Virus record (IMG/VR): IMGVR_UViG_2660238215_000014 | Coordinates: 1-10,904 of that record | DNA length: 10,904 bases | Source of the DNA: a virus | Taxonomy: Duplodnaviria > Heunggongvirae > Uroviricota > Caudoviricetes | Strand: one strand, 5' to 3' | Shown: piece by piece, positions 1 to 10,904 of the stretch | How the letters are laid out: each line of letters starts with the position of its first letter | Numbering within the stretch: the stretch's first letter is position 1 | Notes under the pieces: model-generated | Told to the model about the DNA's origin: nothing | Database searches by the model: none | Seen by the model: the letters and a program-made list of their open reading frames with translations, nothing else | Translations under genes and position numbers: made by a program

Positions 1-78
1 CCACCAGTATAAGTTATTGATATATAGAAAAATAAAAATTTTTAGTGTCGAATCTGGTTGTTTTTTGTTCATCACTGG
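1..78. repeat. Copy A of a 78-bp imperfect direct repeat (copy B at 8446-8523; 72/78 identical), located 30-108 bp upstream of the terS start
   Basis: Base-by-base alignment of 1-78 with 8446-8523 gives 6 mismatches (positions 7, 14, 26, 29, 30, 55 of the repeat); longest exact blocks are 24 and 23 bp. Contains the 10-bp palindrome AAAAATTTTT (34-43) and TGTTCAtC (66-73), one mismatch from the origin octamer. The window starts inside or at the edge of this repeat, so its leftward extent is unknown. Confidence 0.85.
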
Positions 79-106
79 TGTGTGTTTACATAATTTTCAG
101 GGGGAG
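65..106 (+). promoter_or_regulatory. Putative sigma70-type promoter and ribosome binding site for terS
   Basis: -35-like TTGTTC (65-70), 18-bp spacer, -10-like CATAAT (89-94), Shine-Dalgarno GGGGGAG (100-106) just before ATG 109. Pattern match only; the -10 lies outside the repeated 78 bp and is not conserved in copy B. Confidence 0.3.
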
Positions 107-108
107 TT

Positions 109-585
109 ATGGATCGTGAATTAAAAAATCTGCATCTGAATATTTCCCAACTGGCCGCATTATCCGGTGCTCATCGACAGACTGTTGCGGCTCGGGTAAA
201 AAACATAAGCCCAGCCGGTGGTCATGAGAGCAATCTCAAACTGTACCGACTGACAGATATCCTTGCCGAGCTGATGAAAGCTCCTCTGCCTGTAGATAAC
301 GAGGAAATGGATCCTCATGCGCGTAAAGCATGGTACCAGTCAGAACGTGACCGACTGAAATTTGAGCAGGAAACTGGTCAGCTTGTGCCAGTCAGTGATG
401 TCAGGCGGTCCTTTTCTGTCGTGGTGAAAGCGATAGTTCAGGTACTGGAAACCTGGCCTGACCGGCTGGAGAGGGACAGGGGGTGGACCGCATCACAACT
501 GAATGAAGTACAGATTGTGGTTGATGAGATCCGCGACACACTGGAAAAGGCAGTCATTGACTGTTGTGATGAGGCCGATATGTGA
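109..585 (+). CDS. terS: Phage terminase small subunit (Nu1-like, N-terminal helix-turn-helix DNA-binding domain)
   Basis: 158-aa ORF with good RBS; N-terminal motif LNISQLAALSGAHRQTVAARV resembles the winged-HTH of small terminases; its stop overlaps the start of the gpA-type large terminase ORF (GTGA at 582-585), the classic terS-terL coupling. Confidence 0.65.
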   Translation: MDRELKNLHLNISQLAALSGAHRQTVAARVKNISPAGGHESNLKLYRLTDILAELMKAPLPVDNEEMDPHARKAWYQSERDRLKFEQETGQLVPVSDVRRSFSVVVKAIVQVLETWPDRLERDRGWTASQLNEVQIVVDEIRDTLEKAVIDCCDEADM

Positions 586-1589
586 ATCAGGTGAACGAGA
601 GCCATAGCCGCGCATCCGATATCTGGCGCGAAGTGGCCTCGCTGTTTCGCCCACCCAGCCGGTTACCAGTAGCGGAAGCCATCAGGCGTTATATGCGGGT
701 TCCACGGGGAGCCAATACTTCCGGTCCGTGGGAGTCATCGCTGACGCCCTATATGATTGACCCCATTAATACATTATCAGCCCGTGAATATGACGCGGTG
801 GTGTTTGTGGGACCTGCGCGAACCGGGAAAACCGAAGGGCTGATTGATGGCTGGATTGTGTACGGCATCATCTGTGATCCGGCGGATATGCTGGTGGTGC
901 AGATGACTGAGACGAAGGCGCGTGAGCATTCCAGAACGCGTCTTTCCAGGACGTTTCGCCACAGTCCGGAGGTCAGCAAGCGCCTCAGTCCTTCCCGTAA
1001 TGACAACAACGTCCACGATAAAATGTTTCTTGACGGCTCCTTCCTGAAGATTGGCTGGCCGTCGATCACCGTCTTTTCCTCTTCGGATTACCGTCGTGTG
1101 GCGCTGACGGATTATGACCGTTTCCCTGAAAACGTGGACGGGGAAGGGGATGCCTTCACGCTGGCCTCAAAGCGTACCACCACCTTTATGTCCTCGGGGA
1201 TGACCCTGGTCGAGAGTTCACCGGGGCGGGATATCACCGATACCAAATGGCGTTGTGGTGGCGCACATGAGGCACCGCCAACAACGGGGATCCTGTCACT
1301 GTATAACCGGGGAGACCGCCGCCGGTGGTACTGGCCGTGTCCGCACTGCGGGGAATATTTTCAGCCGGTGATGGATAACATGACCGGATACCGGAATAAC
1401 CCGGATTTTGTGGCTGCCGGTCAGGCTGCCCGTCTGATGTGTCCGCATTGTCGCGGGCTGATTGCCCCTGAGCAGAAACGCGAACTGAATAACCAGGGGA
1501 TCTGGCTTCGTGAAGGTGAACGGGCGGCGGCGGACGGCAGTATCACCGGAACGCCACGAAACTCCCGGATTGCGTCATTTTGGATGTAG
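582..1589 (+). pseudogene. terL: Large terminase, lambda gpA family, N-terminal fragment only (335 aa versus about 640 aa expected)
   Basis: Walker A GPARTGKT; paired CxxC motifs (CPHCGEYF ... CPHCRGL) as in lambda gpA from memory; gpA-like similarity continues to the last residues (GIWLREG ... ASFWM), then a TAG stop at 1587-1589 coincides with a sharp shift to AT-rich non-coding DNA. No continuation in any frame. Confidence 0.8.
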
Positions 1590-1750
1590 GGTACATTTCT
1601 TACCTGTTTGTATGTTCTGGTGTCGATTCATAGTCTTTTCAATGAGTTGTGATTTTATGAGTTTCCTCTCTTTGCTTGATAATGAGTTAGTTTATCGCTT
1701 GTTATTGGCTTGAATGGACTACATGACGGACTAAAAAATGAGGGCGATAG

Positions 1751-2989
1751 ATGTCGGTAAAGCCATTAACCGTGACTGAAGTTAAGGGGATGAAACCACG
1801 TGAAAAGGACTATGCCGTTTATGATGGGTTCGGTTTATTGCTGAATGTGAGTAAAGCCGGTGGGAAAGTGTGGCGTTTCCGTTATAGCCATCCGATAACG
1901 AAGAAACGGCAGACATACACGATAGGACGTTTTCCTGAATTCTCACTCGCGGAAGCACGGGAAGTACGTGATGAACTTCGGCGAATGATTGCACGTGGAG
2001 TTGATCCAGTGACGGAGAAGAAAAATCGTAAAATTGAGATGTCACTAAAAAATCTACAGACATTTGAAGCTGTTGCTAATGCATGGTTCGCTTTTAAAAA
2101 GGGATCTGAATTGCGGAAACCTACGCTGTATAATATCGAATATGAAGTATACAAATATCTTGTTCCTTTCTTTGGTAAGTACAGTATAGAAAAAATTACA
2201 GCACCAGTAGCTATTAATGCTCTGGATGCCGTATCCGATAAGAATGCGTTGCAAAAAAAATTAATATCAAGATTAAATGAAATTATGAATTATGCTGTAA
2301 ATTGTGGAGCATTGAAAGCAAATCCATTACTTAAGATAAAGACTGCATTCACAGGAAAGAAAAATAAATCATTAGCAGCACTACCTGTTGAAAGATTGCC
2401 TGAATTTCTGAGCTGGTGGGATAGTGTGCCTCATACCTATCAAATAGCTCATAATGCACTTTTATTCCAGATATTGACAATGGTTAGGCCAGGTGAGGCG
2501 ATTAAAGCAGAGTGGTCAGAGATTGATTTTGATTCTGGCTTGTGGATTATCCCCGCGCATAAAATGAAATGCCATCGTGAACATGTTGTTCCCTTGTCAT
2601 CACAGGCTATTAGTATCCTCAGAACAATGCAGGAAATAAAAAGAGGGCGTTATGTGTTTTTTTCCTCCAGAACAAAAGATGCGCCTATGGGGAGGAATAC
2701 TATCAAGACCCCAATTGCTGCCAGCAAGTTCAAAGGGATTGTAACGTTACATGGTTTTCGTTCAATGTGGAGTACGCTTTTAAATGAGGAGGGATTTAAC
2801 CCCGATGTAATCGAGGCTGCATTGGCGCATAAAAGTGGTGATAAAATAAGAGATATTTATAATAGAACTATTTATCTAGAACAGCGTAAGATCATGATGC
2901 AATGGGTCGGTGATTTTTTTGATGATGCGAGAAAAGGGGTAATTAATAGATCCGGTGGTATGAAAGGTTTAAGAGTAGTAAATGGTTGA
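1751..2989 (+). CDS. int: Tyrosine site-specific integrase, P4-like family (N-terminal arm-binding domain plus catalytic domain)
   Basis: 412 aa; N-terminus GLLLNVSKAGGKVWRFRYSHP...GRFPEFSLAEAREVRDEL matches the P4-type integrase arm-binding domain; C-terminal catalytic signature R (MVRPGEA), HGFRSMWST, LAHKSGDKIRDIYNRTIY with terminal Tyr. RBS GAGGG 6 nt upstream. Gene is markedly more AT-rich than its neighbours. Confidence 0.9.
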   Translation: MSVKPLTVTEVKGMKPREKDYAVYDGFGLLLNVSKAGGKVWRFRYSHPITKKRQTYTIGRFPEFSLAEAREVRDELRRMIARGVDPVTEKKNRKIEMSLKNLQTFEAVANAWFAFKKGSELRKPTLYNIEYEVYKYLVPFFGKYSIEKITAPVAINALDAVSDKNALQKKLISRLNEIMNYAVNCGALKANPLLKIKTAFTGKKNKSLAALPVERLPEFLSWWDSVPHTYQIAHNALLFQILTMVRPGEAIKAEWSEIDFDSGLWIIPAHKMKCHREHVVPLSSQAISILRTMQEIKRGRYVFFSSRTKDAPMGRNTIKTPIAASKFKGIVTLHGFRSMWSTLLNEEGFNPDVIEAALAHKSGDKIRDIYNRTIYLEQRKIMMQWVGDFFDDARKGVINRSGGMKGLRVVNG

Positions 2990-3002
2990 GGAGGTTCAGC
3001 AA

Positions 3003-3206
3003 ATGAATACCAATGAAGATATTTTATTTACTAAAGACGTAATGAAAATCTTGCGATATGGAGCAATGAGTGCATTCATCAATTTCTGGAAAGATGAGAA
3101 TAATGGTTTTCCTCAGCCGTTCAGAATTGGACGACGACATACCTGGCACCGTAGAGATGTAGAAGCATGGTTAGATAAACAACGAGAACAGGCCAATCCC
3201 CACTAA
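3003..3206 (+). CDS. alpA: AlpA/Vis-like small HTH transcriptional regulator or excisionase
   Basis: The track ORF starts at 2982, but a strong SD GAGGAGG (2988-2994) sits 8 nt before the in-frame ATG at 3003, giving 67 aa. Motif FPQPFRIGRRHTWHRRDVEAWL fits the AlpA family (FP-P-ilG-r---W---dV--Wl). Immediately downstream of int in the same orientation, as in P4 (vis) and Gram-negative PICIs. Confidence 0.75.
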   Translation: MNTNEDILFTKDVMKILRYGAMSAFINFWKDENNGFPQPFRIGRRHTWHRRDVEAWLDKQREQANPH

Positions 3207-3220
3207 TAATATCTTTCATA

Positions 3221-3245
3221 CCCCGCGTGCAATGCGGGGTTTTTT
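3221..3245 (+). terminator. Rho-independent terminator after int-alpA
   Basis: Stem CCCCGC (3221-3226), loop GTGCAAT, stem GCGGGG (3234-3239), followed by TTTTTT (3240-3245). Confidence 0.7.
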
Positions 3246-3265
3246 GTATGTGAGGTAAAAAAGAA

Positions 3266-3847
3266 ATGAATAAAAATATTGCCGTGACGGGCAAGGGTGA
3301 CGCACGTCATGTAAAAAAATTCTGTGATATTCGTGATCTGGTCGTTCTGCGCTTTGATAGTGTGAACGTTCGCGTGGTGTATCTGAACGGCGATCCGTGG
3401 TTTGTTGCAAAGGATGTTTGTGTTGCTCTGGAAATAAGTAACTCACGCGATGCTCTAAAAGCACTAGATGCGGATGAAAAGAAAACCGTCGCTTTAAGCT
3501 ACGGTATTCGAGGAAATCCAAATCATAGCCTCATTTCTGAATCCGGTTTTTACAAGCTGATCGCCAGAAGTCGGAAAGCTGTTACTCCTGGCACGTTCGC
3601 CCATCGTTTCAGTAACTGGGTATTCAGGAATGTGATACCGGGTATCAGAAAAACGGGGGCTTATGGTATCCCGTGGGGTGTAGTACAGGATTTTTCCCGC
3701 CGCAAAGAGCAATACCAGATAAGTGCCAGCGAGAAGGGGAGGGCGCTACAGGCATGTAAGCGCAAAAAACGTGAACTGGAGGAAGAAGAAAAAAGGCTGA
3801 TACGTGAATATCAGCCTGAGTTTTACTTTGGCAACCGCATTCAGTGA
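3266..3847 (+). CDS. Bro-N domain protein (antirepressor-like N-terminal domain, short coiled-coil-like C-terminus, no obvious KilA-C domain)
   Basis: 193 aa; hallmark Bro-N motifs VRVVYLNGDPWFVAKDVCVALEI ... SGFYKLIARSRKAVTPGTFAHRFSNWVFRNVIPGIRKTGAYG; SD GAGG 10 nt upstream of ATG 3266; C-terminal 50 aa rich in K/R/E. Confidence 0.8.
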   Translation: MNKNIAVTGKGDARHVKKFCDIRDLVVLRFDSVNVRVVYLNGDPWFVAKDVCVALEISNSRDALKALDADEKKTVALSYGIRGNPNHSLISESGFYKLIARSRKAVTPGTFAHRFSNWVFRNVIPGIRKTGAYGIPWGVVQDFSRRKEQYQISASEKGRALQACKRKKRELEEEEKRLIREYQPEFYFGNRIQ

Positions 3848-3879
3848 CAAAACAAAGGCGACCCGGATCAGAGGTCGCC
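3847..3879 (-). terminator. Putative rho-independent terminator for the minus-strand RHH gene
   Basis: Inverted repeat GGCGACC (3857-3863) / GGTCGCC (3873-3879) with 9-nt loop; on the minus strand the hairpin is followed by TTTGTTTTGT (complement of 3847-3856). Confidence 0.5.
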
Positions 3880-3970
3880 AATGGGAAAACACTAAACATA
3901 AGCCCAAACATCATAGCGATTTGTTGGCTGGTGGGCAATGTGATCAGTGTGCTGGCTTGCTGGTGGATTG

Positions 3971-4153
3971 TCAGCCTTTTGGTTCTATGCCTTCTTTGCG
4001 TAGCTTGTCACGACAGGCATTTTTAACCCATGAACTGAAATTACCAGGCCCAGCAACTTCGTTAATTTGTTGCAACAATGTGTCTTCGAAGCGGATGTTT
4101 TTCTTTGTGCTGCCGGAGCGATCAAATTTTGGTTTCTCATTTTTTTCTTGCAT
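3971..4153 (-). CDS. Small ribbon-helix-helix (Arc/CopG-like) DNA-binding protein; candidate repressor of the element
   Basis: 60 aa; segment KKNIRFEDTLLQQINEVAGPGNFSSWVKNACRDKL has the beta-strand / helix / G-x-S / helix pattern of RHH proteins. It is the only convincing minus-strand gene, divergent from the rightward operon, with palindromic operators at its 5' side and a hairpin terminator at its 3' side. Confidence 0.5.
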   Translation of the reverse strand: MQEKNEKPKFDRSGSTKKNIRFEDTLLQQINEVAGPGNFSSWVKNACRDKLRKEGIEPKG

Positions 4154-4198
4154 TGGTACGTACCACCATTATAAACTGAAACCCAATGGTACGTACCA
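4154..4198. promoter_or_regulatory. Two copies of the perfect 12-bp palindrome TGGTACGTACCA (4154-4165 and 4187-4198) bracketing a -10-like TATAAA; putative operator pair in the divergent promoter region
   Basis: Both copies read directly; 33 bp centre to centre (about 3 helical turns). Rightward -35-like TTGCAT (4148-4153) and -10-like TATAAA (4170-4175); on the minus strand a perfect TATAAT lies between the palindromes (complement of 4167-4172). Confidence 0.6.
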
Positions 4199-4298
4199 TG
4201 TTGAAGATACGCAACCATTAAATACAGCGAAGCCCCGCAGTGGTGGAACACTCGCAGGGCTTCTAACCACCAACGATAGCAAGATTATCGAGGTAGCT

Positions 4299-4490
4299 AT
4301 GTTAAATCATACCACACACCCGCAAGGGCGGGACTTGCACAACCTGAATAAATTCACCTGGCGTTTTATCGCCCTGAGCACGGCACAACCGCGCGTGATT
4401 ACCATTGAGGCCACCAGCGAACAGGAAGCACGCCAGCAATCTCCTGATGGCTGCGTGATGGTATTCGCTGCCCGTATTCGTCAGGGGTAA
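4299..4490 (+). CDS. Small hypothetical protein (63 aa), first gene of the rightward operon; function unknown
   Basis: ATG 4299 preceded by GAGG (4289-4292); corresponds to the C-terminal in-frame part of track ORF 3804-4490, whose upstream part looks non-coding. I have a vague, unverifiable recollection of Icd-like annotations on similar small proteins. Confidence 0.45.
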   Translation: MLNHTTHPQGRDLHNLNKFTWRFIALSTAQPRVITIEATSEQEARQQSPDGCVMVFAARIRQG

Positions 4491-4493
4491 GTC

Positions 4494-4859
4494 ATGCATA
4501 ACCTGTCAATTTCTGACCTTAACTGCATTCAGTTTGACGAGAAATTTACCGGGCAGCTACTGGTCCATGTGGAGAACGGGCGCATAGTGCGTAATTACCA
4601 CCTGCCGGATGGTGCAATTGCCGGAAGCGTTGAAGCATTGCTGGAACTGGCAGAACGTGCGCGACTGATTAAGCCGTTAACGAACCATCACGATGATGAT
4701 CTGCATTTTACCGGACGCATGGTGAGTCACTACGAAAACGGCGTCGAGGTATCCCGCGAACGGCTGCGTGATGATTGCTGTTTCGGCACACTGCCGGAAT
4801 TTATCGAGTTGCTGACCAGTTGCGGTTATCAGGTCATTCAGGGGGGTAAACATGCGTGA
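4494..4859 (+). CDS. Hypothetical protein (121 aa) made of two tandem copies of a roughly 50-aa domain (FTG-x-LV-x3-ENG ... L-x-ELL)
   Basis: SD AGGGG 7 nt upstream. Internal duplication visible in the translation: FTGQLLVHVENGRIVRNYHLPDGAIAGSVEALLELAERA versus FTGRMVSHYENGVEVSRERLRDDCCFGTLPEFIELLTSC. Confidence 0.6.
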   Translation: MHNLSISDLNCIQFDEKFTGQLLVHVENGRIVRNYHLPDGAIAGSVEALLELAERARLIKPLTNHHDDDLHFTGRMVSHYENGVEVSRERLRDDCCFGTLPEFIELLTSCGYQVIQGGKHA

Positions 4860-5085
4860 TGATCGTTTTAATTCCCTGAAACGGGAATTTGATGGCGCAC
4901 AGGAAGATGCAGCGGGCGCATTGTTGAGCGTTGCTGACATGATGAAAGCTGCATATTTTCTTATCAATACCAGTGGCTACAAGTCAGAGGGTGAAATGAT
5001 TCTTAGTATTGCGTCGGACTATGCGGAATATGTGGCAGAGACGCGTTACAGAAGAAAATTCACGGAGGATGTAAGCCATGCATAA
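4852..5085 (+). CDS. Hypothetical protein (77 aa)
   Basis: ATG overlaps the end of the previous gene by 8 nt; SD GGGGGG upstream; acidic, helical-looking sequence, no recognisable motif. Confidence 0.5.
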   Translation: MRDDRFNSLKREFDGAQEDAAGALLSVADMMKAAYFLINTSGYKSEGEMILSIASDYAEYVAETRYRRKFTEDVSHA

Positions 5086-5279
5086 TCATGAAGCGCATGT
5101 ACCCGTAGTGCTTAATGTGCCAGATGATTTCACCGGACGCGTACTGGTTTACCTGGATAAAGGGAAAGTGAAATCACAATGCCGACTGAAAAGTAATGAG
5201 ATTGTTGGTTCTCCTGAATTTTTTTTCTGAACTTTGTATTCGTGCGGAAATAAAACCGGAACTGCTGACAGGAAAATAA
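5078..5279 (+). pseudogene. Third copy of the FTG domain (paralog of 4494-4859), interrupted by a frameshift at a T8 homopolymer (5219-5226)
   Basis: ATG 5078 overlaps the previous stop (ATGCATAA). Frame 1 gives MHNHEAHVPVVLNVPDDFTGRVLVYLDKGKVKSQCRLKSNEIVGSPEFFF* (stop 5228-5230); the +1 frame continues SELCIRAEIKPELLTGK* (stop 5277-5279), which aligns with the ELAERARLIKPL part of the paralog. Not in the ORF track because each piece is under 60 aa. Confidence 0.5.
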
Positions 5280-5283
5280 AACC

Positions 5284-5574
5284 ATGAAAAAGAAAAATTC
5301 TGGCTTTACTGCCAGCGGCCTCTCTCGGCCTGAAATCCGCCCCGGTGATATTTTCCGGGACACCAGACGCGGTGGACGGGTGGTTATTCGTCACGTTACG
5401 CCAGGCAATATCACCTACCGCCGTGAGGCTTACGAATATGACTGCGTAATGCCGCGCCGTCAGTTTGATCGTGATTTTATTCTGGTGGAAAACAAACAAC
5501 AGGCAGTGGCGAGACGTGCAGCCACGAATATTAAAAAAATCCGGGCAATGTTGGTTGCGGGAGGTAAGAAGTGA
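5284..5574 (+). CDS. Hypothetical basic protein (96 aa), immediately upstream of and coupled to pri-rep
   Basis: ATG 5284 after AAAACC; stop overlaps the GTG start of the primase gene (GTGA 5571-5574); K/R-rich, no recognisable motif. Confidence 0.5.
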   Translation: MKKKNSGFTASGLSRPEIRPGDIFRDTRRGGRVVIRHVTPGNITYRREAYEYDCVMPRRQFDRDFILVENKQQAVARRAATNIKKIRAMLVAGGKK

Positions 5575-7370
5575 AAAACGCACCGAGTCTAAAATATCAG
5601 CTGAAGGATAAATTCACTGAGGTAATCATTTTTGCCGGGACGGATGCTTACGCCCATGCTCAACACTGGATTGAAAGTGAAGGACGAAAACACGGCGATA
5701 ACGTGCCTCCTGTTTACCTGGGGCCAAAGCAACTGGCAGACCTGGCGAATATCCGCATTATTGACGAGAAACGCCGTTTTGCGCGTGTCTATATCGCGGG
5801 GGAGATAGAGCCAATCCAGATCAATACTATCGCTGAAAAGCTGGCGCTGGCTGGCGTACAGGAGGCGAAATTATACAAAGGTATCACCGACCAGGAACCG
5901 GAGAACTGGCGCGACTACCTGCAACGGATCCGCGAACAGGCTGAGCACGGGGAAGTTTCAGTGATGAAATTAGCTACAAAAAATAGTGGTCTACCCAAGC
6001 CTGCATTAAATCAGATGGGAGCCAGCCAGAGAGGGGAAGTGTTACTTGAACATTATGGAGGAGCACTGGCGATTCATGCTGACTCTGACACTGTTCACCA
6101 TTACAACGGCGTTGTATGGGAGCCAGTACAGGATAAAGAATTACAGCGAGCTATGGCACAGATTTTCATTGATGCGGAGATCAGCTATTCGCAGAACGCC
6201 ATTAAATCGGCGGTAGATACCATGAAGTTAAGTTTGCCTGTAATGGGGAATACAGCCCGTAACCTGATTGGATTCAGTAACGGTGTTTTTGATACCCGGA
6301 CAGGCGATTTTCGGGAGCATAACAAAAACGACTGGTTGTTAATTGCCAGTGAATTACCTTTCAGCCCACCAGCAGAGGGGGAAACGCTGGCAACACATGC
6401 GCCGAATTTCTGGAAGTGGTTACGCCGTTCGGTGGCTGAGAATGACCGCAAGGCGGATCGCGTACTGGCTGCATTATTCATGGTGCTGGCGAACCGGTAC
6501 GACTGGCAGTTATTCATTGAGGTAACAGGTCCAGGGGGAAGTGGTAAAAGCGTGATGGCGGAGATTTGCACCATGCTGGCGGGTAAGGCCAACACGGTAT
6601 CGGCAAGCATGAAGGCGCTGGAAGATGCCAGGGAACGCGCGTTAGTGGTTGGCTTTTCGCTGATTATCATGCCGGATATGACCCGCTACGCTGGTGATGG
6701 GGCAGGGATTAAGGCTATTACAGGCGGTGACAAGGTGGCAATTGACCCGAAACACAAAGCCCCCTACTCAACGCGTATTCCGGCAGTAGTGCTGGCGGTT
6801 AACAATAACGCCATGTCATTCAGTGACCGCAGCGGGGGGATCTCACGTCGTCGGGTGATATTCAATTTTTCGGAAGTTGTACAGGAGAACGAACGCGATC
6901 CAATGCTGGCGGAAAAAATAGAAGGTGAGCTGGCGGTAGTGATTCGCCATCTGCTTACACGGTTTGCTGACCAGGACGAAGCCAGACGCCTGTTATATGA
7001 GCAGCAGAAATCTGAAGAAGCACTGGCGATAAAGCGAGAGGGGGATTCGCTGGTGGACTTCTGCGGCTATCTCATGGCGTCGGTAATGTGTGATGGCCTG
7101 TTAGTGGGTAATGCTGAAATTGTACCATTCAGCCCACGCAGGTATCTCTATCATGCCTATCTGGCTTATATGCGGGCACATGGGTTTGGTAAACCTGTAA
7201 CACTGACTCGCTTCGGTAAAGATATGCCGGGGGCAATGGCGGAATATGGCAGGGAGTATATGAAACGGAAAACGAAGCACGGTTTGCGTTCAAACGTGAC
7301 ACTGATGGAGGAATCAGAAGACTGGATGCCATCATGTGTATCGGTCACTAATGACGATAGCAAAAATTAA
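5571..7370 (+). CDS. Replication initiator primase/helicase (pri-rep; P4 alpha-like / D5-type SF3 helicase with P-loop)
   Basis: 599 aa, GTG start with SD GGAGGT (5560-5565); Walker A GPGGSGKS near residue 310 with downstream hydrophobic strand and acidic motif (LIIMPDMT); N-terminal region resembles a primase/Toprim-like domain; cognate iteron origin lies immediately 3' of the gene. Confidence 0.8.
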   Translation: MKNAPSLKYQLKDKFTEVIIFAGTDAYAHAQHWIESEGRKHGDNVPPVYLGPKQLADLANIRIIDEKRRFARVYIAGEIEPIQINTIAEKLALAGVQEAKLYKGITDQEPENWRDYLQRIREQAEHGEVSVMKLATKNSGLPKPALNQMGASQRGEVLLEHYGGALAIHADSDTVHHYNGVVWEPVQDKELQRAMAQIFIDAEISYSQNAIKSAVDTMKLSLPVMGNTARNLIGFSNGVFDTRTGDFREHNKNDWLLIASELPFSPPAEGETLATHAPNFWKWLRRSVAENDRKADRVLAALFMVLANRYDWQLFIEVTGPGGSGKSVMAEICTMLAGKANTVSASMKALEDARERALVVGFSLIIMPDMTRYAGDGAGIKAITGGDKVAIDPKHKAPYSTRIPAVVLAVNNNAMSFSDRSGGISRRRVIFNFSEVVQENERDPMLAEKIEGELAVVIRHLLTRFADQDEARRLLYEQQKSEEALAIKREGDSLVDFCGYLMASVMCDGLLVGNAEIVPFSPRRYLYHAYLAYMRAHGFGKPVTLTRFGKDMPGAMAEYGREYMKRKTKHGLRSNVTLMEESEDWMPSCVSVTNDDSKN

Positions 7371-7382
7371 ACTTATGGAATA

Positions 7383-7613
7383 ACTGTTCACCACTGTTCA
7401 CCCTGTCATAAATATCTTTTATATCAGTATATTATAGGGTGAACAGTTATTTATTAACTGTTCACCAAACTATTCACTGTTCACCTTTTTGATTGTTTAT
7501 TGAGCTTCAAGGGTGAACAGTGGTGAACAGTTGGTGAATAGTTTTTGTGAAACTGTTCACCAATTAACATTATGAATTAAAAGATAAAATATCAAAAGGT
7601 GAACAGGTGAAGG
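7383..7613. repeat. Replication origin: array of TGTTCACC iterons in both orientations with AT-rich spacers
   Basis: Perfect forward copies at 7385-7392, 7395-7402, 7459-7466, 7478-7485, 7554-7561; perfect inverted copies (GGTGAACA) at 7438-7445, 7512-7519, 7522-7529, 7598-7605; degenerate copies at 7471-7478, 7533-7540, 7606-7613; AT-rich stretches 7403-7437 and 7562-7597. Confidence 0.85.
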
Positions 7614-7657
7614 GTTAAAACGCAAAAATTTTAATTTACTGCTGTGAGATAAAGCCT

Positions 7658-7903
7658 ATGACAGCGAAGCACACAAAAAAATCACAATCGCACGCCCTTG
7701 ATTTGACGGAACACTGGTTAAGGGTGTCGATAAAAATCATCGACCGCAACGCCGGGGAAGGATATGCGAAAGCACATCCCGAACTAATAATCGCATTCAT
7801 GACCACGGCGGCGGCAAACTTTGCCACGCTGACGGAACGGGAGATTGCCGAAGCGGAACAGGTAACAACCATCAACGTTAAAACCGGAGAGGTGGAATCA
7901 TGA
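7658..7903 (+). CDS. Hypothetical protein (81 aa)
   Basis: ORF downstream of the origin; its stop overlaps the SSB-like start (ATGA 7900-7903), suggesting an operon; no recognisable motif. Confidence 0.4.
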   Translation: MTAKHTKKSQSHALDLTEHWLRVSIKIIDRNAGEGYAKAHPELIIAFMTTAAANFATLTEREIAEAEQVTTINVKTGEVES

Positions 7904-8323
7904 CAGCACAGATAGCCGCTTACGGGCGGCTGGTGGACGACCCGCAGGTAAAACAGACCAGCAAGGGCACACCGATGACGCTGGCGCGTATGGCGGTCCC
8001 CCCTTCCGTGCAGCCAGGCAGATGACGGAACGGCGACGATGTGGTTATCCGTCCTGGCATTTGGCAGACAGGCCGAAGCACTGGAAAGGCACCGCAAGGG
8101 TGAACTCCTGAGCGTGGCGGGTAACATGCAGATCAGCCAGTGGACTGGGCAGAACGGAGAAACGCGGCAGGGCTGGCAGGTTATCGCAGACAGTGTAATC
8201 AGTGCGCGAACGGCGCGACTGGGCGGCAAAAAAGGTCAACAAGGCCAGGCTACTGACGCGCTGAACAGGGCAAAACAACAGGCGGGGAATGATGATCCGT
8301 ACGGGGATAACATACCGTTTTAA
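7900..8323 (+). pseudogene. ssb: Single-stranded DNA-binding (SSB)-like gene split by a frameshift at a C6 run (7998-8003)
   Basis: Frame 1 from ATG 7900: MTAQIAAYGRLVDDPQVKQTSKGTPMTLARMAV..., resembling the SSB N-terminus ([27 protein letters not shown]), stop at 8023-8025. Frame 2 open from 7979 through track ORF 8039-8323: ...WLSVLAFGRQAEALERHRKGELLSVAGNMQISQWTGQNGETRQGWQVIADSV ... DNIPF, resembling the SSB OB-fold core and IPF tail. Confidence 0.6.
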
Positions 8324-8339
8324 GCGACGAGTGACAGAA

Positions 8340-8361
8340 GCCGGAGCAATCCGGCTTTTTT
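8340..8361 (+). terminator. Rho-independent terminator after the SSB-like gene
   Basis: Stem GCCGGA (8340-8345), loop GCAA, stem TCCGGC (8350-8355), then TTTTTT (8356-8361). Confidence 0.75.
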
Positions 8362-8445
8362 ACGGGTCCTCCTGGCGGGGTGGGCCTGAACACGGGGCGA
8401 CGGGCGCGGAAAAAGGCGCATTTTTTGATTTTTATGGCACCATCA

Positions 8446-8523
8446 CCACCACTATAAGCTATTGATATATTGAGGAATAAAAATTTTTAGTGTCGAATCA
8501 GGTTGTTTTTTGTTCATCACTGG
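8446..8523. repeat. Copy B of the 78-bp imperfect direct repeat (copy A at 1-78)
   Basis: See copy A. Weaker homology continues about 25 bp further (TTTACA ... CAGG) with an indel. In copy B the -10-like element of copy A is replaced (CAAAAA in place of CATAAT). Confidence 0.85.
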
Positions 8524-8790
8524 AACGTTCCCGAAAACATTTACAAAAAAACAGGCGCAAAAAAAAGCGCCCCCGATTGCTGTTACCGGAGGCGCTTTTA
8601 CACGACAAAGGAGTTTTTATCGCCAGGATGACGAGTCTTAATATTGCTTCAATGGCAAAAATGCGTCAATGGCTTTGCCTCTCTGAGAATAATCAGAAAA
8701 AACATAATCTGATTTTCAGGTAGAAAATGATTTATCTATTGCTTTTATCGATCAATAATGATGCCCGTTAATCAAAACGGAGGCGGATTT

Positions 8791-8985
8791 ATGCCAGAGA
8801 ACAACACCAGAAAGCCGGATAAAAGTGCCACGGTACACATAGACGCCGGAACTATGGAGAAGATCGAACGCTATCAGCAGTTCATCAAAGATAATCACCC
8901 GGGTATGCCGGTACCCACGAAAGGACAAATCACACGCAGCGCGGTTGAATACTGGTACCAGGCAACGTTAGGAGCCTGGCTATGA
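8791..8985 (+). CDS. Small hypothetical protein (65 aa from ATG 8791; track start 8758), possibly RHH-like, translationally coupled to the protease-capsid gene
   Basis: Strong SD GGAGG (8779-8783) 7 nt before ATG 8791; stop overlaps the capsid ORF start (ATGA 8982-8985); pattern ATVHIDAGTMEKIERYQQFIK ... TKGQITRSAVEYWYQA is compatible with a beta-strand / helix / helix fold. Confidence 0.45.
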   Translation: MPENNTRKPDKSATVHIDAGTMEKIERYQQFIKDNHPGMPVPTKGQITRSAVEYWYQATLGAWL

Positions 8986-10871
8986 AAACATGGTTTTCCA
9001 TTAAGGCTATGGCAGATGTTGTCTATGTGCGTATTTATGACGAGATCGGCGGGTACGGTGTAAAAGCATCGACACTTACTGACGAGATCAACGCGTGCGG
9101 TAATGCGTCTGAAATCCATCTTCGCATCCATTCACCTGGTGGCGACATCTTTGAAGGGCTGGCTATCTATAACGCCCTGAAAAATCATCCGGCAAAGAAA
9201 ATTGTACACATTGAAGGCATGGCGGCTTCTATGGCCTCGTTTATTGCCATGTGTGGCGATCACATCGTTATGCCTGAAAACGCGATGATGATGATACATG
9301 CCCCCCGTGGTGTTACTGCCGGAGTGTCGGGCGACGTTCGCCGCTTTGCTGACCTGATGGACAAGCTGGGCGACACGATGGCGGAAACCTACGCCGGAAG
9401 AACGGGCAGGAGCAAACAGGAGATCACCTCAATGATGGAGGCGGAAACCTGGATGGATGGCAATGAGTGTAAGGCTAACGGCTTCGCAGATGAGGTTATA
9501 CCCGCGATTACAGCAATGGCCCGAATTGAATCAAAACGAATCGGAGATTTTTCAAATATGCCGGAAAAAATTAAAAGCATGATCAGCCAGAAAACTGGCA
9601 GTGGCGAACAGGAACGACTTAACGGAATCCGTGAATTGTTTGGCACCTTCAACGGAAGATATAACGACCTGGCTATAAGTTGTCTTGCGGATTCAGAATG
9701 TAGCGTTGAGAATGCACGCGAACGCCTTTTACTCGCTATGGGTAAAGAATCAACGCCAACAAACAAAACCACCCCCGCAAATCTTTACTACGCGTACACG
9801 GATAACGGCAATATAACCGGCGATGCCATGCGTCAGGGGCTTAATGCGCGTCTTGGTCACGAACGGGCCGAACGCGGTAATCCTTACGCCATGATGAGCC
9901 TTTTCGATATGGCACAGGCATCATTAACCCATCGTGGTATAAGCACGGGCAGCTACAGCACACGCTCGCAGATAGTAAACGCGGCATTCACCCACAGCAG
10001 CAGCGATTTTACCGATATCCTTGCTGGTGGCGCTGAAAAATCAGTGCTTGCAGGCTGGGAGCACAGCGGCGAAACATTCCGCCAGTGGACGAAAAAAGGT
10101 TCCCTTTCAAACTTCCGGGAAGCCCGCCGCGTTGGTATGAATGGCTTCTCAACGTTAAACAAAGTGCCGGAAGGGGCAGAATATAAATACATCACCACCA
10201 GCGATCGCGGTGAACCCATCGCGCTGGCTACTTACGGGAATATTTTCAGTATTACCCGCCAGGCGATAATCAATGATGACCTTGATCAGTTATCAACGGT
10301 GCCAATGGCTATGGGCCGTGCAGCATCAAGAACGGTGGGAAATCTGGTTAATCTGGTGCTTACAGGCAACGTAAAACTTTCTGACGGAATAACGCTGTTT
10401 GACAAAAAACACAGCAACCTGATTGAAACAGGACTGACAACACCGGGACTTAGTGCAGCACGTCACCTGATGCGCACACAGAAGGACAAAAATGGCGAAG
10501 TGCTGAATATTGCGCCTAAATTCCTTTTAGTTCCGGCAGCACTGGAAGATCGCGCGTTGCAGATGATTAACTCAACCGCACCTTTCGGGGCTGATAAAAA
10601 CAGCGGGATCTTTAACCCGTATCACAAGCTACTTGATATCATCGTCGATCCCCGCCTTGATGATATCAGCGAAAAACAATGGTACATGCTTTCCGCACAG
10701 GGAACGGACACAATCGAGGTGGCTTATCTTGATGGCAATGACGAGCCTTACCTTGAACAGCAGGAAGGTTTTATCGTTGACGGCGTGGCCTGGAAAGTCC
10801 GTATTGATGCAGGTGTGGCAGCTCTGGATTATCGCGGTATGGTCAAATCAGGCGGGACAGATTCACTATGA
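8982..10871 (+). CDS. Prohead serine protease (ClpP/S14-like) fused to an HK97-fold major capsid protein
   Basis: 629 aa; N-terminal region has ClpP-like signatures (HSPGGDIFEGLAIYNAL, catalytic Ser context GMAASMASF, His context MMMIHAP); the C-terminal 350 aa or so resemble phage major capsid proteins; followed directly by a strong terminator, typical of a highly expressed capsid gene. Confidence 0.8.
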   Translation: MKTWFSIKAMADVVYVRIYDEIGGYGVKASTLTDEINACGNASEIHLRIHSPGGDIFEGLAIYNALKNHPAKKIVHIEGMAASMASFIAMCGDHIVMPENAMMMIHAPRGVTAGVSGDVRRFADLMDKLGDTMAETYAGRTGRSKQEITSMMEAETWMDGNECKANGFADEVIPAITAMARIESKRIGDFSNMPEKIKSMISQKTGSGEQERLNGIRELFGTFNGRYNDLAISCLADSECSVENARERLLLAMGKESTPTNKTTPANLYYAYTDNGNITGDAMRQGLNARLGHERAERGNPYAMMSLFDMAQASLTHRGISTGSYSTRSQIVNAAFTHSSSDFTDILAGGAEKSVLAGWEHSGETFRQWTKKGSLSNFREARRVGMNGFSTLNKVPEGAEYKYITTSDRGEPIALATYGNIFSITRQAIINDDLDQLSTVPMAMGRAASRTVGNLVNLVLTGNVKLSDGITLFDKKHSNLIETGLTTPGLSAARHLMRTQKDKNGEVLNIAPKFLLVPAALEDRALQMINSTAPFGADKNSGIFNPYHKLLDIIVDPRLDDISEKQWYMLSAQGTDTIEVAYLDGNDEPYLEQQEGFIVDGVAWKVRIDAGVAALDYRGMVKSGGTDSL

Positions 10872-10877
10872 CAACAA

Positions 10878-10899
10878 GGCGGCACCAGCCGCCTTTTTT
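10878..10899 (+). terminator. Rho-independent terminator after the capsid gene
   Basis: Stem GGCGGC (10878-10883), loop ACCA, stem GCCGCC (10888-10893), then TTTTTT (10894-10899). Confidence 0.75.
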
Positions 10900-10904
10900 G
10901 CGGG

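Follow-up and report, generated by a model that had tools for sequence, protein, structure and literature searches.

The two direct repeats described here probably represent the cosB portions of cos sites of the lambda type, one (copy A) belonging to a lambdoid prophage and the other (copy B) to a PICI-type satellite inserted in that prophage, where it would be one of two cos sites. The DNA analysed (the window) is IMGVR_UViG_2660238215_000014:1-10904, 10,904 nt, one strand. The initial annotation had proposed that the satellite carries a second copy of a cos-like phage packaging site, and this reading is supported at the sequence level by homology to lambda cos, by position, by the insertion boundaries of the satellite and by the co-variation of cosB with TerS. 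The prophage part of the window contains the following features.

1-78, + strand: copy A, cosB part of the prophage cos (repeat comparison, genome L001, lambda cos homology)
1-10, + strand: R3-like motif CCACCAGTAT in copy A (sequence comparison)
10-22, minus strand: IHF consensus TATCAATAACTTA in copy A (consensus match)
109-585, + strand: prophage terS, Pfam DUF1441, phrog_141 small terminase, type 1 N-terminal variant
582-1589, + strand: N-terminal fragment of the prophage gpA-type terL (ATPase domain)

Positions 1-78 and 8446-8523 are identical at 72 of 78 sites (92%), as first reported, and mononucleotide shuffling of the window (20 rounds) gave no comparable repeat longer than 16 nt. The palindrome AAAAATTTTT (34-43 and 8479-8488) and the near-iteron TGTTCATC (66-73 and 8511-8518) are also present as described; the near-iteron lies within a block conserved across phage cos sites of both cosB types and is therefore not an ori iteron. 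The 5' edge of the window truncates the repeat. L001 is the closest complete genome, with 97% identity to the window; there, copies A and B are homologous over 166 bp at about 93% identity (L001 17913-18078 versus L001 26407-26573, and versus window 8358-8523). The homology extends upstream of the 78 bp and not downstream, where the weaker homology claimed for about 25 bp more is not seen (8 matches in the next 30 nt, the chance level). No + strand sigma-70-like promoter was found in or adjoining copies A and B, so the argument that copy B had lost a -10 element present in copy A is without support. In related genomes, the 166-bp unit includes a lambda-like cosQ (GGGTCCT) and cosN (ACG|GGGCGG), the 78 bp noticed at first being its cosB part only. 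The cosQ and cosN of copy A fall outside the window, while those of copy B lie at 8364-8406. A third copy, C, starts at the end of the window and is complete in relatives.

In a block that closes with the cosQ heptamer GGGTCCT (lambda bp 48473-48479), the full unit of copy A matches lambda cos at 26 of 29 nucleotides, with a local score of 43 versus 17.7 +/- 2.4 for shuffles. The ACG|GGGCGG element follows the heptamer after 24 nt in A, B (in the window) and C, and after 23 nt in lambda. In copy A it lies about 160 bp upstream of terS, whose ATG is at predicted bp 160, versus 191 in lambda. The predicted nick coincides with the literature-inferred cos of the related phage mEp213; a 12-nt 5' overhang has been inferred for mEp213 and LLS (PMC12315714). 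The likeness to the cos sites of lambda (cosQ-cosN-cosB, with R3-I1-R2-R1) and of mEp213/LLS comprises both motifs, their near-equal spacing and the location upstream of terS; in the phage copy there are, besides, the IHF consensus and two short inverted motifs around an A/T-rich centre. This inverted CACCAGTG/CACTGGTG pair occurs in type-1 phage copies and is disrupted in copy B, the R sites being putative. The IHF consensus is present in copy A and in every B copy, and type-2 sites do not have it. Copy A had been placed, 5' of terS, at the position where lambda-type phages with Nu1/gpA terminases carry cosB/cosN: the position and the gpA-type TerL hold, whereas TerS is not of the Nu1 family but belongs to DUF1441, and the predicted cohesive end also differs from that of lambda (GGGCGGGCGGCG here). 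Phage records and viral contigs examined for DNA termini yielded none that was clear or decisive. Overall, the comparisons support copy A as the putative packaging site of the lambdoid prophage, in the order cosQ-cosN-cosB-terS-terL.

The type of cosB and the N-terminal type of TerS pair in 67 of 67 phage sites (type-1 with type-1, type-2 with type-2). At the N-terminus, TerS proteins of the two types agree at 34 of 60 residues, and residues 91-158 do not differ between them. One composite has a resident prophage with a third, unrelated cosB/TerS type, so the embedding prophage is not in every case a matching packager.

The satellite occupies about 10.2 kb between att cores inside the prophage terL, in the same orientation. 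The boundaries, which the initial annotation had proposed to look for, were mapped against an uninterrupted terL, and the core within the gene is TTGGATGKAGGG. The gene is split at the att core, the junction with the satellite gives rise to a TAG stop that closes the terL fragment, and the same insertion is found in 9 composites. Its features are listed below.

1580-1591, + strand: attL core TTGGATGTAGGG (comparison with the intact terL of phage CP-1639)
L001 29829-29840, beyond the window: attR core TTGGATGGAGGG (same comparison)
1751-2989, + strand: tyrosine integrase (integration zone 1751-3206)
2982-3206, + strand: AlpA-like HTH/excisionase (integration zone 1751-3206)
3266-5574, mixed strands: Bro/regulatory zone, small ORFs included
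3266-3847, + strand: BRO-N protein
3971-4153, - strand: YlcI/YnfO
about 4302-4490, + strand: Icd-like protein (phrog 'transcriptional repressor')
5571-7370, + strand: primase/helicase with D5_N, DUF5906 and Pox_D5 domains
7370-7620, both orientations: iteron array CTGTTCACC, presumed satellite ori
7658-7903, + strand: orf81
7900-8323, + strand: ssb, broken here by a +1 frameshift near 7998
8758-8985, + strand: orf75, phrog_4934 (no assigned function)
8982-10871, + strand: ClpP-type prohead protease/major capsid fusion (late genes 8758-10871)

The element has int, alpA and pri-rep followed by the ori, unidirectional genes and a size within 10-20 kb, as PICIs do, and it lies co-oriented in a prophage late gene that is disrupted with no replacement supplied. 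By gene content and insertion site, it is a helper-embedded PICI. No terminase or portal is encoded in the satellite, whose head module consists of the protease/capsid fusion only (50-55% identical to the prophage's own), and no size-determination gene was identified in it. At the sequence level, the three small ORFs examined in the late zone (orf81, orf75 and orf93) gave no Rpp or TerS match in a PDB sequence search or against terminase PHROGs.

The sites carried by the satellite comprise the following elements in the window.

8341-8361, + strand: hairpin and T-run directly 5' of copy B cosQ (read from the sequence, not listed by the terminator scan)
8364-8370, + strand: copy B cosQ GGGTCCT, then a 24-nt spacer
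8395-8406, + strand: copy B predicted cosN, 12-nt cohesive-end segment GGGCGACGGGCG
8407-8523, + strand: copy B right part, type-1 cosB, predicted bp 13-129
8455-8467, minus strand: copy B IHF consensus
10878-10904, + strand: hairpin and T-run, then the first 3 bases of copy C cosQ

The same hairpin/T-run arrangement precedes copy C and the cos sites of the Nissle PICI. In pairwise comparisons, copy B has a cosB 83-87% identical to that of type-1 helpers, and its cosQ, 12-nt cosN and IHF site are all intact in this window, with the R3-like motif altered to CCACCACTAT. Among 37 B copies, cosQ is intact in 13 (versus 73/73 phage sites and 24/24 C copies) and mutated to AGGTACT in the other 24. 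The cosN core of B copies varies, with 12-14 nt and mostly a form absent from phages, and their R3-like motif carries a fixed G-to-C change. The inverted partner arm, present in 31/31 type-1 phage sites, has been lost from 37/37 B copies. The cosB of B copies (pi 0.030) is no less variable than neighbouring intergenic DNA (0.031), and their left part falls into two sharply different haplogroups. As for copy C, window bases 10902-10904 are the first three of its GGGTCCT, and in relatives the cos is complete and its cosB is of type 2, the right half being 84-88% identical to type-2 phages (BLAST) and the cosB 80-87% identical to type-2 reference cosB (pairwise). B and C carry different phage-type cosB variants. 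Copy C looks like the better-maintained, principal cos of the satellite; since B is eroded while C is phage-grade, copy B is probably a secondary cos, not the main one, like cos2 of EcCICFT073.

A satellite carrying the helper's cos is a known packaging route, so the finding, though real, is largely expected. P4 and cos-type SaPIs (SaPIbov5 and SaPIbov4, the latter with two putative cos sites) are packaged by the helper terminase because they carry its cos, and they resemble the present satellite in this respect, with unrelated gene sets and hosts. P4 resizes P2 capsids via Sid. The helper-embedded layout itself was published in 2023 by Tommasini, Mageeney & Williams (PMC10111431). They describe 11capE, found in prophage 50icd, as type element, a cos sequence of 258 bp that this element shares with its helper at 90% identity, and an attP core flanked by a doubled DNA motif in helper-embedded PICIs. 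11capE is likewise a PICI-type satellite co-oriented in a lambdoid prophage late gene, with the four-zone order int/alpA, Bro, replication and late, a late zone that includes a capsid gene, and a cos-bearing sequence common to satellite and helper; identity is 85% for the primase, 95% for orf81 and 80% for SSB. In contrast, the integrase is just 25% identical, AlpA has no match, and 11capE has one cos-like site, after the capsid gene, where the present satellite has two. The insertion site here is in a gpA-family terL, whereas the available text of PMC10111431 assigns its gene-A sites to the Terminase_1 family, neither GpA nor the present site being named there.

Gram-negative PICIs carry functional cos sites, two of them in EcCICFT073, where deletion of cos2 caused no drop in transfer and increased the transfer mediated by lambda, the site being functional when cloned (PMC6092414, PMC6739421). 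The present satellite shares two cos per island with such EcCICFT073/Rpp-type PICIs (Fillol-Salom 2018, 2019; Feiss review PMC9026076), in which cosQ and cosN are nearly identical to those of lambdoid helpers, helper TerS and TerL are needed for packaging, and one of the two sites is dispensable. However, those islands have no phage-like cosB and rely on Rpp heterodimerising with TerS, whereas phage cosB of two specificity types is found here and rpp (139-154 aa, winged HTH, next to cos) was not detected. The Nissle 1917 PICI has cos after ssb and after the capsid genes, as here, and orf93 in common. cf-PICIs also encode a major capsid protein; in the description available, they encode all proteins for their own capsids and DNA packaging and the helper supplies tails only, unlike the present satellite, which has the protease/capsid fusion without terminase or portal. 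What is new in the sequences is the second satellite cos (C), the different cosB types of B and C, and the phage-grade state of C beside the erosion of B.

Upon induction, Int and AlpA would excise the satellite, thereby restoring terL, and the satellite would replicate from its own primase and iterons. The type-1 TerS of the prophage, aided by IHF bending, would bind the cosB of copy B and place TerL so that it nicks cosN around 8394/8395 and 8406/8407. Packaging would proceed rightward, with the second cut at the next cos having cosQ. Copy C, with its type-2 cosB, would play the same role with type-2 terminases. Binding, cutting and packaging at copies A-C are, to this extent, predictions from sequence. 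It is rather doubtful that the two sites are not redundant, each serving a terminase specificity group of its own (type-1 or type-2 TerS) as a full phage-type cos, and that cosQ loss at B is adaptive. If so, the satellite could be packaged by two lambdoid helper lineages with no Rpp adaptor needed, and cosQ loss would end termination at B while keeping the initiation elements cosN and cosB. This would explain the so far unexplained second cos of EcCICFT073-like islands; for the Nissle PICI, it would mean a DUF1441-phage-like cos (type-2-like cosB) plus a lambda-type cosN site.

Copy B may instead be a vestigial, dispensable second cos of phage descent, packaging taking place from copy C only, a possibility to be taken seriously even if it is on balance unlikely. 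The mutated cosQ, the variable cosN core, the altered R3-like motif with its lost arm and the cosB diversity of B copies, equal to that of flanking intergenic DNA, all fit it, as do the presence of cos only at the C position in 11capE and the unreduced transfer after cos2 deletion in EcCICFT073. Nevertheless, cosQ, cosN and the IHF site are intact in this window, cloned cos2 still functions, and the classical Nissle 1917 PICI also has a cos right after ssb, which indicates that the position is long-lived. An altered specificity or a decoy role for copy B is improbable, the site being either retargeted to a modified terminase complex (cf. Rpp-TerS) or, on a multicopy satellite, titrating helper TerS and so interfering with the phage. 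The fixed differences of copy B from phage sites do sit where lambda R3 lies (bp 50-65), and in classical PICIs Rpp-TerS recognises a cosB that is not of phage type; yet no Rpp- or TerS-like protein is apparent at the sequence level in the satellite late zone, and the remaining cosB of copy B is plainly of phage type 1.

A functionless mosaic junction, left by recombination or late-gene capture, has a similarly poor chance. PICI late zones have captured helper late genes (PMC10111431), the two haplogroups of the left part of copy B suggest segment replacement, and the same late zone is joined to differing replication modules. However, such an origin would not account for persistence, the unit has its start precisely at cosQ and its end inside cosB, without phage genes on its flanks, the satellite capsid gene shares just 50-55% identity with that of the prophage, and the downstream flank of copy B occurs in no phage record. 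A promoter or late-activator cassette shared by terS and the satellite capsid operon is very improbable: late-type genes do lie downstream of both copies, but the lack of a + strand sigma-70-like site in either and the homology to lambda cos lead to its rejection, and copy B ends 234 bp upstream of orf75. In lambdoid phages, transcription of the late genes starts at pR' and depends on antitermination by Q, with no promoter at cos involved. Finally, the same-orientation repeats around an integrase-bearing element could recall an att-derived duplication (attL/attR) of one integrated element, the chance of which is close to nil. This reading is rejected since the att sites map elsewhere, with the core TTGGATGKAGGG at 1580-1591 and L001 29829-29840; copy A falls 1.5 kb outside attL and copy B, within the satellite, 3.3 kb inside attR.

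The sequence comparison confirmed that positions 1-78 and 8446-8523 form a direct repeat with 72/78 identities, while shuffles of the window reach 16 nt at most. The palindrome and the TGTTCATC motif described in the initial annotation are both found in the repeat; the further ~25 bp of weaker downstream homology are absent, with the next 30 nt matching at 8/30. The repeat is truncated by the 5´ edge of the window. In L001, the locus of E. coli O111:H8 8E, which is the closest complete genome (97% identical), the homology between the prophage copy (copy A) and the first satellite copy (copy B) extends to 166 bp, reaching upstream. A partial third copy (copy C) lies 3´ of the capsid gene, its first three bases being the last three of the window. 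Window position 1 corresponds to bp 52 from the predicted left end, so the 78 bp comprise only the cosB part. The proposal of a cos-like site thus holds for the nature of the unit but not for its extent, since the 78 bp contain neither cosQ nor cosN.

Lambda carries the right end ATGATAATCATTATCACTTTACGGGTCCT, 23 nt, ACG and then the left end GGGCGGCGACCT; in copy A, ATGATAACCATTATCATTTTTCGGGTCCT is followed by 24 nt, ACG and GGGCGGGCGGCG. The local alignment of copy A with lambda scores 43 (shuffles, 17.7 +/- 2.4). In lambda, GGGTCCT lies at bp 48473-48479 and constitutes cosQ (Wieczorek and Feiss 2001). At the sequence level, the full repeat unit is a homologue of lambda cos, in support of the cos interpretation. 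A 12-nt 5´ overhang has been inferred for the related phage mEp213 and for LLS, a relative of mEp213, with virion-DNA reads that ended before the cos region (PMC12315714); the predicted nick falls at the same position. The start of terS is at bp 160 from the predicted left end. The cos elements in the satellite are:

8364-8370, cosQ of copy B
8395-8406, predicted cosN of copy B
up to 8523, cosB of copy B
8341-8361 and 10878-10900 (in locus L017, near 9010-9034 and 11450-11474), hairpin and T-run preceding the satellite cos sites

Aligned cos sites share a block at predicted bp ~104-119 (window 53-69 and 8498-8514), within which the 'near-iteron' of the initial annotation falls. Whichever the cosB type, its core, GGTT..TTTTTGTTC, is invariant in 24/24 sites, as is the full block, GGTTGTTTTTTGTTC, in 23/24; mEp460 has a near-identical copy. 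This block may be a common protein-binding element. Type-1 copies (one of two cosB variants, each with its own TerS N-terminal variant) have an exact IHF consensus at bp 61-73, minus strand. In phage copies, an A/T-rich centre is flanked by the inverted pair CACCAGTG / CACTGGTG, recalling R3-I1-R2 of lambda. Promoter scans revealed no sigma-70-like promoter on the + strand in either copy, and an Rfam scan of the window gave no match reaching the gathering threshold. A G+C-rich hairpin with a T-run abuts cosQ on its upstream side in every satellite cos copy, whereas phage copies carry ATGATAAYCATTATCA there; the hairpin at 8341 was not listed by the terminator scan.

Database records were also searched for DNA ends. 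Most related phage records are not linearised at cos; the break in one of them, LR595868, lies 5 nt to the left of the predicted nick, at a start perhaps chosen by its depositors. An IMG/VR scan with the segment right of the nick retrieved 97 loci, also used for the context survey. Nearly all are prophage calls in isolate genomes with internal matches, and therefore provide no evidence on ends.

The genes and attachment cores that place the copies are as follows:

109-585, terS, of Pfam family DUF1441
582-1589, gpA-type terL, cut off abruptly after its ATPase half
1580-1591, attL
1751 onward, tyrosine integrase, AlpA-like regulator and BRO-N protein
5571-7370, D5/P4-type primase
7370-7620, iteron array
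7900-8323, ssb
8758-8985, orf75, a small ORF (phrog_4934)
8982-10871, ClpP-protease/major-capsid fusion
L001 29829-29840, attR

About 1 kb past the window end, terL of L001 restarts with its nuclease half, which is followed by a portal gene, the protease/capsid gene of the prophage and lambda-like tail genes. Mapping against the intact terL of phage CP-1639 locates the insertion at a 12-bp core, TTGGATG(G/T)AGGG, which defines the region as a ~10.2-kb satellite within a lambdoid prophage terL. Copy A belongs to the prophage and lies 1.5 kb beyond attL, and the satellite itself contains copies B and C, so a duplication derived from att is ruled out. SpLE2 of strain Sakai was considered as this element and rejected, as it occupies a different locus.

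Several features of the satellite genes were recorded. The iterons, CTGTTCACC, are dense, in both orientations and with nested inverted repeats, directly after the primase gene, and the array is presumed to be the satellite origin. The ssb has a +1 frameshift in a C run near 7998, leaving ORFs at 7900-8025 and 8039-8323; it is intact (423 nt) in L001 and other composites. The satellite protease/capsid fusion has 50-55% protein identity to that of the prophage (L001 32655-34633), which is frameshifted in L001. The gene orf75 overlaps the start of the fusion, with a small ORF at the same place in the PICI of Nissle 1917; its AlphaFold single-sequence model (pLDDT 65, two helices) is too weak for a fold search. 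A 93-aa ORF, orf93 (phrog_1561; L001 29177-29458, L017 12449-12730), lies shortly past the 3´ end of the window and is kept in the Nissle 1917 classical PICI. It follows copy C at about +196 bp, the place taken by terS after a phage cos, and gave no match in a PDB sequence search.

Comparison of all the copies separates a common left part (cosQ-cosN, 86-97% identical) from a cosB part with 78-94% identity within each of two types and 57-61% between them. The right half of copy C, although diverged, is not noise: it is 84-88% identical to the corresponding region of Stx2a/Stx2d phages and VT1-Sakai, where a DUF1441 TerS is encoded directly downstream. The TerS of these phages shares 34/60 N-terminal residues with that of the window, with residues 91-158 being identical. 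The cosB type pairs with the TerS type in 67/67 phage sites from viral contigs, the same pattern as the known cosB/TerS pairing of lambda and phage 21. In the satellite, copy B is always type 1 and copy C type 2, regardless of the embedding prophage, which is a type-1 helper in the window and four others, a type-2 helper in three and of an unrelated third type in one. Copy B, as the comparison across helpers reads, is not a fresh copy of the neighbouring copy A, and the two are alike in the window because the embedding helper chances to be type 1. Between them, the two satellite cos sites may be used by helpers of two specificity groups. The prophage with the third TerS/cosB type is that of O111:H21 strain 15A (L016, NZ_CP077477 474604-496036; 8223-9623, 9890-13077), where the satellite has the same late zone (99% identity to window 7718-10904) next to a different replication module, with a RepA-type helicase in place of the primase.

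Building on the established homology, position, boundaries and cosB/TerS co-variation, a packaging mechanism can be proposed. The satellite would excise, restoring terL, and replicate from its own origin; as terL is split by the satellite, the prophage terminase is not made until it leaves. The helper TerS would then bind the matching cosB, TerL would nick cosN, and packaging would run rightward to the next cos having cosQ. Applied to copy B of the window, this mechanism as a whole is probable. The main rival, that copy B is a dispensable relic and only copy C is used, seems to us less likely, and the state of the sites bears on both readings. Phage sites have cosQ intact in 73/73 and the cosN core GGGCGGGCGGCG in 50, and copy C in 24/24 and 23, respectively. 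In copy B, cosQ is intact in 13/37, and the cosN core, of 12-14 nt, is mostly GGGCGGAGGGGCG, which none of the 73 phage sites has. An earlier count gave 11/30 intact B copies vs 67/67 phage sites (Fisher p = 8e-13, from samples that are not phylogenetically independent). Furthermore, a G-to-C change in the R3-like motif, at predicted bp 58 (window position 7 in copy A, 8452 in copy B), is fixed in 37/37 B copies, and the inverted partner arm, kept in 31/31 type-1 phage sites, is missing from them all. The cosB of copy B is as variable as the adjacent intergenic DNA. These differences make copy C look like the principal site and copy B a secondary one. Copy B of the window has an intact cosQ and a 12-nt cosN, GGGCGACGGGCG, found nowhere else. 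Loss of cosQ does not track the helper cos type, since B copies without an intact cosQ are found alongside helpers of type 1 and of type 2 alike.

A helper-embedded PICI with a shared cos is already known; the less ordinary lead is that of two sites for two helper specificities. The main import is that the published phenomenon extends to an apparently uncatalogued terminase-gene site, in a satellite present in many Shiga-toxin-producing E. coli and predicted to hold packaging sites for terminases of two specificities. Should both sites be functional, more prophages would be able to spread such islands in strains with many lambdoid prophages, and the satellite would offer a simple natural system for cosB/TerS specificity beyond lambda and phage 21.

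The helper-embedded configuration has been published, with 11capE in 50icd as the type element, sharing with its helper a 258-bp, 90% identical sequence at the cos position (PMC10111431). Its replication zone is close to that of the present satellite (primase 85%, orf81 95% and SSB 80% identical), but its integrase is only 25% identical (window 1751-2989; L015 9504-10739), and it has one cos-like site, at the C position, instead of two. Terminase sites of the HE-PICIs in that study are in the Terminase_1 family, and the gpA-type terL site used here is apparently not among the integration sites that it names (PMC10111431). There may be a second integrase lineage with which helper-embedding arose.

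Two functional cos sites have been described in EcCICFT073, with cos1 working with Rpp, an adaptor protein that pairs with TerS (PMC6092414, PMC6739421, PMC9026076). Neither of these has a phage cosB, whereas the present satellite keeps a phage-type cosB at both. In NC_004431 at 1.395-1.480 Mb, only the icd prophage was found, so the comparison rests on those papers and on the classical PICI of Nissle 1917, whose cos sites occupy exactly the positions of B and C. A type-2-like cosB is present at one; the other has the exact cosN of lambda, with a TerS-like gene and a homologue of orf93 after it. The 180-aa TerS-like protein gave no PDB match, and neither PDB sequence searches nor PHROGs linked orf93, orf75, orf81 or TerS to Rpp or TerS-lambda. 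Finally, prophage Sp7 of O157 Sakai has been described as a lambdoid/P4-like chimera, in which a broken alpha-like gene accompanies a P4-like Int and a Vis homologue (Asadulghani et al. 2009, PMC2669165). Sp7 shows spontaneous excision, and particles contain its DNA (PMC2669165); it may be related to the present satellite family.

Follow-up and report, generated by a model that had tools for sequence, protein, structure and literature searches.

A PICI-type satellite embedded, most likely reversibly, in the large terminase gene of its lambdoid helper prophage

Integrated elements can interrupt a gene that is rebuilt by their precise, timed excision, as is the case for skin and SPbeta in Bacillus subtilis and for phi10403S within comK in Listeria. 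Phage satellites differ in where they integrate, and P4, whose helper is P2 and which remodels capsids through Sid and Psu, integrates at a tRNA-Leu gene. Helper-embedded PICIs (HE-PICIs) were described by Tommasini, Mageeney and Williams (NAR Genom Bioinform 2023; PMC10111431), with Eco567.11capE of E. coli NRG857c (hereafter 11capE) as the founder, for which precise excision after composite replication was measured. Their survey used a 400-bit cutoff to the 11capE integrase (Int), and helper embedding was ascribed to a single clade of integrases, marked by an arm motif unique to it. The same work discussed regulated gene integrity and phage regulatory switches, and left open whether lifestyle or integrase lineage drives the tropism for late genes (PMC10111431).

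Here we describe an element that qualifies as a helper-embedded PICI by the description of Tommasini et al. (2023), with a different integrase and a new target site. The window, meaning the whole stretch of 10,904 nt that was analysed, comes from a Caudoviricetes record of IMG/VR. We have high confidence that window positions 1500-1760 represent the attL of a ~10.2-kb PICI-type satellite situated in codon 335/336 of the large terminase gene (terL) of a lambdoid helper prophage, inserted by the satellite's own tyrosine integrase within a reversible, helper-embedded circuit. Loci used for comparison carry L numbers, and the features of the window are as follows:

1..78, + strand: helper prophage cos region, 3′ part (the window begins inside the repeat, its position 1 being L003 position 1020)
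109..585, + strand: helper small terminase subunit (terS), DUF1441 family (Pfam DUF1441, E=2e-49; PHROG 141 'terminase small subunit', E=6e-69)
582..1589, + strand: helper large terminase 5′ fragment, residues 1-335, with the TerS-binding N-terminus and the complete ATPase domain (Pfam GpA_ATPase 45-308)
1580..1591, + strand: attL core identity block, TTGGATGTAGGG (attL/attR comparison in loci L001, L003, L012, L013, L096 and L097)
1592..1750, + strand: satellite P′ arm, with the doubled 12-bp-spaced motif GGACTAcatgacGGACTA at 1716-1733 and TTTATCGCTT at 1691-1700
1751..2989, + strand: P4-type tyrosine integrase (int), 412 aa (Pfam Arm-DNA-bind_3, Phage_int_M, Phage_integrase, each passing its cutoff)
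3003..3206, + strand: AlpA/Vis-like excisionase/regulator, 67 aa (PHROG 66 'excisionase and transcriptional regulator', E=9e-7; weak Pfam HTH_17)
3220..3249, + strand: first intrinsic-terminator-like hairpin downstream of the terL fragment (9-bp stem, then T-run)
3266..3847, + strand: Bro-N antirepressor-like protein (Pfam Bro-N, E=9e-19; PHROG 2593 'anti-repressor', E=1e-84)
3971..4153, - strand: YlcI/YnfO (DUF3950) small protein (homologous gene annotated in relatives)
4299..4490, + strand: Icd-like cell-division inhibitor homologue (coordinates inferred from the L001 alignment)
5284..5574, + strand: DUF4222 protein, upstream of the primase gene (Pfam DUF4222, E=4e-19)
5571..7370, + strand: replication protein, D5_N / DUF5906 / Pox_D5 primase-helicase
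7900..8323, + strand: ssb with a +1 frameshift in a C-run (aligned to the intact ssb of L001 and L012)
8362..8525, + strand: satellite cos copy 1 (matches 167 nt of the helper cos region, upstream of terS, at 93% identity)
8982..10871, + strand: ClpP-protease / major capsid fusion, 629 aa (Pfam CLP_protease, Phage_capsid_4)
10895..10904, + strand: satellite cos copy 2, start only (runs past the window end)

The terL fragment is a 335-aa ORF that starts with GTG, ends with TAG at 1587-1589 and spans the GpA_ATPase model entirely (Pfam positions 2-247 of 247, E=6e-82); taken alone it holds the ATPase domain only, without the nuclease domain. It equals intact terL alleles base for base up to 1591, and similarity to uninterrupted terL stops exactly there (with window 1290-2050 as the query, genomes with intact terL align over 1-302). 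GC content drops from 0.585 (1401-1600) to 0.39 (1601-1800), and int begins at 1751, 161 nt past the stop, so that the abrupt junction with AT-rich non-coding DNA was correctly placed in the original prediction. The missing 3′ half, put at roughly 300 aa in the original prediction, which proposed a search for it downstream of the element, was indeed located there, 10,198 bp on and ~870 bp past the window end in an assembly identical to the window, and encodes 372 aa. In the rebuilt TerL of 707 aa, GpA_ATPase covers residues 45-308 and GpA_nuclease residues 330-648, placing the break at residue 335/336 on the boundary between the two domains, and not mid-domain as had been predicted. Only the rebuilt gene has both domains in one polypeptide of ~640-710 aa, as is characteristic of the gpA (lambda A-like) family.

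Two other explanations for the split can be weighed at this point. The first is a draft misjoin or sequencing error behind the stop or the junction; the window is an entire draft contig with both ends in repeat, which would be compatible with an artefact, but 74 complete E. coli genomes and 35 IMG/VR contigs share the identical junction, as does an independent assembly that matches the window at 100% identity, and we regard such an error as extremely improbable. The second, also entertained in the original prediction, is a decayed prophage remnant, with the 3′ half of terL deleted and an unrelated integrative element next to the scar. Although no 3′ half is visible within the window alone, in every longer locus it is present, intact and directly after the element, and an isogenic empty site exists (below). 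Because nothing has been deleted and both terL halves are intact, this reading can be rejected with near certainty in favor of insertion into terL.

The empty site is seen in related strains lacking the element. In the Stx1a prophage of O157:H7, the site is empty in EDL933 and occupied in ECP19-198, an isogenic pair whose flanks show 99.99% identity across 12.3 kb and 11.0 kb, and whose alignment blocks overlap by exactly the 12-nt core, leaving an insert of 10,418 bp in ECP19-198. Over 600 nt, the rebuilt site matches the intact terL of VT1-Sakai, CP-1639 and Stx2a phages at 100% identity. At ≥80% coverage, the empty site was found in 495 E. coli genomes, and the terL-int junction in 74 genomes versus 83 for int itself. 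In the published study of the O157 Sakai prophages, terminases are intact in all lambdoid Sps except Sp4 (IS in nu1), and Sakai is therefore without this insertion. Insertions have occurred repeatedly and independently: 35 of 36 IMG/VR junctions come after codons R-I-A-S-F, in at least seven distinct terL alleles, with the one remaining copy off-target. In Salmonella the insertion falls at the same terL codon, with TerL 64-73% and Int 76% identical. The element was also found in O111, O103, O121 and O145 STEC (host-prophage type is given for O157:H7 only). Many of the host prophages are defective, which counts against an active circuit. A 44-bp terL length difference in O111 strains (L002) was considered as an excision scar and discarded, as it does not lie at the att site.

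The borders of the element are resolved to the base, and its insertion inside a prophage terL, the first of the original prediction's two alternatives, is upheld. A 12-bp direct repeat, TTGGATG[T/G]AGGG, flanks the element. The base 5′ of TGGATG covaries between attL and attR (T/T or C/C, six loci), while the T of the TAG is found in attL only and is absent from attR; judged from these alignments, the strand-exchange overlap is likely the 7 bp YTGGATG (1580-1586). The TAG stop directly follows Met335 and is derived from the element, into which no terL-like sequence continues. Removing the element in silico restores an uninterrupted terL ORF of 707 aa in four loci, with a predicted attB junction of ...CATTTTGGATGGAGGGGCC... 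and a predicted attP junction of ...CTTCTTCTTGGATGTAGGGTACA... As in HE-PICIs, attP carries no replacement sequence, and the late gene thus stays split until excision.

The integrase sets the element apart from published HE-PICIs. Its identity to the P4 integrase is 33% (202 bits) and to the 11capE integrase 25% (86 bits), the latter far from the ≥400 bits that operationally define the HE-PICI clade, and 30 of 30 sampled relatives score ≤92 bits to 11capE Int. A doubled GGACTA arm motif lies at +132/+144 from the attP centre, with the 12-bp spacing and geometry of the annotated P4 arm repeats; it occurs once in the window versus 0.01 expected. Most clade relatives have a single copy per locus, upstream of int, and none of 80 tRNA-type relatives has it. 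The motif at 1691-1700 is repeated in the P arm at -102. By contrast, the doubled TGTATTGC motif published for HE-PICIs (~81 bp before and 132 bp after the attP centre) was absent from the rebuilt attP of four loci at ≤1 mismatch, while it was seen in 11capE as a positive control. The target differs as well, lying at the start of GpA_nuclease in a gpA-family terminase, whereas the HE-PICI terminase sites in the accessible part of PMC10111431 are of the Terminase_1 family; that part of its text and supplements has no site name containing 'GpA'.

Relatives of the integrase (P4/CP4-57-like, down to ~41-45% identity to the window's Int, most with GGACTA-N6-GRACYA upstream of int) were found in Escherichia, Salmonella, Raoultella, Enterobacter, Pantoea, Providencia and Yersinia. 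All 11 sampled clade members are located within the late regions of prophages and read in the direction of the late genes, and six of the 11 adjoin demonstrably truncated or split late genes. The late genes concerned include those for the terminase (gpA terL), the portal (two families), the major capsid protein, a protease-capsid fusion, and tail and baseplate, plus one from the head-tail region, while a sister lineage and more distant relatives use chromosomal and tRNA sites. Among GTDB species representatives no relative exceeded 40% identity; an isolated lineage, as suggested by that scan, was ruled out by the larger protein database. Given that the satellite backbone is common to published HE-PICIs, embedding would have arisen at least twice on unrelated integrases, and we think it fairly probable that this is a second late-gene-targeting integrase clade with such a separate origin. 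At least two origins on unrelated integrases would in turn argue that selection by the satellite lifestyle, and not a quirk of one integrase lineage, accounts for the late-gene tropism.

Could the element instead be an ordinary P4-like satellite of a P2-type helper, a user of tRNA sites that landed in terL by accident? Its integrase is closer to that of P4 than to that of 11capE, distant relatives (≤40% identical) mostly sit beside tRNA genes (55 of 80), and the likeness to P4 extends to the tandem 12-bp arm repeats that flank the attP core on either side and to Icd-like and D5-type primase genes. However, terL is the site in nearly all IMG/VR junctions and in most complete genomes with int, Salmonella included, and the cos copies match the lambdoid helper. 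The backbone is PICI-like and the element has its own capsid gene. A tRNA scan found no tRNA genes in the window, an Rfam scan at E≤0.1 gave no hits, neither to a P4-type C4/isrK immunity RNA nor to the P4 CI/C4 RNA, and no sid, psu or delta homologues were among the window's Pfam and PHROG results. An accidental P4-like insertion is accordingly very unlikely, and a PICI-type satellite of this lambdoid helper remains the preferred reading.

The gene order is int, excisionase, Bro-N, DUF4222, primase, ssb, cos and protease-capsid fusion, which follows the zone order of HE-PICIs (int/alpA, then Bro, then replication with DUF4222, primase and ssb, then late with capsid). The primase is 85% identical to that of 11capE, and synteny matches. 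Like HE-PICIs, the element has a helper-like cos, brings along a homologue of a helper head gene (with 52% identity between its fusion protein and that of the helper), and makes occasional off-target copies. It differs from capsid-forming PICIs (cf-PICIs), which encode their own terS, terL, portal, protease, capsid and connectors, in that its lineage has the protease-capsid fusion only; some variants of the element carry an extra DUF1441 terS-like gene. The int-alpA-primase backbone, the helper-like cos and, as predicted for this element, the dependence on a lambdoid terminase are shared with Gram-negative cos-type PICIs such as EcCICFT073 (Fillol-Salom et al. 2018, 2019; PMC10111431), which, unlike the element, use chromosomal integration sites and interact with the helper in trans only. 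Regarding smaller features, the excisionase gene has an alternative longer reading from 2982; L001 19344-19535 is annotated 'host cell division inhibitor Icd-like' in a region aligned to window 4252-5639; and a PDB sequence search with three small satellite proteins gave no Rpp-like or other match.

The helper cos segment that is copied in the satellite corresponds to L003 931-1097. Satellite cos copy 2, cut by the window end, continues for 69 nt in L003, with 98.6% identity to the helper cos. The two satellite copies are 2.5 kb apart, which counts against the model set out below and could complicate packaging.

The int, excisionase, primase and capsid genes all lie on the + strand, co-oriented with terS and terL of the helper late operon. 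No terminator-like site was found on the + strand between 1352 and 3220, the first being 3′ of the excisionase gene (promoter and terminator scans were simple consensus matches). One possible circuit would begin with induction, upon which transcripts of the helper late operon would extend past terS and the terL stub to reach int and the excisionase gene. The satellite would then excise, presumably late, and terL would be rebuilt. The restored helper terminase could package both genomes, that of the satellite via the cos copies taken from the helper, and the satellite's protease-capsid protein may form heads, perhaps remodelling the capsid. Packaging of helper DNA would be blocked until the satellite excises. 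The original prediction had the element disabling a potential helper or competitor; the terL of the satellite's own helper is indeed interrupted, but the interruption is most likely reversible, and a permanent knockout unlikely.

The knockout reading deserves consideration nonetheless. A site-specific insertion could have become a dead end, with a copy unable to excise and terL permanently off, as a step in prophage domestication. Consistent with this, ssb is frameshifted both in the window and in L003, and the window's satellite copy may thus be partly decayed; an IS1203 copy interrupts the helper's capsid gene in the Stx1a prophage of O157; and many HE-PICI helpers appear truncated (Tommasini et al., PMC10111431). 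In addition, an exact-pattern search of IMG/VR and JGI metagenome contigs found no excised attP junction, while a control pattern for the element-side core matched 36 prophage contigs in IMG/VR, all of the integrated form. Among 50,697 phage records the element is absent, the sole match being a 78%-identical primase segment in one induced-prophage record. Against a dead end, the int (412 aa), excisionase, primase and capsid genes are intact, as are both terL halves, and the rebuilt site is identical to functional alleles. Several terL alleles and one off-target site in the chromosome also hold a near-identical element, a distribution that argues for recent mobility. Altogether we consider a permanent dead end unlikely, though less so than the other alternatives, and favor a reversible interruption.

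The switch would differ from those of skin, SPbeta and phi10403S, as here one mobile element interrupts a gene of another, the helper phage, and restoring that gene would serve the satellite and not the cell. Since the satellite interrupts the very enzyme needed to package it, its own excision would become a checkpoint for helper packaging. With the same lifestyle on an unrelated integrase and at an unlisted site, and with relatives that target many late genes, helper embedding probably has a wider scope and more convergent origins than has been reported. Annotation pipelines and satellite finders will mis-score such loci as a 'defective prophage with a terminase pseudogene'. In some O157:H7 strains (ECP19-198) the interrupted helper is a Stx1a-converting prophage, and O157:H7 strains that are otherwise near-identical differ in whether the site is occupied; packaging and spread of the toxin phage should depend on terL being split or restored.

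The truncated terminase gene described by the original prediction is real, and every coordinate given for it is correct, from the ORF end at 1589 to the int start at 1751. The terL-stub ORF (582-1589, 335 aa) covers the whole GpA_ATPase model of Pfam (E=6e-82), and GC content drops from 0.585 to 0.39 at the junction. The window is the whole 10,904-bp contig of draft assembly GCA_001440615.1; L003, a 28-kb contig from another assembly, contains all 10,904 bases at 100% identity and continues past both ends. In L003 and in L001, the complete genome of E. coli O111:H8 8E, int is followed by genes for an excisionase-like protein, a Bro-N antirepressor, YlcI and Icd-like proteins, DUF4222, a D5-type primase, ssb, a ClpP-protease/major-capsid fusion and a small gene. 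The missing 3′ part of terL, which was to be sought downstream of the element, was found at this point, annotated as ‘terminase gpA endonuclease subunit, missing N-terminus’, and past it lie a portal gene, the prophage's own protease-capsid fusion and tail genes.

Features of the terL stub, att sites and cos segments (window coordinates unless stated)
1-78: helper cos segment; the contig starts inside this repeat
109-585: DUF1441 small-terminase gene, just before the terL-stub ORF
1580-1591: attL, TTGGATGTAGGG
1587-1589: TAG stop of the terL stub
1751 (start): tyrosine integrase, 412 aa, P4-type arm domain
3220-3249, + strand: first terminator-like site after the terL stub, 9-bp stem and T-run, just 3′ of the excisionase gene
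8362-8525: satellite cos copy 1, 93% over 167 nt to helper cos
10895-10904, continuing at L003 11914-11982: satellite cos copy 2, 98.6% over 69 nt (L003)
10,198 bp downstream of attL: attR, TTGGATGGAGGG

A 12-bp identity block flanks both terL parts, and removing the element in silico yields an uninterrupted 707-aa terL ORF at four independent loci. In the rebuilt protein GpA_ATPase spans residues 45-308 and GpA_nuclease 330-648, and therefore the 335/336 break lies at the domain boundary (approximately position 6 of the GpA_nuclease profile) rather than mid-domain as had been proposed; the missing part is 372 aa, not roughly 300. Over 600 nt, the rebuilt site matches the intact terL of phage VT1-Sakai, CP-1639 and Stx2a-converting phages at 100% identity, and 495 of 5,426 complete E. 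coli genomes contain it at ≥80% coverage. In several O111 strains, including FWSEC0005 (O111:NM; L002 796-2963), the annotation of an uninterrupted terL records a frameshift and an internal stop; the L002 gene is 44 bp longer than the query inside the 600-nt test segment, at a place away from the att site.

Occupied and empty forms were compared in the Stx1a prophage of O157:H7, where terL is intact in EDL933 and the same prophage in ECP19-198 carries a 10,418-bp insert. Both prophages share an IS1203 insertion in the helper capsid gene. On the two sides of the insertion site they align over 12.3 kb and 11.0 kb at 99.99% identity, and the overlap between these alignment blocks is exactly the 12-nt core. 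Given the flanking 12-bp block, the clean 707-aa rebuild, the identical empty sites and this isogenic pair, the sequence comparisons establish the window junction as a precise site-specific insertion. The proposal that an integrative element had landed inside a prophage terL is borne out by the rebuild and the isogenic pair. The alternative offered with it, that the break marks a deletion or a decayed prophage remnant, is contradicted by the same two results together with the empty site, and an assembly error as the cause of the break is ruled out by the identical junction in L003, in 74 complete genomes and in 35 IMG/VR contigs. In both O157:H7 prophages the IS1203 copy splits the helper protease/capsid fusion gene (L095 15117-18409 in EDL933; L096 33244-36535 in ECP19-198), and the ECP19-198 satellite has an intact homologue of that gene, 52% identical.

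The base before TGGATG covaries between the two ends: one lineage has T at attL and attR alike, another has C at each. The T of the TAG stop is found in attL only, in 34 of 36 IMG/VR junctions. These observations are consistent with a 7-bp strand-exchange overlap, YTGGATG, with TAG supplied by attP. GAG takes the place of TAG in a minority of attL junctions (L001 16581-16594 and IMG/VR contigs L140 and L145), and in these copies the terL stub extends approximately 24 further codons into the element.

Among complete E. coli genomes, 90 carry the integrase gene (83 of them at ≥80% coverage) and 74 have the terL-int junction at ≥80% coverage; carriers include O157:H7, O111:H8, O103:H2, O121:H19, O145:H28 and O22:H8 as well as non-STEC strains. 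Strains KSC64 and B1-56 have int genes 92-95% identical at the same codon of different lambdoid prophages whose TerL is only ~70% identical to the window's, and in Salmonella enterica an integrase 76% identical to the window's occupies the same codon in a terL 64-73% identical. The element-side core is preceded by R-I-A-S-F codons in 35 of 36 IMG/VR contigs, and these codons come in at least seven synonymous or allelic versions. One IMG/VR copy (L117 1-2566), with an integrase differing from the window's by two residues, is not in terL but at CACTTTTTGGATG, adjoining a chromosomal gene for a LysR-family regulator; this site has only the overlap sequence in common with the terL site, an apparent off-target integration.

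The element has the gene order of Gram-negative PICIs, its protease-capsid fusion protein shares 52% identity with that of the helper, and the helper cos region, the segment just upstream of terS, is present twice inside it. From this evidence we infer a satellite of the prophage that it splits. Both window ends fall in this repeat, the left one inside the helper cos and the right one at cos copy 2, and this accounts for the draft contig breaking there. The two satellite cos copies flank its capsid gene, 2.5 kb apart, each preceded by a terminator-like hairpin. In non-STEC E. coli, satellite variants have a DUF1441 terS-like gene of their own immediately inside the right end (L012 23142-23627; L013 22674-23159), while the window's lineage is without one. 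The satellite ssb (7900-8323) has a +1-base insertion in a C-run near 7995-8005 that leaves 41-aa and 94-aa ORFs; the frameshift is also in the independent assembly L003, and L001, L012 and L096 have an intact ssb of 140 aa.

This architecture matches the helper-embedded PICI (HE-PICI) model, whose founder 11capE sits in a lambda E-like capsid gene; precise composite excision, composite replication and then satellite excision were measured for 11capE after induction (Tommasini, Mageeney and Williams 2023; PMC10111431). Here the split gene encodes the packaging enzyme instead. On the + strand no terminator-like site was found between the terL stub and int, and helper late transcription from terS might run through the stub into int and the excisionase gene. 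Satellite excision would follow, terL would be rebuilt, and the helper terminase would package DNA with the shared cos. Since the packaging enzyme itself is interrupted, the satellite would have to leave before either partner can be packaged. Public viral and metagenome contigs yielded no attP junction, and the element is absent from all phage records searched.

The backbones of the element and 11capE are closely related, with the same synteny and a primase 85% identical, whereas the integration modules are unrelated (Int 25% identical, 86 bits; the published HE-PICI survey used an integrase cutoff of 400 bits; PMC10111431). P4 Int is closer (33%, 202 bits). The int-excisionase module (1600-3100) is AT-rich, with GC of 0.32-0.48 against ~0.45-0.60 in the replication and capsid modules, which fits a module swapped in onto this backbone. 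A doubled arm motif, TGTATTGC, that is reported as peculiar to HE-PICIs (PMC10111431) is absent from the rebuilt attP of the element and was readily found upstream of 11capE int as a positive control. A different doubled motif, GGACTAcatgacGGACTA, with 12-bp spacing, lies at 1716-1733 (+132/+144 from the crossover centre), the geometry of HE-PICIs and of the annotated tandem arm repeats of P4. Sakai prophage Sp7 of O157:H7, a spontaneously excising lambdoid/P4-like chimera with a P4-like Int, Vis-like Xis and fragmented alpha-like primase (PMC2669165), might from this description be a stranded relative of such satellites.

Integrase relatives in Enterobacterales form a graded series from 87% down to ~41% identity in a large protein database. 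We sampled the genomic context of 11, and every one is in the late region of a prophage and points the same way as the late genes; most have an AlpA/HTH gene and then DUF4222/primase genes 3′ of int. Split and truncated late genes were confirmed by PHROGs profiles.

Sites of integrase relatives in prophage late regions
P0004 (Salmonella): gpA terL site
L099: split head-tail region gene, PHROG 1072 positions 6-131 / 130-173
L103: split protease-capsid fusion, PHROG 617 positions 9-393 / 386-624
L102: 3′ of a 153-aa major-capsid fragment
L106: truncated portal, Phage_portal_3 family
L108 (Yersinia): 3′ of a Phage_portal_2 portal gene, slight overlap
L107 (Providencia): truncated tail protein
L105: truncated baseplate-wedge gene
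L104: directly 3′ of a terS gene (Terminase_2)
L101: directly 3′ of a complete protease-like gene (PHROG 1961)

The single member examined of a sister lineage (P0081, Pectobacterium) is at a chromosomal locus, and more distant relatives (≤40% identity) are tRNA-adjacent in 55 of 80 cases and terL-adjacent in none of the 80. The late-gene group is coherent in a neighbour-joining tree, and its members all score ≤92 bits to 11capE Int. Most late-gene loci have a single copy of GGACTA-N6-GRACYA, a short way upstream of int; the motif is absent from the 80 tRNA-type loci, 11capE, P4 and the sister locus. A second integrase clade with prophage late-gene tropism, independent of the published one, is thus probable rather than assured, given a small sample (11 loci), a simple neighbour-joining tree and positions mapped by eye.

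The element belongs to the recently described helper-embedded satellites, and departs from their published definition in two features, its integrase clade and its arm motif. Its terminase-gene site is a new one: it is outside the 14 published HE-PICI sites, of which the terminase sites are of the Terminase_1 family (PMC10111431). The string ‘GpA’ does not occur in the text of that paper or the supplements examined, including the complete att-site alignment files, and no further paper describing helper-embedded satellites was found in the literature searched. The authors of the 2023 paper expected more such elements (PMC10111431). What makes this one worth following is its probably independent integrase clade, the packaging enzyme itself as the target, and its presence in the O157:H7 Stx1a prophage, with an occupied/empty polymorphism there.

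What the first reader, a model, noticed from the sequence alone, without database searches (positions are those of the whole stretch)
1590..8361. Compact P4/PICI-like satellite architecture: int - alpA - switch - pri-rep - iteron origin
Gene order and orientation (integrase followed co-directionally by an AlpA/Vis-like regulator, then a primase/helicase with its origin immediately downstream) match the layout described for Gram-negative phage-inducible chromosomal islands and P4-like satellites. There are no lysis or tail genes in about 7 kb. Such elements parasitise helper phages and often carry anti-phage cargo, so the unassigned genes here are candidates for helper-interference or defence functions.
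Basis: partly seen in the sequence, partly recalled or inferred. Interest (0 to 1): 0.6.

Follow-up and report, generated by a model that had tools for sequence, protein, structure and literature searches.

The report
Phage satellite embedded in helper terminase gene
The region is a small parasitic element (a phage satellite) inserted precisely in the DNA-packaging gene of a resident E. coli prophage; this helper-embedded arrangement was described in 2023, but here it uses an unrelated integrase and a new target gene.

Summary
The satellite reading holds, but its key feature was missed.

**What it is.** The element is 10,249 bp in the closest genome. It is inserted at a TTGGATG core in the gpA-type large terminase gene of a lambdoid prophage, co-oriented with the late operon. 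It runs past 8361 and past the window end.

**What else it carries.**
- A full copy of the helper's cos site.
- A second, partial cos.
- Its own ClpP-protease/major-capsid fusion, 50-55% identical to the helper's.

**Evidence for the insertion.**
- Joining the flanks recreates an intact terL, 100% identical to genes in other E. coli.
- The same element with identical ends sits at a chromosomal secondary site.

**Relation to known systems.** This is the helper-embedded PICI configuration of Tommasini et al. 2023, and the replication protein is 85% identical to their founder's. The integrase, however, scores only 86 bits (25% identity) against theirs. Their arm motif is absent, and a gpA site is not among their 14.

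**Wider lead.** Relatives of this integrase at 44-99% identity lie in prophage late-gene clusters in 11 of 11 clusters sampled, at many different sites. This suggests a second late-gene-targeting integrase clade.

No defence cargo was detected.

The parts
1..78 (+). Helper prophage: right (cosB-like) part of its cos region, upstream of terS. It is repeated inside the satellite at 8446-8523.
   Evidence: A 78-nt direct repeat at 92% identity. The full helper cos lies at L001 17913-18075 and aligns with lambda cosQ/cosN.
109..585 (+). Helper small terminase-like gene (DUF1441).
   Evidence: Pfam DUF1441, 2.3e-49. It sits directly before terL.
582..1589 (+). Helper large terminase, N-terminal ATPase half (335 aa), cut off by the insertion.
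   Evidence: GpA_ATPase, 6.1e-82, residues 45-308. PGAP marks it 'missing C-terminus'. The GpA_nuclease half resumes after the element at L001 29824.
1580..1591 (+). attL identity block TTGGATGTAGGG, with core TTGGATG at 1580-1586. The TAG at 1587-1589 stops the truncated terL.
   Evidence: attL and attR compared. The rejoined flanks are 100% identical to intact terL genes. The junction is the same in a diverged terL allele and at a secondary chromosomal site.
1751..2989 (+). Satellite tyrosine integrase of the P4/CP4-57 type.
   Evidence: Pfam and NCBIfam PRK09692. It is 33% identical to P4 Int and 25% (86 bits) to 11capE Int.
2982..3206 (+). Small HTH protein in the AlpA/excisionase position. 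PGAP starts it at 3003.
   Evidence: phrog_66, 1.7e-7. HTH_17 scores 17.5 bits, below cutoff. It is only weakly similar to the 11capE HTH and not at all to P4 Vis.
3220..3240 (+). Terminator-like hairpin ending the int-HTH unit.
   Evidence: 9-bp stem with 6 GC pairs and a T run.
3266..3847 (+). Bro-N / anti-repressor-like protein (the 'Bro zone').
   Evidence: Bro-N, 9.4e-19; phrog_2593, 1.2e-84.
3971..4153 (-). DUF3950 / YlcI-YnfO family small protein, the only leftward gene.
   Evidence: Pfam DUF3950, 5.4e-8; NCBIfam YlcI_YnfO_N.
4299..4490 (+). Icd-like small protein, first gene of the rightward operon.
   Evidence: NCBIfam phage_ICD_like, 4.3e-20; phrog_6196.
4494..5230 (+). Three small genes of unknown function (4494-4859, 4852-5085, 5078-5230).
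   Evidence: phrog_340, phrog_2512 and phrog_24341, all of unknown function. No Pfam or PADLOC hits.
5284..5574 (+). DUF4222 protein; its stop overlaps the start of the rep gene.
   Evidence: DUF4222, 3.9e-19. The same position is conserved in 11capE and in every related satellite sampled.
5571..7370 (+). Replication initiator: SF3 helicase plus P4 alpha-type origin-binding domain, with no recognisable primase domain.
   Evidence: D5_N, DUF5906 and Pox_D5. It is 51% identical to P4 alpha residues 327-771. Residues 491-587 match PDB 1KA8 at 1.8e-24. It is 85% identical to the 11capE protein.
7382..7616 (.). Replication origin: 9 exact TGTTCACC iterons plus variants in both orientations, in AT-rich DNA.
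   Evidence: The octamer is the same as the annotated 'ori type 1 repeat' of phage P4.
7658..7903 (+). Conserved small protein of unknown function.
   Evidence: phrog_1231, 9.8e-49. The position is conserved in 11capE.
7900..8323 (+). SSB gene, frameshifted in this copy.
   Evidence: Pfam SSB. One extra C in a C-run near 7998 compared with two intact homologues.
8337..8361 (+). Terminator-like hairpin after SSB.
   Evidence: GCCGGAGCAATCCGGC followed by T6, read from the sequence.
8361..8523 (+). Satellite cos copy 1: cosQ-like, cosN-like and cosB-like parts of the helper cos.
   Evidence: In L001, satellite copy 1 is 93% identical over 164 nt to the helper region upstream of terS. The window's copy aligns with it and with lambda cos, and its right part repeats window 1-78 at 92%.
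8758..8985 (+). Small protein; its stop overlaps the start of the capsid gene.
   Evidence: phrog_4934, 5.7e-51, function unknown. No PDB match.
8982..10871 (+). Satellite-encoded ClpP-like prohead protease / major capsid protein fusion.
   Evidence: NCBIfam scaf_prot_MCP1, 888 bits; Pfam CLP_protease plus Phage_capsid_4. It is 50-55% identical to the helper's own fusion gene.
10877..10904 (+). Terminator hairpin and the first bases of cos copy 2 (cosQ and cosN only). The rest of the element lies beyond the window: two small ORFs, then attR about 880 bp on.
   Evidence: Element end mapped at L001 29835.

Best explanation
The window holds attL and the left 9.3 kb of a roughly 10.25-kb PICI-type phage satellite. 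The satellite is integrated inside the gpA-family large terminase gene of a lambdoid prophage and points the same way as the prophage's late operon. This is the helper-embedded PICI configuration.

**Shown**
- The insertion is precise and splits terL at the boundary between its ATPase and nuclease domains.
- Removing the element restores an intact terL.
- The same element, with identical ends, occurs at a secondary chromosomal site.
- It carries its own integrase and a small HTH protein.
- It has a P4 alpha-type helicase/origin-binding initiator with P4-type iterons, and an SSB gene.
- It has a complete copy of the helper's cos site, a second partial cos, and a diverged homologue of the helper's protease-capsid fusion.

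**Inferred**
1. After induction, Q-antiterminated late transcription of the helper runs through terS and the terL stump into int and the HTH gene. No strong terminator is predicted between the terL 3' end (after 1352) and 3220.
2. Integrase plus the excisionase-like HTH protein then cut the satellite out. Only at that point can the helper make a functional terminase, so satellite excision always precedes packaging.
3. The satellite replicates from its own origin.
4. The helper's terminase, or that of near-identical co-resident prophages, packages it at its cos site.
5. The satellite capsid protein possibly contributes to capsids suited to a 10-kb genome. This last point is speculative.
For: **Context**
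- In the 97%-identical O111:H8 8E locus, lysis genes, terS and terL' lie upstream. terL'', portal, capsid and tail genes lie downstream.

**Junctions and mobility**
- attL and attR share TTGGATG(G/T)AGGG.
- The synthetic empty site is 100% identical in one piece to intact terL in many genomes.
- The terL-int junction is present in 87 of 5426 complete E. coli genomes, against 90 carrying the int-HTH module.
- The insertion point is identical in a diverged terL allele.
- In RM10410 the element has identical ends at a look-alike chromosomal site between pgrR and mppA.

**Packaging and capsid**
- cos copies aligned with the helper cos and with lambda cosQ/cosN.
- The capsid homologue is 50-55% identical to the helper's.

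**Replication**
- Replication module and iterons.

**Precedent**
- The architecture matches 11capE gene for gene.
- It also matches the published four-zone HE-PICI model, in which excision on induction was shown experimentally for 11capE (PMC10111431).
Against: - Nothing here shows activity. SSB is frameshifted in this copy, and the helper's capsid gene is frameshifted in the closest complete genome.
- The HTH protein is not a recognisable AlpA by Pfam.
- The replication protein lacks a primase domain.
- No sequenced phage or virion record contains the element.
- The read-through transcription, the timing of excision, the use of cos and any capsid-size effect are all inferences by analogy with 11capE and lambda.
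Confidence: 0.8

Rival explanations
1. This copy, or the whole lineage in STEC, is an inactive relic. The insertion simply knocked out the prophage's terminase and now persists as a fixed, immobile scar in a defective prophage.
For: - SSB is frameshifted in the window.
- The helper protease-capsid gene is frameshifted in strain 8E.
- In the dog isolate the helper's portal-to-tail genes are deleted.
- Tommasini et al. note that many HE-PICI helpers look truncated.
Against: - int, HTH, rep and capsid genes are intact.
- The int-HTH module is 99.8% identical in most of the listed carrier genomes, which span serotypes O157, O121, O145, O103 and O45.
- The same site is used in diverged terL alleles in E. 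coli, and relatives with 76% and 68% identical integrases sit after truncated gpA terL genes in Salmonella and Rahnella.
- A secondary-site copy has exact ends, which points to recent integrase-mediated movement.
Confidence: 0.15
2. The region is an ordinary module of the lambdoid prophage itself, namely its own integrase and replication genes, and not a separate element.
For: It lies inside a prophage between terminase and portal genes.
Against: - Hundreds of genomes carry the same terL uninterrupted, 100% identical across the joined flanks.
- The element occurs without any prophage at pgrR/mppA.
- The prophage has its own early and replication region upstream.
Confidence: 0.02
3. It is a P4-family satellite of a P2-like helper that landed in terL by accident.
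For: - The integrase is 33% identical to P4 Int.
- The rep protein is 51% identical to alpha.
- The TGTTCACC iterons are identical, and the origin-binding domain matches 1KA8.
Against: - There is no homologue of sid, psu, delta, epsilon, cII or vis, and no P4 cos.
- There is no C4/isrK immunity RNA, although P4 scores as a control.
- The cos copies match the surrounding lambdoid helper.
- 87 of about 90 copies are in terL.
- Relatives of the integrase are consistently found in late genes.
Confidence: 0.03

Closest known systems
Helper-embedded PICIs (HE-PICI), founder Eco567.11capE in E. coli NRG857c (Tommasini, Mageeney & Williams 2023, PMC10111431)
   Same: [quoted passage not shown]
- Same four zones: int/HTH, Bro, DUF4222-rep-SSB, and a late zone.
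- Rep protein 85% identical.
- DUF3950/YlcI, Icd-like, DUF4222, phrog_1231-type and SSB genes in the same order.
- A copy of the helper cos, and a homologue of the helper's capsid gene.
   Different: - The integrase is only 25% identical (86 bits) against their 400-bit inclusion cutoff.
- Their doubled TGTATTGC arm motif is absent. A TTTATCGCTT pair at -105 and +104 is a weak candidate replacement.
- The target is a gpA-family terL at the ATPase/nuclease boundary. Their terminase sites are all in Terminase_1, and 'GpA' appears nowhere in their supplements.
- There are two cos copies.
- No defence cargo is seen, whereas 11capE carries HEPN and DUF262 genes.
Gram-negative PICIs such as EcCICFT073 (described in PMC10111431 as the model PICI)
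   Same: int plus a small HTH at one end, a replication module with an origin, about 10 kb, cos-type packaging presumed, and no lysis or tail genes.
   Different: Classical PICIs sit in chromosomal genes and interact with the helper only in trans. This one interrupts the helper's terL.
Satellite phage P4
   Same: - Integrase family: 33% identity.
- Alpha-type helicase and origin-binding domain: 51% identity, PDB 1KA8 match.
- Identical TGTTCACC iterons.
   Different: - No primase domain in the rep protein.
- No sid, psu, delta, epsilon, cII or vis.
- No CI RNA.
- Lambdoid rather than P2 helper and cos.
- Integrated in a phage gene, not a tRNA gene.
Capsid-forming PICIs (cf-PICI, e.g. EcCIEDL933; bioRxiv 10.1101/2022.09.08.507074)
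   Same: Encodes its own HK97-type capsid protein and prohead protease.
   Different: It has only the protease-capsid fusion. No portal, head-tail connector or terminase gene is seen in the window or in the rest of the element.

Membership tests
Helper-embedded PICI (HE-PICI) | Integrated within, and disrupting, a late gene of a prophage, with an intact attB recoverable. | tested here: met
   terL is split at codon 335. The rejoined flanks are 100% identical to intact terL genes.
Helper-embedded PICI (HE-PICI) | Key genes co-oriented with the interrupted late operon. | tested here: met
   All genes except the DUF3950 gene are on the terS/terL strand.
Helper-embedded PICI (HE-PICI) | Four-zone organisation: integration, Bro, replication (DUF4222, primase-like, SSB), late. 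| tested here: met
   The gene order matches 11capE.
Helper-embedded PICI (HE-PICI) | Integrase belongs to the published HE-PICI clade (at least 400 bits to the 11capE integrase). | tested here: not met
   86 bits, 25% identity. All sampled relatives score 51-90 bits.
Helper-embedded PICI (HE-PICI) | Doubled TGTATTGC motif about 81 bp upstream and about 132 bp downstream of the attP centre. | tested here: not met
   Absent from the reconstructed attP. The same script finds it in 11capE at -106/-94 and +128/+140.
Helper-embedded PICI (HE-PICI) | Shares a cos-region copy with the helper. | tested here: met
   164 nt at 93% identity, plus a second 68-nt copy.
Helper-embedded PICI (HE-PICI) | Excises precisely from the composite after induction. 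| not testable with these tools
   Only indirect support: empty sites and a secondary-site copy with identical ends.
Gram-negative PICI | int followed by alpA in the same direction. | tested here: inconclusive
   A small HTH gene is in the right place. It matches phrog_66 (excisionase/regulator), but Pfam Phage_AlpA is not hit and HTH_17 is below cutoff.
Gram-negative PICI | Own replication initiator and origin; about 10-15 kb; no lysis or tail genes. | tested here: met
   The element is 10,249 bp.
P4-like satellites | alpha primase-helicase with TGTTCACC iterons. | tested here: inconclusive
   The helicase, the origin-binding domain and the iterons are present. The primase domain (alpha residues 1-326) is absent.
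P4-like satellites | sid, psu, delta and epsilon genes, and CI immunity RNA. | tested here: not met
   tblastn with all P4 proteins finds only int and alpha. There is no C4/isrK hit, while the P4 control scores.
cf-PICI | Complete head module: capsid, protease, portal, connectors and packaging genes. | tested here: not met
   Only the protease-capsid fusion is present. The rest of the element holds two small unassigned ORFs.

The most novel reading that the evidence does not exclude
This element may represent a second integrase clade, unrelated to the published HE-PICI clade, that has independently acquired a tropism for prophage late genes.

**Where the relatives sit.** Integrases 44-99% identical to this one, all from Enterobacterales, lie directly downstream of and co-oriented with prophage morphogenesis genes in 11 of 11 protein clusters sampled from general assemblies. 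There are at least nine different sites, spread over three kinds of virion module:
- gpA terL in E. coli, Salmonella and Rahnella
- an S78 protease-capsid fusion
- a neck/tail gene
- the DUF2213/cement junction
- a PF09950 capsid gene
- a myovirus baseplate cluster
- a terS-proximal site
- a tail-tip cluster
- a portal/Mu_F site

**Contrast with more distant relatives.** Relatives at 42% identity or less sit mostly at tRNA or tmRNA genes.

**Tree.** In a neighbour-joining tree the late-gene set forms one nested group, and the three terL-site integrases cluster together.

**Implication.** If this holds, helper embedding evolved at least twice. Interrupting terL would then be a packaging checkpoint imposed by the satellite.
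Probability: 0.55. Interest if true: 0.6.

Novelty: new variant of a known kind. Interest (0 to 1): 0.45.

Why it matters
Helper-embedded satellites were reported once, in 2023, as the product of a single integrase clade. That paper suggested some peculiarity of the clade might explain its tropism for prophage late genes.

Here an element with the same backbone uses an integrase from a different, P4/CP4-57-like lineage. Many relatives of that integrase are also lodged in late genes of very different phages. This points to selection for the embedded lifestyle, rather than to one integrase's quirk.

It also enlarges the set of prophages whose 'defects' (split terminase, capsid or tail genes) may in fact be reversible satellite insertions.

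This is practically relevant for STEC. The element sits in lambdoid prophages of O157, O111, O121, O145, O103 and O45 strains. Terminase interruption and satellite interference could affect the release of neighbouring prophages that share near-identical terminases.

Tried and rejected
- **Rfam scan of the window.** At E up to 1 it gave only three sub-threshold chance hits. There is no C4/isrK, while P4 as a positive control scores both. P4-type RNA immunity is therefore rejected.
- **PADLOC on ten unassigned proteins.** No hits, so there is no support for defence cargo.
- **PDB sequence search of three small proteins.** Nothing informative.
- **Megablast against 50,697 phage records.** Only a 17%-coverage match to a primase gene of an induced 16.5-kb element.
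- **The published HE-PICI arm motif.** Absent.
- **A 44-bp excess in some terL hits (H21).** I suspected an excision scar. The att region there is intact and the extra bases lie elsewhere, so I dropped it.
- **One-genome-per-species scan with the integrase.** It found nothing above 40% identity, so the close relatives had to come from the large protein collection.
- **The P4 'cI' ORF and Vis.** No similarity to the Icd-like and HTH proteins.

Full report
**1. What is in the window**

The ORF list and profile searches give one co-directional gene series:

| Coordinates | Feature |
|---|---|
| 109-585 | DUF1441, terS-like |
| 582-1589 | 335-aa ORF holding only the GpA_ATPase domain of a large terminase |
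| 1751-2989 | Tyrosine integrase (Arm-DNA-bind_3, Phage_int_M, Phage_integrase; NCBIfam PRK09692) |
| 2982-3206 | 74-aa HTH protein (phrog_66 'excisionase and transcriptional regulator'; HTH_17 below cutoff) |
| 3266-3847 | Bro-N / anti-repressor-like protein |
| 3971-4153 (minus strand) | DUF3950 / YlcI-YnfO gene, the only leftward gene |
| 4299-4490 | Icd-like protein |
| 4494-5230 | Three small PHROG-only genes |
| 5284-5574 | DUF4222 |
| 5571-7370 | 599-aa D5_N / DUF5906 / Pox_D5 protein |
| 7382-7616 | AT-rich iteron field |
| 7658-7903 | Small conserved gene |
| 7900-8323 | SSB |
| 8758-8985 | Small gene |
| 8982-10871 | ClpP-like prohead protease / major capsid fusion |

There is no tRNA gene. 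TGTTCACC occurs 10 times against 0.41 expected, and 9 of those lie within 7385-7605.

**2. Context: an insertion in the helper's terminase gene**

The window is 97% identical to chromosomal loci of STEC strains. In O111:H8 strain 8E the annotated neighbourhood is a lambdoid prophage, with this order:
- early region and lysis genes
- DUF1441 terS and a terL fragment marked 'missing C-terminus'
- the element
- a 'terminase gpA endonuclease subunit … missing N-terminus'
- portal, protease-capsid fusion and lambda-like tail genes

The C-terminal fragment is a GpA_nuclease domain. The split therefore falls at the ATPase/nuclease boundary.

The junctions read as follows:
- attL: GCGTCATTTTGGATG|TAGGGTAC. 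Strain 8E has G where the window has T after the core.
- attR: TTCTTCTTGGATG|GAGGGGCC.
- The shared identity block is TTGGATG(G/T)AGGG.
- The element is 10,249 bp in 8E.

Four comparisons establish a discrete element that integrates site-specifically:
- I joined 400 bp of left flank to 400 bp of right flank across one core copy. This synthetic empty site matches intact 'phage terminase large subunit' genes at 100% identity in a single piece in many E. coli genomes.
- In a dog isolate the same insertion point is used in a diverged terL allele: …ATTGCGTCATTCTGGATG|TAGGGTAC.
- In strain RM10410 the element has exactly the same ends but lies between the chromosomal genes pgrR and mppA. The site there resembles the terL core: GTCACTTTTTGGATG… / …TTTGATGGAAG.
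- The terL-int junction is present in 87 of 5426 complete E. coli genomes, and the int-HTH module in 90. terL is therefore the primary target.

Carriers include O157:H7, O111:H8, O121:H19, O145:H28, O103:H2 and O45:H2.

**3. The element does not end at 8361**

Position 8361 is the end of a terminator hairpin after SSB.
- **cos copy 1.** From 8361 to 8523 the window carries a copy of the helper's cos region. In L001, satellite copy 1 is 93% identical over 164 nt to the DNA just upstream of the helper terS; the window's copy aligns with it. Its right part also repeats window 1-78 at 92%.
- **Match to lambda.** Aligned with lambda, both the helper and the satellite copy show the cosQ-like CGGGTCCTCCTGG and a cosN-like ACGGGGCG…GCGCGG (GGGCGGC in the helper, GACGGGC in the window's copy).
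- **cos copy 2.** A second copy has only the cosQ and cosN parts (68 nt, 96%). It follows the capsid gene and begins at the last bases of the window.
- **Between the copies.** The small phrog_4934 gene and the protease-capsid fusion lie here. The fusion is 50-55% identical to the helper's own fusion gene.
- **Beyond the window.** Two small unassigned ORFs and attR.

**4. Replication module**

- The 599-aa protein aligns with P4 alpha residues 327-771 at 51% identity. It has nothing corresponding to alpha's N-terminal primase domain.
- Its residues 491-587 match the solved P4 origin-binding domain, PDB 1KA8, at E = 1.8e-24.
- The iteron octamer is identical to the annotated 'ori type 1 repeat' of P4.
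- 'pri-rep' should therefore read 'alpha-type helicase/origin binder'. Priming is unexplained.

No other P4 gene has a homologue here, including sid, psu, delta, epsilon, cII and vis. P4 cos is absent too. The C4/isrK immunity RNAs are also absent, although the same scan finds both in P4.

**5. Comparison with what is known**

Tommasini, Mageeney & Williams (2023, PMC10111431) described helper-embedded PICIs.
- The founder, 11capE, sits in the capsid gene of a lambdoid prophage.
- It excises after the composite has excised and replicated.
- 491 further elements occupy 14 sites in cognates of lambda late genes.

I fetched 11capE. Its gene order is the same as here: int, HTH, YlcI/YnfO, Icd-like, DUF4222, primase-like, small gene, SSB, capsid genes. 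Its rep protein is 85% identical to ours. The configuration, the four zones, the cos copy and the extra capsid homologue all match.

Three things do not:
- **Integrase.** Ours scores 86 bits (25% identity) against 11capE Int. Their survey required 400 bits. Ours is closer to P4 Int, at 202 bits.
- **Arm motif.** Their doubled TGTATTGC motif is absent from our reconstructed attP. My script recovers it in 11capE as a control.
- **Target site.** Their terminase sites are all in the Terminase_1 family. Neither 'GpA' nor the other late-gene site names I searched (portal_3, Major_capside, Sheath_initiator, DUF2213, Terminase_2/3) occur in their supplementary tables or att alignments.

The HTH protein is also only marginally similar to theirs. 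The library search found no later paper extending HE-PICIs.

**6. A wider pattern, offered as a lead**

*Distant relatives.* The one-genome-per-species scan found only relatives at 40% identity or less. Of those loci, 47 of 50 have a tRNA or tmRNA gene about 200 bp upstream.

*Closer relatives.* The large protein collection holds a graded series of Enterobacterales relatives from 87% down to 44% identity. I looked up genomic contexts for ten of these clusters. With the window's own cluster that makes 11, and all lie directly after co-oriented prophage morphogenesis genes. Each is followed by a small HTH gene, DUF4222 and a primase or helicase gene:

| Cluster | Identity to ours | Host | Upstream context |
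|---|---|---|---|
| P0004 | 76% | Salmonella | Truncated gpA terL after DUF1441 |
| P0008 | 68% | Rahnella | Truncated gpA terL after DUF1441 |
| P0009 | 63% | Salmonella | Truncated S78 protease-head fusion (profile 15-393 of 626) |
| P0013 | 60% | E. coli | Truncated neck/tail gene |
| P0044 | 52% | Raoultella | Truncated PF09950 capsid gene (profile 4-65 of 251) |
| P0043 | 50% | E. coli | DUF2213/cement junction |
| P0049 | 49% | Enterobacter | Baseplate cluster |
| P0052 | 48% | Pantoea | terS-proximal site |
| P0060 | 45% | Pantoea stewartii | After portal_3 |
| P0057 | 44% | Providencia | Tail-tip cluster |

*Checks and controls.*
- For two of these types, complete E. coli genomes show the helper's late genes resuming after a 10-12-kb satellite.
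- The two clusters sampled at 41-42% identity sit at tRNA-Pro.
- All clade members score 51-90 bits against 11capE Int.
- In a neighbour-joining tree without support values, the late-gene contexts form one nested group inside tRNA/tmRNA-targeting integrases. The three terL-site integrases cluster together.
- An IMG/VR scan adds a tail-tube site, a tail-chaperone site and a Mu_F site. It also gives two chromosomal exceptions.

*Caveats.*
- Empty sites were verified for the terL site and, on the left flank only, the cement site.
- The tree is crude.
- IMG/VR is biased towards phage contexts.

**7. Mechanism**

Shown:
- a precise, reversible-looking interruption of terL;
- the element's own integrase, replication initiator and origin;
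- the helper-type cos;
- a capsid homologue.

Inferred, by analogy with 11capE and lambda:
- Late transcription reads from terS and terL' into int and the HTH gene. No strong plus-strand terminator is predicted between 1352 and 3220.
- Excision rebuilds terL, so terminase appears only once the satellite is free.
- The satellite is then replicated from its iterons and packaged at cos copy 1.
- Because STEC genomes carry up to five places matching this terL segment, terminase could also come from a co-resident prophage.

Not explained:
- the role of the second, cosB-less cos;
- the role of the satellite capsid protein;

**8. Verdict**

- The satellite interpretation is right but incomplete.
- The configuration is a known kind (HE-PICI). 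This element uses a different integrase lineage and a new target, and it may be one member of a second late-gene-targeting integrase clade.
- This particular copy may be impaired, because its SSB gene is frameshifted.
- No defence cargo was found.

Noticed in passing
window 7900-8323: The SSB gene is frameshifted by one extra C in a C-run near 7998, next to a patch of substitutions. Two homologues (O111 8E and 11capE) are intact. It could be a sequencing error or a real pseudogene.
   Followed up: partly
window 3968-4251 and 5640-6008: Two short patches do not align with the otherwise 95-99% identical O111 8E element. They cover the DUF3950/YlcI gene and the N-terminal 145 aa of the rep protein. 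This suggests mosaic exchange among satellites.
   Followed up: no
window 10900-10904 and L001 28944-29011: A second, partial cos copy (cosQ and cosN without cosB) lies directly after the satellite capsid gene, 2.5 kb downstream of the complete copy and in the same orientation. It may be a scar of late-gene capture or a termination site.
   Followed up: partly
L085 22299-25110 (E. coli UK_Dog_Liverpool): Here the satellite capsid gene is followed by a DUF1441 terS copy and then tail-fibre genes. The helper's terL 3' half, portal, capsid and most tail genes are gone. This is a rearranged or decayed composite.
   Followed up: no
L001 32655-34633: The helper prophage's own ClpP-protease/capsid fusion gene is frameshifted in strain O111:H8 8E, so that helper is probably defective by itself.
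   Followed up: no
H117 and H118 (E. coli TUM9812, AREA_492): An integrase about 96% identical in DNA to the neck-gene-targeting type (P0013) lies next to a terminase large subunit gene instead. One integrase subclade may use two late-gene sites.
   Followed up: no
L111 489-2399 (E. coli SA53-3): The helper prophage that hosts a related embedded satellite carries subtilase AB5 cytotoxin genes upstream of its lysis module.
   Followed up: no
L112 24843-28634 (E. coli EC2001): A related embedded satellite carries baseplate-like genes and a DUF2280 (terS-like) gene in its late zone. This is consistent with capture of helper late genes.
   Followed up: no
reconstructed attP, window 1691-1700 and L001 29731-29740: The 10-mer TTTATCGCTT occurs once on each arm, at +104 and -105 from the core, in the same orientation. 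It is a candidate arm-type integrase site, but a single 10-mer pair in 600 bp is not far from chance.
   Followed up: partly

Follow-up and report, generated by a model that had tools for sequence, protein, structure and literature searches.

The bro gene, positions 3266-3847 on the plus strand of the window (the whole stretch of 10,904 nucleotides that was analysed), encodes an intact protein of 193 aa in which a Bro-N domain is joined to a C-terminal tail peculiar to its own family, and it is carried by a satellite, a helper-embedded PICI, that lies within terL of its helper prophage and has the orientation of that gene. We see about an even chance that Bro is a regulatory DNA-binding protein, as yet putative, of the 'Bro zone' of this satellite. 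The gene, its position and the type of element are already catalogued in the literature (PMC10111431); new are a satellite-restricted family consisting of Bro-N plus tail, the junctions of the bro cassette, a conserved terminator with compensatory changes, a set of 'wing' variants and a predicted fold of the DNA-binding type.

The satellite and its helper prophage

The helper is represented in the window by a DUF1441 small terminase gene (109-585, plus strand) and by an N-terminal fragment of a gpA-type terL (582-1589, plus strand, 335 aa; Pfam GpA_ATPase, E 6e-82) that ends abruptly and carries the RefSeq label 'incomplete, missing C-terminus'. Directly after the interrupted gene comes the terL-targeting tyrosine integrase of the satellite (1751-2989, plus strand; Pfam Arm-DNA-bind_3, Phage_int_M and Phage_integrase), followed on the same strand by a gene for an AlpA-like HTH protein (2982-3206; phrog_66 at E 1.7e-7, a weak match to HTH_17, RefSeq start at 3003) and by bro. 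The next gene, of the YlcI/YnfO (DUF3950) type, lies on the minus strand (3971-4153, 60 aa; Pfam DUF3950, NCBIfam YlcI_YnfO_N). It is convergent with bro and divergent from an operon comprising an Icd-like gene (about 4299-4490) and a D5-type primase (5571-7370), and its product has no relative in the PDB by sequence. A DUF4222 gene (5284-5574), a split ssb (7900-8323) and a ClpP-protease/major-capsid fusion (8982-10871), all on the plus strand like the operon, complete the map. In this map bro does stand, as had been stated in the preliminary description, after int-alpA and before the gene called RHH and repressor-like there, a putative label for what is the YlcI/YnfO gene, and the identification of the element as a satellite made there can be sharpened to one that splits a prophage terL.

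As evidenced by an E. coli O111:H8 locus of 97% identity, terL continues with its C-terminal part some 10 kb downstream, past the element, and is followed by the portal gene, the helper's own ClpP-capsid fusion and tail genes, all in one shared orientation. The same embedded structure is present in O157:H7. The element is a helper-embedded PICI in terL of a lambdoid E. coli prophage, co-oriented with that gene, and insertion co-oriented with a helper late gene recurs in further loci (L139 and L143-L145, in terL; L140, in the portal gene; L141, in another terL). The order int/alpA - bro - primase/ssb is found in the window and in more than 80 related loci.

This embedded layout was published in 2023 by Tommasini, Mageeney and Williams, together with a plan of four zones for PICIs, namely Integration, Bro, Replication plus Late, with Bro-N among ten Pfam families that swap, and with the proposal that helper late transcription passively reads through into these elements (PMC10111431). 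AlpA is the known master regulator of Gram-negative PICIs, and a study on EcCIMP1 only mentions a conserved 'antirepressor', with no test of its function (PMC11773190). In the literature after PMC10111431 we found no paper that tests the function of the Bro zone in these elements.

The Bro protein, its family and its cassette

The bro reading frame starts with ATG, and a GAGG motif stands 10 nt 5' of it. In the product, aa 34-125 match Pfam Bro-N (PF02498) with an E of 9.4e-19 and 68.3 bits, against a cut-off of 25.6 bits, and the match covers the full profile (positions 1-96). No other Pfam family was found on the whole protein at E <= 0.01, and the tail alone (last 68 residues) gave none even at E <= 10. 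ANT/KilAC (PF03374), which is present in two relatives (P0155 and P0145), is absent both from the whole protein at the former threshold and from the tail at the latter, and Pfam found no match to P22_AR_N/C, AntA or Derepression (PF25738) in the protein. The claim made beforehand that this is a Bro-N protein without KilA-C partner is thereby borne out, at a level far above chance. An NCBIfam scan of the protein gave no match, a scan of Bro and its neighbours against PADLOC-DB returned no defence family at E <= 0.01, and PHROGs assigned the protein to phrog_2593, 'anti-repressor', with an E of 1e-84 over profile positions 1-192 of 255. More than 100 clusters of homologues of at least 89% identity were found, every one of 193-194 aa, and relatives from other genera measure 185-205 aa. 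Among the E. coli alleles the median pairwise dN/dS is 0.19, with values of 0.02 for aa 93-135 and 0.14 for the tail, and by this measure purifying selection acts on bro.

In a library of 1.84 billion representative proteins we found 21,718 Bro-N proteins, of which only about three (non-fragment clusters at 50% identity) align beyond aa 165, deep in the tail. In 50,697 phage genomes the matches that reach 46% identity extend over the Bro-N domain only. Phage proteins labelled Ant, such as phiKO2 gp27 (63%) and those of Kapi1 and phiV10, show 46-63% identity to this domain; a single record covers at least 80% of Bro, at less than 60% identity, and neither a full-length close relative nor the invariant-rich C-terminal helix was found in these genomes. 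Full-length relatives of 52-65% identity occur in Providencia, Serratia, Erwinia, Leclercia, Klebsiella, Raoultella, Yersinia and Proteus, the range being 52-100% when Escherichia is included. Their bro genes lie 3' of a satellite integrase gene of the same orientation in all loci where an integrase was detected (L009, L014 and L016 gave none) and 5' of DUF4222/primase/ssb where the flank is long enough, and the convergent arrangement of bro and ylcI is kept across genera (L012, L017, L137). In other genera the genes form a tight alpA-orf140-bro-DUF4222 string in which stop and start codons overlap, and the elements occupy chromosomal sites at tRNA-Ser, tRNA-Arg, tRNA-Gly and tmRNA.

By sequence, Bro-N plus tail is a satellite-restricted family of 185-205 aa in Enterobacterales and Aeromonas, and it is a general family of the PICI Bro zone that is not bound to embedding. 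We had considered a family specific to embedded satellites and rejected this, given the relatives at tRNA and tmRNA sites and a 58%-identical member in one further element (L148), where it lies within a triple zone of Rha, AntA/B and Bro-N. The idea applies only to the close E. coli subclade as sampled, where all eight elements are embedded in prophage late genes, five in gpA-type terL and one each in portal, an HNH-associated terL and the head-tail region. The six sampled backbones without a bro of this subclade are all chromosomal; note that the number of elements sampled is small and that they are not independent in phylogenetic terms.

In E. coli bro is an optional, sharply bounded cassette. 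At a coverage of at least 80% it is found in 178 of 5,426 complete genomes, while the 116-nt spacer just 3' of its stop codon (3849-3967) occurs in about 345 further genomes that do not have bro. In five bro-less elements (L002, L004, L146, L147, L149) the conserved spacer and ylcI come immediately after alpA, and in another one (L003) the slot is occupied by an ORF6N gene, whose product proved unrelated on comparison and was rejected as a relative of Bro. At least six E. coli satellites thus have the same ylcI-icd-DUF4222-primase backbone with the slot either empty or filled with ORF6N, and ylcI, retained in elements without bro, is a core gene of that backbone. In the alignment the downstream junction of the cassette is at about 3850 and is conserved whether the slot holds bro, ORF6N or nothing; it is marked by a hairpin and T-run on the minus strand (3857-3879) that would end transcription from ylcI. 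The upstream junction was located by megablast at 3229-3236, within the terminator 3' of alpA, and the 3' half of this terminator moves with the bro cassette.

Among the matches listed (60 of 523), the terL-targeting int-alpA module is never without bro, and the contiguous module is present in 83 genomes. The same int-alpA is combined with bro alleles that are 83-97% identical, and nearly identical bro alleles pair with integrases that are only about 24% identical. In the loci compared no association was seen between the terS/terL type of the helper and the bro allele.

Predicted structure, expression and function

An alignment of 47 family sequences with 46-98% identity to the query divides Bro into an N-terminus that is basic and variable (aa 1-23), a Bro-N domain with a winged-helix-like fold (3335-3670, plus strand, aa 24-135) and the family-specific C-terminal tail, predicted as one long helix (3671-3844, plus strand, aa 136-193). 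With this alignment AF2 yielded a model with a mean pLDDT of 69.6, in which most of the Bro-N domain reaches about 78-85, with a dip to 62-64 over aa 71-90, and the tail forms a single long helix over aa 137-182 with a pLDDT of 77-90. Note that a single-sequence prediction had reached a pLDDT of 38 and is superseded by the alignment-based model. The predicted structure has a winged-helix fold of the KilA-N/APSES type, its matches being the N-terminal domain of Cydia pomonella granulovirus Orf22 (score 7.9), the APSES DNA-binding domain of Mbp1 (6.8), the DNA-binding motif of Dachshund (6.3), the N-terminal domain of DdrC (5.8) and Bqt4 (5.3), and Foldseek retrieved 79 viral Bro-N models at E <= 0.001. 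PDB searches by sequence, with the protein and with the family profile, found no true relative, and the matches to ThreeFoil and TonB that they returned were rejected as short and of chance level.

The Bro protein is basic, with a pI of 9.9 in a family range of 8.4-9.9. Hardly any variation is seen in the block of aa 93-135, which is strongly basic (eight K/R, no D/E, pI 11.9). In the family alignment the preceding segment of aa 56-92, a helix and a beta-hairpin, has five or more discrete variants, and these do not track the remainder of the sequence. In the tail Y150, A154, S155, G158, L161, Q162, L171, E174, E175, L178, Q183 and P184 are invariant in the 47 sequences, and hydrophobic or conserved residues follow an a/d-like spacing of three to four positions (L161, C164, K168, L171, E175, L178, Y182), from which the helix is a possible dimerisation zipper. 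The tail is not an ORF6C domain, a candidate rejected after hhalign to a Bro-N plus ORF6C protein ended at aa 142. A homologue search with the tail alone returned fragments of the same Bro family and nothing else, and is uninformative on domain swapping.

Because of the APSES/KilA-N-type fold, the basic pI and the conserved basic block we assign Bro to the DNA-binding type, as a putative function. Fold and charge, as predicted, favour a nucleic-acid-binding module combined with a helix for oligomerisation or for a partner. Against this assignment it can be held that the same fold superfamily also contains protein-interaction modules such as the Ski DHD, and that the invariant polar residues of the tail could equally form a surface for binding a partner.

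The setting of the gene bears on when it is made. Between the alpA stop and the bro start lies an intrinsic terminator (3220-3249, plus strand) with a 9-bp stem, six GC pairs and a T-run, the strongest plus-strand terminator of the window. The hairpin and T-run before bro are kept in the aligned integrase types, i.e. the gpA-terL type of the window, the portal type and the HNH-terL type, and their stems differ by compensatory changes (CCCCGCG/CGCGGGG versus CCCCTC/GAGGGG). A sigma-70-like plus-strand site 5' of bro was not found within the element in a crude consensus scan that gave fewer sites than expected by chance and is weak evidence. Lambdoid late transcription is terminator-resistant. 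The strong, conserved terminator and the co-orientation with the helper late operon suggest that bro is expressed after derepression of the helper and, since there is a strong terminator directly 5' and no recognisable promoter of its own, we propose that expression depends on read-through. The simplest reading would be that bro and the genes downstream are reached mainly by helper-driven read-through, an extension of the passive late read-through put forward in PMC10111431. Two points weigh on the other side, in that the absence of a promoter rests on the crude scan and that relatives in other genera do not have a terminator 5' of bro, such that terminator gating is not a family-wide property.

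In the mechanism that we propose, Bro would be produced chiefly upon the arrival, from upstream, of transcription that is terminator-resistant or of high level, be it the antiterminated late transcript of the helper or int-alpA transcription boosted by AlpA. The protein, probably a dimer held together by the conserved C-terminal helix, would bind DNA through its basic winged-helix Bro-N domain, with target specificity set by the swappable helix/beta-hairpin segment of aa 56-92, and would adjust the transcription of helper or satellite genes in the lytic phase. The identity of its targets and the direction of regulation are part of what we infer.

The name 'anti-repressor', which PHROG and NCBI attach to proteins of this kind, implies a different function, in which Bro would bind and inactivate a CI-type repressor of the helper or of other lambdoid prophages and induce them independently of SOS, in the manner of P4 epsilon with P2 or of P22 Ant with C2. 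We consider this unlikely, an idea drawn from transitive annotation and from the analogy with P4 epsilon. Its attraction lies in the identity of the Bro-N domain to phage proteins named Ant and in the fact that P22 Ant and P1 Ant, which are genuine antirepressors, share the same domain network, a point that also counts against DNA binding. Derepression of a helper by a satellite is known from P4 epsilon, the conserved tail could serve as a repressor-binding helix, and a satellite entering a new lysogen would gain from inducing the resident helper. The database labels are transitive, however, and neither P4 epsilon (PF25738) nor any of the P22_AR, AntA and ANT domains is homologous to Bro, which also does not carry KilAC, the domain to which the SOS-modulating activity of AriS-type proteins was mapped (PMC9043618). 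The fold of Bro, as predicted, and its charge are of the DNA-binding type, and its alleles are not matched to the terS/terL types of the helper. Moreover, with bro behind a terminator in the helper late operon, its product would appear in the embedded state after helper derepression, which argues against a role in starting helper induction from that state. The preliminary description had suggested a helper sensor or a derepressor of the helper or of the element itself; its Bro-N-only satellite protein between int-alpA and a divergent regulatory region stands, whereas the proposed role found no positive support beyond database labels.

The DNA-binding reading can be carried further, to a version that we regard as quite unlikely in its full form. 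Here, bro would be expressed only when the antiterminated late RNA polymerase of the helper enters the satellite, and its product, a sequence-specific DNA-binding dimer, would reprogram helper transcription, i.e. act as a cis-wired feedback regulator from satellite to helper. Such a protein might damp the capsid or late genes of the helper in favour of the satellite's own ClpP-capsid fusion or, alternatively, might switch on co-resident prophages that supply functions in trans, and the swappable wing segment would match Bro to particular helpers. If true, this would be a mechanism not yet shown in any PICI.

It is decidedly improbable that Bro is an accessory conflict gene whose targets are other phages or prophages resident in the same host, and not the pair of helper and satellite. 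Competitor exclusion would be one example, and cross-induction of lambdoid prophages in polylysogenic STEC, with intact terminase provided in trans, another. The character of bro as an optional cassette that recombines and is sharply bounded, its variable slot, the reassortment of int-alpA and bro alleles, the discrete, specificity-like variants of aa 56-92 and the polylysogeny of the hosts would all suit such a gene. It has no match to a PADLOC model, however, selection on it is purifying overall and not diversifying, bro lies within the core alpA operon in other genera, and the terL-targeting int-alpA module never occurs without bro among the matches listed.

Very improbable is a function in which Bro would antagonise the YlcI/YnfO-like product or another satellite repressor and thereby open the icd-primase operon, a proposal to which the conserved convergent bro/ylcI layout and the position of bro, with the activator gene alpA on one side and the divergent ylcI/icd region on the other, lend themselves. 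As bro is optional in the ylcI-icd-primase backbone, with the slot empty or given to ORF6N in at least six satellites, it is therefore not an obligatory derepressor of the element's own switch; furthermore, AlpA already is the known master regulator of Gram-negative PICIs (PMC11773190), and the repressor function of YlcI is itself putative. That bro is a decaying remnant or a functionless chance ORF, as the partial match to the PHROG profile and the split ssb of the same satellite might suggest, is effectively refuted by a length that is conserved in hundreds of clusters and across many genera, by the low dN/dS in the conserved blocks and by the many invariant residues of the tail.

The putative DNA-binding protein that we favour has a wider bearing, as genes of the Bro network fill the same slot in many Gram-negative PICIs, P4-like elements and PLEs, almost none of them with a tested function. 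The E. coli members sit in satellites within lambdoid prophages of the STEC lineages O157:H7, O111 and O145 and, should Bro tune prophage induction or the late transcription of the helper, this could have an effect on the output of phage and toxin as well as on the spread of the satellite. The defined cassette, the conserved upstream terminator, the family-specific tail and the discrete specificity variants offer handles for experiments.

Comparison with known systems

Some counterparts are found by fold. The APSES/KilA-N domain of yeast Mbp1 and the N-terminal domain of baculovirus BRO share a sequence identity of only 8-13% with Bro, and they belong to proteins of eukaryotes or their viruses that have other partner domains.

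P4 epsilon, the model for the derepressor idea, is like Bro a small protein encoded in the early region of a satellite. It matches Pfam PF25738 (E 9e-51), of which the window has no member. The eta/'cI' (eta/kil) product of P4 was considered as a counterpart of Bro and rejected, the P4 gene in the equivalent slot being Phage_ASH and not Bro-N.

Two-domain regulators of phages include AriS of a Listeria phage, a combination of AntA/B with KilAC, its Bro-N-bearing relative Lin2418, and Gp07 of the S. aureus phage phi11, which joins Bro-N to KilA-C. With Bro they share a class of proteins in which a homologous Bro-N is one of the swappable N-terminal domains, a place in a temperate element's regulatory region and the label 'antirepressor'. 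In AriS the SOS-modulating (inhibitory) activity was mapped to the KilAC domain, while the N-terminal domain, which is AntA/B in AriS and AntA/B, Bro-N or pRha in its relatives, is swappable and regulates the phage's own genes (PMC9043618). In Gp07 of phi11 a growth-inhibitory activity is reported for KilAC. Bro has no KilAC and in its place an unrelated helical tail of 58 aa.

A further case is CapR of the PLE satellites of Vibrio cholerae, like the proposed Bro a satellite DNA-binding protein from the wider Bro/homing-endonuclease network. It represses the promoter of the ICP1 capsid operon, a late promoter of the helper (cited in PMC10111431). CapR differs in its origin from a T5orf172/GIY-YIG-type endonuclease and in the virulent nature of its helper, whereas Bro consists of Bro-N and a helix. 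CapR and the N-terminal domain of AriS (PMC9043618) are experimental precedents for regulatory roles other than antirepression, and they argue for the DNA-binding reading.

Another close system is the Bro zone itself (PMC10111431). Its genes likewise lie after int-alpA and before the replication zone, with Bro-N among the ten Pfam families that define the zone, and they undergo swapping of domains and segments as observed here. The HE-PICIs of that study are also inserted in and co-oriented with a lambdoid late gene, and terminase sites are among those catalogued. Some Bro zones encode immunity RNAs of the C4/isrK type (PMC10111431), none of which is detectable in the window, as an Rfam scan over its full length at E <= 1 gave no C4 or isrK RNA and three chance-level matches elsewhere. 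The study catalogues the Bro zone and assigns no functions to it; the family of the C-terminal tail, the boundaries of the cassette and the conserved terminator upstream of bro go beyond what is contained in PMC10111431.

Distribution of the close bro subclade and variation of its slot

Among the sampled complete E. coli genomes, all eight satellites that carry the close bro subclade (L139-L145 and L001, the 97%-identical locus of E. coli O111:H8) are embedded in prophage late genes, with at least four integrase/site types represented between them, and 6/6 related backbones without this subclade (L002-L004, L146, L147 and L149) are chromosomal, a comparison drawn from a small sample of 8 + 6 elements whose members are phylogenetically non-independent. 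The embedded-only pattern of the close E. coli subclade fails for the wider bro family.

The more distant relative in the E. coli satellite L148 is one of three Bro-network genes that stand in series (2467-4451), encoding Rha, AntA/AntB and a Bro-N protein that is 58% identical to the query, including its family-specific C-terminal tail. This triple shows alternative modules stacked within the slot. Elements from other genera encode, between alpA and bro, a conserved protein of approximately 131-150 aa (L010 7490-7912, L006 7506-7901, L012 7485-7901, L013 7177-7629 and L133 3592-4038). The start of its gene overlaps the alpA stop codon or lies right next to it, with bro following within about 15 nt. 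The protein has no family assignment and gives only a weak winged-helix hint; its gene is missing from the E. coli window.

The bro 3' end, the spacer and the icd-like frame

Within the 3' end of bro lies a perfect 9-bp inverted repeat, AGGCTGATA-N6-TATCAGCCT (window 3794-3817), followed by a T-run when read on the minus strand. It is a putative second terminator or binding site that would shield bro from antisense transcription from the ylcI side. The adjoining spacer (3849-3967, about 116 nt from the bro stop to the ylcI stop) is 80-97% conserved in approximately 345 bro-less E. coli genomes, and its indels are multiples of three. Folding of its minus strand predicted two hairpins and a terminator (z -1.95), and the plus strand holds a hydrophobic 60-aa ORF (3844-4026) with a GTG start overlapping the bro stop codon. 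The spacer could be a ylcI 3'UTR or sRNA, or the gene of a small membrane peptide.

On the far side of the spacer, the Icd-like ORF (4299-4490) forms the end of a 228-aa stop-free frame (window 3804-4490) that runs antisense across ylcI. Distant relatives keep the same long frame, which probably arises as a side effect of the conservation of ylcI; where the icd-like gene really begins is uncertain.

Downstream of the primase gene

Immediately 3' of the primase gene, a cluster of GTGAACAG / CTGTTCAC repeats (window 7455-7544) looks like a candidate replication origin with iterons. A miRNA match in the Rfam scan at this cluster was spurious. The satellite ssb of the window is split into two ORFs (7900-8025 and 8039-8323) and has one extra base in a C-run inside a divergent patch; in L001 the gene is intact as a 140-aa ORF (19950-20372).

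Capsid gene and insertion in the helper terminase

The satellite encodes a ClpP-protease/major-capsid fusion (window 8982-10871) that shares only about 50% identity with the helper's own fusion a few kb downstream (L001 26664-28220). It may build its own capsids and borrow portal, terminase and tails. The large-terminase gene of the helper prophage is interrupted by the entire satellite, both being co-oriented: the N-terminal terL fragment occupies window 582-1589 and the satellite 1590-10904, and the corresponding region of L001 is 12582-24954. No TerL is available from the helper before satellite excision. In its insertion and orientation the satellite agrees with published helper-embedded PICIs.

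Follow-up and report, generated by a model that had tools for sequence, protein, structure and literature searches.

A small DUF3950 protein and twin palindromes as a putative repressor-operator cassette in a helper-embedded Gram-negative PICI

Two identical 12-bp palindromes lie between two divergent transcription units in a viral DNA stretch of 10,904 nt (the whole stretch that was analysed, in the following called the window). This raises the question of which protein recognizes them and how its binding would affect the genes on both sides. A preliminary description of the locus had considered the palindromes as operators of a ribbon-helix-helix (RHH) repressor encoded by the adjoining minus-strand gene, and had suggested that repressor and operators act as the lysogeny-like switch of the element. 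We followed up this suggestion by computational analysis.

The genes surrounding the palindromes were assigned as follows:

109-585: terS-like prophage gene (DUF1441)
582-1589: terL ORF, cut at 1589, ending after the GpA ATPase domain (GpA_ATPase)
1751-2989: integrase (int)
2982-3206: AlpA-like HTH protein
3266-3847: Bro-N protein, just upstream of the gene for a 60-aa protein
4299-4490, plus strand: icd-like gene (63 aa; NCBIfam NF033153, E 4e-20), first gene of the rightward operon
5284-5574: DUF4222
5571-7370: primase-helicase pri-rep (domains D5_N, DUF5906, and Pox_D5)
8982-10871: fusion of ClpP (protease) and capsid protein

Small ORFs follow the icd-like gene in the region of the rightward operon, and the window also harbors a split SSB gene. 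In Escherichia coli O111:H8 strain 8E, the island is followed by the C-terminal half of terL and then by portal and capsid genes. Helper-embedded PICIs are defined by co-oriented int, alpA-like, and pri-rep genes, by the order integration, Bro, replication, and late genes, and by their location inside a late gene of the helper prophage (PMC10111431). Based on the gene order, the interruption of terL, and the flanking genes in strain 8E, we concluded that the element in the window is a helper-embedded Gram-negative PICI. The rightward operon indeed leads to pri-rep, as had been proposed, extending from the icd-like gene at 4299-4490 through pri-rep at 5571-7370. The activator AlpA, which switches the islands on, is the sole experimentally known controller of Gram-negative PICIs, and no repressor was reported (PMC6092414).

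The sequence TGGTACGTACCA has exactly two copies in the window, at 4154-4165 and 4187-4198, with a distance of 33 bp from centre to centre. Both are located between the minus-strand gene for the 60-aa protein and the operon from the icd-like gene to the primase:

4154-4165, no strand assigned: putative operator O1, TGGTACGTACCA, in the spacer of the predicted rightward promoter P_R and immediately 5' of the start codon of the putative repressor gene
4186-4199, no strand assigned: putative operator O2 with the core TGGTACGTACCA at 4187-4198, at about +5 to +16 of P_R

Site 1 directly adjoins the ATG (4153-4151, minus strand) of the ORF 3971-4153, and site 2 is part of a longer palindrome of 14 bp, ATGGTACGTACCAT, at 4186-4199. 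The two copies and their distance thus agree with the preliminary description. The same is true for its statement that the palindrome is absent elsewhere in the window, where the three other best matches all have 3 mismatches, which corresponds to the chance frequency.

A pair of this kind could also be a product of chance or a purely structural element without function in regulation. Single 12-bp palindromes are common in the window, with 6 observed and a mean of 2.9 expected from 500 shuffles. Since lone palindromes of this length are not rare, the signal is the identical pair. For a second copy of a given 12-mer in 10.9 kb, the expected number is only 6.5e-4. The pair is also conserved in Enterobacterales, Orbaceae, Alteromonas, and Vibrio, whereas the sequence that separates the sites is divergent. 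We assign virtually no probability to a chance origin, which appears to be effectively refuted already by the comparative data described below.

The following promoter elements were predicted around the two sites:

4148-4153, plus strand: -35 of P_R, TTGCAT, the reverse complement of codons 1 and 2 (ATG CAA) of the putative repressor gene
4170-4177, plus strand: -10 region of P_R with two alternatives, TATAAA at 4170-4175 (spacer of 16 bp) and TAAACT at 4172-4177 (spacer of 18 bp); predicted start at about 4182-4185
4186-4214, minus strand: leftward promoter P_L, with -35 TTGCGT at 4214-4209, a 17-bp spacer, and -10 TACCAT at 4191-4186, the latter being the right half of O2; predicted start at about 4179
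4168-4173, minus strand: alternative leftward -10 as read from the sequence, a perfect TATAAT without a -35, overlapping the -10 of P_R

Neither P_R nor P_L was reported by the built-in promoter scan, which missed P_R due to the fact that TTGCAT has only 3 of 6 matches. We therefore used our own position-weight scan on 47 loci that harbor a homologous gene (see below). In 33 of the 47 loci, the highest-scoring rightward promoter was P_R, always at the same position. Across the loci, its -35 reads TTGCA(T/C/A), O1 lies inside the spacer of 16-18 bp, and the -10 follows right after O1. The -35 of P_R is weak (TTGCAT) and the -10 is poor in some loci. Codon 2 of the putative repressor gene, which overlaps with this -35, is CAA in 47/47 loci, while CAA and CAG are used in a ratio of 72:28 elsewhere in the same genes. 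This fits a constraint at the DNA level on the TTG of the -35. The coordinates together with the scan of the 47 loci confirmed that the first palindrome abuts the start codon and occupies the spacer of a rightward promoter. They also placed the second palindrome just 3' of the -10, with TATAAA (4170-4175) between the sites and site 2 beginning at 4186.

For leftward transcription, TTGnnT-17-TACCAT was the best promoter in 23 of the 47 loci, at the same position each time. The minus-strand TATAAT (4173-4168) was disfavored as the promoter of the putative repressor gene, since conservation in other loci was seen for TTGnnT-17-TACCAT but not for TATAAT. The predicted mRNA of the putative repressor has a short leader without a Shine-Dalgarno sequence. 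The leftward promoter on site 2 and a leftward terminator hairpin, which is described below, were not part of the preliminary description. P_R and P_L are thus predicted to be divergent and fully overlapping, and each operator would overlap with the core of one promoter and with the initially transcribed sequence of the other.

We tested by two opposite routes how the twin sites and the gene are associated. For the DNA-first route, IMG/VR was scanned for GGTACRTACC-N20-24-GGTACRTACC and, in a second scan, for the same cores separated by 8-19 bp. With 20-24 bp between the cores, 11 of 13 contigs had an ORF for a DUF3950 protein starting right after the 12-mer. With 8-19 bp, the start of such a gene adjoined a site in 5 of 10 contigs, and the centres of the sites were 24 or 27-28 bp apart. 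The other twin-site matches were unrelated repeats, mainly on high-GC contigs. A paralogue in a Vibrio phage has the same two sites 24 bp apart, with the proximal one located against the GTG start codon.

The protein-first set comprised 47 distinct combinations of protein and upstream region from GTDB genomes, IMG/VR, E. coli genomes, and contig look-ups. Twin sites of the form GGT-N4-ACC with the proximal one at the start codon were present in 45 of these 47 loci. These paired sites are palindromic or pseudo-palindromic. The distance between the centres of O1 and O2 was 32-34 bp in 36 of the 45 loci and 24-28 bp in the marine and Vibrio relatives, and the 21-22 bp between the two sites diverge freely across loci. 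The central 4 bp were identical in O1 and O2 in 38 of the 45 loci and differed by no more than one base in 44 of them. Among the loci, these 4 bp vary in concert at both sites and track residues 17 and 19 of the protein, with 9 distinct centres for 10 residue types:

Residues 17-19 KKN or RKQ: central 4 bp ACGT
Residues 17-19 AKN: central 4 bp ATAT
Residues 17-19 VKN: central 4 bp ATAT or ATGT
Residues 17-19 MKN: central 4 bp AGGT
Residues 17-19 MKH: central 4 bp AGTT
Residues 17-19 MKM: central 4 bp ATTT
Residues 17-19 SKI: central 4 bp ATAA
Residues 17-19 RKI: central 4 bp (G/T)CAT
Residues 17-19 RRT: central 4 bp TCG(A/C/T)

When the O1 centre of one locus was compared to the O2 centre of another locus, the two were the same in 82% of the pairs with the same type of residues 17-19 versus 16% of the pairs of different type.

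We also applied a prospective test, for which proteins were picked from a 971-member search by residue type alone and the contigs were fetched afterwards. The centres of six loci, from Hafnia, Serratia, Yersinia (two loci), Arsenophonus, and Alteromonas, were the same as in earlier loci of their type or near-identical to them. Two new residue types, from Providencia and from one metagenome locus, each had a new centre common to its two sites. The Orbaceae type showed a single site and a two-gene arrangement in this test. Genes for lambda-type YlcI/YnfO homologues were set aside as further examples, since no comparable sites were present upstream of them.

Part of the covariation is expected from linkage alone, because the 5' end of the gene adjoins the operators. 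Linkage does not, however, explain why only two alternating residues vary, and why both sites vary only in the same 4 bp. The comparative evidence supports a cognate repressor-operator pair, and the 60-aa protein very probably binds to the twin sites.

Further information came from the comparison to the island of strain 8E, which is 97-99% identical (99.4% to window positions 1-3967 and 96.4% to 4252-5639). The only stretch of the window that does not align with this island is 3968-4251, and strain 8E has another small gene and other repeats in its place. This defines the following feature:

3968-4251, no strand assigned: exchangeable cassette with the putative repressor gene, both operators, both predicted promoters, and the left arm of a hairpin (alignment to strain 8E)

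The limits of the cassette are the stop codon of the small gene and the middle of the hairpin. The operator type found in the window is rare (9 of 5426 complete E. coli genomes), and matches to the module of leader and icd-like gene are present in 1314 of the 5426. For one of the loci, an O157:H7 island, an identification with EcCIEDL933 was dropped because of this rarity of the operator type.

The swap in strain 8E also bears on the identity of the factor that binds. AlpA is a proven regulator of these islands (PMC6092414) and the Bro-N gene lies just upstream, at 3266-3847, so that the palindromes might be bound by AlpA or Bro-N, or else by the integrase or an excisionase, a helper-phage repressor, or a host protein, with the DUF3950 gene being merely a neighbor. 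In strain 8E, however, the sites changed together with the small gene, while the flanking Bro-N, AlpA-like, and integrase genes remained 99% identical. The sites also accompany the DUF3950 gene where AlpA, Bro-N, and icd-like genes are absent, as in an Alteromonas element and in the Vibrio phage, in which the gene is divergent from TnpB, and the site centres follow residues 17 and 19 of the DUF3950 protein. Binding by another factor is very improbable in view of these data.

We also selected seven E. coli loci solely by their icd-like gene, from different ranks of the list of matches. A small divergent 'YlcI/YnfO' gene was located upstream in all seven loci and likewise in EcCICFT073, in each case with twin operators specific for the type on the promoter of the replication operon, and each of the seven genes belongs to one of two families. 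In 6 of the 7 loci and in the prototype EcCICFT073, this gene belongs to a second family (MAT..AKSQ..ARVPHE, 59 aa, phrog_949). The loci of this family have a near-consensus promoter, e.g. TTGACG-18-TATAGT, with a type-specific repeat right after the -35 and again after the -10. The EcCICFT073-type cassette, which most E. coli PICIs have at this position, thus resembles the cassette of the window in its slot, its orientation, the downstream leader and icd-like gene, and the operator positions after the -35 and after the -10, and the proteins of both cassettes match phrog_949. Differences are the merely remote relationship of the proteins, the GTG-N5-CAC-like form of the sites, the near-consensus promoter, and the start of the gene, which lies at a distance of about 65 bp from the promoter and not within it. 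The two remotely related cassette families thus have the same operator-promoter geometry.

The small gene of the window and the end of its transcript have the following positions:

3971-4153, minus strand: 60-aa DUF3950 / YlcI-YnfO gene (ORF; PF13132, NF041551), putative RHH-like repressor
3847-3879, minus strand: intrinsic terminator of the putative repressor transcript, consisting of the hairpin 3879-3857 and a subsequent T run (terminator scan), about 90 nt 3' of the stop codon at 3971

The gene is monocistronic in the window. Its product matched Pfam DUF3950 (PF13132) with 33.1 bits (cut-off 25) and NCBIfam YlcI_YnfO_N (NF041551) with 31.1 (cut-off 30), and PF13132 was matched by 17 of 17 members of our alignment A1. 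The RefSeq name of the product is 'YlcI/YnfO family protein', and PHROGs assigns it to phrog_949, function unknown. Domain searches revealed no homology to HTH repressors.

An AF2 monomer model, based on an alignment of 97 sequences (pLDDT 74.5), showed an extended N-terminus up to residue 23 and helices at residues 24-34 and 39-53. The monomer model had no assigned strand, which would be expected for a sheet that is formed only upon dimerization. Residues 15, 16, and 20-24 do not vary among the 97 homologues, and residue 18 hardly does. Residues 17 and 19 have entropies of 2.3 and 1.7 bits, respectively, and are the only hypervariable positions of the segment. The alternation of variable residues 17 and 19 with conserved residues 18, 20, and 22, together with the invariant Arg21, fits the pattern of a DNA-facing beta strand, and residues 17-22 (KKNIRF) are a candidate for the DNA-reading strand. 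Six RHH sequences served as targets for hhalign. KKNIRF (K17-F22) was placed on the CopG strand RLTITL (R4-L9) with a P value of 0.0011 and a probability of 20%, and residues 17-36 were aligned with the strand and helix A of CopG, with no significance for homology. No fold or profile search gave a significant match to a solved RHH protein. We thus consider it plausible that the protein belongs to the RHH superfamily: the strand-like alternating pattern and the two helices of the AF2 model would fit, while fold and profile searches did not reach significance.

Antitoxins and partition adaptors are also found among the RHH proteins. The 60-aa protein may bind to the sites without repressing the replication operon, for example as an activator, as a transcriptional roadblock for read-through only, as an antitoxin-like autoregulator, or as a partition or packaging factor. 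A second gene follows on the same strand in some loci, which would suit such a role. In the window, however, the gene is monocistronic and followed by a terminator. A site within a spacer of 16-18 bp together with a site at about +5 to +16 suits repression and not activation, and the same placement is found in the second cassette family on a near-consensus promoter. We consider a role other than repression to be quite unlikely.

The region from P_L into the icd-like gene contains the following elements:

4215-4263, minus strand: leftward intrinsic terminator, hairpin 4263-4229 with a T-rich tail at 4228-4215
4264-4298, plus strand: conserved leader, TCTAACCA, nearly invariant across loci, with a small hairpin at 4274-4290 and the Shine-Dalgarno sequence GAGG at 4290-4293
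4306-4314, minus strand: speculative candidate for an extended -10, TGGTATGAT, for an antisense RNA of about 78 nt, read from the sequence

The hairpin at 4229-4263 comprises 14 pairs, 7 of which show compensatory double changes. Over 32 loci, an average of 5.7 T was counted within the first 10 tail nucleotides on the minus strand versus 1.3 on the plus strand. Since the T-rich tail is present only on the minus strand, we consider the hairpin as a terminator for leftward transcription; it sits just upstream of the -35 of P_L. From its position, an antisense RNA of about 70-80 nt might cover the ribosome-binding site of the icd-like gene. Such an RNA, ending at the terminator at 4229-4263, is speculative: a -10-like hexamer at +7 to +13 of the icd-like gene was found in about half of 31 loci with weak scores, and the search for antisense promoters revealed only weak, coding-constrained candidates. 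A C4, IsrK, or CI immunity RNA in the leader was rejected as an explanation, since the Rfam scans gave no match to C4 or IsrK at E <= 1 for the whole window or at E <= 10 for 4120-4520. P4 seqA/B/C-like pairing of the loop GUGGUGG with flanking CCACCA boxes was dropped as well, as other loci do not share the loop sequence.

These elements raise the possibility that the rightward operon is mainly controlled by RNA, either by an antisense RNA or by the leader as in P1 immI, P4, or P22 sar, and that the protein only autoregulates or fine-tunes. The icd genes of P1 are controlled by RNA. The conservation of the hairpin with its 7 compensatory pairs and the T-rich tail on the minus strand only would be in line with this, as would the leader, which is unusually stable (z = -3.2). 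Furthermore, C4/IsrK-type RNAs were reported in some PICIs (PMC10111431). Against it stand the lack of Rfam matches to C4 or IsrK, even with the relaxed threshold over 400 bases, and the weak or inconsistent antisense promoter. RNA control would also leave unexplained why sites specific for the protein type are located on the core elements of P_R. Although it is compatible with repression by the protein, we regard RNA as the main control to be rather unlikely.

Repression by the 60-aa protein would account for the arrangement of sites and promoters, and we consider it likely that the DUF3950 protein is a small DNA-binding, RHH-like repressor, which controls the replication operon through O1 and O2, is autoregulated, and forms part of an exchangeable specificity cassette. 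The steps that we infer for this regulation comprise binding, start sites, repression, and the route of derepression. The protein would bind each 12-bp site (GGT-N4-ACC) as a dimer or as a dimer of dimers, and residues 17, 19, and 21 of the N-terminal strand would read the DNA. Because O1 lies in the spacer of P_R and O2 at about +5 to +16, occupancy of the sites would block transcription of the icd-like gene, DUF4222, and the primase-helicase gene, and P_R would thereby be blocked during quiescence of the island. O2 comprises the spacer and the -10 of P_L and O1 lies in the short leader of this promoter, so that the protein would also limit its own synthesis. As residues 17 and 19 together with the central 4 bp would determine the specificity within one cassette, islands of different 'immunity' types may exist.

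Repression could be lifted by a helper-phage factor (antirepressor) or by AlpA-driven read-through from upstream across the convergent repressor gene. The terminator scan found no strong plus-strand terminator between the AlpA-like and Bro-N genes and P_R, so AlpA-activated transcription could cross the repressor gene. Such read-through may interfere with expression of the repressor and displace the protein from the DNA. The repressor-operator reading of the preliminary description was thus strengthened by the DNA-first association, the covariation of sites and residues, the prospective loci, and the cassette swap; the role as a lysogeny-like switch is putative.

The functionally closest known systems are Arc/Mnt of P22 and CopG, and by position Stl/Rpr. 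In Arc, the residues Q9-N11-R13 of the N-terminal strand read the DNA. The RHH repressors Arc and Mnt of P22 act on the divergent overlapping promoters Pant and Pmnt (PMC2724298). The locus in the window resembles this immI region by a very small repressor with a putative N-terminal reading strand (N-x-R) and by operators on two divergent overlapping promoters that would affect the operon as well as the regulator gene. A small antisense RNA covering the translation start of the first gene, as P22 has with sar, would be another common feature. Unlike in P22, there is one protein instead of two, with no significant match in sequence or fold, and two identical 12-bp sites 33 bp apart take the place of one 21-bp operator. 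The operon leads from the icd-like gene to the primase of a satellite, while that of P22 encodes the antirepressor.

CopG of pMV158 is a minimal, autoregulated RHH protein, which represses the replication-initiator operon via a 13-bp pseudo-symmetric element over the promoter core (PMC2724298). Both systems have a minimal regulator and a (pseudo)palindrome overlapping the core of a replication-operon promoter. However, copG and repB are transcribed together from the regulated promoter, whereas the gene in the window is divergent, and CopG contacts about 50 bp around one element, whereas two discrete sites are present here. The Stl/Rpr proteins of Gram-positive PICIs (SaPIs) are also divergent regulators between the integrase side and the replication operon with a presumed silencing role (PMC6092414), but they are larger HTH proteins that are inactivated by helper-phage proteins and have no homology to the 60-aa protein. 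P1 immI (C4 RNA, icd, ant) and P4 CI RNA share with our locus the icd-like first gene behind a structured leader and the location in an immunity region of a satellite or phage. They differ from it by the missing Rfam matches to C4 or IsrK and by the hairpin, which in the window is a predicted terminator for the opposite strand.

A literature search for the function of DUF3950/YlcI/YnfO, for GGTACGTACC, and for PICIs in combination with ribbon-helix-helix proteins revealed nothing relevant, with most subscription journals lying outside its scope, and none of the searched papers on Gram-negative PICIs mentioned the twin sites. In later surveys, YlcI/YnfO is mentioned only among accessory genes, as a 'prophage-associated protein' (PMC13612085). 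The DUF3950 protein is thus a candidate repressor for Gram-negative PICIs that is not described in the literature searched. A wider proposal, which we put forward tentatively and with considerable doubt, is that this cassette and its EcCICFT073 sister family together represent the missing master repressor of Gram-negative PICIs, with a simple code in which residues 17 and 19 would recognize the central 4 bp of GGT-N4-ACC, hetero-immune types, a sar-like antisense RNA, and derepression by AlpA read-through or a helper antirepressor.

For PICI biology, the value of this analysis lies in a concrete and easily tested prediction. If the proteins are repressors, silencing of the islands and immunity could be tested with a 60-aa protein and a DNA fragment of 70 bp, and a domain of unknown function, DUF3950, would gain a function. 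The covariation of residues and bases would then also provide a compact set of orthogonal repressor-operator pairs.

The island at hand is a helper-embedded PICI. The terL ORF of the prophage (GpA_ATPase domain) ends abruptly at 1589, immediately ahead of the island integrase, and in E. coli O111:H8 strain 8E, which carries a related island (L140), the C-terminal half of terL picks up again beyond the island. The regions concerned are:

window 109-1750
L140 9109-10592
L140 20824-21954

Between window positions 1 and 5639, only the stretch 3968-4251 could not be aligned to the strain 8E island (counterpart L140 12968-13298), while the two islands were 96-99% identical outside of it. This stretch coincides exactly with the small DUF3950 (YlcI/YnfO) gene, its operators and half of the hairpin. 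Since it is the sole unaligned stretch and has just these limits, the difference is a clean swap of an immunity cassette.

The hairpin itself (4215-4263 with its tail) is conserved and is T-rich in its tail on the minus strand only, which makes it a leftward terminator. Immediately past it, at 4263-4270, TCTAACCA was almost unchanged among the compared loci: TAGA was invariant, and the remaining positions were kept in 70-90% or more of these loci. An antisense RNA of about 78 nt, covering the ribosome-binding site and the start codon of the icd-like gene, is possible. One feature was listed for it:

within 4299-4314, minus strand: TGGTATGAT, candidate extended -10 for the putative antisense RNA

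The reading frame of the icd-like gene is already open from 3804 (window 3804-4490), which accounts for the 135-aa "Icd-like" CDS that RefSeq gives in some genomes (O157:H7 island L001, 9243-9650; L135, L136) and that extends over the repressor gene and the two operators. The conserved start ATG at 4299 and GAGG at 4290-4293 speak against this longer CDS, and we considered it a probable artefact.

Further downstream, CTGTTCACC-type repeats, both direct and inverted, are present at 7455-7544, just 3' of pri-rep, and are probably the replication origin of the island. The SSB gene is broken into two ORFs (7900-8025 and 8039-8323) through a frameshift or stop; it is whole in the strain 8E island (L140 16950-17372). 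The AT-rich 12-bp palindrome TAAAAATTTTTA is found at 33-44 and 8478-8489, with 8.4 kb in between, and this repeated occurrence could be due to chance.

Phage lambda, at about 48.15-48.27 kb on the minus strand, and many lambdoid phages (L061-L116) have a YlcI/YnfO homologue (MSTKNRTRRTTTRNIRFPN..), located close to the right end or the lysis-terminase junction. The DNA upstream of these homologues lacked a GGT-N4-ACC pair. In the TKH type (Orbaceae, L125/L126; L055), the DUF3950 gene is second in a two-gene unit and is preceded by a single site, GGT(C/T)AAATAACC, with a 6-bp centre. In Vibrio phage K45 (OZ196709; L022 1315-2632; also L031), a TnpB gene (domains OrfB_IS605 and Cas12f TNB) has as its divergent neighbour a paralogue of the DUF3950 family, which comes with a pair of GGTACGTACC sites spaced by 24 bp. 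This arrangement suggests that the DUF3950 cassette may also regulate an IS605-type element.

Follow-up and report, generated by a model that had tools for sequence, protein, structure and literature searches.

FsoA/Rem-type domains encoded by the early small-gene operon of an Escherichia coli phage satellite

Small antirepressors and satellite operons

P4 epsilon targets the C repressor of P2, and the FsoA/Rem family targets DicA/GtgR-type repressors of lambdoid phages. Within this family, FsoA lifts repression by the Gifsy-2 repressor (PMC3121763) and Rem causes a 165-fold rise of the DicA-repressed dicBp (PMC10448788). GfoA and GftA, the antirepressors of Gifsy-1 and Gifsy-2, are likewise small and bind repressors of the DicA-like, non-cleavable kind; this binding was demonstrated, and their complexes with repressors were consistent with A2B2 (PMC3121763). 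GfoA and GftA are LexA-controlled and co-transcribed with a dinI homologue, unlike the genes studied here. The fsoA gene, like our genes, lies in an early operon under the control of the element's own repressor and not of LexA.

Gram-negative PICIs have been described as helper-induced through AlpA (PMC6092414), and in the current picture they are passive partners that the helper phage switches on in this way. The description of helper-embedded PICIs (HE-PICIs; PMC10111431) regards the zone from alpA to pri as a dynamic 'Bro zone', and no link of these small genes to FsoA/Rem antirepressors was found in the parts consulted. The gene of the regulator RgdR has been reported from every E. coli PICI analysed. 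The RGD tripeptide of this protein is reported to be necessary for activation of type III secretion, and its R20C variant is inactive (PMC10877973).

The operon and its element

The window analysed here is a stretch of 10,904 nucleotides (positions 1 to 10,904 of IMG/VR record IMGVR_UViG_2660238215_000014). The preliminary description had placed five coupled small ORFs before pri-rep, and all of them were found between positions 4299 and 5574 (Table 1). They form, as had been proposed, the early operon of a phage satellite, in this case a PICI of E. coli, and they run into pri-rep with a 3-nt gap at ORF1/ORF2, 8-nt overlaps at ORF2/ORF3 and ORF3/ORF4, a 4-nt gap at ORF4/ORF5 and a 4-nt overlap at ORF5/pri-rep, where pri-rep starts with GTG. 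The ORFs are conserved in related elements, the exact ORF2, ORF3 and ORF5 proteins being present on 769, 292 and 820 contigs, respectively, and part of the 1.5-kb region was matched by 1604 of the 5426 complete E. coli genomes.

Table 1. Features of the switch and of the early operon in the window
Feature	Position	Strand	Size	Remarks
YlcI/YnfO-family (DUF3950) gene, divergent	3971..4153	-	60 aa	Presumed switch regulator
Candidate promoter TTGCAT-16-TATAAA	4148-4175			From sequence reading
Two perfect 12-bp palindromes TGGTACGTACCA	4154..4198 (4154-4165, 4187-4198)			Candidate operators
ORF1	4299..4490	+	63 aa	Icd-like protein by profile match, counterpart of P4 kil/eta
ORF2	4494..4859	+	121 aa	Two tandem domains assigned to the FsoA/Rem antirepressor type
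ORF2 domain 1	about 4533-4679	+		
ORF2 domain 2	about 4698-4847	+		
G6 run	4841..4846	+		Directly before the ORF3 start
ORF3	4852..5085	+	77 aa	Orphan family kept in PICIs (phrog_24341)
ORF4	5078..5279	+	66 aa if intact	Single domain assigned to the FsoA/Rem type
ORF4 as written	5078-5230	+	50 aa	Continuation in another frame to 5279
ORF5	5284..5574	+	96 aa	DUF4222 protein by profile match, RgdR paralogue
pri-rep	5571..7370	+	599 aa	D5_N, DUF5906 and Pox_D5 domains; last operon gene

The element is a helper-embedded PICI that has inserted into a lambdoid prophage, within its terminase gene. It carries co-directional int, AlpA-type and pri-rep genes, is approximately 10 kb long and lies within a late gene of the helper. 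Like the window, the HE-PICIs of PMC10111431 have int, AlpA-like, Bro and pri genes together with a captured capsid gene, and their site in the lambdoid prophage is late gene A, which encodes the large terminase subunit. Comparison with strain 8E showed a match of 97% identity over 94% of the window length, and in 8E the element separates an N-terminal from a C-terminal part of terL. The 8E prophage that carries the PICI encodes a 154-aa repressor of the DicA/GfoR type (WP_001253182.1), with the C-terminal LF..LPE.E motif common to DicA (E = 6e-6) and GfoR (E = 3e-4), and has its own 57-aa Rem-like ORF adjoining hokD. The window ends before the immunity region, so that the prophage repressor lies outside it and is known solely from this relative, which counts against an antirepressor function of the cassette.

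The presumed regulator of the switch matched PF13132 (E = 5e-8) and NF041551 (E = 2e-7), and its gene occupies an identical position in EcCICFT073 and in strain N1420. The palindrome upstream of the operon was found twice where 0.23 matches were expected, and no LexA box was found near the switch. Rfam searches, at the gathering score and at E values up to 10, gave no C4/isrK or other RNA in either the leader or the operon. An immunity RNA of the CI/C4 type with its target sites was likewise not found around ORF1; the leader contains one unclassified hairpin only.

It had been stated that no ORF of the operon could be assigned to a known family from sequence alone, but profiles allowed us to assign four of the five, ORF3 being the orphan; none showed homology to housekeeping replication accessory proteins. 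ORF1 is identified as an Icd-like protein and the counterpart of P4 kil/eta by its match to NF033153 (71.5 bits against a cut-off of 25, E = 4e-20), a domain also found in the 'cI ORF' of P4 (73.9 bits, E = 7.8e-21), and it is 94% identical to the Icd-like protein of EcCICFT073 and 48% identical to Sakai ECs1577. ORF5 matched PF13973 (DUF4222; 68.4 bits, E = 4e-19) and is identified on this basis as a paralogue of RgdR, with 48% identity to ECs1581/RgdR over the full length and 51% to the EcCICFT073 homologue. It lies directly upstream of pri-rep, as expected of an RgdR/DUF4222 gene in a PICI. The RGD motif is retained in RgdR and in the EcCICFT073 homologue but reads PGD in ORF5 (RPGDIFRD where RgdR has MRGDIYRD). 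ORF3 shares 54% identity with the product of the third small gene in EcCICFT073 and had no Pfam, PDB or profile relative; a comparison with the 74-aa gene of N1420 gave no relationship. Searches of PDB sequences with ORF1, ORF5, the FTG profile and the ORF3 profile returned chance matches only.

EcCICFT073 and Sakai Sp7 (the island reported as OI-51) share the frame of this operon, that is an Icd-like gene, a small-gene cassette, a DUF4222/RgdR gene and pri-rep, and EcCICFT073 also has the minus-strand YlcI/YnfO gene. Unlike that of the window, their cassettes contain other small genes, without an FTG domain. The absence of the FTG domain from the model PICI EcCICFT073 marks its function as accessory and counts against the antirepressor reading. 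In P4, the gene next to the Icd-like (kil/eta) ORF, which it overlaps by 8 nt, is epsilon, annotated as 'helper derepression protein' and located upstream of the primase; ORF2 occupies this same position, and by analogy the job proposed for ORF2 and ORF4 would be that of epsilon, inactivation of the helper repressor. The resemblance is one of position and function only, as no BLASTP or HMM match to epsilon was obtained.

The FTG domain of ORF2 and ORF4

The presence of two domain copies of about 50 aa in ORF2 and of a third one in ORF4 was borne out by local alignment scores compared with those of 2000 shuffles, which gave z = 9.1 (ORF2-N and ORF2-C), 13.6 (ORF2-N and ORF4) and 6.4 (ORF2-C and ORF4), while alignments to ORF1, ORF3 or ORF5 as controls stayed at z values of about 0 to 2. 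The three copies are only 27-34% identical to one another and have no long DNA repeat in common; they are old paralogues. The 'local domain amplification' of the preliminary description was an overstatement, the paralogues being ancient and not recently amplified, and recombinants between them are common. The motif first proposed (FTG-x-LV-x3-G ... ELL ... IKP) needed amendment, as one of the three copies lacks its IKP part. An HMM of the domain matched ORF2 twice (i-E 8.7e-19 and 1.4e-18) and the truncated ORF4 (E = 4.6e-20), and ORF2 matched phrog_340 in two stretches. The domain consists of a beta-hairpin with FTGR..V...ENG followed by a helix with ..F.ELA..AG. AlphaFold modelled a single domain with confidence (pLDDT 86) and the two-domain ORF2 poorly (pLDDT 61), so that the latter was left out of the fold search. 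Foldseek with the single-domain model found nothing significant in the PDB and one match in BFVD, an uncharacterised homologue.

Profile comparisons placed the FTG domain of ORF2 and ORF4 in the FsoA/Rem family of small antirepressors (Pfam PF27490). A profile restricted to the two domains of the window and their E. coli satellite paralogues retrieved FsoA-like representatives from among 1.84 billion proteins (E = 2e-9 and 3e-8) and matched Fels-1 FsoA with 48.7 bits (E = 6e-8 at the same library size). With a 54-sequence profile from which the FsoA-like rows had been removed, FsoA scored 82 bits and K-12 Rem 32 bits, and hhalign aligned the FTG profile to Rem with 95% probability. BLASTP of FsoA gave 34% identity over 50 aa with the restored ORF4 (E = 2e-7), and 31% over 39 aa plus 40% over 47 aa with ORF2 (E = 8e-7). 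The Fels-1 ORF used in these comparisons is fsoA, as primers le154 and le162 encode its first and last residues (Table S1, PMC3121763). Some ORF2 homologues are listed by Pfam as PF27490 'Rem', which is a precomputed label. GfoA and GftA align in register with the FTG profile, but the alignment of GfoA is marginal (hhalign E = 8e-4, probability 25%), which counts against an antirepressor function.

FsoA (78 aa) and Rem (83 aa) have this domain in common with the window, and the intact ORF4 fits the single-domain pattern of about 60-85 aa, although it is truncated in our sequence, while ORF2 deviates from it by its two domains. The copies described here differ from FsoA and Rem in that they are encoded by a satellite and not by a phage, and in that there are three of them per operon, two being fused in one polypeptide. 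Their identity to FsoA is only 31-40%, and an activity and a target like those of FsoA are presumed for them. The family assignment gives a name to a common set of 'hypothetical proteins'.

Possible roles of the cassette and its alleles

Derepression had been listed among several candidate roles of the operon, and the homology to FsoA/Rem now stands behind it. Membership of the FTG domain in an antirepressor family suggests that the satellite probably uses FTG proteins to wake helper prophages, and we consider it somewhat probable that ORF2 and ORF4 inactivate DicA/GfoR-type prophage repressors in the manner of P4 epsilon; we infer their target, binding and effect on the helper from this relationship, from the epsilon-like place of ORF2, from the repressor type of the 8E prophage and from fusions of the domain behind antirepressor-type N-termini (Bro-N, ORF6N and AntA/AntB). 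The operon has a conserved frame (Icd-like gene, variable small-gene cassette, RgdR-type DUF4222 gene and primase-helicase), and its cassette here consists of three FsoA/Rem domains, two in ORF2 and one in ORF4, and the orphan ORF3. In the proposed mechanism, once the switch opens, the FTG proteins would be made alongside the replicase, would bind short non-cleavable repressors of the DicA/RacR/GfoR/GtgR type of resident lambdoid prophages and would remove them from their operators, by which the needed helper would be induced or locked into the lytic state. The tandem ORF2 may bind the two subunits of one repressor dimer or, alternatively, two repressors of different kinds, and its form lends itself to finding out how antirepressors grip such a dimer. 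That ORF2, as a 'single-chain dimer', and its paralogue trigger SOS-independent induction of lambdoid prophages with DicA/RacR-type repressors, and that Gram-negative PICIs thus wake their helpers, seems to us rather unlikely. If true, these PICIs, like P4, would wake helpers and not only wait, and shuffling of the FTG cassette would set which resident prophages the satellite can mobilise in polylysogenic EHEC.

If many Gram-negative PICIs carry antirepressors of the FsoA/Rem type, lambdoid prophages with repressors insensitive to SOS cleavage could be induced by some satellites, and satellite activity would be tied to prophage induction and to the toxic cryptic-prophage genes kept silent by these repressors in multi-prophage pathogenic E. 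coli. The antirepressor hypothesis is directly testable with existing reporters such as dicBp-lacZ. It is opposed by the view that the helper induces these islands through AlpA, on which a helper antirepressor would act after helper derepression. PICI EcCIMP1, which may differ from our element in its gene content, left unchanged the titre and CI expression of its helper Kapi1, whose repressor may be of another type (PMC11773190), and this too speaks against the hypothesis.

Other roles have to be weighed against this one. Expression of phage orf24 stops growth through a six-gene locus of ECOR61 that extends from an Icd-like gene through a DNA primase, and the insertions that suppress this arrest hit the Icd-like gene as well as both small genes that follow it (bioRxiv 10.1101/2023.04.06.535777). 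The suppressor-hit genes of 61 and 63 aa have the sizes of ECs1578 and ECs1579 of Sakai Sp7, whose operon has the same frame as ours, and our operon could by this comparison be a growth-arrest or superinfection-exclusion module that fires when an incoming phage disturbs the satellite switch. This is improbable, as the small genes of Sakai Sp7, the size counterparts of the ECOR61 genes, gave no FTG match and PADLOC had no match for any operon protein. Growth arrest and antirepression are nevertheless compatible, since growth would also stop if antirepressors turned on kil genes of cryptic prophages; Rem stops growth through DicB and DicF. The FTG proteins might instead act on the satellite's own circuit, for example by inactivation of the YlcI/YnfO regulator and positive feedback, or as general partner-binding modules of Bro-network regulators, and not on the helper repressor. 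Their genes sit in the switch-controlled operon, a Bro-N protein gene lies just upstream, and the FTG domain also occurs as the C-terminal module of proteins with Bro-N, ORF6N and AntA/AntB antirepressor-type N-termini. However, the two tested family members target DicA/GtgR-type HTH repressors and not DUF3950 proteins, and in EcCICFT073 this same switch, with its YlcI/YnfO and Icd-like genes, occurs without an FTG gene, and we hold such roles to be quite improbable.

A part as replication accessories of pri-rep, for example in loading or origin recognition, would agree with the location of the small genes directly upstream of the primase-helicase. One distant FTG homologue (P0316), from a comparable satellite-like setting with AlpA, carries a fused DnaG CHC2 zinc ribbon, an arrangement that points to replication and counts against antirepression. 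However, neither fsoA, in the left operon of Fels-1 with its recombination and accessory genes, nor rem, the neighbour of hokD in Qin, has a replication gene beside it, and autonomous replication upon AlpA overexpression was reported for EcCICFT073 (PMC6092414), which has no FTG gene; a replication role thus appears very improbable. The frameshift of ORF4 and the frequent slipped, recombinant and truncated variants could also be those of decaying or spurious frames without function. This reading was already disfavoured and has next to no likelihood, as homologues keep intact lengths down to about 25-50% identity, form about 100 representative clusters at 50% identity and include members with measured activity, and the single domain is predicted to fold with confidence.

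The frameshift noted in ORF4 was confirmed and results from one extra T, the window having a run of eight T at 5219-5226 where strain N1420 has seven and an intact gene of 66 aa. The intact 66-aa protein was found on at least 1000 contigs and the exact 50-aa truncated product on 9, so the T8 frameshifted ORF4 is a rare allele; other slipped alleles encode 57 aa (52 contigs) and 49 aa (15 contigs). A programmed frameshift at the T run was dismissed as unsupported because the T7 allele dominates and the +1 and -1 alleles are sporadic. The presumed inactivation of ORF4 in the window counts against the antirepressor reading. The G6 run varies as well, and in its G5 alleles ORF2 and ORF3 are joined to encode a single protein of 196 aa; this fusion (P0099) was found on 131 contigs.

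Layout of the operon upstream of pri-rep

The preliminary description had placed five tightly coupled small ORFs directly before pri-rep, the primase-helicase gene, and our analysis found them at 4299-5574 as described. From ORF1 to pri-rep, the first pair of neighbours is 3 nt apart, the next two pairs overlap by 8 nt each, the fourth is 4 nt apart and the last overlaps by 4 nt; gaps and overlaps this short indicate that the genes form one translationally coupled unit.

Features of the window, in order of position
Feature	Position	Strand	Length	Remark
TerL N-terminal half	109-1589
PICI element	1751-10871
Switch span	4148-4198
TGGTACGTACCA palindrome, first copy	4154-4165			in spacer of candidate promoter
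TGGTACGTACCA palindrome, second copy	4187-4198
Leader hairpin	4230-4272			GAAGCCCCGCAG...CGCAGGGCUUC
ORF1	4299-4490	+	63 aa	Icd-like
GTAAGYCATGCATAA junction, first copy	4487-4501		15 nt
ORF2	4494-4859	+	121 aa	two FTG domains
G6 run	4841-4846			just before ORF3 start
ORF3	4852-5085	+	77 aa	orphan, phrog_24341
GTAAGYCATGCATAA junction, second copy	5071-5085		15 nt
ORF4	5078-5230	+	50 aa as written	one FTG domain
T8 run	5219-5226			within ORF4
ORF5	5284-5574	+	96 aa	DUF4222
pri-rep	starts 5571	+		GTG start codon
SSB gene, first part	7900-8025		41 aa
SSB gene, second part	8039-8323		94 aa
ClpP-protease/major-capsid fusion gene	8982-10871			PICI's own

ORF1 belongs to the Icd-like family (NF033153, 71.5 bits), is 94% identical to the corresponding gene of the model phage-inducible chromosomal island (PICI) EcCICFT073, and shares its domain with the C-terminal part of the P4 'cI ORF' (eta/kil; 7.8e-21). 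Its frame (3804-4490) is open for 228 codons upstream, crossing the antisense YlcI/YnfO gene and reaching the end of the Bro-N gene. ORF3 had no relative in Pfam, PDB or profile searches; its homologue in EcCICFT073 is 54% identical. Along its full length, ORF5 shares 48% identity with Sakai ECs1581 (RgdR), a LEE activator and motility repressor that all E. coli PICIs analysed by Fillol-Salom et al. encode (PMC6092414). The RGD motif of RgdR, reported to be necessary for activation of type III secretion, is PGD in ORF5. A DUF4222 gene also lies in the left operon of the CFT073 lambdoid prophage beside EcCICFT073 (L013 15192-15431), and RgdR-type proteins are thus shared by satellites and helper-type phages.

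Across the window, strain N1420, EcCICFT073 and Sakai Sp7, the frame of the operon stays constant (Icd-like ... RgdR, pri-rep), and the small genes that it encloses form an exchangeable mosaic. The operon of N1420 is the same at 97.8% identity, plus one 74-aa gene (phrog_5146; L001 6264-6488) that is missing from the window, leaving a clean 218-bp difference at the GTAAGYCATGCATAA junction, which is consistent with cassette exchange at that point. EcCICFT073 (L014 7853-10996) and Sp7 (L011 22501-25001) have the frame in common, with different small-gene cassettes that lack an FTG gene.

The FTG domain and the FsoA/Rem family

Both halves of ORF2 aligned in register with each other and with restored ORF4, in the pattern of an FTG-x-hydrophobic strand, an E/D-N/K-G turn, a second strand and an E-L-bearing helix. 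Local alignments between the copies reached z = 9.1, 13.6 and 6.4 against 2000 shuffles, while control alignments with ORF1, ORF3 and ORF5 gave z of about 0 to 2. The copies are 27-34% identical, and the only DNA common to them is a 15-nt junction, GTAAGYCATGCATAA, with which both FTG genes begin. They are old paralogues and did not arise by a recent amplification. Recombination among them is frequent, the protein database holding deletion hybrids of 67, 73, 83 and 91 aa joined at several registers and one ORF2/ORF4 hybrid.

The local Pfam copy contains no model for the FTG domain, but PF27490, 'Rem', is the precomputed label of some homologues. A profile made from satellite sequences alone, run against 1.84 billion proteins, matched about 100 representative clusters; the majority were single-domain proteins of 60-90 aa, and the matches included close relatives of the Fels-1 ORF STM0898.2n. 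We identified this ORF as fsoA because primers le154 and le162 of Lemire et al. (Table S1, PMC3121763) encode its first (MNSQQMM) and last (EAGIRFEEISNVG) residues. FsoA matched a non-circular 11-sequence profile, containing only the two domains of the window and E. coli satellite paralogues, with 48.7 bits (E = 6e-8 at full-library size). With a 54-sequence profile without FsoA-like rows, the scores of FsoA, the Rem-like ORF of strain 8E and K-12 Rem were 82, 35 and 32 bits, respectively; hhalign gave Rem a probability of 95%. A value of E = 3.5e-27 for FsoA was set aside, its source profile already holding FsoA-like rows. In BLASTP, FsoA was 34% identical to ORF4 over 50 aa (E = 2e-7) and 40% identical to the second ORF2 domain over 47 aa (E = 8e-7), and GfoA aligned in register with the FTG domain as a marginal match only.

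The AlphaFold model of a single FTG domain, which is confident (pLDDT 86), is a beta-hairpin followed by a helix, for which no neighbour was found among solved or viral predicted structures. The domain recurs C-terminal to N-termini of a kind typical for phage antirepressors (Bro-N, ORF6N and AntA/AntB). FsoA lifts the repression exerted by the Gifsy-2 repressor, and its relatives GfoA and GftA bind their own repressors in complexes consistent with A2B2; these repressors are short, non-cleavable members of the DicA/RacR group (PMC3121763). Rem raises the DicA-repressed dicBp 165-fold and causes filamentation via DicB and DicF (PMC10448788).

The host prophage as a candidate target

The top genome matches of the window were EHEC chromosomes. 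O111:H8 strain 8E matches the window at 97% identity. There the element, about 10 kb long, carries int, an AlpA-like HTH gene, Bro-N, YlcI/YnfO (minus strand), the operon, SSB and the ClpP-protease/capsid fusion; it interrupts the large-subunit terminase gene of a lambdoid prophage, and the C-terminal half of that gene comes after the element. This is the 'helper-embedded PICI' configuration set out in PMC10111431, which names gene A as one of four main target genes. In N1420 the PICI adjoins proA and a tRNA-Thr gene. A ClpP-protease/capsid gene of the same type, frameshifted, is annotated in the 8E host prophage.

The 8E prophage is Rac-like (recET, kilR, ydaT), and its 154-aa repressor has a C-terminal LF..LPE.E motif in common with DicA (E = 6e-6) and GfoR (E = 3e-4). 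Its own 57-aa Rem-like ORF, adjoining hokD (L002 293-463), is apparently intact; nearby, a stop codon breaks an ORF6N gene that has an FTG-like domain at its C-terminus (L002 2237-2800). RefSeq carries the 57-aa ORF as a partial pseudogene.

Between the divergent YlcI/YnfO and Icd-like genes, the switch holds two perfect TGGTACGTACCA palindromes 33 bp apart, which are probably its operators; the candidate promoter is TTGCAT-16-TATAAA. No LexA box was found near the switch, so in their control the FTG genes are more like fsoA, which is under the phage's own repressor, than like gfoA. The leader hairpin (folding z = -2.7) has a GUGGUGG loop complementary to CCACCA just 3' of it, recalling the CI/seqA RNA-RNA interactions of P4; no C4 or isrK match was found in Rfam. 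N1420 retains the hairpin stretch but not what lies upstream.

The gene order in P4 is vis, an Icd-like ORF, epsilon, two further small genes and primase; epsilon, annotated 'helper derepression protein', has an 8-nt overlap with the Icd-like ORF, and ORF2 is in its slot in the window. This synteny, the repressor class of the 8E prophage, the domain partners and the fsoA-like control make the helper the likely target. The operon anatomy, the family memberships, the P4 synteny and the repressor type of a nearly identical host prophage are shown by these data. Beyond them, we propose that opening of the switch would start joint expression of the Icd-like gene, the antirepressor genes, RgdR and pri-rep, and that ORF2, plus ORF4 if intact, would bind DicA/RacR-type repressors, so that the helper, along with other lambdoid prophages resident in the host, would be induced or locked in the lytic state. 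With its two domains, ORF2 might engage the two subunits of one repressor dimer, or might have two different specificities. We consider this proposal as a whole moderately probable. Against it, PICI induction is described as helper-dependent via AlpA (PMC6092414), EcCICFT073 has no FTG gene, one FTG homologue carries a fused DnaG zinc ribbon, and EcCIMP1 leaves Kapi1 titres and CI expression unaltered (PMC11773190), which would weigh against the proposal if EcCIMP1 carries FTG genes and Kapi1 has a repressor of this class.

A real rival is that the operon serves growth arrest or exclusion. The ECOR61 locus, with the layout of the Sp7 version (Icd-like gene, small genes, DNA primase), halts growth on expression of a phage accessory gene, and suppressor insertions hit the Icd-like gene and the next 61- and 63-aa genes (bioRxiv 10.1101/2023.04.06.535777), whose sizes match Sp7 ECs1578 and ECs1579. 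Such a role would fit with the antirepressor reading, since growth would likewise stop if antirepressors freed the killing genes of cryptic prophages. The operon itself, with its Icd-like and RgdR genes, was already known, as was the embedded configuration. FTG proteins are currently annotated as hypothetical, and the literature searched contained no paper linking PICI genes to FsoA/Rem antirepressors; new are the placement of the FTG proteins in this family, their tandem form and the idea that lambdoid helpers can be derepressed by Gram-negative PICIs.

Slipped alleles

A single extra T breaks ORF4, the T8 of the window being T7 in N1420, where the gene is intact (66 aa). At least 1000 contigs encode the intact protein, whereas the exact 50-aa product of the window occurs on 9, and further slipped alleles of 57 aa and 49 aa occur on 52 and 15 contigs, respectively. 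These counts point to a slippage hot spot and a rare, inactivated allele in the window, although T8 may instead be a sequencing error. Alleles in which G6 becomes G5 merge ORF2 and ORF3, and the resulting 196-aa fusion protein occurs on at least 131 contigs, which hints that the two products act jointly. The SSB gene, intact in 8E (140 aa), is apparently split in the window and is the second disrupted gene of the contig, besides ORF4.

Follow-up and report, generated by a model that had tools for sequence, protein, structure and literature searches.

A probable replication origin joining P4 ori-type and crr-type modules in an Escherichia coli PICI

The array of short repeats at 7382-7613 of the window (the term is used for the whole stretch of DNA that was analysed, 10,904 bp) very probably, with a rough probability of 0.85, serves a PICI (phage-inducible chromosomal island) of the EcCICFT073 type as its origin of replication, and the product of the gene upstream would be the island's initiator, a protein of the P4 alpha type with an SF3 helicase and a winged helix. 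As judged from alignment, the array joins a homologue of the P4 ori core to a homologue of a P4 crr unit. The features are collected in Table 1.

Table 1. Coordinates of the initiator gene, the array and its sites, and the landmarks of the island in the window
Feature	Position	Strand	Remarks
attL core TTGGATGTAGGG	1580..1591	+	inside prophage terminase large-subunit gene; window copy has 1 mismatch
Pri-Rep / alpha-like initiator gene	5571..7370	+	599 aa, GTG start; from the ORF list
N-terminal 145-aa module, in place of the alpha primase domain	5571..6005	+	
D5_N and SF3 helicase core, aa 146-490	6006..7040	+	
C-terminal winged-helix origin-binding domain (predicted), aa 491-587	7041..7331	+	1KA8 match
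ori-type module	7382..7485	+	aligns with P4 ori core, reverse complement, almost gap-free
Perfect TGTTCACC, plus strand	7385, 7395, 7459, 7478, 7554	+	
Perfect TGTTCACC, minus strand	7438, 7512, 7522, 7598	-	
AT-rich spacer 1, candidate unwinding element	7403-7437		20% GC; contains the least stable 30-mer of the window
Degenerate iteron TATTCACt	7471-7478	+	in register with perfect copies of relatives
Third spacer, 26 bp	7486-7511		27% GC; absent from the original prediction
crr-type module	7512..7613	+	aligns with both 120-bp P4 crr repeat units and with relatives
Degenerate iteron TATTCACC	7533-7540	-	in register with perfect copies of relatives
AT-rich spacer 2, 36 bp	7562-7597		11% GC; motif TTAACAyTATGAAwTAAAAG common to P4 crr
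Degenerate iteron CCTTCACC	7606-7613	-	in register with perfect copies of relatives
Island-borne copy of the sequence immediately preceding the prophage terminase genes	8446..8523	+	

The octamer TGTTCACC occurs ten times without mismatch in the window, against 0.41 copies expected from dinucleotide-preserving shuffles, and none of 200 such shuffles reached ten (the maximum was four). Nine of the ten are within 7385-7605, in both orientations, inside the 287-bp gap between the stop codon of the 599-aa reading frame and the next reading frame at 7658. The first begins 15 bp past that stop, and the original prediction of at least nine perfect octamers of both orientations directly 3′ of the gene is thereby borne out. 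With the three degenerate copies, the array has 12 sites in 7385-7613. Tandem octamers are spaced 10-11 bp apart, and convergent sites face each other across AT-rich spacers at 43-44 bp, start to start. P4 has an internal second origin, and this prompted consideration of the tenth perfect copy, at 6092 within the 599-aa gene, as an internal site; the idea was rejected in favor of chance, as it is a single copy where 0.41 are expected. The 6092 copy has no counterpart at the corresponding place in the closest relative, locus L003.

The GC values of the spacers are to be read against 48% for the window. When all 30-mers of the window are ranked from least to most stable, 7408-7437 comes first and 7563-7592 fourth; both are candidate unwinding segments, and the composition profile agrees with 7403-7437 as an AT-rich spacer. 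DnaA boxes (with up to one mismatch allowed), IHF consensus sites and GATC sites are absent from 7300-7700. What had been described from the sequence, tandem and inverted octamers with two AT-rich segments, is correct as to arrangement; the description of them as plain P4-like iterons has to give way to that of an ori-type module fused to a crr-type one.

In the P4 record, NC_001609, 16 sites are annotated as ‘ori type 1 repeat’ with TGTTCACC as their consensus, and the 11 that match it perfectly are all in ori (9310-9413) or crr (4291-4590), which confirms the earlier statement that the octamer is the P4 type I iteron. Comparison with P4 ori and crr had been proposed at the same time, and on carrying it out the array was found to align with the ori core and then with a crr unit. 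The ori-type module runs 7385 and 7395 (plus), a 35-bp spacer at 7403-7437, 7438 (minus), then 7459, the degenerate copy at 7471 and 7478 (plus), and when 7371-7500 is set against the reverse complement of the P4 ori core all iterons are in register. The homology takes in the spacer, with a conserved ..AACAGTA.GTTAA.G motif, and invariant columns are concentrated in the iterons (32 of 47 columns, versus 10 of 83 elsewhere; p=1e-10). In the crr-type module the order is 7512, 7522 and the degenerate copy at 7533 (minus), 7554 (plus), the spacer 7562-7597, and 7598 with the degenerate copy at 7606 (minus); the stretch 7496-7625 aligns with each of the two 120-bp P4 crr units, with 26 of 48 iteron columns invariant versus 11 of 82 elsewhere (p=1.6e-6).

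The likeness to P4 thus extends from an identical octamer to the spacing of its tandem copies (10-11 bp), to the 43-44 bp start-to-start distance across an AT-rich spacer of about 35 bp, and to location, for P4 crr is directly 3′ of alpha and the array takes that same position 3′ of the initiator gene. There are also differences. P4 ori and crr are some 4.7 kb apart, whereas here the ori-type and crr-type modules adjoin; P4 crr consists of two 120-bp repeats and here there is one crr-type module; and no terminator stands between the gene and the array here. In P4, replication depends on the two sites being in cis, and alpha mediates a loop that joins ori to crr. Its bipartite layout, with ori and crr kilobases apart, is not found here: the modules are adjacent and complete relatives have a single cluster.

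The 599-aa product has the Pfam domains D5_N, DUF5906 (SF3 helicase) and Pox_D5, and its residues 146-589 are 51% identical to residues 327-771 of P4 alpha, the part that comprises the helicase and origin-binding regions. The helicase regions kept include Walker A (GPGGSGKS), Walker B, motif C and the arginine finger, and the motifs conserved with alpha are GPGGSGKS, LIIMPD, AVNNN and SRRRV. Residues 491-587 match PDB 1KA8, the solved origin-binding domain of P4 alpha, with E=1.8e-24, in keeping with the expectation of an alpha-like C-terminal domain in a shorter protein. The smaller size of the protein is explained by the replacement of the 326-aa primase domain of alpha (EGYATA/Toprim) by an unrelated module of 145 aa. 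That module has no similarity to alpha residues 1-326 and yielded no Pfam or NCBIfam family match and no match to a primase family, and from its sequence, in which primase motifs are absent, the identity of the protein as a primase is unsupported. Of the designation ‘primase/helicase’ originally given to the gene, the first half accordingly falls away. The module is portable, as a database search found it fused also to PF13481 (AAA_25) and to DUF927-type helicase cores. Its fold may be Toprim-like in a degenerate form; the alignment lacks the acidic residues of Toprim enzymes, and the positions of the catalytic Glu and of DxD read IIFAG and YIAGE.

The window begins in the packaging region of a lambdoid prophage, with a DUF1441 small terminase gene and the first 335 codons of gpA. 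After gpA come genes for an integrase, an AlpA-type regulator, a BRO-N protein, a repressor-like protein, Icd-like proteins, DUF4222 and the initiator, and past the array a small ORF, an SSB gene and a ClpP-protease/major-capsid fusion gene (assignments are by Pfam and PHROG, with the whole-island annotation taken in L003). In L003 a 12-bp direct repeat flanks the island inside gpA, at 15580 and 25829, and the remainder of gpA follows. The region carried by the island at 8446..8523 is about 92% identical to positions 1-78 of the window and is a probable copy of the helper cos region. An integrase, an alpA-type regulator, unidirectional genes, a cos copy and att repeats, together with the absence of tail and lysis genes, make up the island context of a PICI, and the element is an E. 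coli PICI of about 10.2 kb and of EcCICFT073 type. Two other identities were considered and rejected, that of a P4-like satellite as sid, psu and delta, which P4 has, are absent, and that of a cf-PICI as portal and terminase genes are absent from the element.

It is the synteny with EcCICFT073 that marks the element as a classical Gram-negative PICI: the order int, alpA-like, Icd-like, DUF4222, pri-rep, ori, small ORF, SSB and capsid gene is common to both. The two Pri-Rep proteins are 44% identical over their full length (591 aligned positions, E=3e-178), with homology extending through the N-terminal module. In both, repeats alike in order and orientation are directly 3′ of pri-rep and flank AT-rich DNA. 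As described by Fillol-Salom et al. (2018, ISME J; PMC6092414), an EcCICFT073 pri-rep-ori segment maintains a temperature-sensitive plasmid, replication is lost on deletion of either pri or ori, and the construct works in plain DH5alpha; the same text locates the PICI origin right after the initiator gene and describes its AT-rich DNA as bordered by sets of iterons. Having the same position and architecture as the region 3′ of EcCICFT073 pri-rep, the array is the homologue of an experimentally validated origin, and the original proposal that it is an origin gains by this comparison. The two islands differ in that the EcCICFT073 octamer is TGTCTACC instead of TGTTCACC, with a C-terminal wing that differs to match, in the protease-capsid fusion gene present here, and in the insertion, which is in a prophage terminase gene here and at a chromosomal site in EcCICFT073. 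With the origins of SaPI-type PICIs of Gram-positive cocci the likeness is, going by the same text, one of layout only. Searching the literature, with the PICI iteron sequences in the figures of PMC6092414 falling outside the search, gave no paper that ties TGTTCACC to iterons, and for TGTTCACC alone it gave primer sequences only.

Should the array be only a crr-like cis enhancer or a copy-control (‘handcuffing’) site, the true start would be in a second cluster elsewhere, as in P4. Its location directly 3′ of an alpha-type gene is that of P4 crr, its second half aligns with crr units, and the window stops about 0.9 kb short of the right end of the island. A P4-like split origin with a second cluster was therefore sought in two relatives, on which the claim of a single cluster rests: the complete 16.5-kb vB_KppS-Ant (L002) and the full island of L003, from E. 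coli O111:H8 strain 8E. Each has one octamer cluster and a second is absent from both; beyond the point corresponding to the end of the window, L003 has just one octamer, and this is in the terminase gene at the flank. As, in addition, the P4 ori core itself has its homologue in the first half of the array, and the EcCICFT073 segment 3′ of pri-rep suffices for replication together with pri-rep according to PMC6092414, a merely accessory role for the array is decidedly unlikely.

The association of the octamer with this type of gene is widespread. In other species, 79 loci with a gene related to the helicase and DNA-binding part have TGTTCACC at a density of 6.27/kb over the 450 bp that follow the gene and of 0.063/kb elsewhere, an approximately 100-fold enrichment. 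The species with relatives include Klebsiella, Citrobacter, Raoultella, Pectobacterium, Serratia, Xenorhabdus, Photorhabdus and Zobellella, and the order and spacing of the sites are alike 3′ of short genes (~590-620 aa) and of long, P4-like ones (~800-850 aa). Contiguous ori and crr modules follow short alpha genes of PICI type as well as long ones of P4 type (e.g. Xenorhabdus, Zobellella). The position of the array is not universal, since Pantoea relatives (L077-L083) have no obvious repeated octamer 3′ of the gene. In several lineages a different octamer occupies the array position: TGTCTACC in four loci (L012, L014, L015 and L020), TCTCCACC in L018, CTGTCCGC in L019 and CTATACAC in L075. 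For the TGTCTACC, TCTCCACC and CTGTCCGC lineages the change of octamer is accompanied by a change in the C-terminal beta-hairpin wing, which in the TGTCTACC class has a 5-residue insertion; L075 is an exception, as its wing resembles that of L073, a locus with TGTTCACC. This covariation of wing and octamer is indirect evidence that it is the C-terminal domain which reads the octamer.

This particular copy of the island may be decaying, as it has a frameshift in the SSB gene and a last iteron that is degenerate in comparison with relatives. From these features, and from the situation of the island in a disrupted prophage gene, it could be supposed that the array is a non-functional relic, a supposition that is barely tenable in view of the intact 599-aa reading frame with all its helicase motifs and the nine perfect iterons. 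Moreover, all 80 near-identical loci in IMG/VR keep 6-10 perfect copies of TGTTCACC 3′ of the gene, which indicates purifying selection.

Neither terminator-like nor promoter-like (sigma-70-like) sites were found in 7250-7750, and transcription from upstream probably crosses the origin. Gram-negative PICIs are, according to PMC6092414, transcribed unidirectionally, and such transcription must traverse the array and would plausibly be affected by protein occupying its twelve sites. The array could on these grounds be regarded as mainly a transcriptional operator or roadblock by which the initiator controls read-through into the SSB and capsid genes, with no origin there at all. That is very improbable. 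Such a role is superfluous for an array that is homologous to P4 ori and crr as well as to the EcCICFT073 ori, which has been validated, and convergent sites around AT-rich spacers are typical origin architecture. A regulatory side-effect of initiator binding on the crossing transcription is possible, and being compatible with origin function it is no true alternative to it.

With the array taken as an origin, we infer for this sequence a course that runs from initiator binding through melting of the spacers and loading of the helicase to priming by the host. Through its winged-helix domains the initiator would bind the twelve TGTTCACC-type sites, tandem ones of which are one helical turn apart (10-11 bp) and convergent ones of which face each other across the AT-rich spacers at 43-44 bp. 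This geometry would place helicase subunits on either side of easily melted DNA, where hexamers could load and unwind. P4 alpha is a 3′-5′ helicase. Since no primase domain can be recognised in the initiator, the host probably supplies the priming, and DnaG is the likely candidate. Replication of the EcCICFT073 construct in plain DH5alpha (PMC6092414) fits with host priming but does not prove it.

That a PICI has its origin 3′ of pri-rep is a kind of feature already published. What may be new is the occurrence in a PICI of the P4-type specificity class, together with the composition of the array from a P4 ori module and a P4 crr module. Although they are usually assigned to separate families, P4-like satellites and E. 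coli PICIs have one replicon type in common in terms of octamer, binding domain and repeat geometry. The joint change of wing and octamer defines classes that could predict incompatibility or cross-activation of co-resident satellites, and contiguous ori and crr offer a simpler system for investigating P4's need of two cis sites. The annotation of hundreds of E. coli genomes gives such genes the name ‘DNA primase family protein’ despite the missing primase part, and leaves the origin unmarked. It is a tentative and rather doubtful proposition that the PICI branch exchanged its primase domain for a Toprim-like module that is portable but catalytically dead, and that contiguous ori and crr are usual in alpha-type replicons. 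If the contiguous array is indeed the usual state, the split ori and crr of P4 would be a derived oddity, and if the module is a dead Toprim-like one, an initiator with an SF3 helicase would have to recruit host priming by a route that has yet to be described.

The gene for the large terminase subunit, gpA, of a lambdoid prophage is the insertion site of the ~10.2-kb island, and a 12-bp core, TTGGATG(G/T)AGGG, is duplicated with one copy at each island end. Precise excision of the island would restore the gpA reading frame (...SFWMEG|PAAAFQTWEQ...). Most of the window is present in about 46 complete E. coli genomes, and searching the literature by phrase brought up no account of a satellite inside the terminase gene of its helper.

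Nucleotides 8446-8523 of the window, within the island, are ~92% identical to nucleotides 1-78, the DNA directly upstream of the small-terminase gene of the prophage, and this island stretch is probably a copy of the helper cos/terminase-binding region, like the copies described in cos-type E. coli PICIs. The island, which lacks portal and terminase genes, carries a fusion gene of its own for a ClpP-type prohead protease and major capsid protein, and the same kind of gene is present in the surrounding prophage. The SSB gene is intact in strain 8E, at 140 aa; against that copy, the island gene in the window is shifted +1 in frame near 7998, inside a locally divergent stretch (about 7998-8055), and is either a pseudogene or the product of a sequencing error.

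Coordinates of features in the window and in L003, the closest relative (E. coli O111:H8 strain 8E)
Feature	Window	L003	Remark
Insertion of island in gpA gene	582-1591 and onward	15580-25840	
Initiator N-terminal 145-aa module	5571-6005		
Island SSB gene	7900-8323		
Island protease/capsid fusion gene	8982-10871		
Prophage protease/capsid fusion gene		28655-30633	frameshifted in L003

The N-terminal module of the initiator, with the motif IIFAGxDAyaHA...W...D..PP, has weak likeness to a Toprim fold from which the catalytic acidic residues are missing, and modules of its type occur joined to helicase cores of three kinds: alpha-type SF3, PF13481 AAA_25 and DUF927-type. Downstream of the long alpha-like genes of Pantoea/Erwinia (L077-L083) no obvious repeated octamer is present within 450 bp, and the origin there may be located elsewhere. 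At other loci encoding initiator relatives (L012, L014, L015, L018, L019, L020, L075 and L165) the position of the iterons is occupied by the alternative classes TGTCTACC, TCTCCACC, CTGTCCGC and CTATACAC. Among the first seven of these loci, changes in the C-terminal wing, the β-hairpin of the winged-helix origin-binding domain, accompany every alternative class except CTATACAC (L075), and for TGTCTACC they include a 5-residue insertion. This pairing of iteron class and wing looks like a natural specificity code.

Follow-up and report, generated by a model that had tools for sequence, protein, structure and literature searches.

The window, by which we mean the whole 10,904-nucleotide stretch of DNA analysed here, is contig LKDC01000014.1 of assembly GCA_001440615.1 in its entirety. 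It carries a phage satellite with an integrase, a regulator and a replication module, at the end of which lies a gene for a single-stranded DNA-binding protein (SSB), ssb, that is split between two reading frames. The features that define the element and the surroundings of ssb are:

1-78 and 8446-8523: cos-like repeats (835-1000, 9280-9445 and 11799-11896 in L030, a contig from another assembly of the same element)
1751-2989: integrase, 412 aa (Phage_integrase, Arm-DNA-bind_3)
3003-3206: AlpA-like HTH regulator, 67 aa, identical in position to WP_001095275.1
5571-7370, plus strand: D5_N/DUF5906 primase-helicase, 599 aa, intact, the partner of ssb in the replication module
7364-7563, no strand assigned: repeat region with iterons and inverted repeats (GGTGAACAGTT...), bounded by the primase gene on one side and by the 81-aa open reading frame (ORF) on the other
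7658-7903, plus strand: 81-aa ORF (phrog_1231), directly upstream of ssb
8338-8361, plus strand: GC-rich hairpin followed by T6, right behind the ssb stop codon (folding energy -21.8 kcal/mol, z = -5.3)

In complete genomes, the relatives of this element begin with a prophage DUF1441 gene (small terminase-like) and the 5' part of a gpA-type large-terminase gene, followed by genes for an integrase, an HTH regulator and a Bro-N protein; then come small ORFs, DUF4222, a D5-type primase, the 81-aa ORF and ssb, and finally a 64-aa ORF, a ClpP-protease/major-capsid fusion gene and the 3' part of the terminase gene. The gene order of the window is the same as far as the capsid gene, and the contig stops short of the right junction. 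The gpA-type large-terminase gene (terL) is split by the satellite into 5' and 3' pseudogene halves (window 582-1589, with the integrase gene at 1751-2989; L001 933-1943 and 12175-13305), an arrangement that recurs in complete genomes of O111:H8, O157:H7, O103:H2 and O111:H21 strains. Between the two halves, the relatives contain only replication genes, the protease/capsid fusion gene and small ORFs, and no tail or lysis genes.

The repeat that contains GGTGAACAGTT is present in four copies, partly palindromic, between 7364 and 7563, and these iterons are the probable replication origin of the satellite. A cos-like GC-rich sequence located upstream of the prophage terS is repeated just past the ssb terminator (92-93% identical over at least 166 nt), and a partial copy is also found behind the satellite capsid gene; this repeat is probably a packaging site common to the satellite and its helper. 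The TGA of the 81-aa ORF overlaps the ATG of ssb (ATGA, 7900-7903) and the gene pair is conserved in relatives; the overlap implies that the translation of the two genes is coupled. The hairpin at 8338-8361 looks like an intrinsic terminator, although it is absent from the list returned by a simple terminator scan. With a terminator at this position, the replication operon would end with ssb, and the frameshift described below should therefore have no polar effect.

The element appears to be a PICI-type satellite of about 10 kb, inserted inside terL of a lambdoid E. coli prophage, its presumed helper. Satellites within prophages have been noted earlier (PMC10085698, Discussion). Like the PICI and cf-PICI satellites (SatelliteFinder families, PMC10085698), the window element has an integrase, an AlpA-like HTH regulator, a primase with adjacent iterons, few head-morphogenesis genes, a cos-like sequence shared with the helper and a size of about 10 kb, and it lacks tail and lysis genes. 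It differs from them in that it sits in a prophage terL and not at a chromosomal site, and has only the protease/capsid fusion gene instead of the full head module of cf-PICIs (compare L016).

The ssb gene itself consists of the following parts:

7900-8025, plus strand: 5' fragment of ssb as it is now translated, with the ATG at 7900 and 41 codons followed by TGA at 8023-8025
7998-8003, plus strand: run of six C (C6), the site of the frameshift according to alignments to intact alleles, which have five (C5)
8003-8323, plus strand: rest of ssb, shifted to the +1 frame (corresponding to codons 35-140 in the intact gene and the stop codon)
8039-8323, plus strand: ATG-initiated ORF of 94 aa, ending in ...DNIPF

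In the 41-aa product, residues 1-34 are those of the native SSB, and residues 35-41 (PSVQPGR) are read out of frame. The homology in the second frame begins right past the C run, at 8003 (LPCSQADDGTATMW...), and not at the ATG at 8039; the segment 8003-8323 encodes the OB-fold strands beta3-beta5, followed by the linker, and ends with the C-terminal tip ...DDPYGDNIPF. Homologues with an intact frame measure 423 nt (140 aa) and have C5 at the tract, which reads GTC CCC CTT CCG (V-P-L-P); those of E. coli O111:H8 8E and O121 RM8352, for instance, are single 423-nt ORFs annotated as "single-stranded DNA-binding protein". The alignment of the O121 gene (GTCCCCCTGCCG) with the window (GTCCCCCCTTCCG) shows that the latter has one C more. 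When one C is deleted in silico, the window encodes a 140-aa protein that is identical, residue for residue, to the SSB of the WP_000126681.1 type, which is recorded on at least 1000 contigs.

The repaired 140-aa protein matches the profiles PF00436 (55.9 bits over profile positions 4-101, for a cut-off of 26) and TIGR00621 (59.4 bits, cut-off 53.95), PHROG 44 (single strand DNA binding protein, E 3e-37) and solved SSB structures in the PDB (best E 3.9e-11). The two fragments cover consecutive parts of PF00436: positions 4-35 for the N-terminal one (17.2 bits, E 0.0055, under the cut-off when taken alone) and positions 49-101 for the C-terminal one (33.4 bits). Since the two pieces tile the profile in this manner, and since the repaired protein is a common one, that they belong to a single SSB gene is far beyond chance. 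The initial annotation had proposed that the N-terminal piece and the 94-aa ORF are parts of one SSB-family gene, in two frames joined at the CCCCCC run at 7998-8003, and the Pfam tiling and the identity of the repaired protein bear this out; the check that it had suggested, alignment to intact SSB homologues, gives the same answer, both pieces fitting one 140-aa homologue with C6 in the place of C5.

When the repaired protein is aligned with the E. coli SSB, W48, F55 and W81 face W54, F60 and W88; in the same alignment, the region equivalent to W40 is a gapped loop where no aromatic residue is seen. The frame ends in NDDPYGDNIPF, so that the C-terminal acidic/hydrophobic tip is present. This tip (...D-I-P-F) is the part of SSBs that binds partner proteins. 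The satellite SSB resembles the chromosomal E. coli SSB (PDB 1EYG/1EQQ) in having a single OB fold, a flexible linker and an acidic/hydrophobic tip ending in IPF. It differs from the E. coli sequence in that it is only 29% identical over the OB domain, is shorter (140 versus 178 aa), has a short linker that is not rich in Gly or Gln, and ends in DNIPF rather than DDDIPF. The closest known protein is WP_000126681.1, a RefSeq satellite/prophage SSB found in E. coli Nissle 1917 and O111:H21 15A (140/140 identity once one C is removed), and loci of this type have the same neighbourhood as in the window (primase, small ORF, ssb); the window gene differs by having C6 instead of C5 and by being split into ORFs of 41 and 94 aa. 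WP_000126660.1 and WP_000126699.1 are further RefSeq SSBs borne by satellites or prophages of E. coli, with the same annotation.

What is absent from the window copy is an uninterrupted reading frame for the whole SSB domain, as a result of the C6 shift and of the TGA at 8023, and this appears to be the sole defining feature of the family that the copy lacks. The window copy is thus predicted to be a pseudogene of the bacterial SSB family PF00436/TIGR00621. An antisense ORF of 197 aa over the same locus (7636-8229, minus strand) was discarded as spurious, since it has no PHROG match and the gene opposite is under purifying selection. A search of the window against Rfam returned no match to any RNA family.

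Comparison with the intact allele reveals no secondary lesion in either ssb fragment. The window gene differs from the Nissle 1917 allele by the extra C and a synonymous change only (dN = 0, dS = 0.010), and the break is therefore recent. Pairwise dN/dS values between intact ssb alleles range from 0.05 to 0.18, which suggests that these alleles are under purifying selection and that the gene is normally functional. Pseudogenes produced by homopolymer slippage in prophage-like elements show the same one-base expansion, premature stop, fixation in one clone and absence of secondary lesions, and the window ssb shows nothing distinctive in comparison.

In 133 complete E. coli genomes, a 131-nt probe that spans the run finds a match at 130/131 positions, and only the extra C sets it apart. 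The length of the tract in public sequences was surveyed with probes designed so that a wrong run length cannot seed a match. Flanked as in the window, C5 is found in 348 of 5,426 complete E. coli genomes, at 375 places, none of which has a true C6 or C4; the metagenome contigs (31/31) and the IMG/VR contigs (61/61) that have these flanks are all C5 as well. Two matches to the C5 probe at 97.9% were considered as carriers of an amber allele (see below) and set aside, both being intact genes with a synonymous change. The sole match to the C6 probe, in strain F3113, is an in-frame C6 that results from a T-to-C substitution (VPPP). This locus of E. coli O157:H7 F3113 (L016 9049-9080, in a cf-PICI-like element at pepT-phoQ) reads GTC CCC CCT CCG, or V-P-P-P, and its ssb allele encodes 136 aa with a different linker.

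Exact look-ups of both fragments retrieved two Logan contigs with C6 and five with C4. These contigs are in essence copies of the Nissle 1917 satellite, with identities of up to 99.9%, and nearly all the gaps in the alignments are single-base homopolymer indels, of which L007 has 11 in 10.3 kb and L011 has 9 in 8.6 kb. We considered and rejected the idea that they reveal a hypervariable tract, since the runs are error-prone and the high-quality collections are invariant. Homopolymer indels occur about once per kb in the Logan contigs L004, L005, L007, L011 and L013 (runs ERR10498xxx and SRR24308106). By way of such noisy contigs, spurious split ssb, primase and capsid genes enter large collections as "proteins".

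These data could be read as meaning that the C6 of the window is itself an artefact, possibly a context-specific miscall common to three assemblies, in which case the true tract would be C5 and the gene intact. C6 is indeed absent from the 375 complete-genome copies and from 92 metagenome and viral copies, the repaired product is a very common protein, and runs that are prone to homopolymer errors miscall this same tract as C4 or C6 (L004, L005, L007, L011 and L013). Against this, the exact look-up of two proteins of the window, the 50-aa ORF ended by a run of eight T (T8, see below) and the 599-aa primase, retrieved the same element from two other NCBI assemblies. In GCA_023722065.1, the 26-kb contig L030 is identical to the window at 10903/10904 positions, with a single SNP and no gap, and in GCA_018509965.1 the 25-kb contig L041 is identical over 6800/6800 positions; both contigs have C6 and T8. 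The SNP in L030 and the differing contig boundaries are the only direct signs that the assemblies are independent. In the collection, 34 index blocks contain the exact primase of the C6 lineage, and at least 15 more runs have Logan contigs that match the window with 100% identity up to position 7947. Because the identical C6 is found in two other NCBI assemblies of the same element, we conclude that the allele appears to be real and clonally inherited rather than the product of a sequencing error.

The homopolymers in the rest of the window were compared with those of the relatives. Of the 83 runs of at least five bases, about six differ in length from the relatives. All 28 runs in positions 1-3967, including A8 and several T7, have the same length as in relatives that are 99.4% identical; these 3,967 nt thus have no homopolymer discrepancy, as opposed to about one per kb in the noisy Logan contigs. 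The approximately 25 runs in 8570-10904 are also matched in length to the relatives. Two tracts other than C6 deserve a description:

5219-5226, plus strand: T8 run, which ends the small ORF 5078-5230 (phrog_340) at 50 aa
8545-8574: A7 and A8 runs flanking a GCGCC/GGCGC hairpin, terminator-like on the minus strand

The lengths of the A7/A8 runs (8545-8566) vary among relatives, as A6/A7 or A7/A8, and the A7/A8 combination of the window is matched exactly in the complete genomes of S19-651 and O111:H21 15A. With T7, the small ORF at 5078 is 66 aa long, a form that 99 complete genomes match at 99% or more, and T6 is annotated as "frameshifted" in O157:H7 and O103:H2 genomes. For T8, a 116-nt query was used. 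This allele occurs on 18 contigs, which represent several different satellite backbones and include the complete genome STEC379, and this is a further argument against an artefact. Altogether, we consider it very unlikely that the sixth C is an error.

The initial annotation had counted C6 and T8 as two homopolymer-associated frameshifts in one element, and had proposed either systematic homopolymer errors in the assembly or ongoing decay of the element. The C6 lesion stands, but T8 is a widespread allele that shortens a small protein from 66 to 50 aa, and not a lesion private to this element. Systematic errors are contradicted by the recurrence of C6 and T8 in L030 and L041, by the absence of any excess of homopolymer discrepancies and by the occurrence of T8 and of A7/A8 in complete genomes. 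As for decay, it holds for the inactivation of ssb and does not extend further: the integrase (412 aa), Bro-N (193 aa), primase (599 aa) and protease/capsid (629 aa) are as long as those of intact relatives or differ from them by at most two residues, the ssb fragments have suffered no other damage, and T8 is not private.

If the tract is real, it could be thought of as a phase-variable (contingency) switch, by which the C tract would toggle ssb at high frequency, together with the T tract at 5219-5226. The fact that two tracts of the same element differ in length from relatives, the circulation of T6, T7 and T8, and the existence of public contigs with C4 and C6 calls are in line with this idea. 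The survey described above is not: among independent high-quality copies, 0/467 depart from C5 (375 + 31 + 61), the C4 and C6 calls outside the lineage come from runs where every indel is a homopolymer error, and C6 is fixed across at least three assemblies of the lineage. In addition, homopolymeric contingency loci are usually 7 nt or more in length, and a tract of 5-6 nt is below this. A switch is in our opinion extremely unlikely. The most economical origin of the allele is that replication slippage lengthened C5 to C6 in this satellite lineage.

After this event, translation would leave the SSB frame past residue 34 and stop at codon 42, and the strands beta3-beta5 of the OB fold and the partner-recruiting C-terminal IPF tip would be lost; the 34 native residues of the truncated product correspond approximately to beta1-beta2. 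It may be argued that ribosomes correct the frame, by leaky or programmed +1 frameshifting at GUC CCC CCU: the peptidyl-tRNAPro would slip from CCC to the overlapping CCC, with CUU as the next codon, and useful expression would be kept. Indeed slippage in the +1 direction is known for CCC-C (PMC4519876), a slip of this kind in the window gene regenerates exactly the native V-P-L-P, and CC[C/U]-[C/U] sequences give up to about 1% of +1 frameshifting where they are most prone to it, at the second codon of the reporter (PMC4519876). However, +1 frameshifting that is not programmed typically stays under 0.003% per codon and reaches about 1% at most, at the best position (PMC4519876), and since SSB acts stoichiometrically, about 1% or less of the normal output is unlikely to be enough. 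Moreover, the A site has no rare or stop codon, there is no evident stimulator, and the two-frame layout is not conserved, all homologues examined outside the clonal lineage being single ORFs. A small fraction of ribosomes may thus restore the native frame and make authentic SSB, at best a trickle; that frameshifting maintains a useful level of expression is highly improbable.

Alternatively, the 94-aa ORF (8039-8323) could be made by reinitiation 13 nt past the TGA, to give a truncated protein with a function of its own, for example a decoy that titrates the partners of SSB. Its ATG is close to the upstream stop and it keeps the ...DDPYGDNIPF tail; moreover, the same ORF is left by three lesions, C6, the Q39-amber mutation described below and the artefactual C4. 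This recurrence has a simpler explanation, namely that Met47 is the first start codon following any early lesion. According to the alignment with the E. coli SSB, the start of the ORF, M47-W48, aligns with E53-W54, so that the first two OB strands are missing; without beta1-beta2 the barrel is unlikely to form. There is no convincing Shine-Dalgarno motif ahead of the ATG, as judged by reading the sequence, and the ORF is recorded on 22 contigs, compared to at least 1000 for the intact protein, hence no enrichment. We regard such a decoy as exceedingly improbable, and we infer that neither the 41-aa nor the 94-aa piece would be a functional SSB.

Other members of the family seem to manage without this gene. 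In the sister satellites L021, L031 and L033, ssb is missing and the slot (8786-9444 in L021, about 9139-9953 in L031 and L033) is occupied by genes of the PerC family and/or the ProQ/FinO family; the presence of other genes in this slot implies a variable accessory module. In addition, an ssb allele in which C5 is intact and codon 39 is changed from CAG to TAG (Q39-amber) is found in L006 (9863-10285), L009 and L012 (6685-7107) and L010 (6492-6914), whose replication genes differ (D5 primase or AAA_25 helicase); its 38-aa product is recorded on nine contigs. Because sister elements lacking ssb and the Q39-amber allele exist, ssb is predicted to be dispensable in this satellite family.

It could even be that the loss of the satellite SSB is recurrent and selected, rather than neutral, having occurred by three routes (C6, Q39-amber in at least four contigs, absence in L021, L031 and L033); we find this very unlikely. 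Some host defence systems, the retron-type sensors, sense foreign SSBs, and if the loss were selected a possible driver would be the escape from such defences. Another possible driver would be that the cell harbours a second satellite with its own ssb, so that this copy is redundant, which is hinted at by the Logan unitigs of the window lineage (L035, 13 samples; L043). All of them end at 7947, 30 nt past the polymorphic site 7917, and because a graph with k = 31 breaks in this manner at a variable site, this suggests that a second, slightly different ssb copy is present on another satellite in those genomes. E. coli genomes contain up to six matching loci. A literature search on SSB in PICIs retrieved nothing directly relevant.

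Taken together, the most probable interpretation by far is that the ssb gene was broken by a real, recent and clonally inherited C5-to-C6 expansion, as opposed to an assembly error, a programmed frameshift or a fast switch, and that the satellite is most likely devoid of a functional SSB of its own. Regarding annotation, the coding sequence should be described as a frameshifted ssb pseudogene, and neither as two hypothetical proteins nor as an intact gene. The case also illustrates how a real homopolymer frameshift, which recurs in independent assemblies of a clone, can be separated from the C4/C6 artefacts that affect the same tract, and the C6/T8 pair is a handy lineage marker for this satellite. 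The element is of a known satellite kind, and its gene is a pseudogene copy of an SSB already annotated in RefSeq, so that nothing here is novel. From the biological point of view the finding is minor: in a common E. coli phage satellite, an accessory replication gene has recently become a pseudogene through a one-base change. The lost satellite SSB is probably covered for by a host or paralogous SSB: during its replication, the satellite would rely on the SSB of the host or on that of a co-resident satellite.

Follow-up and report, generated by a model that had tools for sequence, protein, structure and literature searches.

A protease–capsid fusion gene in a probable helper-embedded satellite within the terminase gene of Escherichia coli prophages

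The window analysed here is a stretch of 10,904 nt of viral DNA (IMG/VR record IMGVR_UViG_2660238215_000014, positions 1 to 10,904), in which a gene for a protease fused to a major capsid protein follows a satellite-like core, and no portal or terminase gene stands beside it within the window. This raises the question to which element the capsid gene belongs and what it may be used for. A preliminary description had left two options, namely an element carrying its own capsid gene or an insertion that had removed the portal region of a prophage. Our best reading as a whole, to which we assign a probability of about 0.8, is a phage satellite of ~10.25 kb that belongs to the Gram-negative type of PICI, is embedded in its helper and carries its own integrase and its own capsid cassette. 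Table 1 gives an overview of the features.

Table 1 Features of the window and of the attachment sites
Feature	Position	Strand	Evidence or remark
Repeat copy A, cosB-side part of the host-prophage cos	1..78	+	31 bp upstream of terS; cosN lies before the window start
Prophage small terminase, DUF1441 family	109..585	+	Pfam, E 2e-49
Prophage terL (gpA family), N-terminal ATPase fragment cut by the insertion	582..1589	+	GpA_ATPase, E 6e-82; RefSeq 'missing C-terminus'
attL core TTGGATGTAGGG	1580..1591	+	T from the attP side creates an in-frame TAG
Satellite tyrosine integrase	1751..2989	+	Arm-DNA-bind_3 and Phage_integrase domains
AlpA-like HTH protein (excisionase/activator)	3003..3206	+	Weak HTH_17 match; RefSeq annotation
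Bro-N domain protein ('Bro zone')	3266..3847	+	E 9e-19
D5_N/DUF5906/Pox_D5 primase-helicase	5571..7370	+	Pfam; 85% identical to 11capE primase
Putative replication origin	7378..7612		At least 10 CTGTTCACC/GGTGAACAG iterons in both orientations
ssb gene	7900..8323	+	Frameshifted in the window by one extra C in a C-run
Intrinsic terminator hairpin after ssb	8338..8361	+	-18.3 kcal/mol, z -5.1
Satellite cos copy B	8358..8523	+	cosQ/cosN-like part, then helper-like cosB part (78-bp repeat, 8446-8523)
Putative cosN GGGCGACGGGCG of copy B	~8395-8406
64-aa orphan ORF	8791..8985	+	PHROG 4934; 64 codons and stop
Satellite ClpP-protease/scaffold/HK97-type major capsid fusion, 629 aa	8982..10871	+	Pfam, PHROG, tree, dN/dS
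Intrinsic terminator after the capsid gene	10878..10899	+	z -3.2
cos copy C, first bases	10900..10904	+	Continues past the window (L001 28945-29030)
attR TTGGATGGAGGG	L001 29829-29840
attB CTGGATGGAGGG			Uninterrupted terL genes of mEp460, L016 and L019

Insertion of the element in a prophage terL gene

Four complete E. coli genomes (L001, L002, L003 and L092) carry the same ~10.25-kb element as a clean insertion in the gpA-type terL gene of a lambdoid prophage, and the window represents the left three quarters of this element. The insertion core of ~12 bp (T/CTGGATGGAGGG, encoding FWMEG) lies at the boundary between the ATPase and nuclease parts of terL. Mapping of the att sites recovered the core T/CTGGATG(G/T)AGGG on either side of the satellite, and uninterrupted terL genes contain attB. 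Since the N- and C-terminal parts overlap by 12 nt in intact genes, no terL sequence was lost on insertion. The satellite has the same orientation as the prophage late operon; it is preceded by terS and the lysis genes of the prophage and followed by terL' and the genes for portal, capsid and tail, all on one strand.

The isolated position of the capsid gene thus holds true within the window but is an effect of the window edge: in all four genomes the C-terminal terL fragment, a gpW-like gene, the portal gene and a prophage capsid fusion follow ~0.95 kb beyond its end. Inspection of the sequence beyond position 10,904, as suggested in the preliminary description, revealed attR together with these genes, and the assumption that half of terL and the portal gene had been replaced or deleted is not tenable, because terL is split cleanly and its second half, the portal gene and the head-tail module are intact downstream. 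Such a standard module next to a capsid protein identical to that of the resident prophage had been named as the observation speaking against a capsid gene of the element's own; the module is present, whereas the two capsid fusions share only 50-55% identity. A rearranged prophage, whose own capsid gene came to lie beside a foreign island once the 3' half of terL and the portal gene had been lost, would explain why neither is seen in the window alone. This scenario is hardly credible in view of the downstream genes in four genomes, of the att duplication here with intact attB elsewhere, and of the presence of the cassette in PICIs at other sites.

The integrase is 99-100% identical in L001-L003, while the host terL genes are only 71-73% identical, and the host prophages include Rac-like, Qin-like and other types. 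The terL-int junction was found in 74 genomes; most other matches end exactly at the core and represent empty sites, e.g. in Sakai Sp15. An identification of the element with SpLE2 of O157 Sakai was considered and dismissed, as SpLE2 sits between cobU and yeeB and not in a prophage terminase gene. A pattern search of IMG/VR viral and JGI metagenome contigs did not find the exact attP pattern (cttcTTGGATGTAGGGtacattt), and none of the 80 IMG/VR loci is a circular or terminally redundant contig.

The satellite genes are ordered as int, alpA, Bro, replication genes (primase, iteron origin, ssb) and a late zone, which comprises cos copy B, the 64-aa ORF, the protease-scaffold-capsid fusion, cos copy C and a 93-aa ORF before attR. 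The locus shows traits of helper-embedded PICIs (HE-PICIs; PMC10111431), namely a split late gene, here terL, with a site-specific attL/attR identity block through which excision would restore the gene, and four ordered zones for integration (int, AlpA), Bro, replication and late functions. The locus furthermore shows the traits of cos-type Gram-negative PICIs (PMC6092414), i.e. int, alpA, pri-rep beside an iteron origin, a helper-like cos, a size within 10-20 kb and neither lysis nor tail genes; a position of the origin 3' of the primase gene is also known from PICIs (PMC6092414). No Rfam family, including C4 and isrK, reached the gathering threshold in the window, which argues against a P4-type immunity RNA, and Pfam and PHROG scans of part of the window ORFs gave no P4-like sid, psu or delta genes.

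The cos sites and the capsid cassette

The preliminary description had noticed a copy of a 78-bp repeat in front of the small ORF and the capsid gene. The repeat is real (92% match between 8446-8523 and 1-78) but forms only part of a longer block of 166 bp (8358-8523) common to prophage and satellite, with ~92% identity and an E value of 6e-67, far beyond chance. Copy A is cut by the window start, hence the extent of 166 bp was taken from the full prophage sequence; in L001 the shared block runs 88 bp further upstream than copy A does in the window. The block contains a lambda-like GC-rich core, and both ends of the genome record of phage cdtI fall inside the homologous block. Judged from these features, the 166-bp block is a cos site, to which the 78-bp repeat belongs as the cosB-side part. 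The cosB part of copy B is helper-like, while 3 of 12 positions of its cosN differ from the prophage cosN, which counts against our best reading. Another candidate for a cosN sequence is GGGCGGGCGGCG. EcCICFT073 is a precedent for a PICI with two cos sites (PMC6092414, PMC6739421), and 11capE and further PICIs have their cos at the position of copy B (PMC10111431). In L002 and L003 the host prophages have a different terS and match in the cosN part only, so the resident prophage is not always the obvious helper.

The capsid fusion combines a CLP_protease domain (residues 41-173, E 4e-33) with a Phage_capsid_4 domain (residues 330-623, E 1e-54) and is preceded by AGGAG at 8970-8974. Among 50,697 phage records the highest identity was 52%, and, in line with one of the two options, the element carries a capsid gene of its own. 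A comparison of capsid relationships, likewise proposed beforehand, placed the satellite-type fusions in a single clade of the neighbour-joining tree. These fusions retain the Ser and His motifs of ClpP, lack a Pro/Ala-rich linker of ~30-60 aa between the protease and scaffold parts and show clade-specific substitutions in the capsid domain. dN/dS values of 0.04-0.23 indicate purifying selection. In all genome loci compared and in 79 of the 80 IMG/VR loci the gene preceding the fusion is the small ORF and never a portal gene. A sister lineage has a terS homologue after the capsid gene. The cassette is found with four or more integrase classes and in several genera; those satellites with the cassette that were measured have ~9.7-10.4 kb. 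By these comparisons the capsid cassette is to be assigned to the satellite and not to the prophage, and it is, as far as the alignments and tree tell, a conserved, selected and satellite-specific lineage common to PICIs with several different integrases. A promoter scan revealed no convincing sigma-70 promoter upstream of the cassette.

The small ORF is preceded by GGAGG at 8779-8783, and its TGA (8983-8985) overlaps the capsid ATG (8982-8984) in the sequence ATGA. The overlap had been described correctly, and translational coupling of the two genes is predicted from it. With the upstream ATG at 8758 the product would have 75 aa; we prefer the 64-aa start, because the homologues have 64 aa, and RefSeq annotates the same 195-nt ORF in relatives. 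Homologues fall into 12-13 clusters worldwide and dN/dS is 0.03-0.25. A profile search of 1.84 billion representatives returned 13 matches; apart from close relatives these were a single distant protein of 64 aa and repeat proteins that matched spuriously. No match was obtained in the 50,697 phage genomes or in Pfam (nothing relevant at E up to 10), and neither Foldseek against the PDB nor a profile search of PDB sequences found a counterpart. The AF2 model is of low confidence (pLDDT 66), with a possible strand followed by two or three helices. From conservation and selection we judge the small ORF to be a real, conserved partner of the capsid gene. Its suggested role as a capsid-size factor or DNA-binding regulator gained no support from domain, structure and profile searches. 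A ribbon-helix-helix protein is unsupported (hhalign probability 0.1 against a hand-made Arc/Mnt/CopG mini-alignment), and a remnant of the portal C-terminus or a helper gene was rejected, as neither the prophage nor any of the phage genomes gave a tblastn match. Domain searches found no TerS-like or HTH domain in the 64-aa, 67-aa and 93-aa ORFs of the late zone, and in these searches the 93-aa ORF downstream of cos copy C showed no TerS/Rpp-like similarity.

The preliminary description had also pointed to capsid-forming PICIs (cf-PICIs), which encode portal, head-tail connectors, HNH, terS and terL (bioRxiv 10.1101/2022.09.08.507074). Like EcCIEDL933, the element has a PICI backbone with int, alpA and primase and a satellite-encoded capsid and protease, here both in one ORF. 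Nevertheless, a satellite that makes complete heads and steals only tails is very improbable: between the att sites there is no portal, connector, HNH, terS or terL gene, those nearby belong to the prophage outside the att sites, and the size of ~10.25 kb compares with 15.4 kb of EcCIEDL933 (bioRxiv 10.1101/2022.09.08.507074). The small ORF or the 93-aa ORF as a novel portal or terminase is implausible by size. The analogy was therefore abandoned.

Possible roles of the capsid cassette

Upon prophage induction, Q-antiterminated late transcription would cross terS and the terL fragment and reach the satellite. Int and AlpA would excise the satellite, thereby restoring terL, and the satellite would replicate from its own origin. 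The helper terminase would then cut and package satellite DNA starting at cos copy B, which matches the resident prophage on its cosB side. Assisted or regulated by the small protein, the fusion protein would build a satellite-made or mixed procapsid shell on the helper portal; its own ClpP domain would process the shell, and the heads would be used for satellite DNA. That the cassette assembles such a satellite-made or mixed shell on the helper portal is the role we favour from the gene content, albeit at slightly less than even odds. PICI capsid genes are reported to be dispensable for transfer (PMC10111431), which counts against a role of the cassette. Deletion of the capsid or the decoration gene of EcCICFT073, the one E. 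coli PICI tested, did not relieve interference, and its DNA is packaged at phage size (PMC6092414).

Less probable is a stricter form of this idea, in which the cassette is a self-contained, satellite-specific set of shell proteins, with which otherwise classical cos-type PICIs would build heads of their own, perhaps of smaller size, on a portal stolen from the helper. If true, the element would be an evolutionary and mechanistic intermediate between PICIs that only modify the capsids of their helper and cf-PICIs, which produce all but the tail, and together with the insertion in terL a checkpoint would result, since no helper terminase could be made before excision of the satellite. The helper-embedded lifestyle would then have arisen a second time, with an unrelated integrase.

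The satellite fusion is homologous to the helper capsid fusion over its full length, and this, together with the missing linker and the clade-specific substitutions, would also fit a function like that of Ccm from SaPIbov5, i.e. co-assembly with the helper capsid protein into small heads that exclude the ~46-kb helper genome. By arithmetic, satellites of this size could be packaged as two copies per T=4-sized head or as one per T=3-sized head. Apart from the Ccm precedent (PMC8569155), PmCI172 makes small capsids and has a capsid homologue (PMC6092414). Four copies (~41 kb) would suit a normal head equally well, however, and EcCICFT073 has a capsid gene in spite of phage-size packaging (PMC6092414), so that we regard size redirection as a minority view, about as probable as the self-contained shell.

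Somewhat more doubtful still is a role mainly in interference or as insurance, dispensable for transfer, in which the fusion poisons the helper procapsid or replaces a defective or interrupted helper capsid gene. The capsid gene of EcCICFT073 can be dispensed with (PMC6092414, PMC10111431), and relatives in Klebsiella, Kluyvera and Rahnella with the same cassette interrupt the helper's own ClpP/capsid gene. Furthermore, the prophage capsid gene is a pseudogene in L001 and L003, hence some hosts are defective, which also counts against our best reading. On the other side, in all genera and integrase classes compared both the small ORF and the fusion, from protease through scaffold to capsid, are under strong purifying selection. 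Insertion at the terL site moreover leaves the helper capsid gene uninterrupted, and L002 and L092 have an intact copy of it.

Relation to known satellites

As a type the element is already known, namely as a helper-embedded PICI-type satellite (PMC10111431) with a capsid gene, as found in many Gram-negative PICIs. The prototype is Eco567.11capE in prophage 50icd of E. coli NRG857c (Tommasini, Mageeney & Williams 2023, PMC10111431). Both elements share the four zones, the YlcI/YnfO, Icd-like and DUF4222 genes, the primase, ssb, a cos between ssb and the capsid gene, and an own capsid gene of the helper's type: 11capE has a lambda-E-type gene in an E-type helper, and here a ClpP-fusion type resides in a ClpP-fusion helper. 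In contrast, our element has the fusion and the small ORF instead of lambda E and D homologues, and its integrase is only 25% identical (BLASTP, 86 bits) and does not reach the cut-off of at least 400 bits (tblastn to the 11capE integrase) of the published HE-PICI integrase clade (PMC10111431). The doubled TGTATTGC motif of the published attP, ~81 bp upstream and ~132 bp downstream of the centre (PMC10111431), is absent with up to one mismatch near L001 19580-19760 and 29700-29840.

The HE-PICI survey lists 14 integration sites, and its 'A' sites lie in Terminase_1-type genes, whereas the site described here lies in a gpA-type terL (PMC10111431). The accessible part of the survey supplements, with the attL/attR files complete, contains no site named 'GpA' and none of eight k-mers from the att core and flanks (PMC10111431). 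Within this part of the survey the integrase and the terL site of the element appear to be absent, and they are to that extent new in detail. Also new in detail, as judged by the sequence comparisons, is that the satellite-type fusions form a single clade which is subject to purifying selection, and that the small ORF precedes nearly all of them.

The same cassette is carried by HE-PICIs at site C:CLP_protease:110, e.g. Kpn4002.11 (PMC10111431), represented in our analysis by L005-L009, L013, L080, L150 and L169. The 64-aa ORF (66% identical) and a ClpP/capsid fusion of the satellite type (58-61%) likewise follow their replication zone, and their primase has ~80% identity. They differ by insertion in the helper ClpP/capsid gene instead of terL, by an integrase of 27-29% identity and by a cos located only after the capsid gene, followed by a terS N-terminal fragment of 54-60 aa.

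EcCICFT073 resembles the element in its int-alpA-pri-ori order, the lack of terS, packaging by the helper cos terminase, two cos sites and a capsid homologue without portal (PMC6092414, PMC6739421). It is integrated in the chromosome, however, and encodes a lambda-E-like capsid protein and a decoration protein. Its cosB is unlike that of the helper and is read through Rpp-TerS (PMC6739421), whereas copy B here has a helper-like cosB; with the TerS/HTH domain search as a measure, no Rpp-like protein was seen among the late-zone ORFs (criterion from PMC6739421). SaPIbov5 is likewise a cos-type satellite with a homologue of the helper HK97-fold capsid protein and no portal (PMC8569155). It is Gram-positive and unrelated in sequence, and Ccm consists of the capsid protein only and not of a protease-scaffold-capsid fusion. 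Size redirection was demonstrated for Ccm (PMC8569155).

Late-gene embedding is thus not confined to the single integrase clade described in 2023. Targeting of terL would tie helper packaging to excision of the satellite. PICIs often carry a lone capsid gene, and the knockouts in EcCICFT073 are the only ones known in E. coli and gave no phenotype; with its monophyletic, strongly selected fusion, almost always accompanied by an orphan small protein, the family described here would allow a sharper test of lone PICI capsid genes. Prophage annotators will misread such loci as degraded prophages with a 'partial terminase' and duplicated capsid genes. The element is present in sequenced STEC isolates, e.g. 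strain 155 (NZ_CP018237) and O111:H8 strain 8E (NZ_CP077465), beside helpers of the same capsid architecture.

Insertion in terL and the host prophages

A total of 46 complete E. coli genomes match the window over at least 80% of its length and, among the matches listed, mostly belong to Shiga-toxin-producing serotypes (e.g. O111, O157:H7, O103). In O111:H8 strain 8E (L001) the window sequence is contained in a lambdoid prophage, where the lysis genes, terS and a terL marked 'missing C-terminus' precede the PICI-type satellite. The satellite genes follow in the order int, HTH, Bro-N, YlcI/YnfO, Icd-like, DUF4222, primase, ssb, a 195-nt ORF, the ClpP/capsid fusion, an annotated 67-aa ORF (28855-29058) that overlaps both the 3′ end of the capsid gene and the third cos copy (copy C), and a 93-aa ORF. 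To the right the prophage resumes with a terL annotated as 'missing N-terminus' and continues with a gpW-like gene, the portal gene, another ClpP/capsid fusion and the tail genes. This layout is repeated in O111:H21 (L002), O121:H19 (L003) and strain 155 (L092). The preliminary description had considered that the insertion deleted the portal region of a prophage, and had referred to the sequence downstream of position 10904. In all four loci this sequence holds the terL remainder, the portal and the prophage's own head and tail genes, which refutes a deletion. When mapped on intact genes, the N and C parts of terL overlap by exactly 12 nt, indicating that about 10.25 kb was inserted cleanly and site-specifically, with no loss of sequence.

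Both junctions share a core, with attL being T(T/C)TGGATG(G/T)AGGG and attR (T/C)TGGATGGA(G/A)GG. Uninterrupted terL (mEp460, L016, L019) reads CTGGATGGAGGG at this core, encoding FWMEG. The terL-int junction is present in 74 genomes, while most other matches to that terL allele end exactly at the core and thus represent empty sites, e.g. Sakai Sp15. The attL core is TTGGATGTAGGG in the window, L002 and L092, so that an in-frame TAG from the satellite side ends the truncated TerL at the junction (…SFWM*); in L001 a G occupies this position.

The host prophages are unlike each other (L001 Rac-like, L003 Qin-like), with terL only 71-73% and terS only 34% identical to the window genes; despite this, the satellite integrase is 99-100% identical. 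The prophage's own ClpP/capsid fusion is annotated as frameshifted in L001 (32655-34633), has an internal stop in L003 (18229-20256), whereas L002 and L092 carry an intact copy. Defective host prophages thus exist, and the satellite fusion may be the sole intact capsid gene in such a locus.

Positions 1-3967 of the window are 99.4% identical to L001 and positions 7718-10904 match L002 at 99%. Differences lie in the Bro and replication zones, with a RepA-type helicase replacing the primase in L002. This mosaic pattern points to modular recombination among these satellites. Just 3′ of the primase gene, AT-rich DNA carries at least ten closely packed CTGTTCACC/GGTGAACAG iterons, which occur in either orientation and presumably form the origin of satellite replication. 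Compared with L092, ssb has a frameshift from a single additional C in a run of Cs (about 7993-7999), reflecting either a pseudogene or a homopolymer sequencing error. The 228-aa GTG ORF is probably spurious; RefSeq relatives carry a YlcI/YnfO gene and a gene for an Icd-like cell-division inhibitor across this region. A C4/isrK immunity RNA was not detected by Rfam.

Positions of features in the window
Feature	Position	Strand	Remark
78-bp repeat, copy A (prophage)	1-78		
attL core	1580-1591		
228-aa GTG ORF	3804-4490	+	
YlcI/YnfO gene of RefSeq relatives	about 3971-4153	-	
Icd-like gene of RefSeq relatives	about 4300-4490	+	
Iteron array	7378-7612		
ssb	7900-8323		
Intrinsic terminator hairpins flanking the cassette	8338-8361 and 10878-10899		
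Shared block of copy B	8358-8523		contains 78-bp repeat, 8446-8523
Small ORF, 64 codons	8791-8985	+	GGAGG seven bases 5′ of start
ClpP/capsid fusion ORF, 629 codons	8982-10871	+	AGGAG seven bases 5′ of start
Start of copy C	10900-10904		

The small-ORF/capsid cassette

As described preliminarily, the small ORF is coupled to a protease/capsid fusion that no portal or terminase gene adjoins within the window. The TGA of the small ORF and the ATG of the fusion overlap as ATGA, and the fusion comprises CLP_protease (residues 41-173, E 4e-33) and Phage_capsid_4 (residues 330-623, E 1e-54) domains. Among PHROGs, the best match is phrog_133 (E 7e-280), which is annotated as head maturation protease; phrog_4523, 'major head and protease protein', is matched as well.

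Identity to the fusion of the resident prophage is only 50-55%, and identity to any of 50,697 phage records at most 52%. The first of the two earlier alternatives, an element with its own capsid gene, was thus correct. A comparison of gene context in 77 loci from genomes and 80 from IMG/VR gave a clear-cut separation. Fusions with at least 57% identity to the satellite fusion have the small ORF upstream and a PICI backbone (79 of the 80 IMG/VR loci), whereas those at most 52% identical nearly always have a portal upstream, usually preceded by terS and terL. In a neighbour-joining tree the satellite-type fusions form a single clade, found in Escherichia, Klebsiella, Kluyvera, Yersinia, Buttiauxella, Moellerella and Rahnella. 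They are carried by at least four integrase classes: the terL-site class (94-100% identity to the window integrase), two further classes (39% and 21-24%) and that of the published C:CLP_protease:110 site (27-29%). Satellite-type fusions keep the Ser (AASMAS) and His (MIHxP) motifs of ClpP, and their chief architectural contrast to phage-type fusions is the loss of a Pro/Ala-rich linker of about 30-60 aa after the protease domain. Purifying selection acts on both genes of the cassette, with dN/dS of 0.04-0.23 (fusion) and 0.03-0.25 (small ORF). The cassette is the satellite's own, conserved unit.

The small ORF encodes a genuine protein whose function is linked to the satellite capsid gene. It matches PHROG 4934, annotated as function unknown, but neither Pfam (E up to 10), tblastn against phage genomes nor fold and profile searches of the PDB gave a match. 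It forms 12 clusters among 5.8 billion proteins, and a profile search of 1.84 billion representatives returned 13 matches. The motifs VHIDA-TM--IE-YQ and P-MPVPTKGQI-R--V-YW----LGAW are invariant. A weak AF2 model (pLDDT 66) predicts disorder at the N-terminus, one helix at 19-35 and further helices at 44-63. Comparison with ribbon-helix-helix proteins failed.

cos sites of the satellite

The 78-bp repeat reported earlier was confirmed (92% identity between its copies). Against the full prophage sequence, copy B extends to a shared block of 166 bp (about 92% identity, E 6e-67), which begins directly after the ssb terminator. The block holds a lambda-like GC-rich core that resembles lambda cosN (GGGCGGCGACCT); the satellite version is ACG|GGGCGACGGGCG|CGG and that of the prophage GGGCGGGCGGCG. 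The genome record of phage cdtI, which has the same head-gene type, starts GGGCGGGAGCGTCGCGGAAAAAGG and ends …GGTGGCCTGCCACG, inside the homologous block. Tommasini et al. placed the cos common to the element 11capE and its helper at the matching position (PMC10111431). The repeat is a cos site, of which the satellite has two, as already demonstrated for EcCICFT073 (PMC6092414, PMC6739421).

Copy C runs on in L001 (28945-29030), with a core of the prophage type and a divergent cosB side, so that a cos site lies on either side of the small-ORF/capsid cassette. In distant PICIs the sole cos lies 3′ of the capsid gene and precedes an N-terminal terS fragment of 54-60 aa. A sister lineage in E. 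coli that uses this terL site too (IMG/VR L125, L127, L137, L141, L149; integrase 94-97%, capsid fusion 62%, small ORF 36-38% identical) has both cos copies and, 3′ of the second, a near-full terS homologue (about 140 aa, 55-57% identical). This distribution indicates that copy C is the older PICI cos and that copy B, with its helper-like cosB, was added in the E. coli lineages. The 54-60-aa ORF (L005 12321-12485, L010 11064-11246, L012, L013, L015, L160 etc.) matches only the N-terminal HTH part of DUF1441 TerS and may be an Rpp-like packaging-redirection factor. It was lost in the window's lineage, and no Rpp-like protein was seen in the window satellite.

Relation to known PICIs and possible role of the cassette

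Helper-embedded PICIs (HE-PICIs) were described by Tommasini, Mageeney and Williams, who reported 491 further elements, integrated at 14 sites within cognates of lambda late genes; their survey was confined to relatives of one integrase, and more such elements were thought likely (PMC10111431). HE-PICIs are co-oriented with the late operon and have four zones (PMC10111431), and the window satellite shows the same zones and orientation. Gene order is as in the prototype 11capE (L004), with an 85% identical primase, and HE-PICIs at C:CLP_protease:110 carry the same cassette. However, the integrase is only 25% identical to that of 11capE (86 bits, compared to a survey cutoff of 400 bits), the doubled TGTATTGC attP motif of HE-PICIs is absent, and the published terminase sites lie in Terminase_1-type genes rather than in gpA-type terL. 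In the accessible part of the survey supplements, a gpA site name was absent, as were all k-mers tried from the att core and its flanks (PMC10111431). The satellite is a known kind of element but, as far as that part shows, a variant outside the published survey. We found no description of the small ORF or of the satellite-specific capsid clade. The suggested analogy to capsid-forming PICIs does not hold, since these additionally encode portal, connectors, HNH, terS and terL (bioRxiv 10.1101/2022.09.08.507074).

Following the HE-PICI and PICI literature, Q-antiterminated late transcription would enter the satellite, consistent with the terminators flanking the cassette and with the lack of a detectable sigma-70 promoter before it. 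Int and AlpA would excise the satellite, restoring terL; it would replicate from the iteron origin and be packaged by the helper terminase from copy B. Capsid genes are the commonest late gene of Gram-negative PICIs (21 of 29 reference elements, PMC10111431). We favour, with a probability slightly below one half (about 0.45), that the cassette provides a satellite-made or mixed shell on the helper portal and that its own protease processes this shell. Conservation extends over the entire protease-scaffold-capsid polypeptide, the capsid type equals that of the helper (E-type in 11capE, ClpP-fusion here), and the cassette moves as a unit. Nevertheless, capsid and decoration knockouts of EcCICFT073 left interference unchanged, and the packaged DNA of this element was phage-sized (PMC6092414). 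By arithmetic, a head of T=3, T=4 or T=7 size would accommodate one, two or four copies, respectively, of a satellite of about 10 kb with much the same fit, so that genome size does not tell head size. The conserved cassette mainly offers a tractable handle on the unexplained capsid genes of PICIs.

Two cassette copies per locus occur in IMG/VR L159, L153 and L147. They appear to stand in series in L153 and L147; in L159 one PICI is nested in the ClpP/capsid gene of another; nested PICIs have been reported for tRNA-Ile2 PICIs (PMC10111431).
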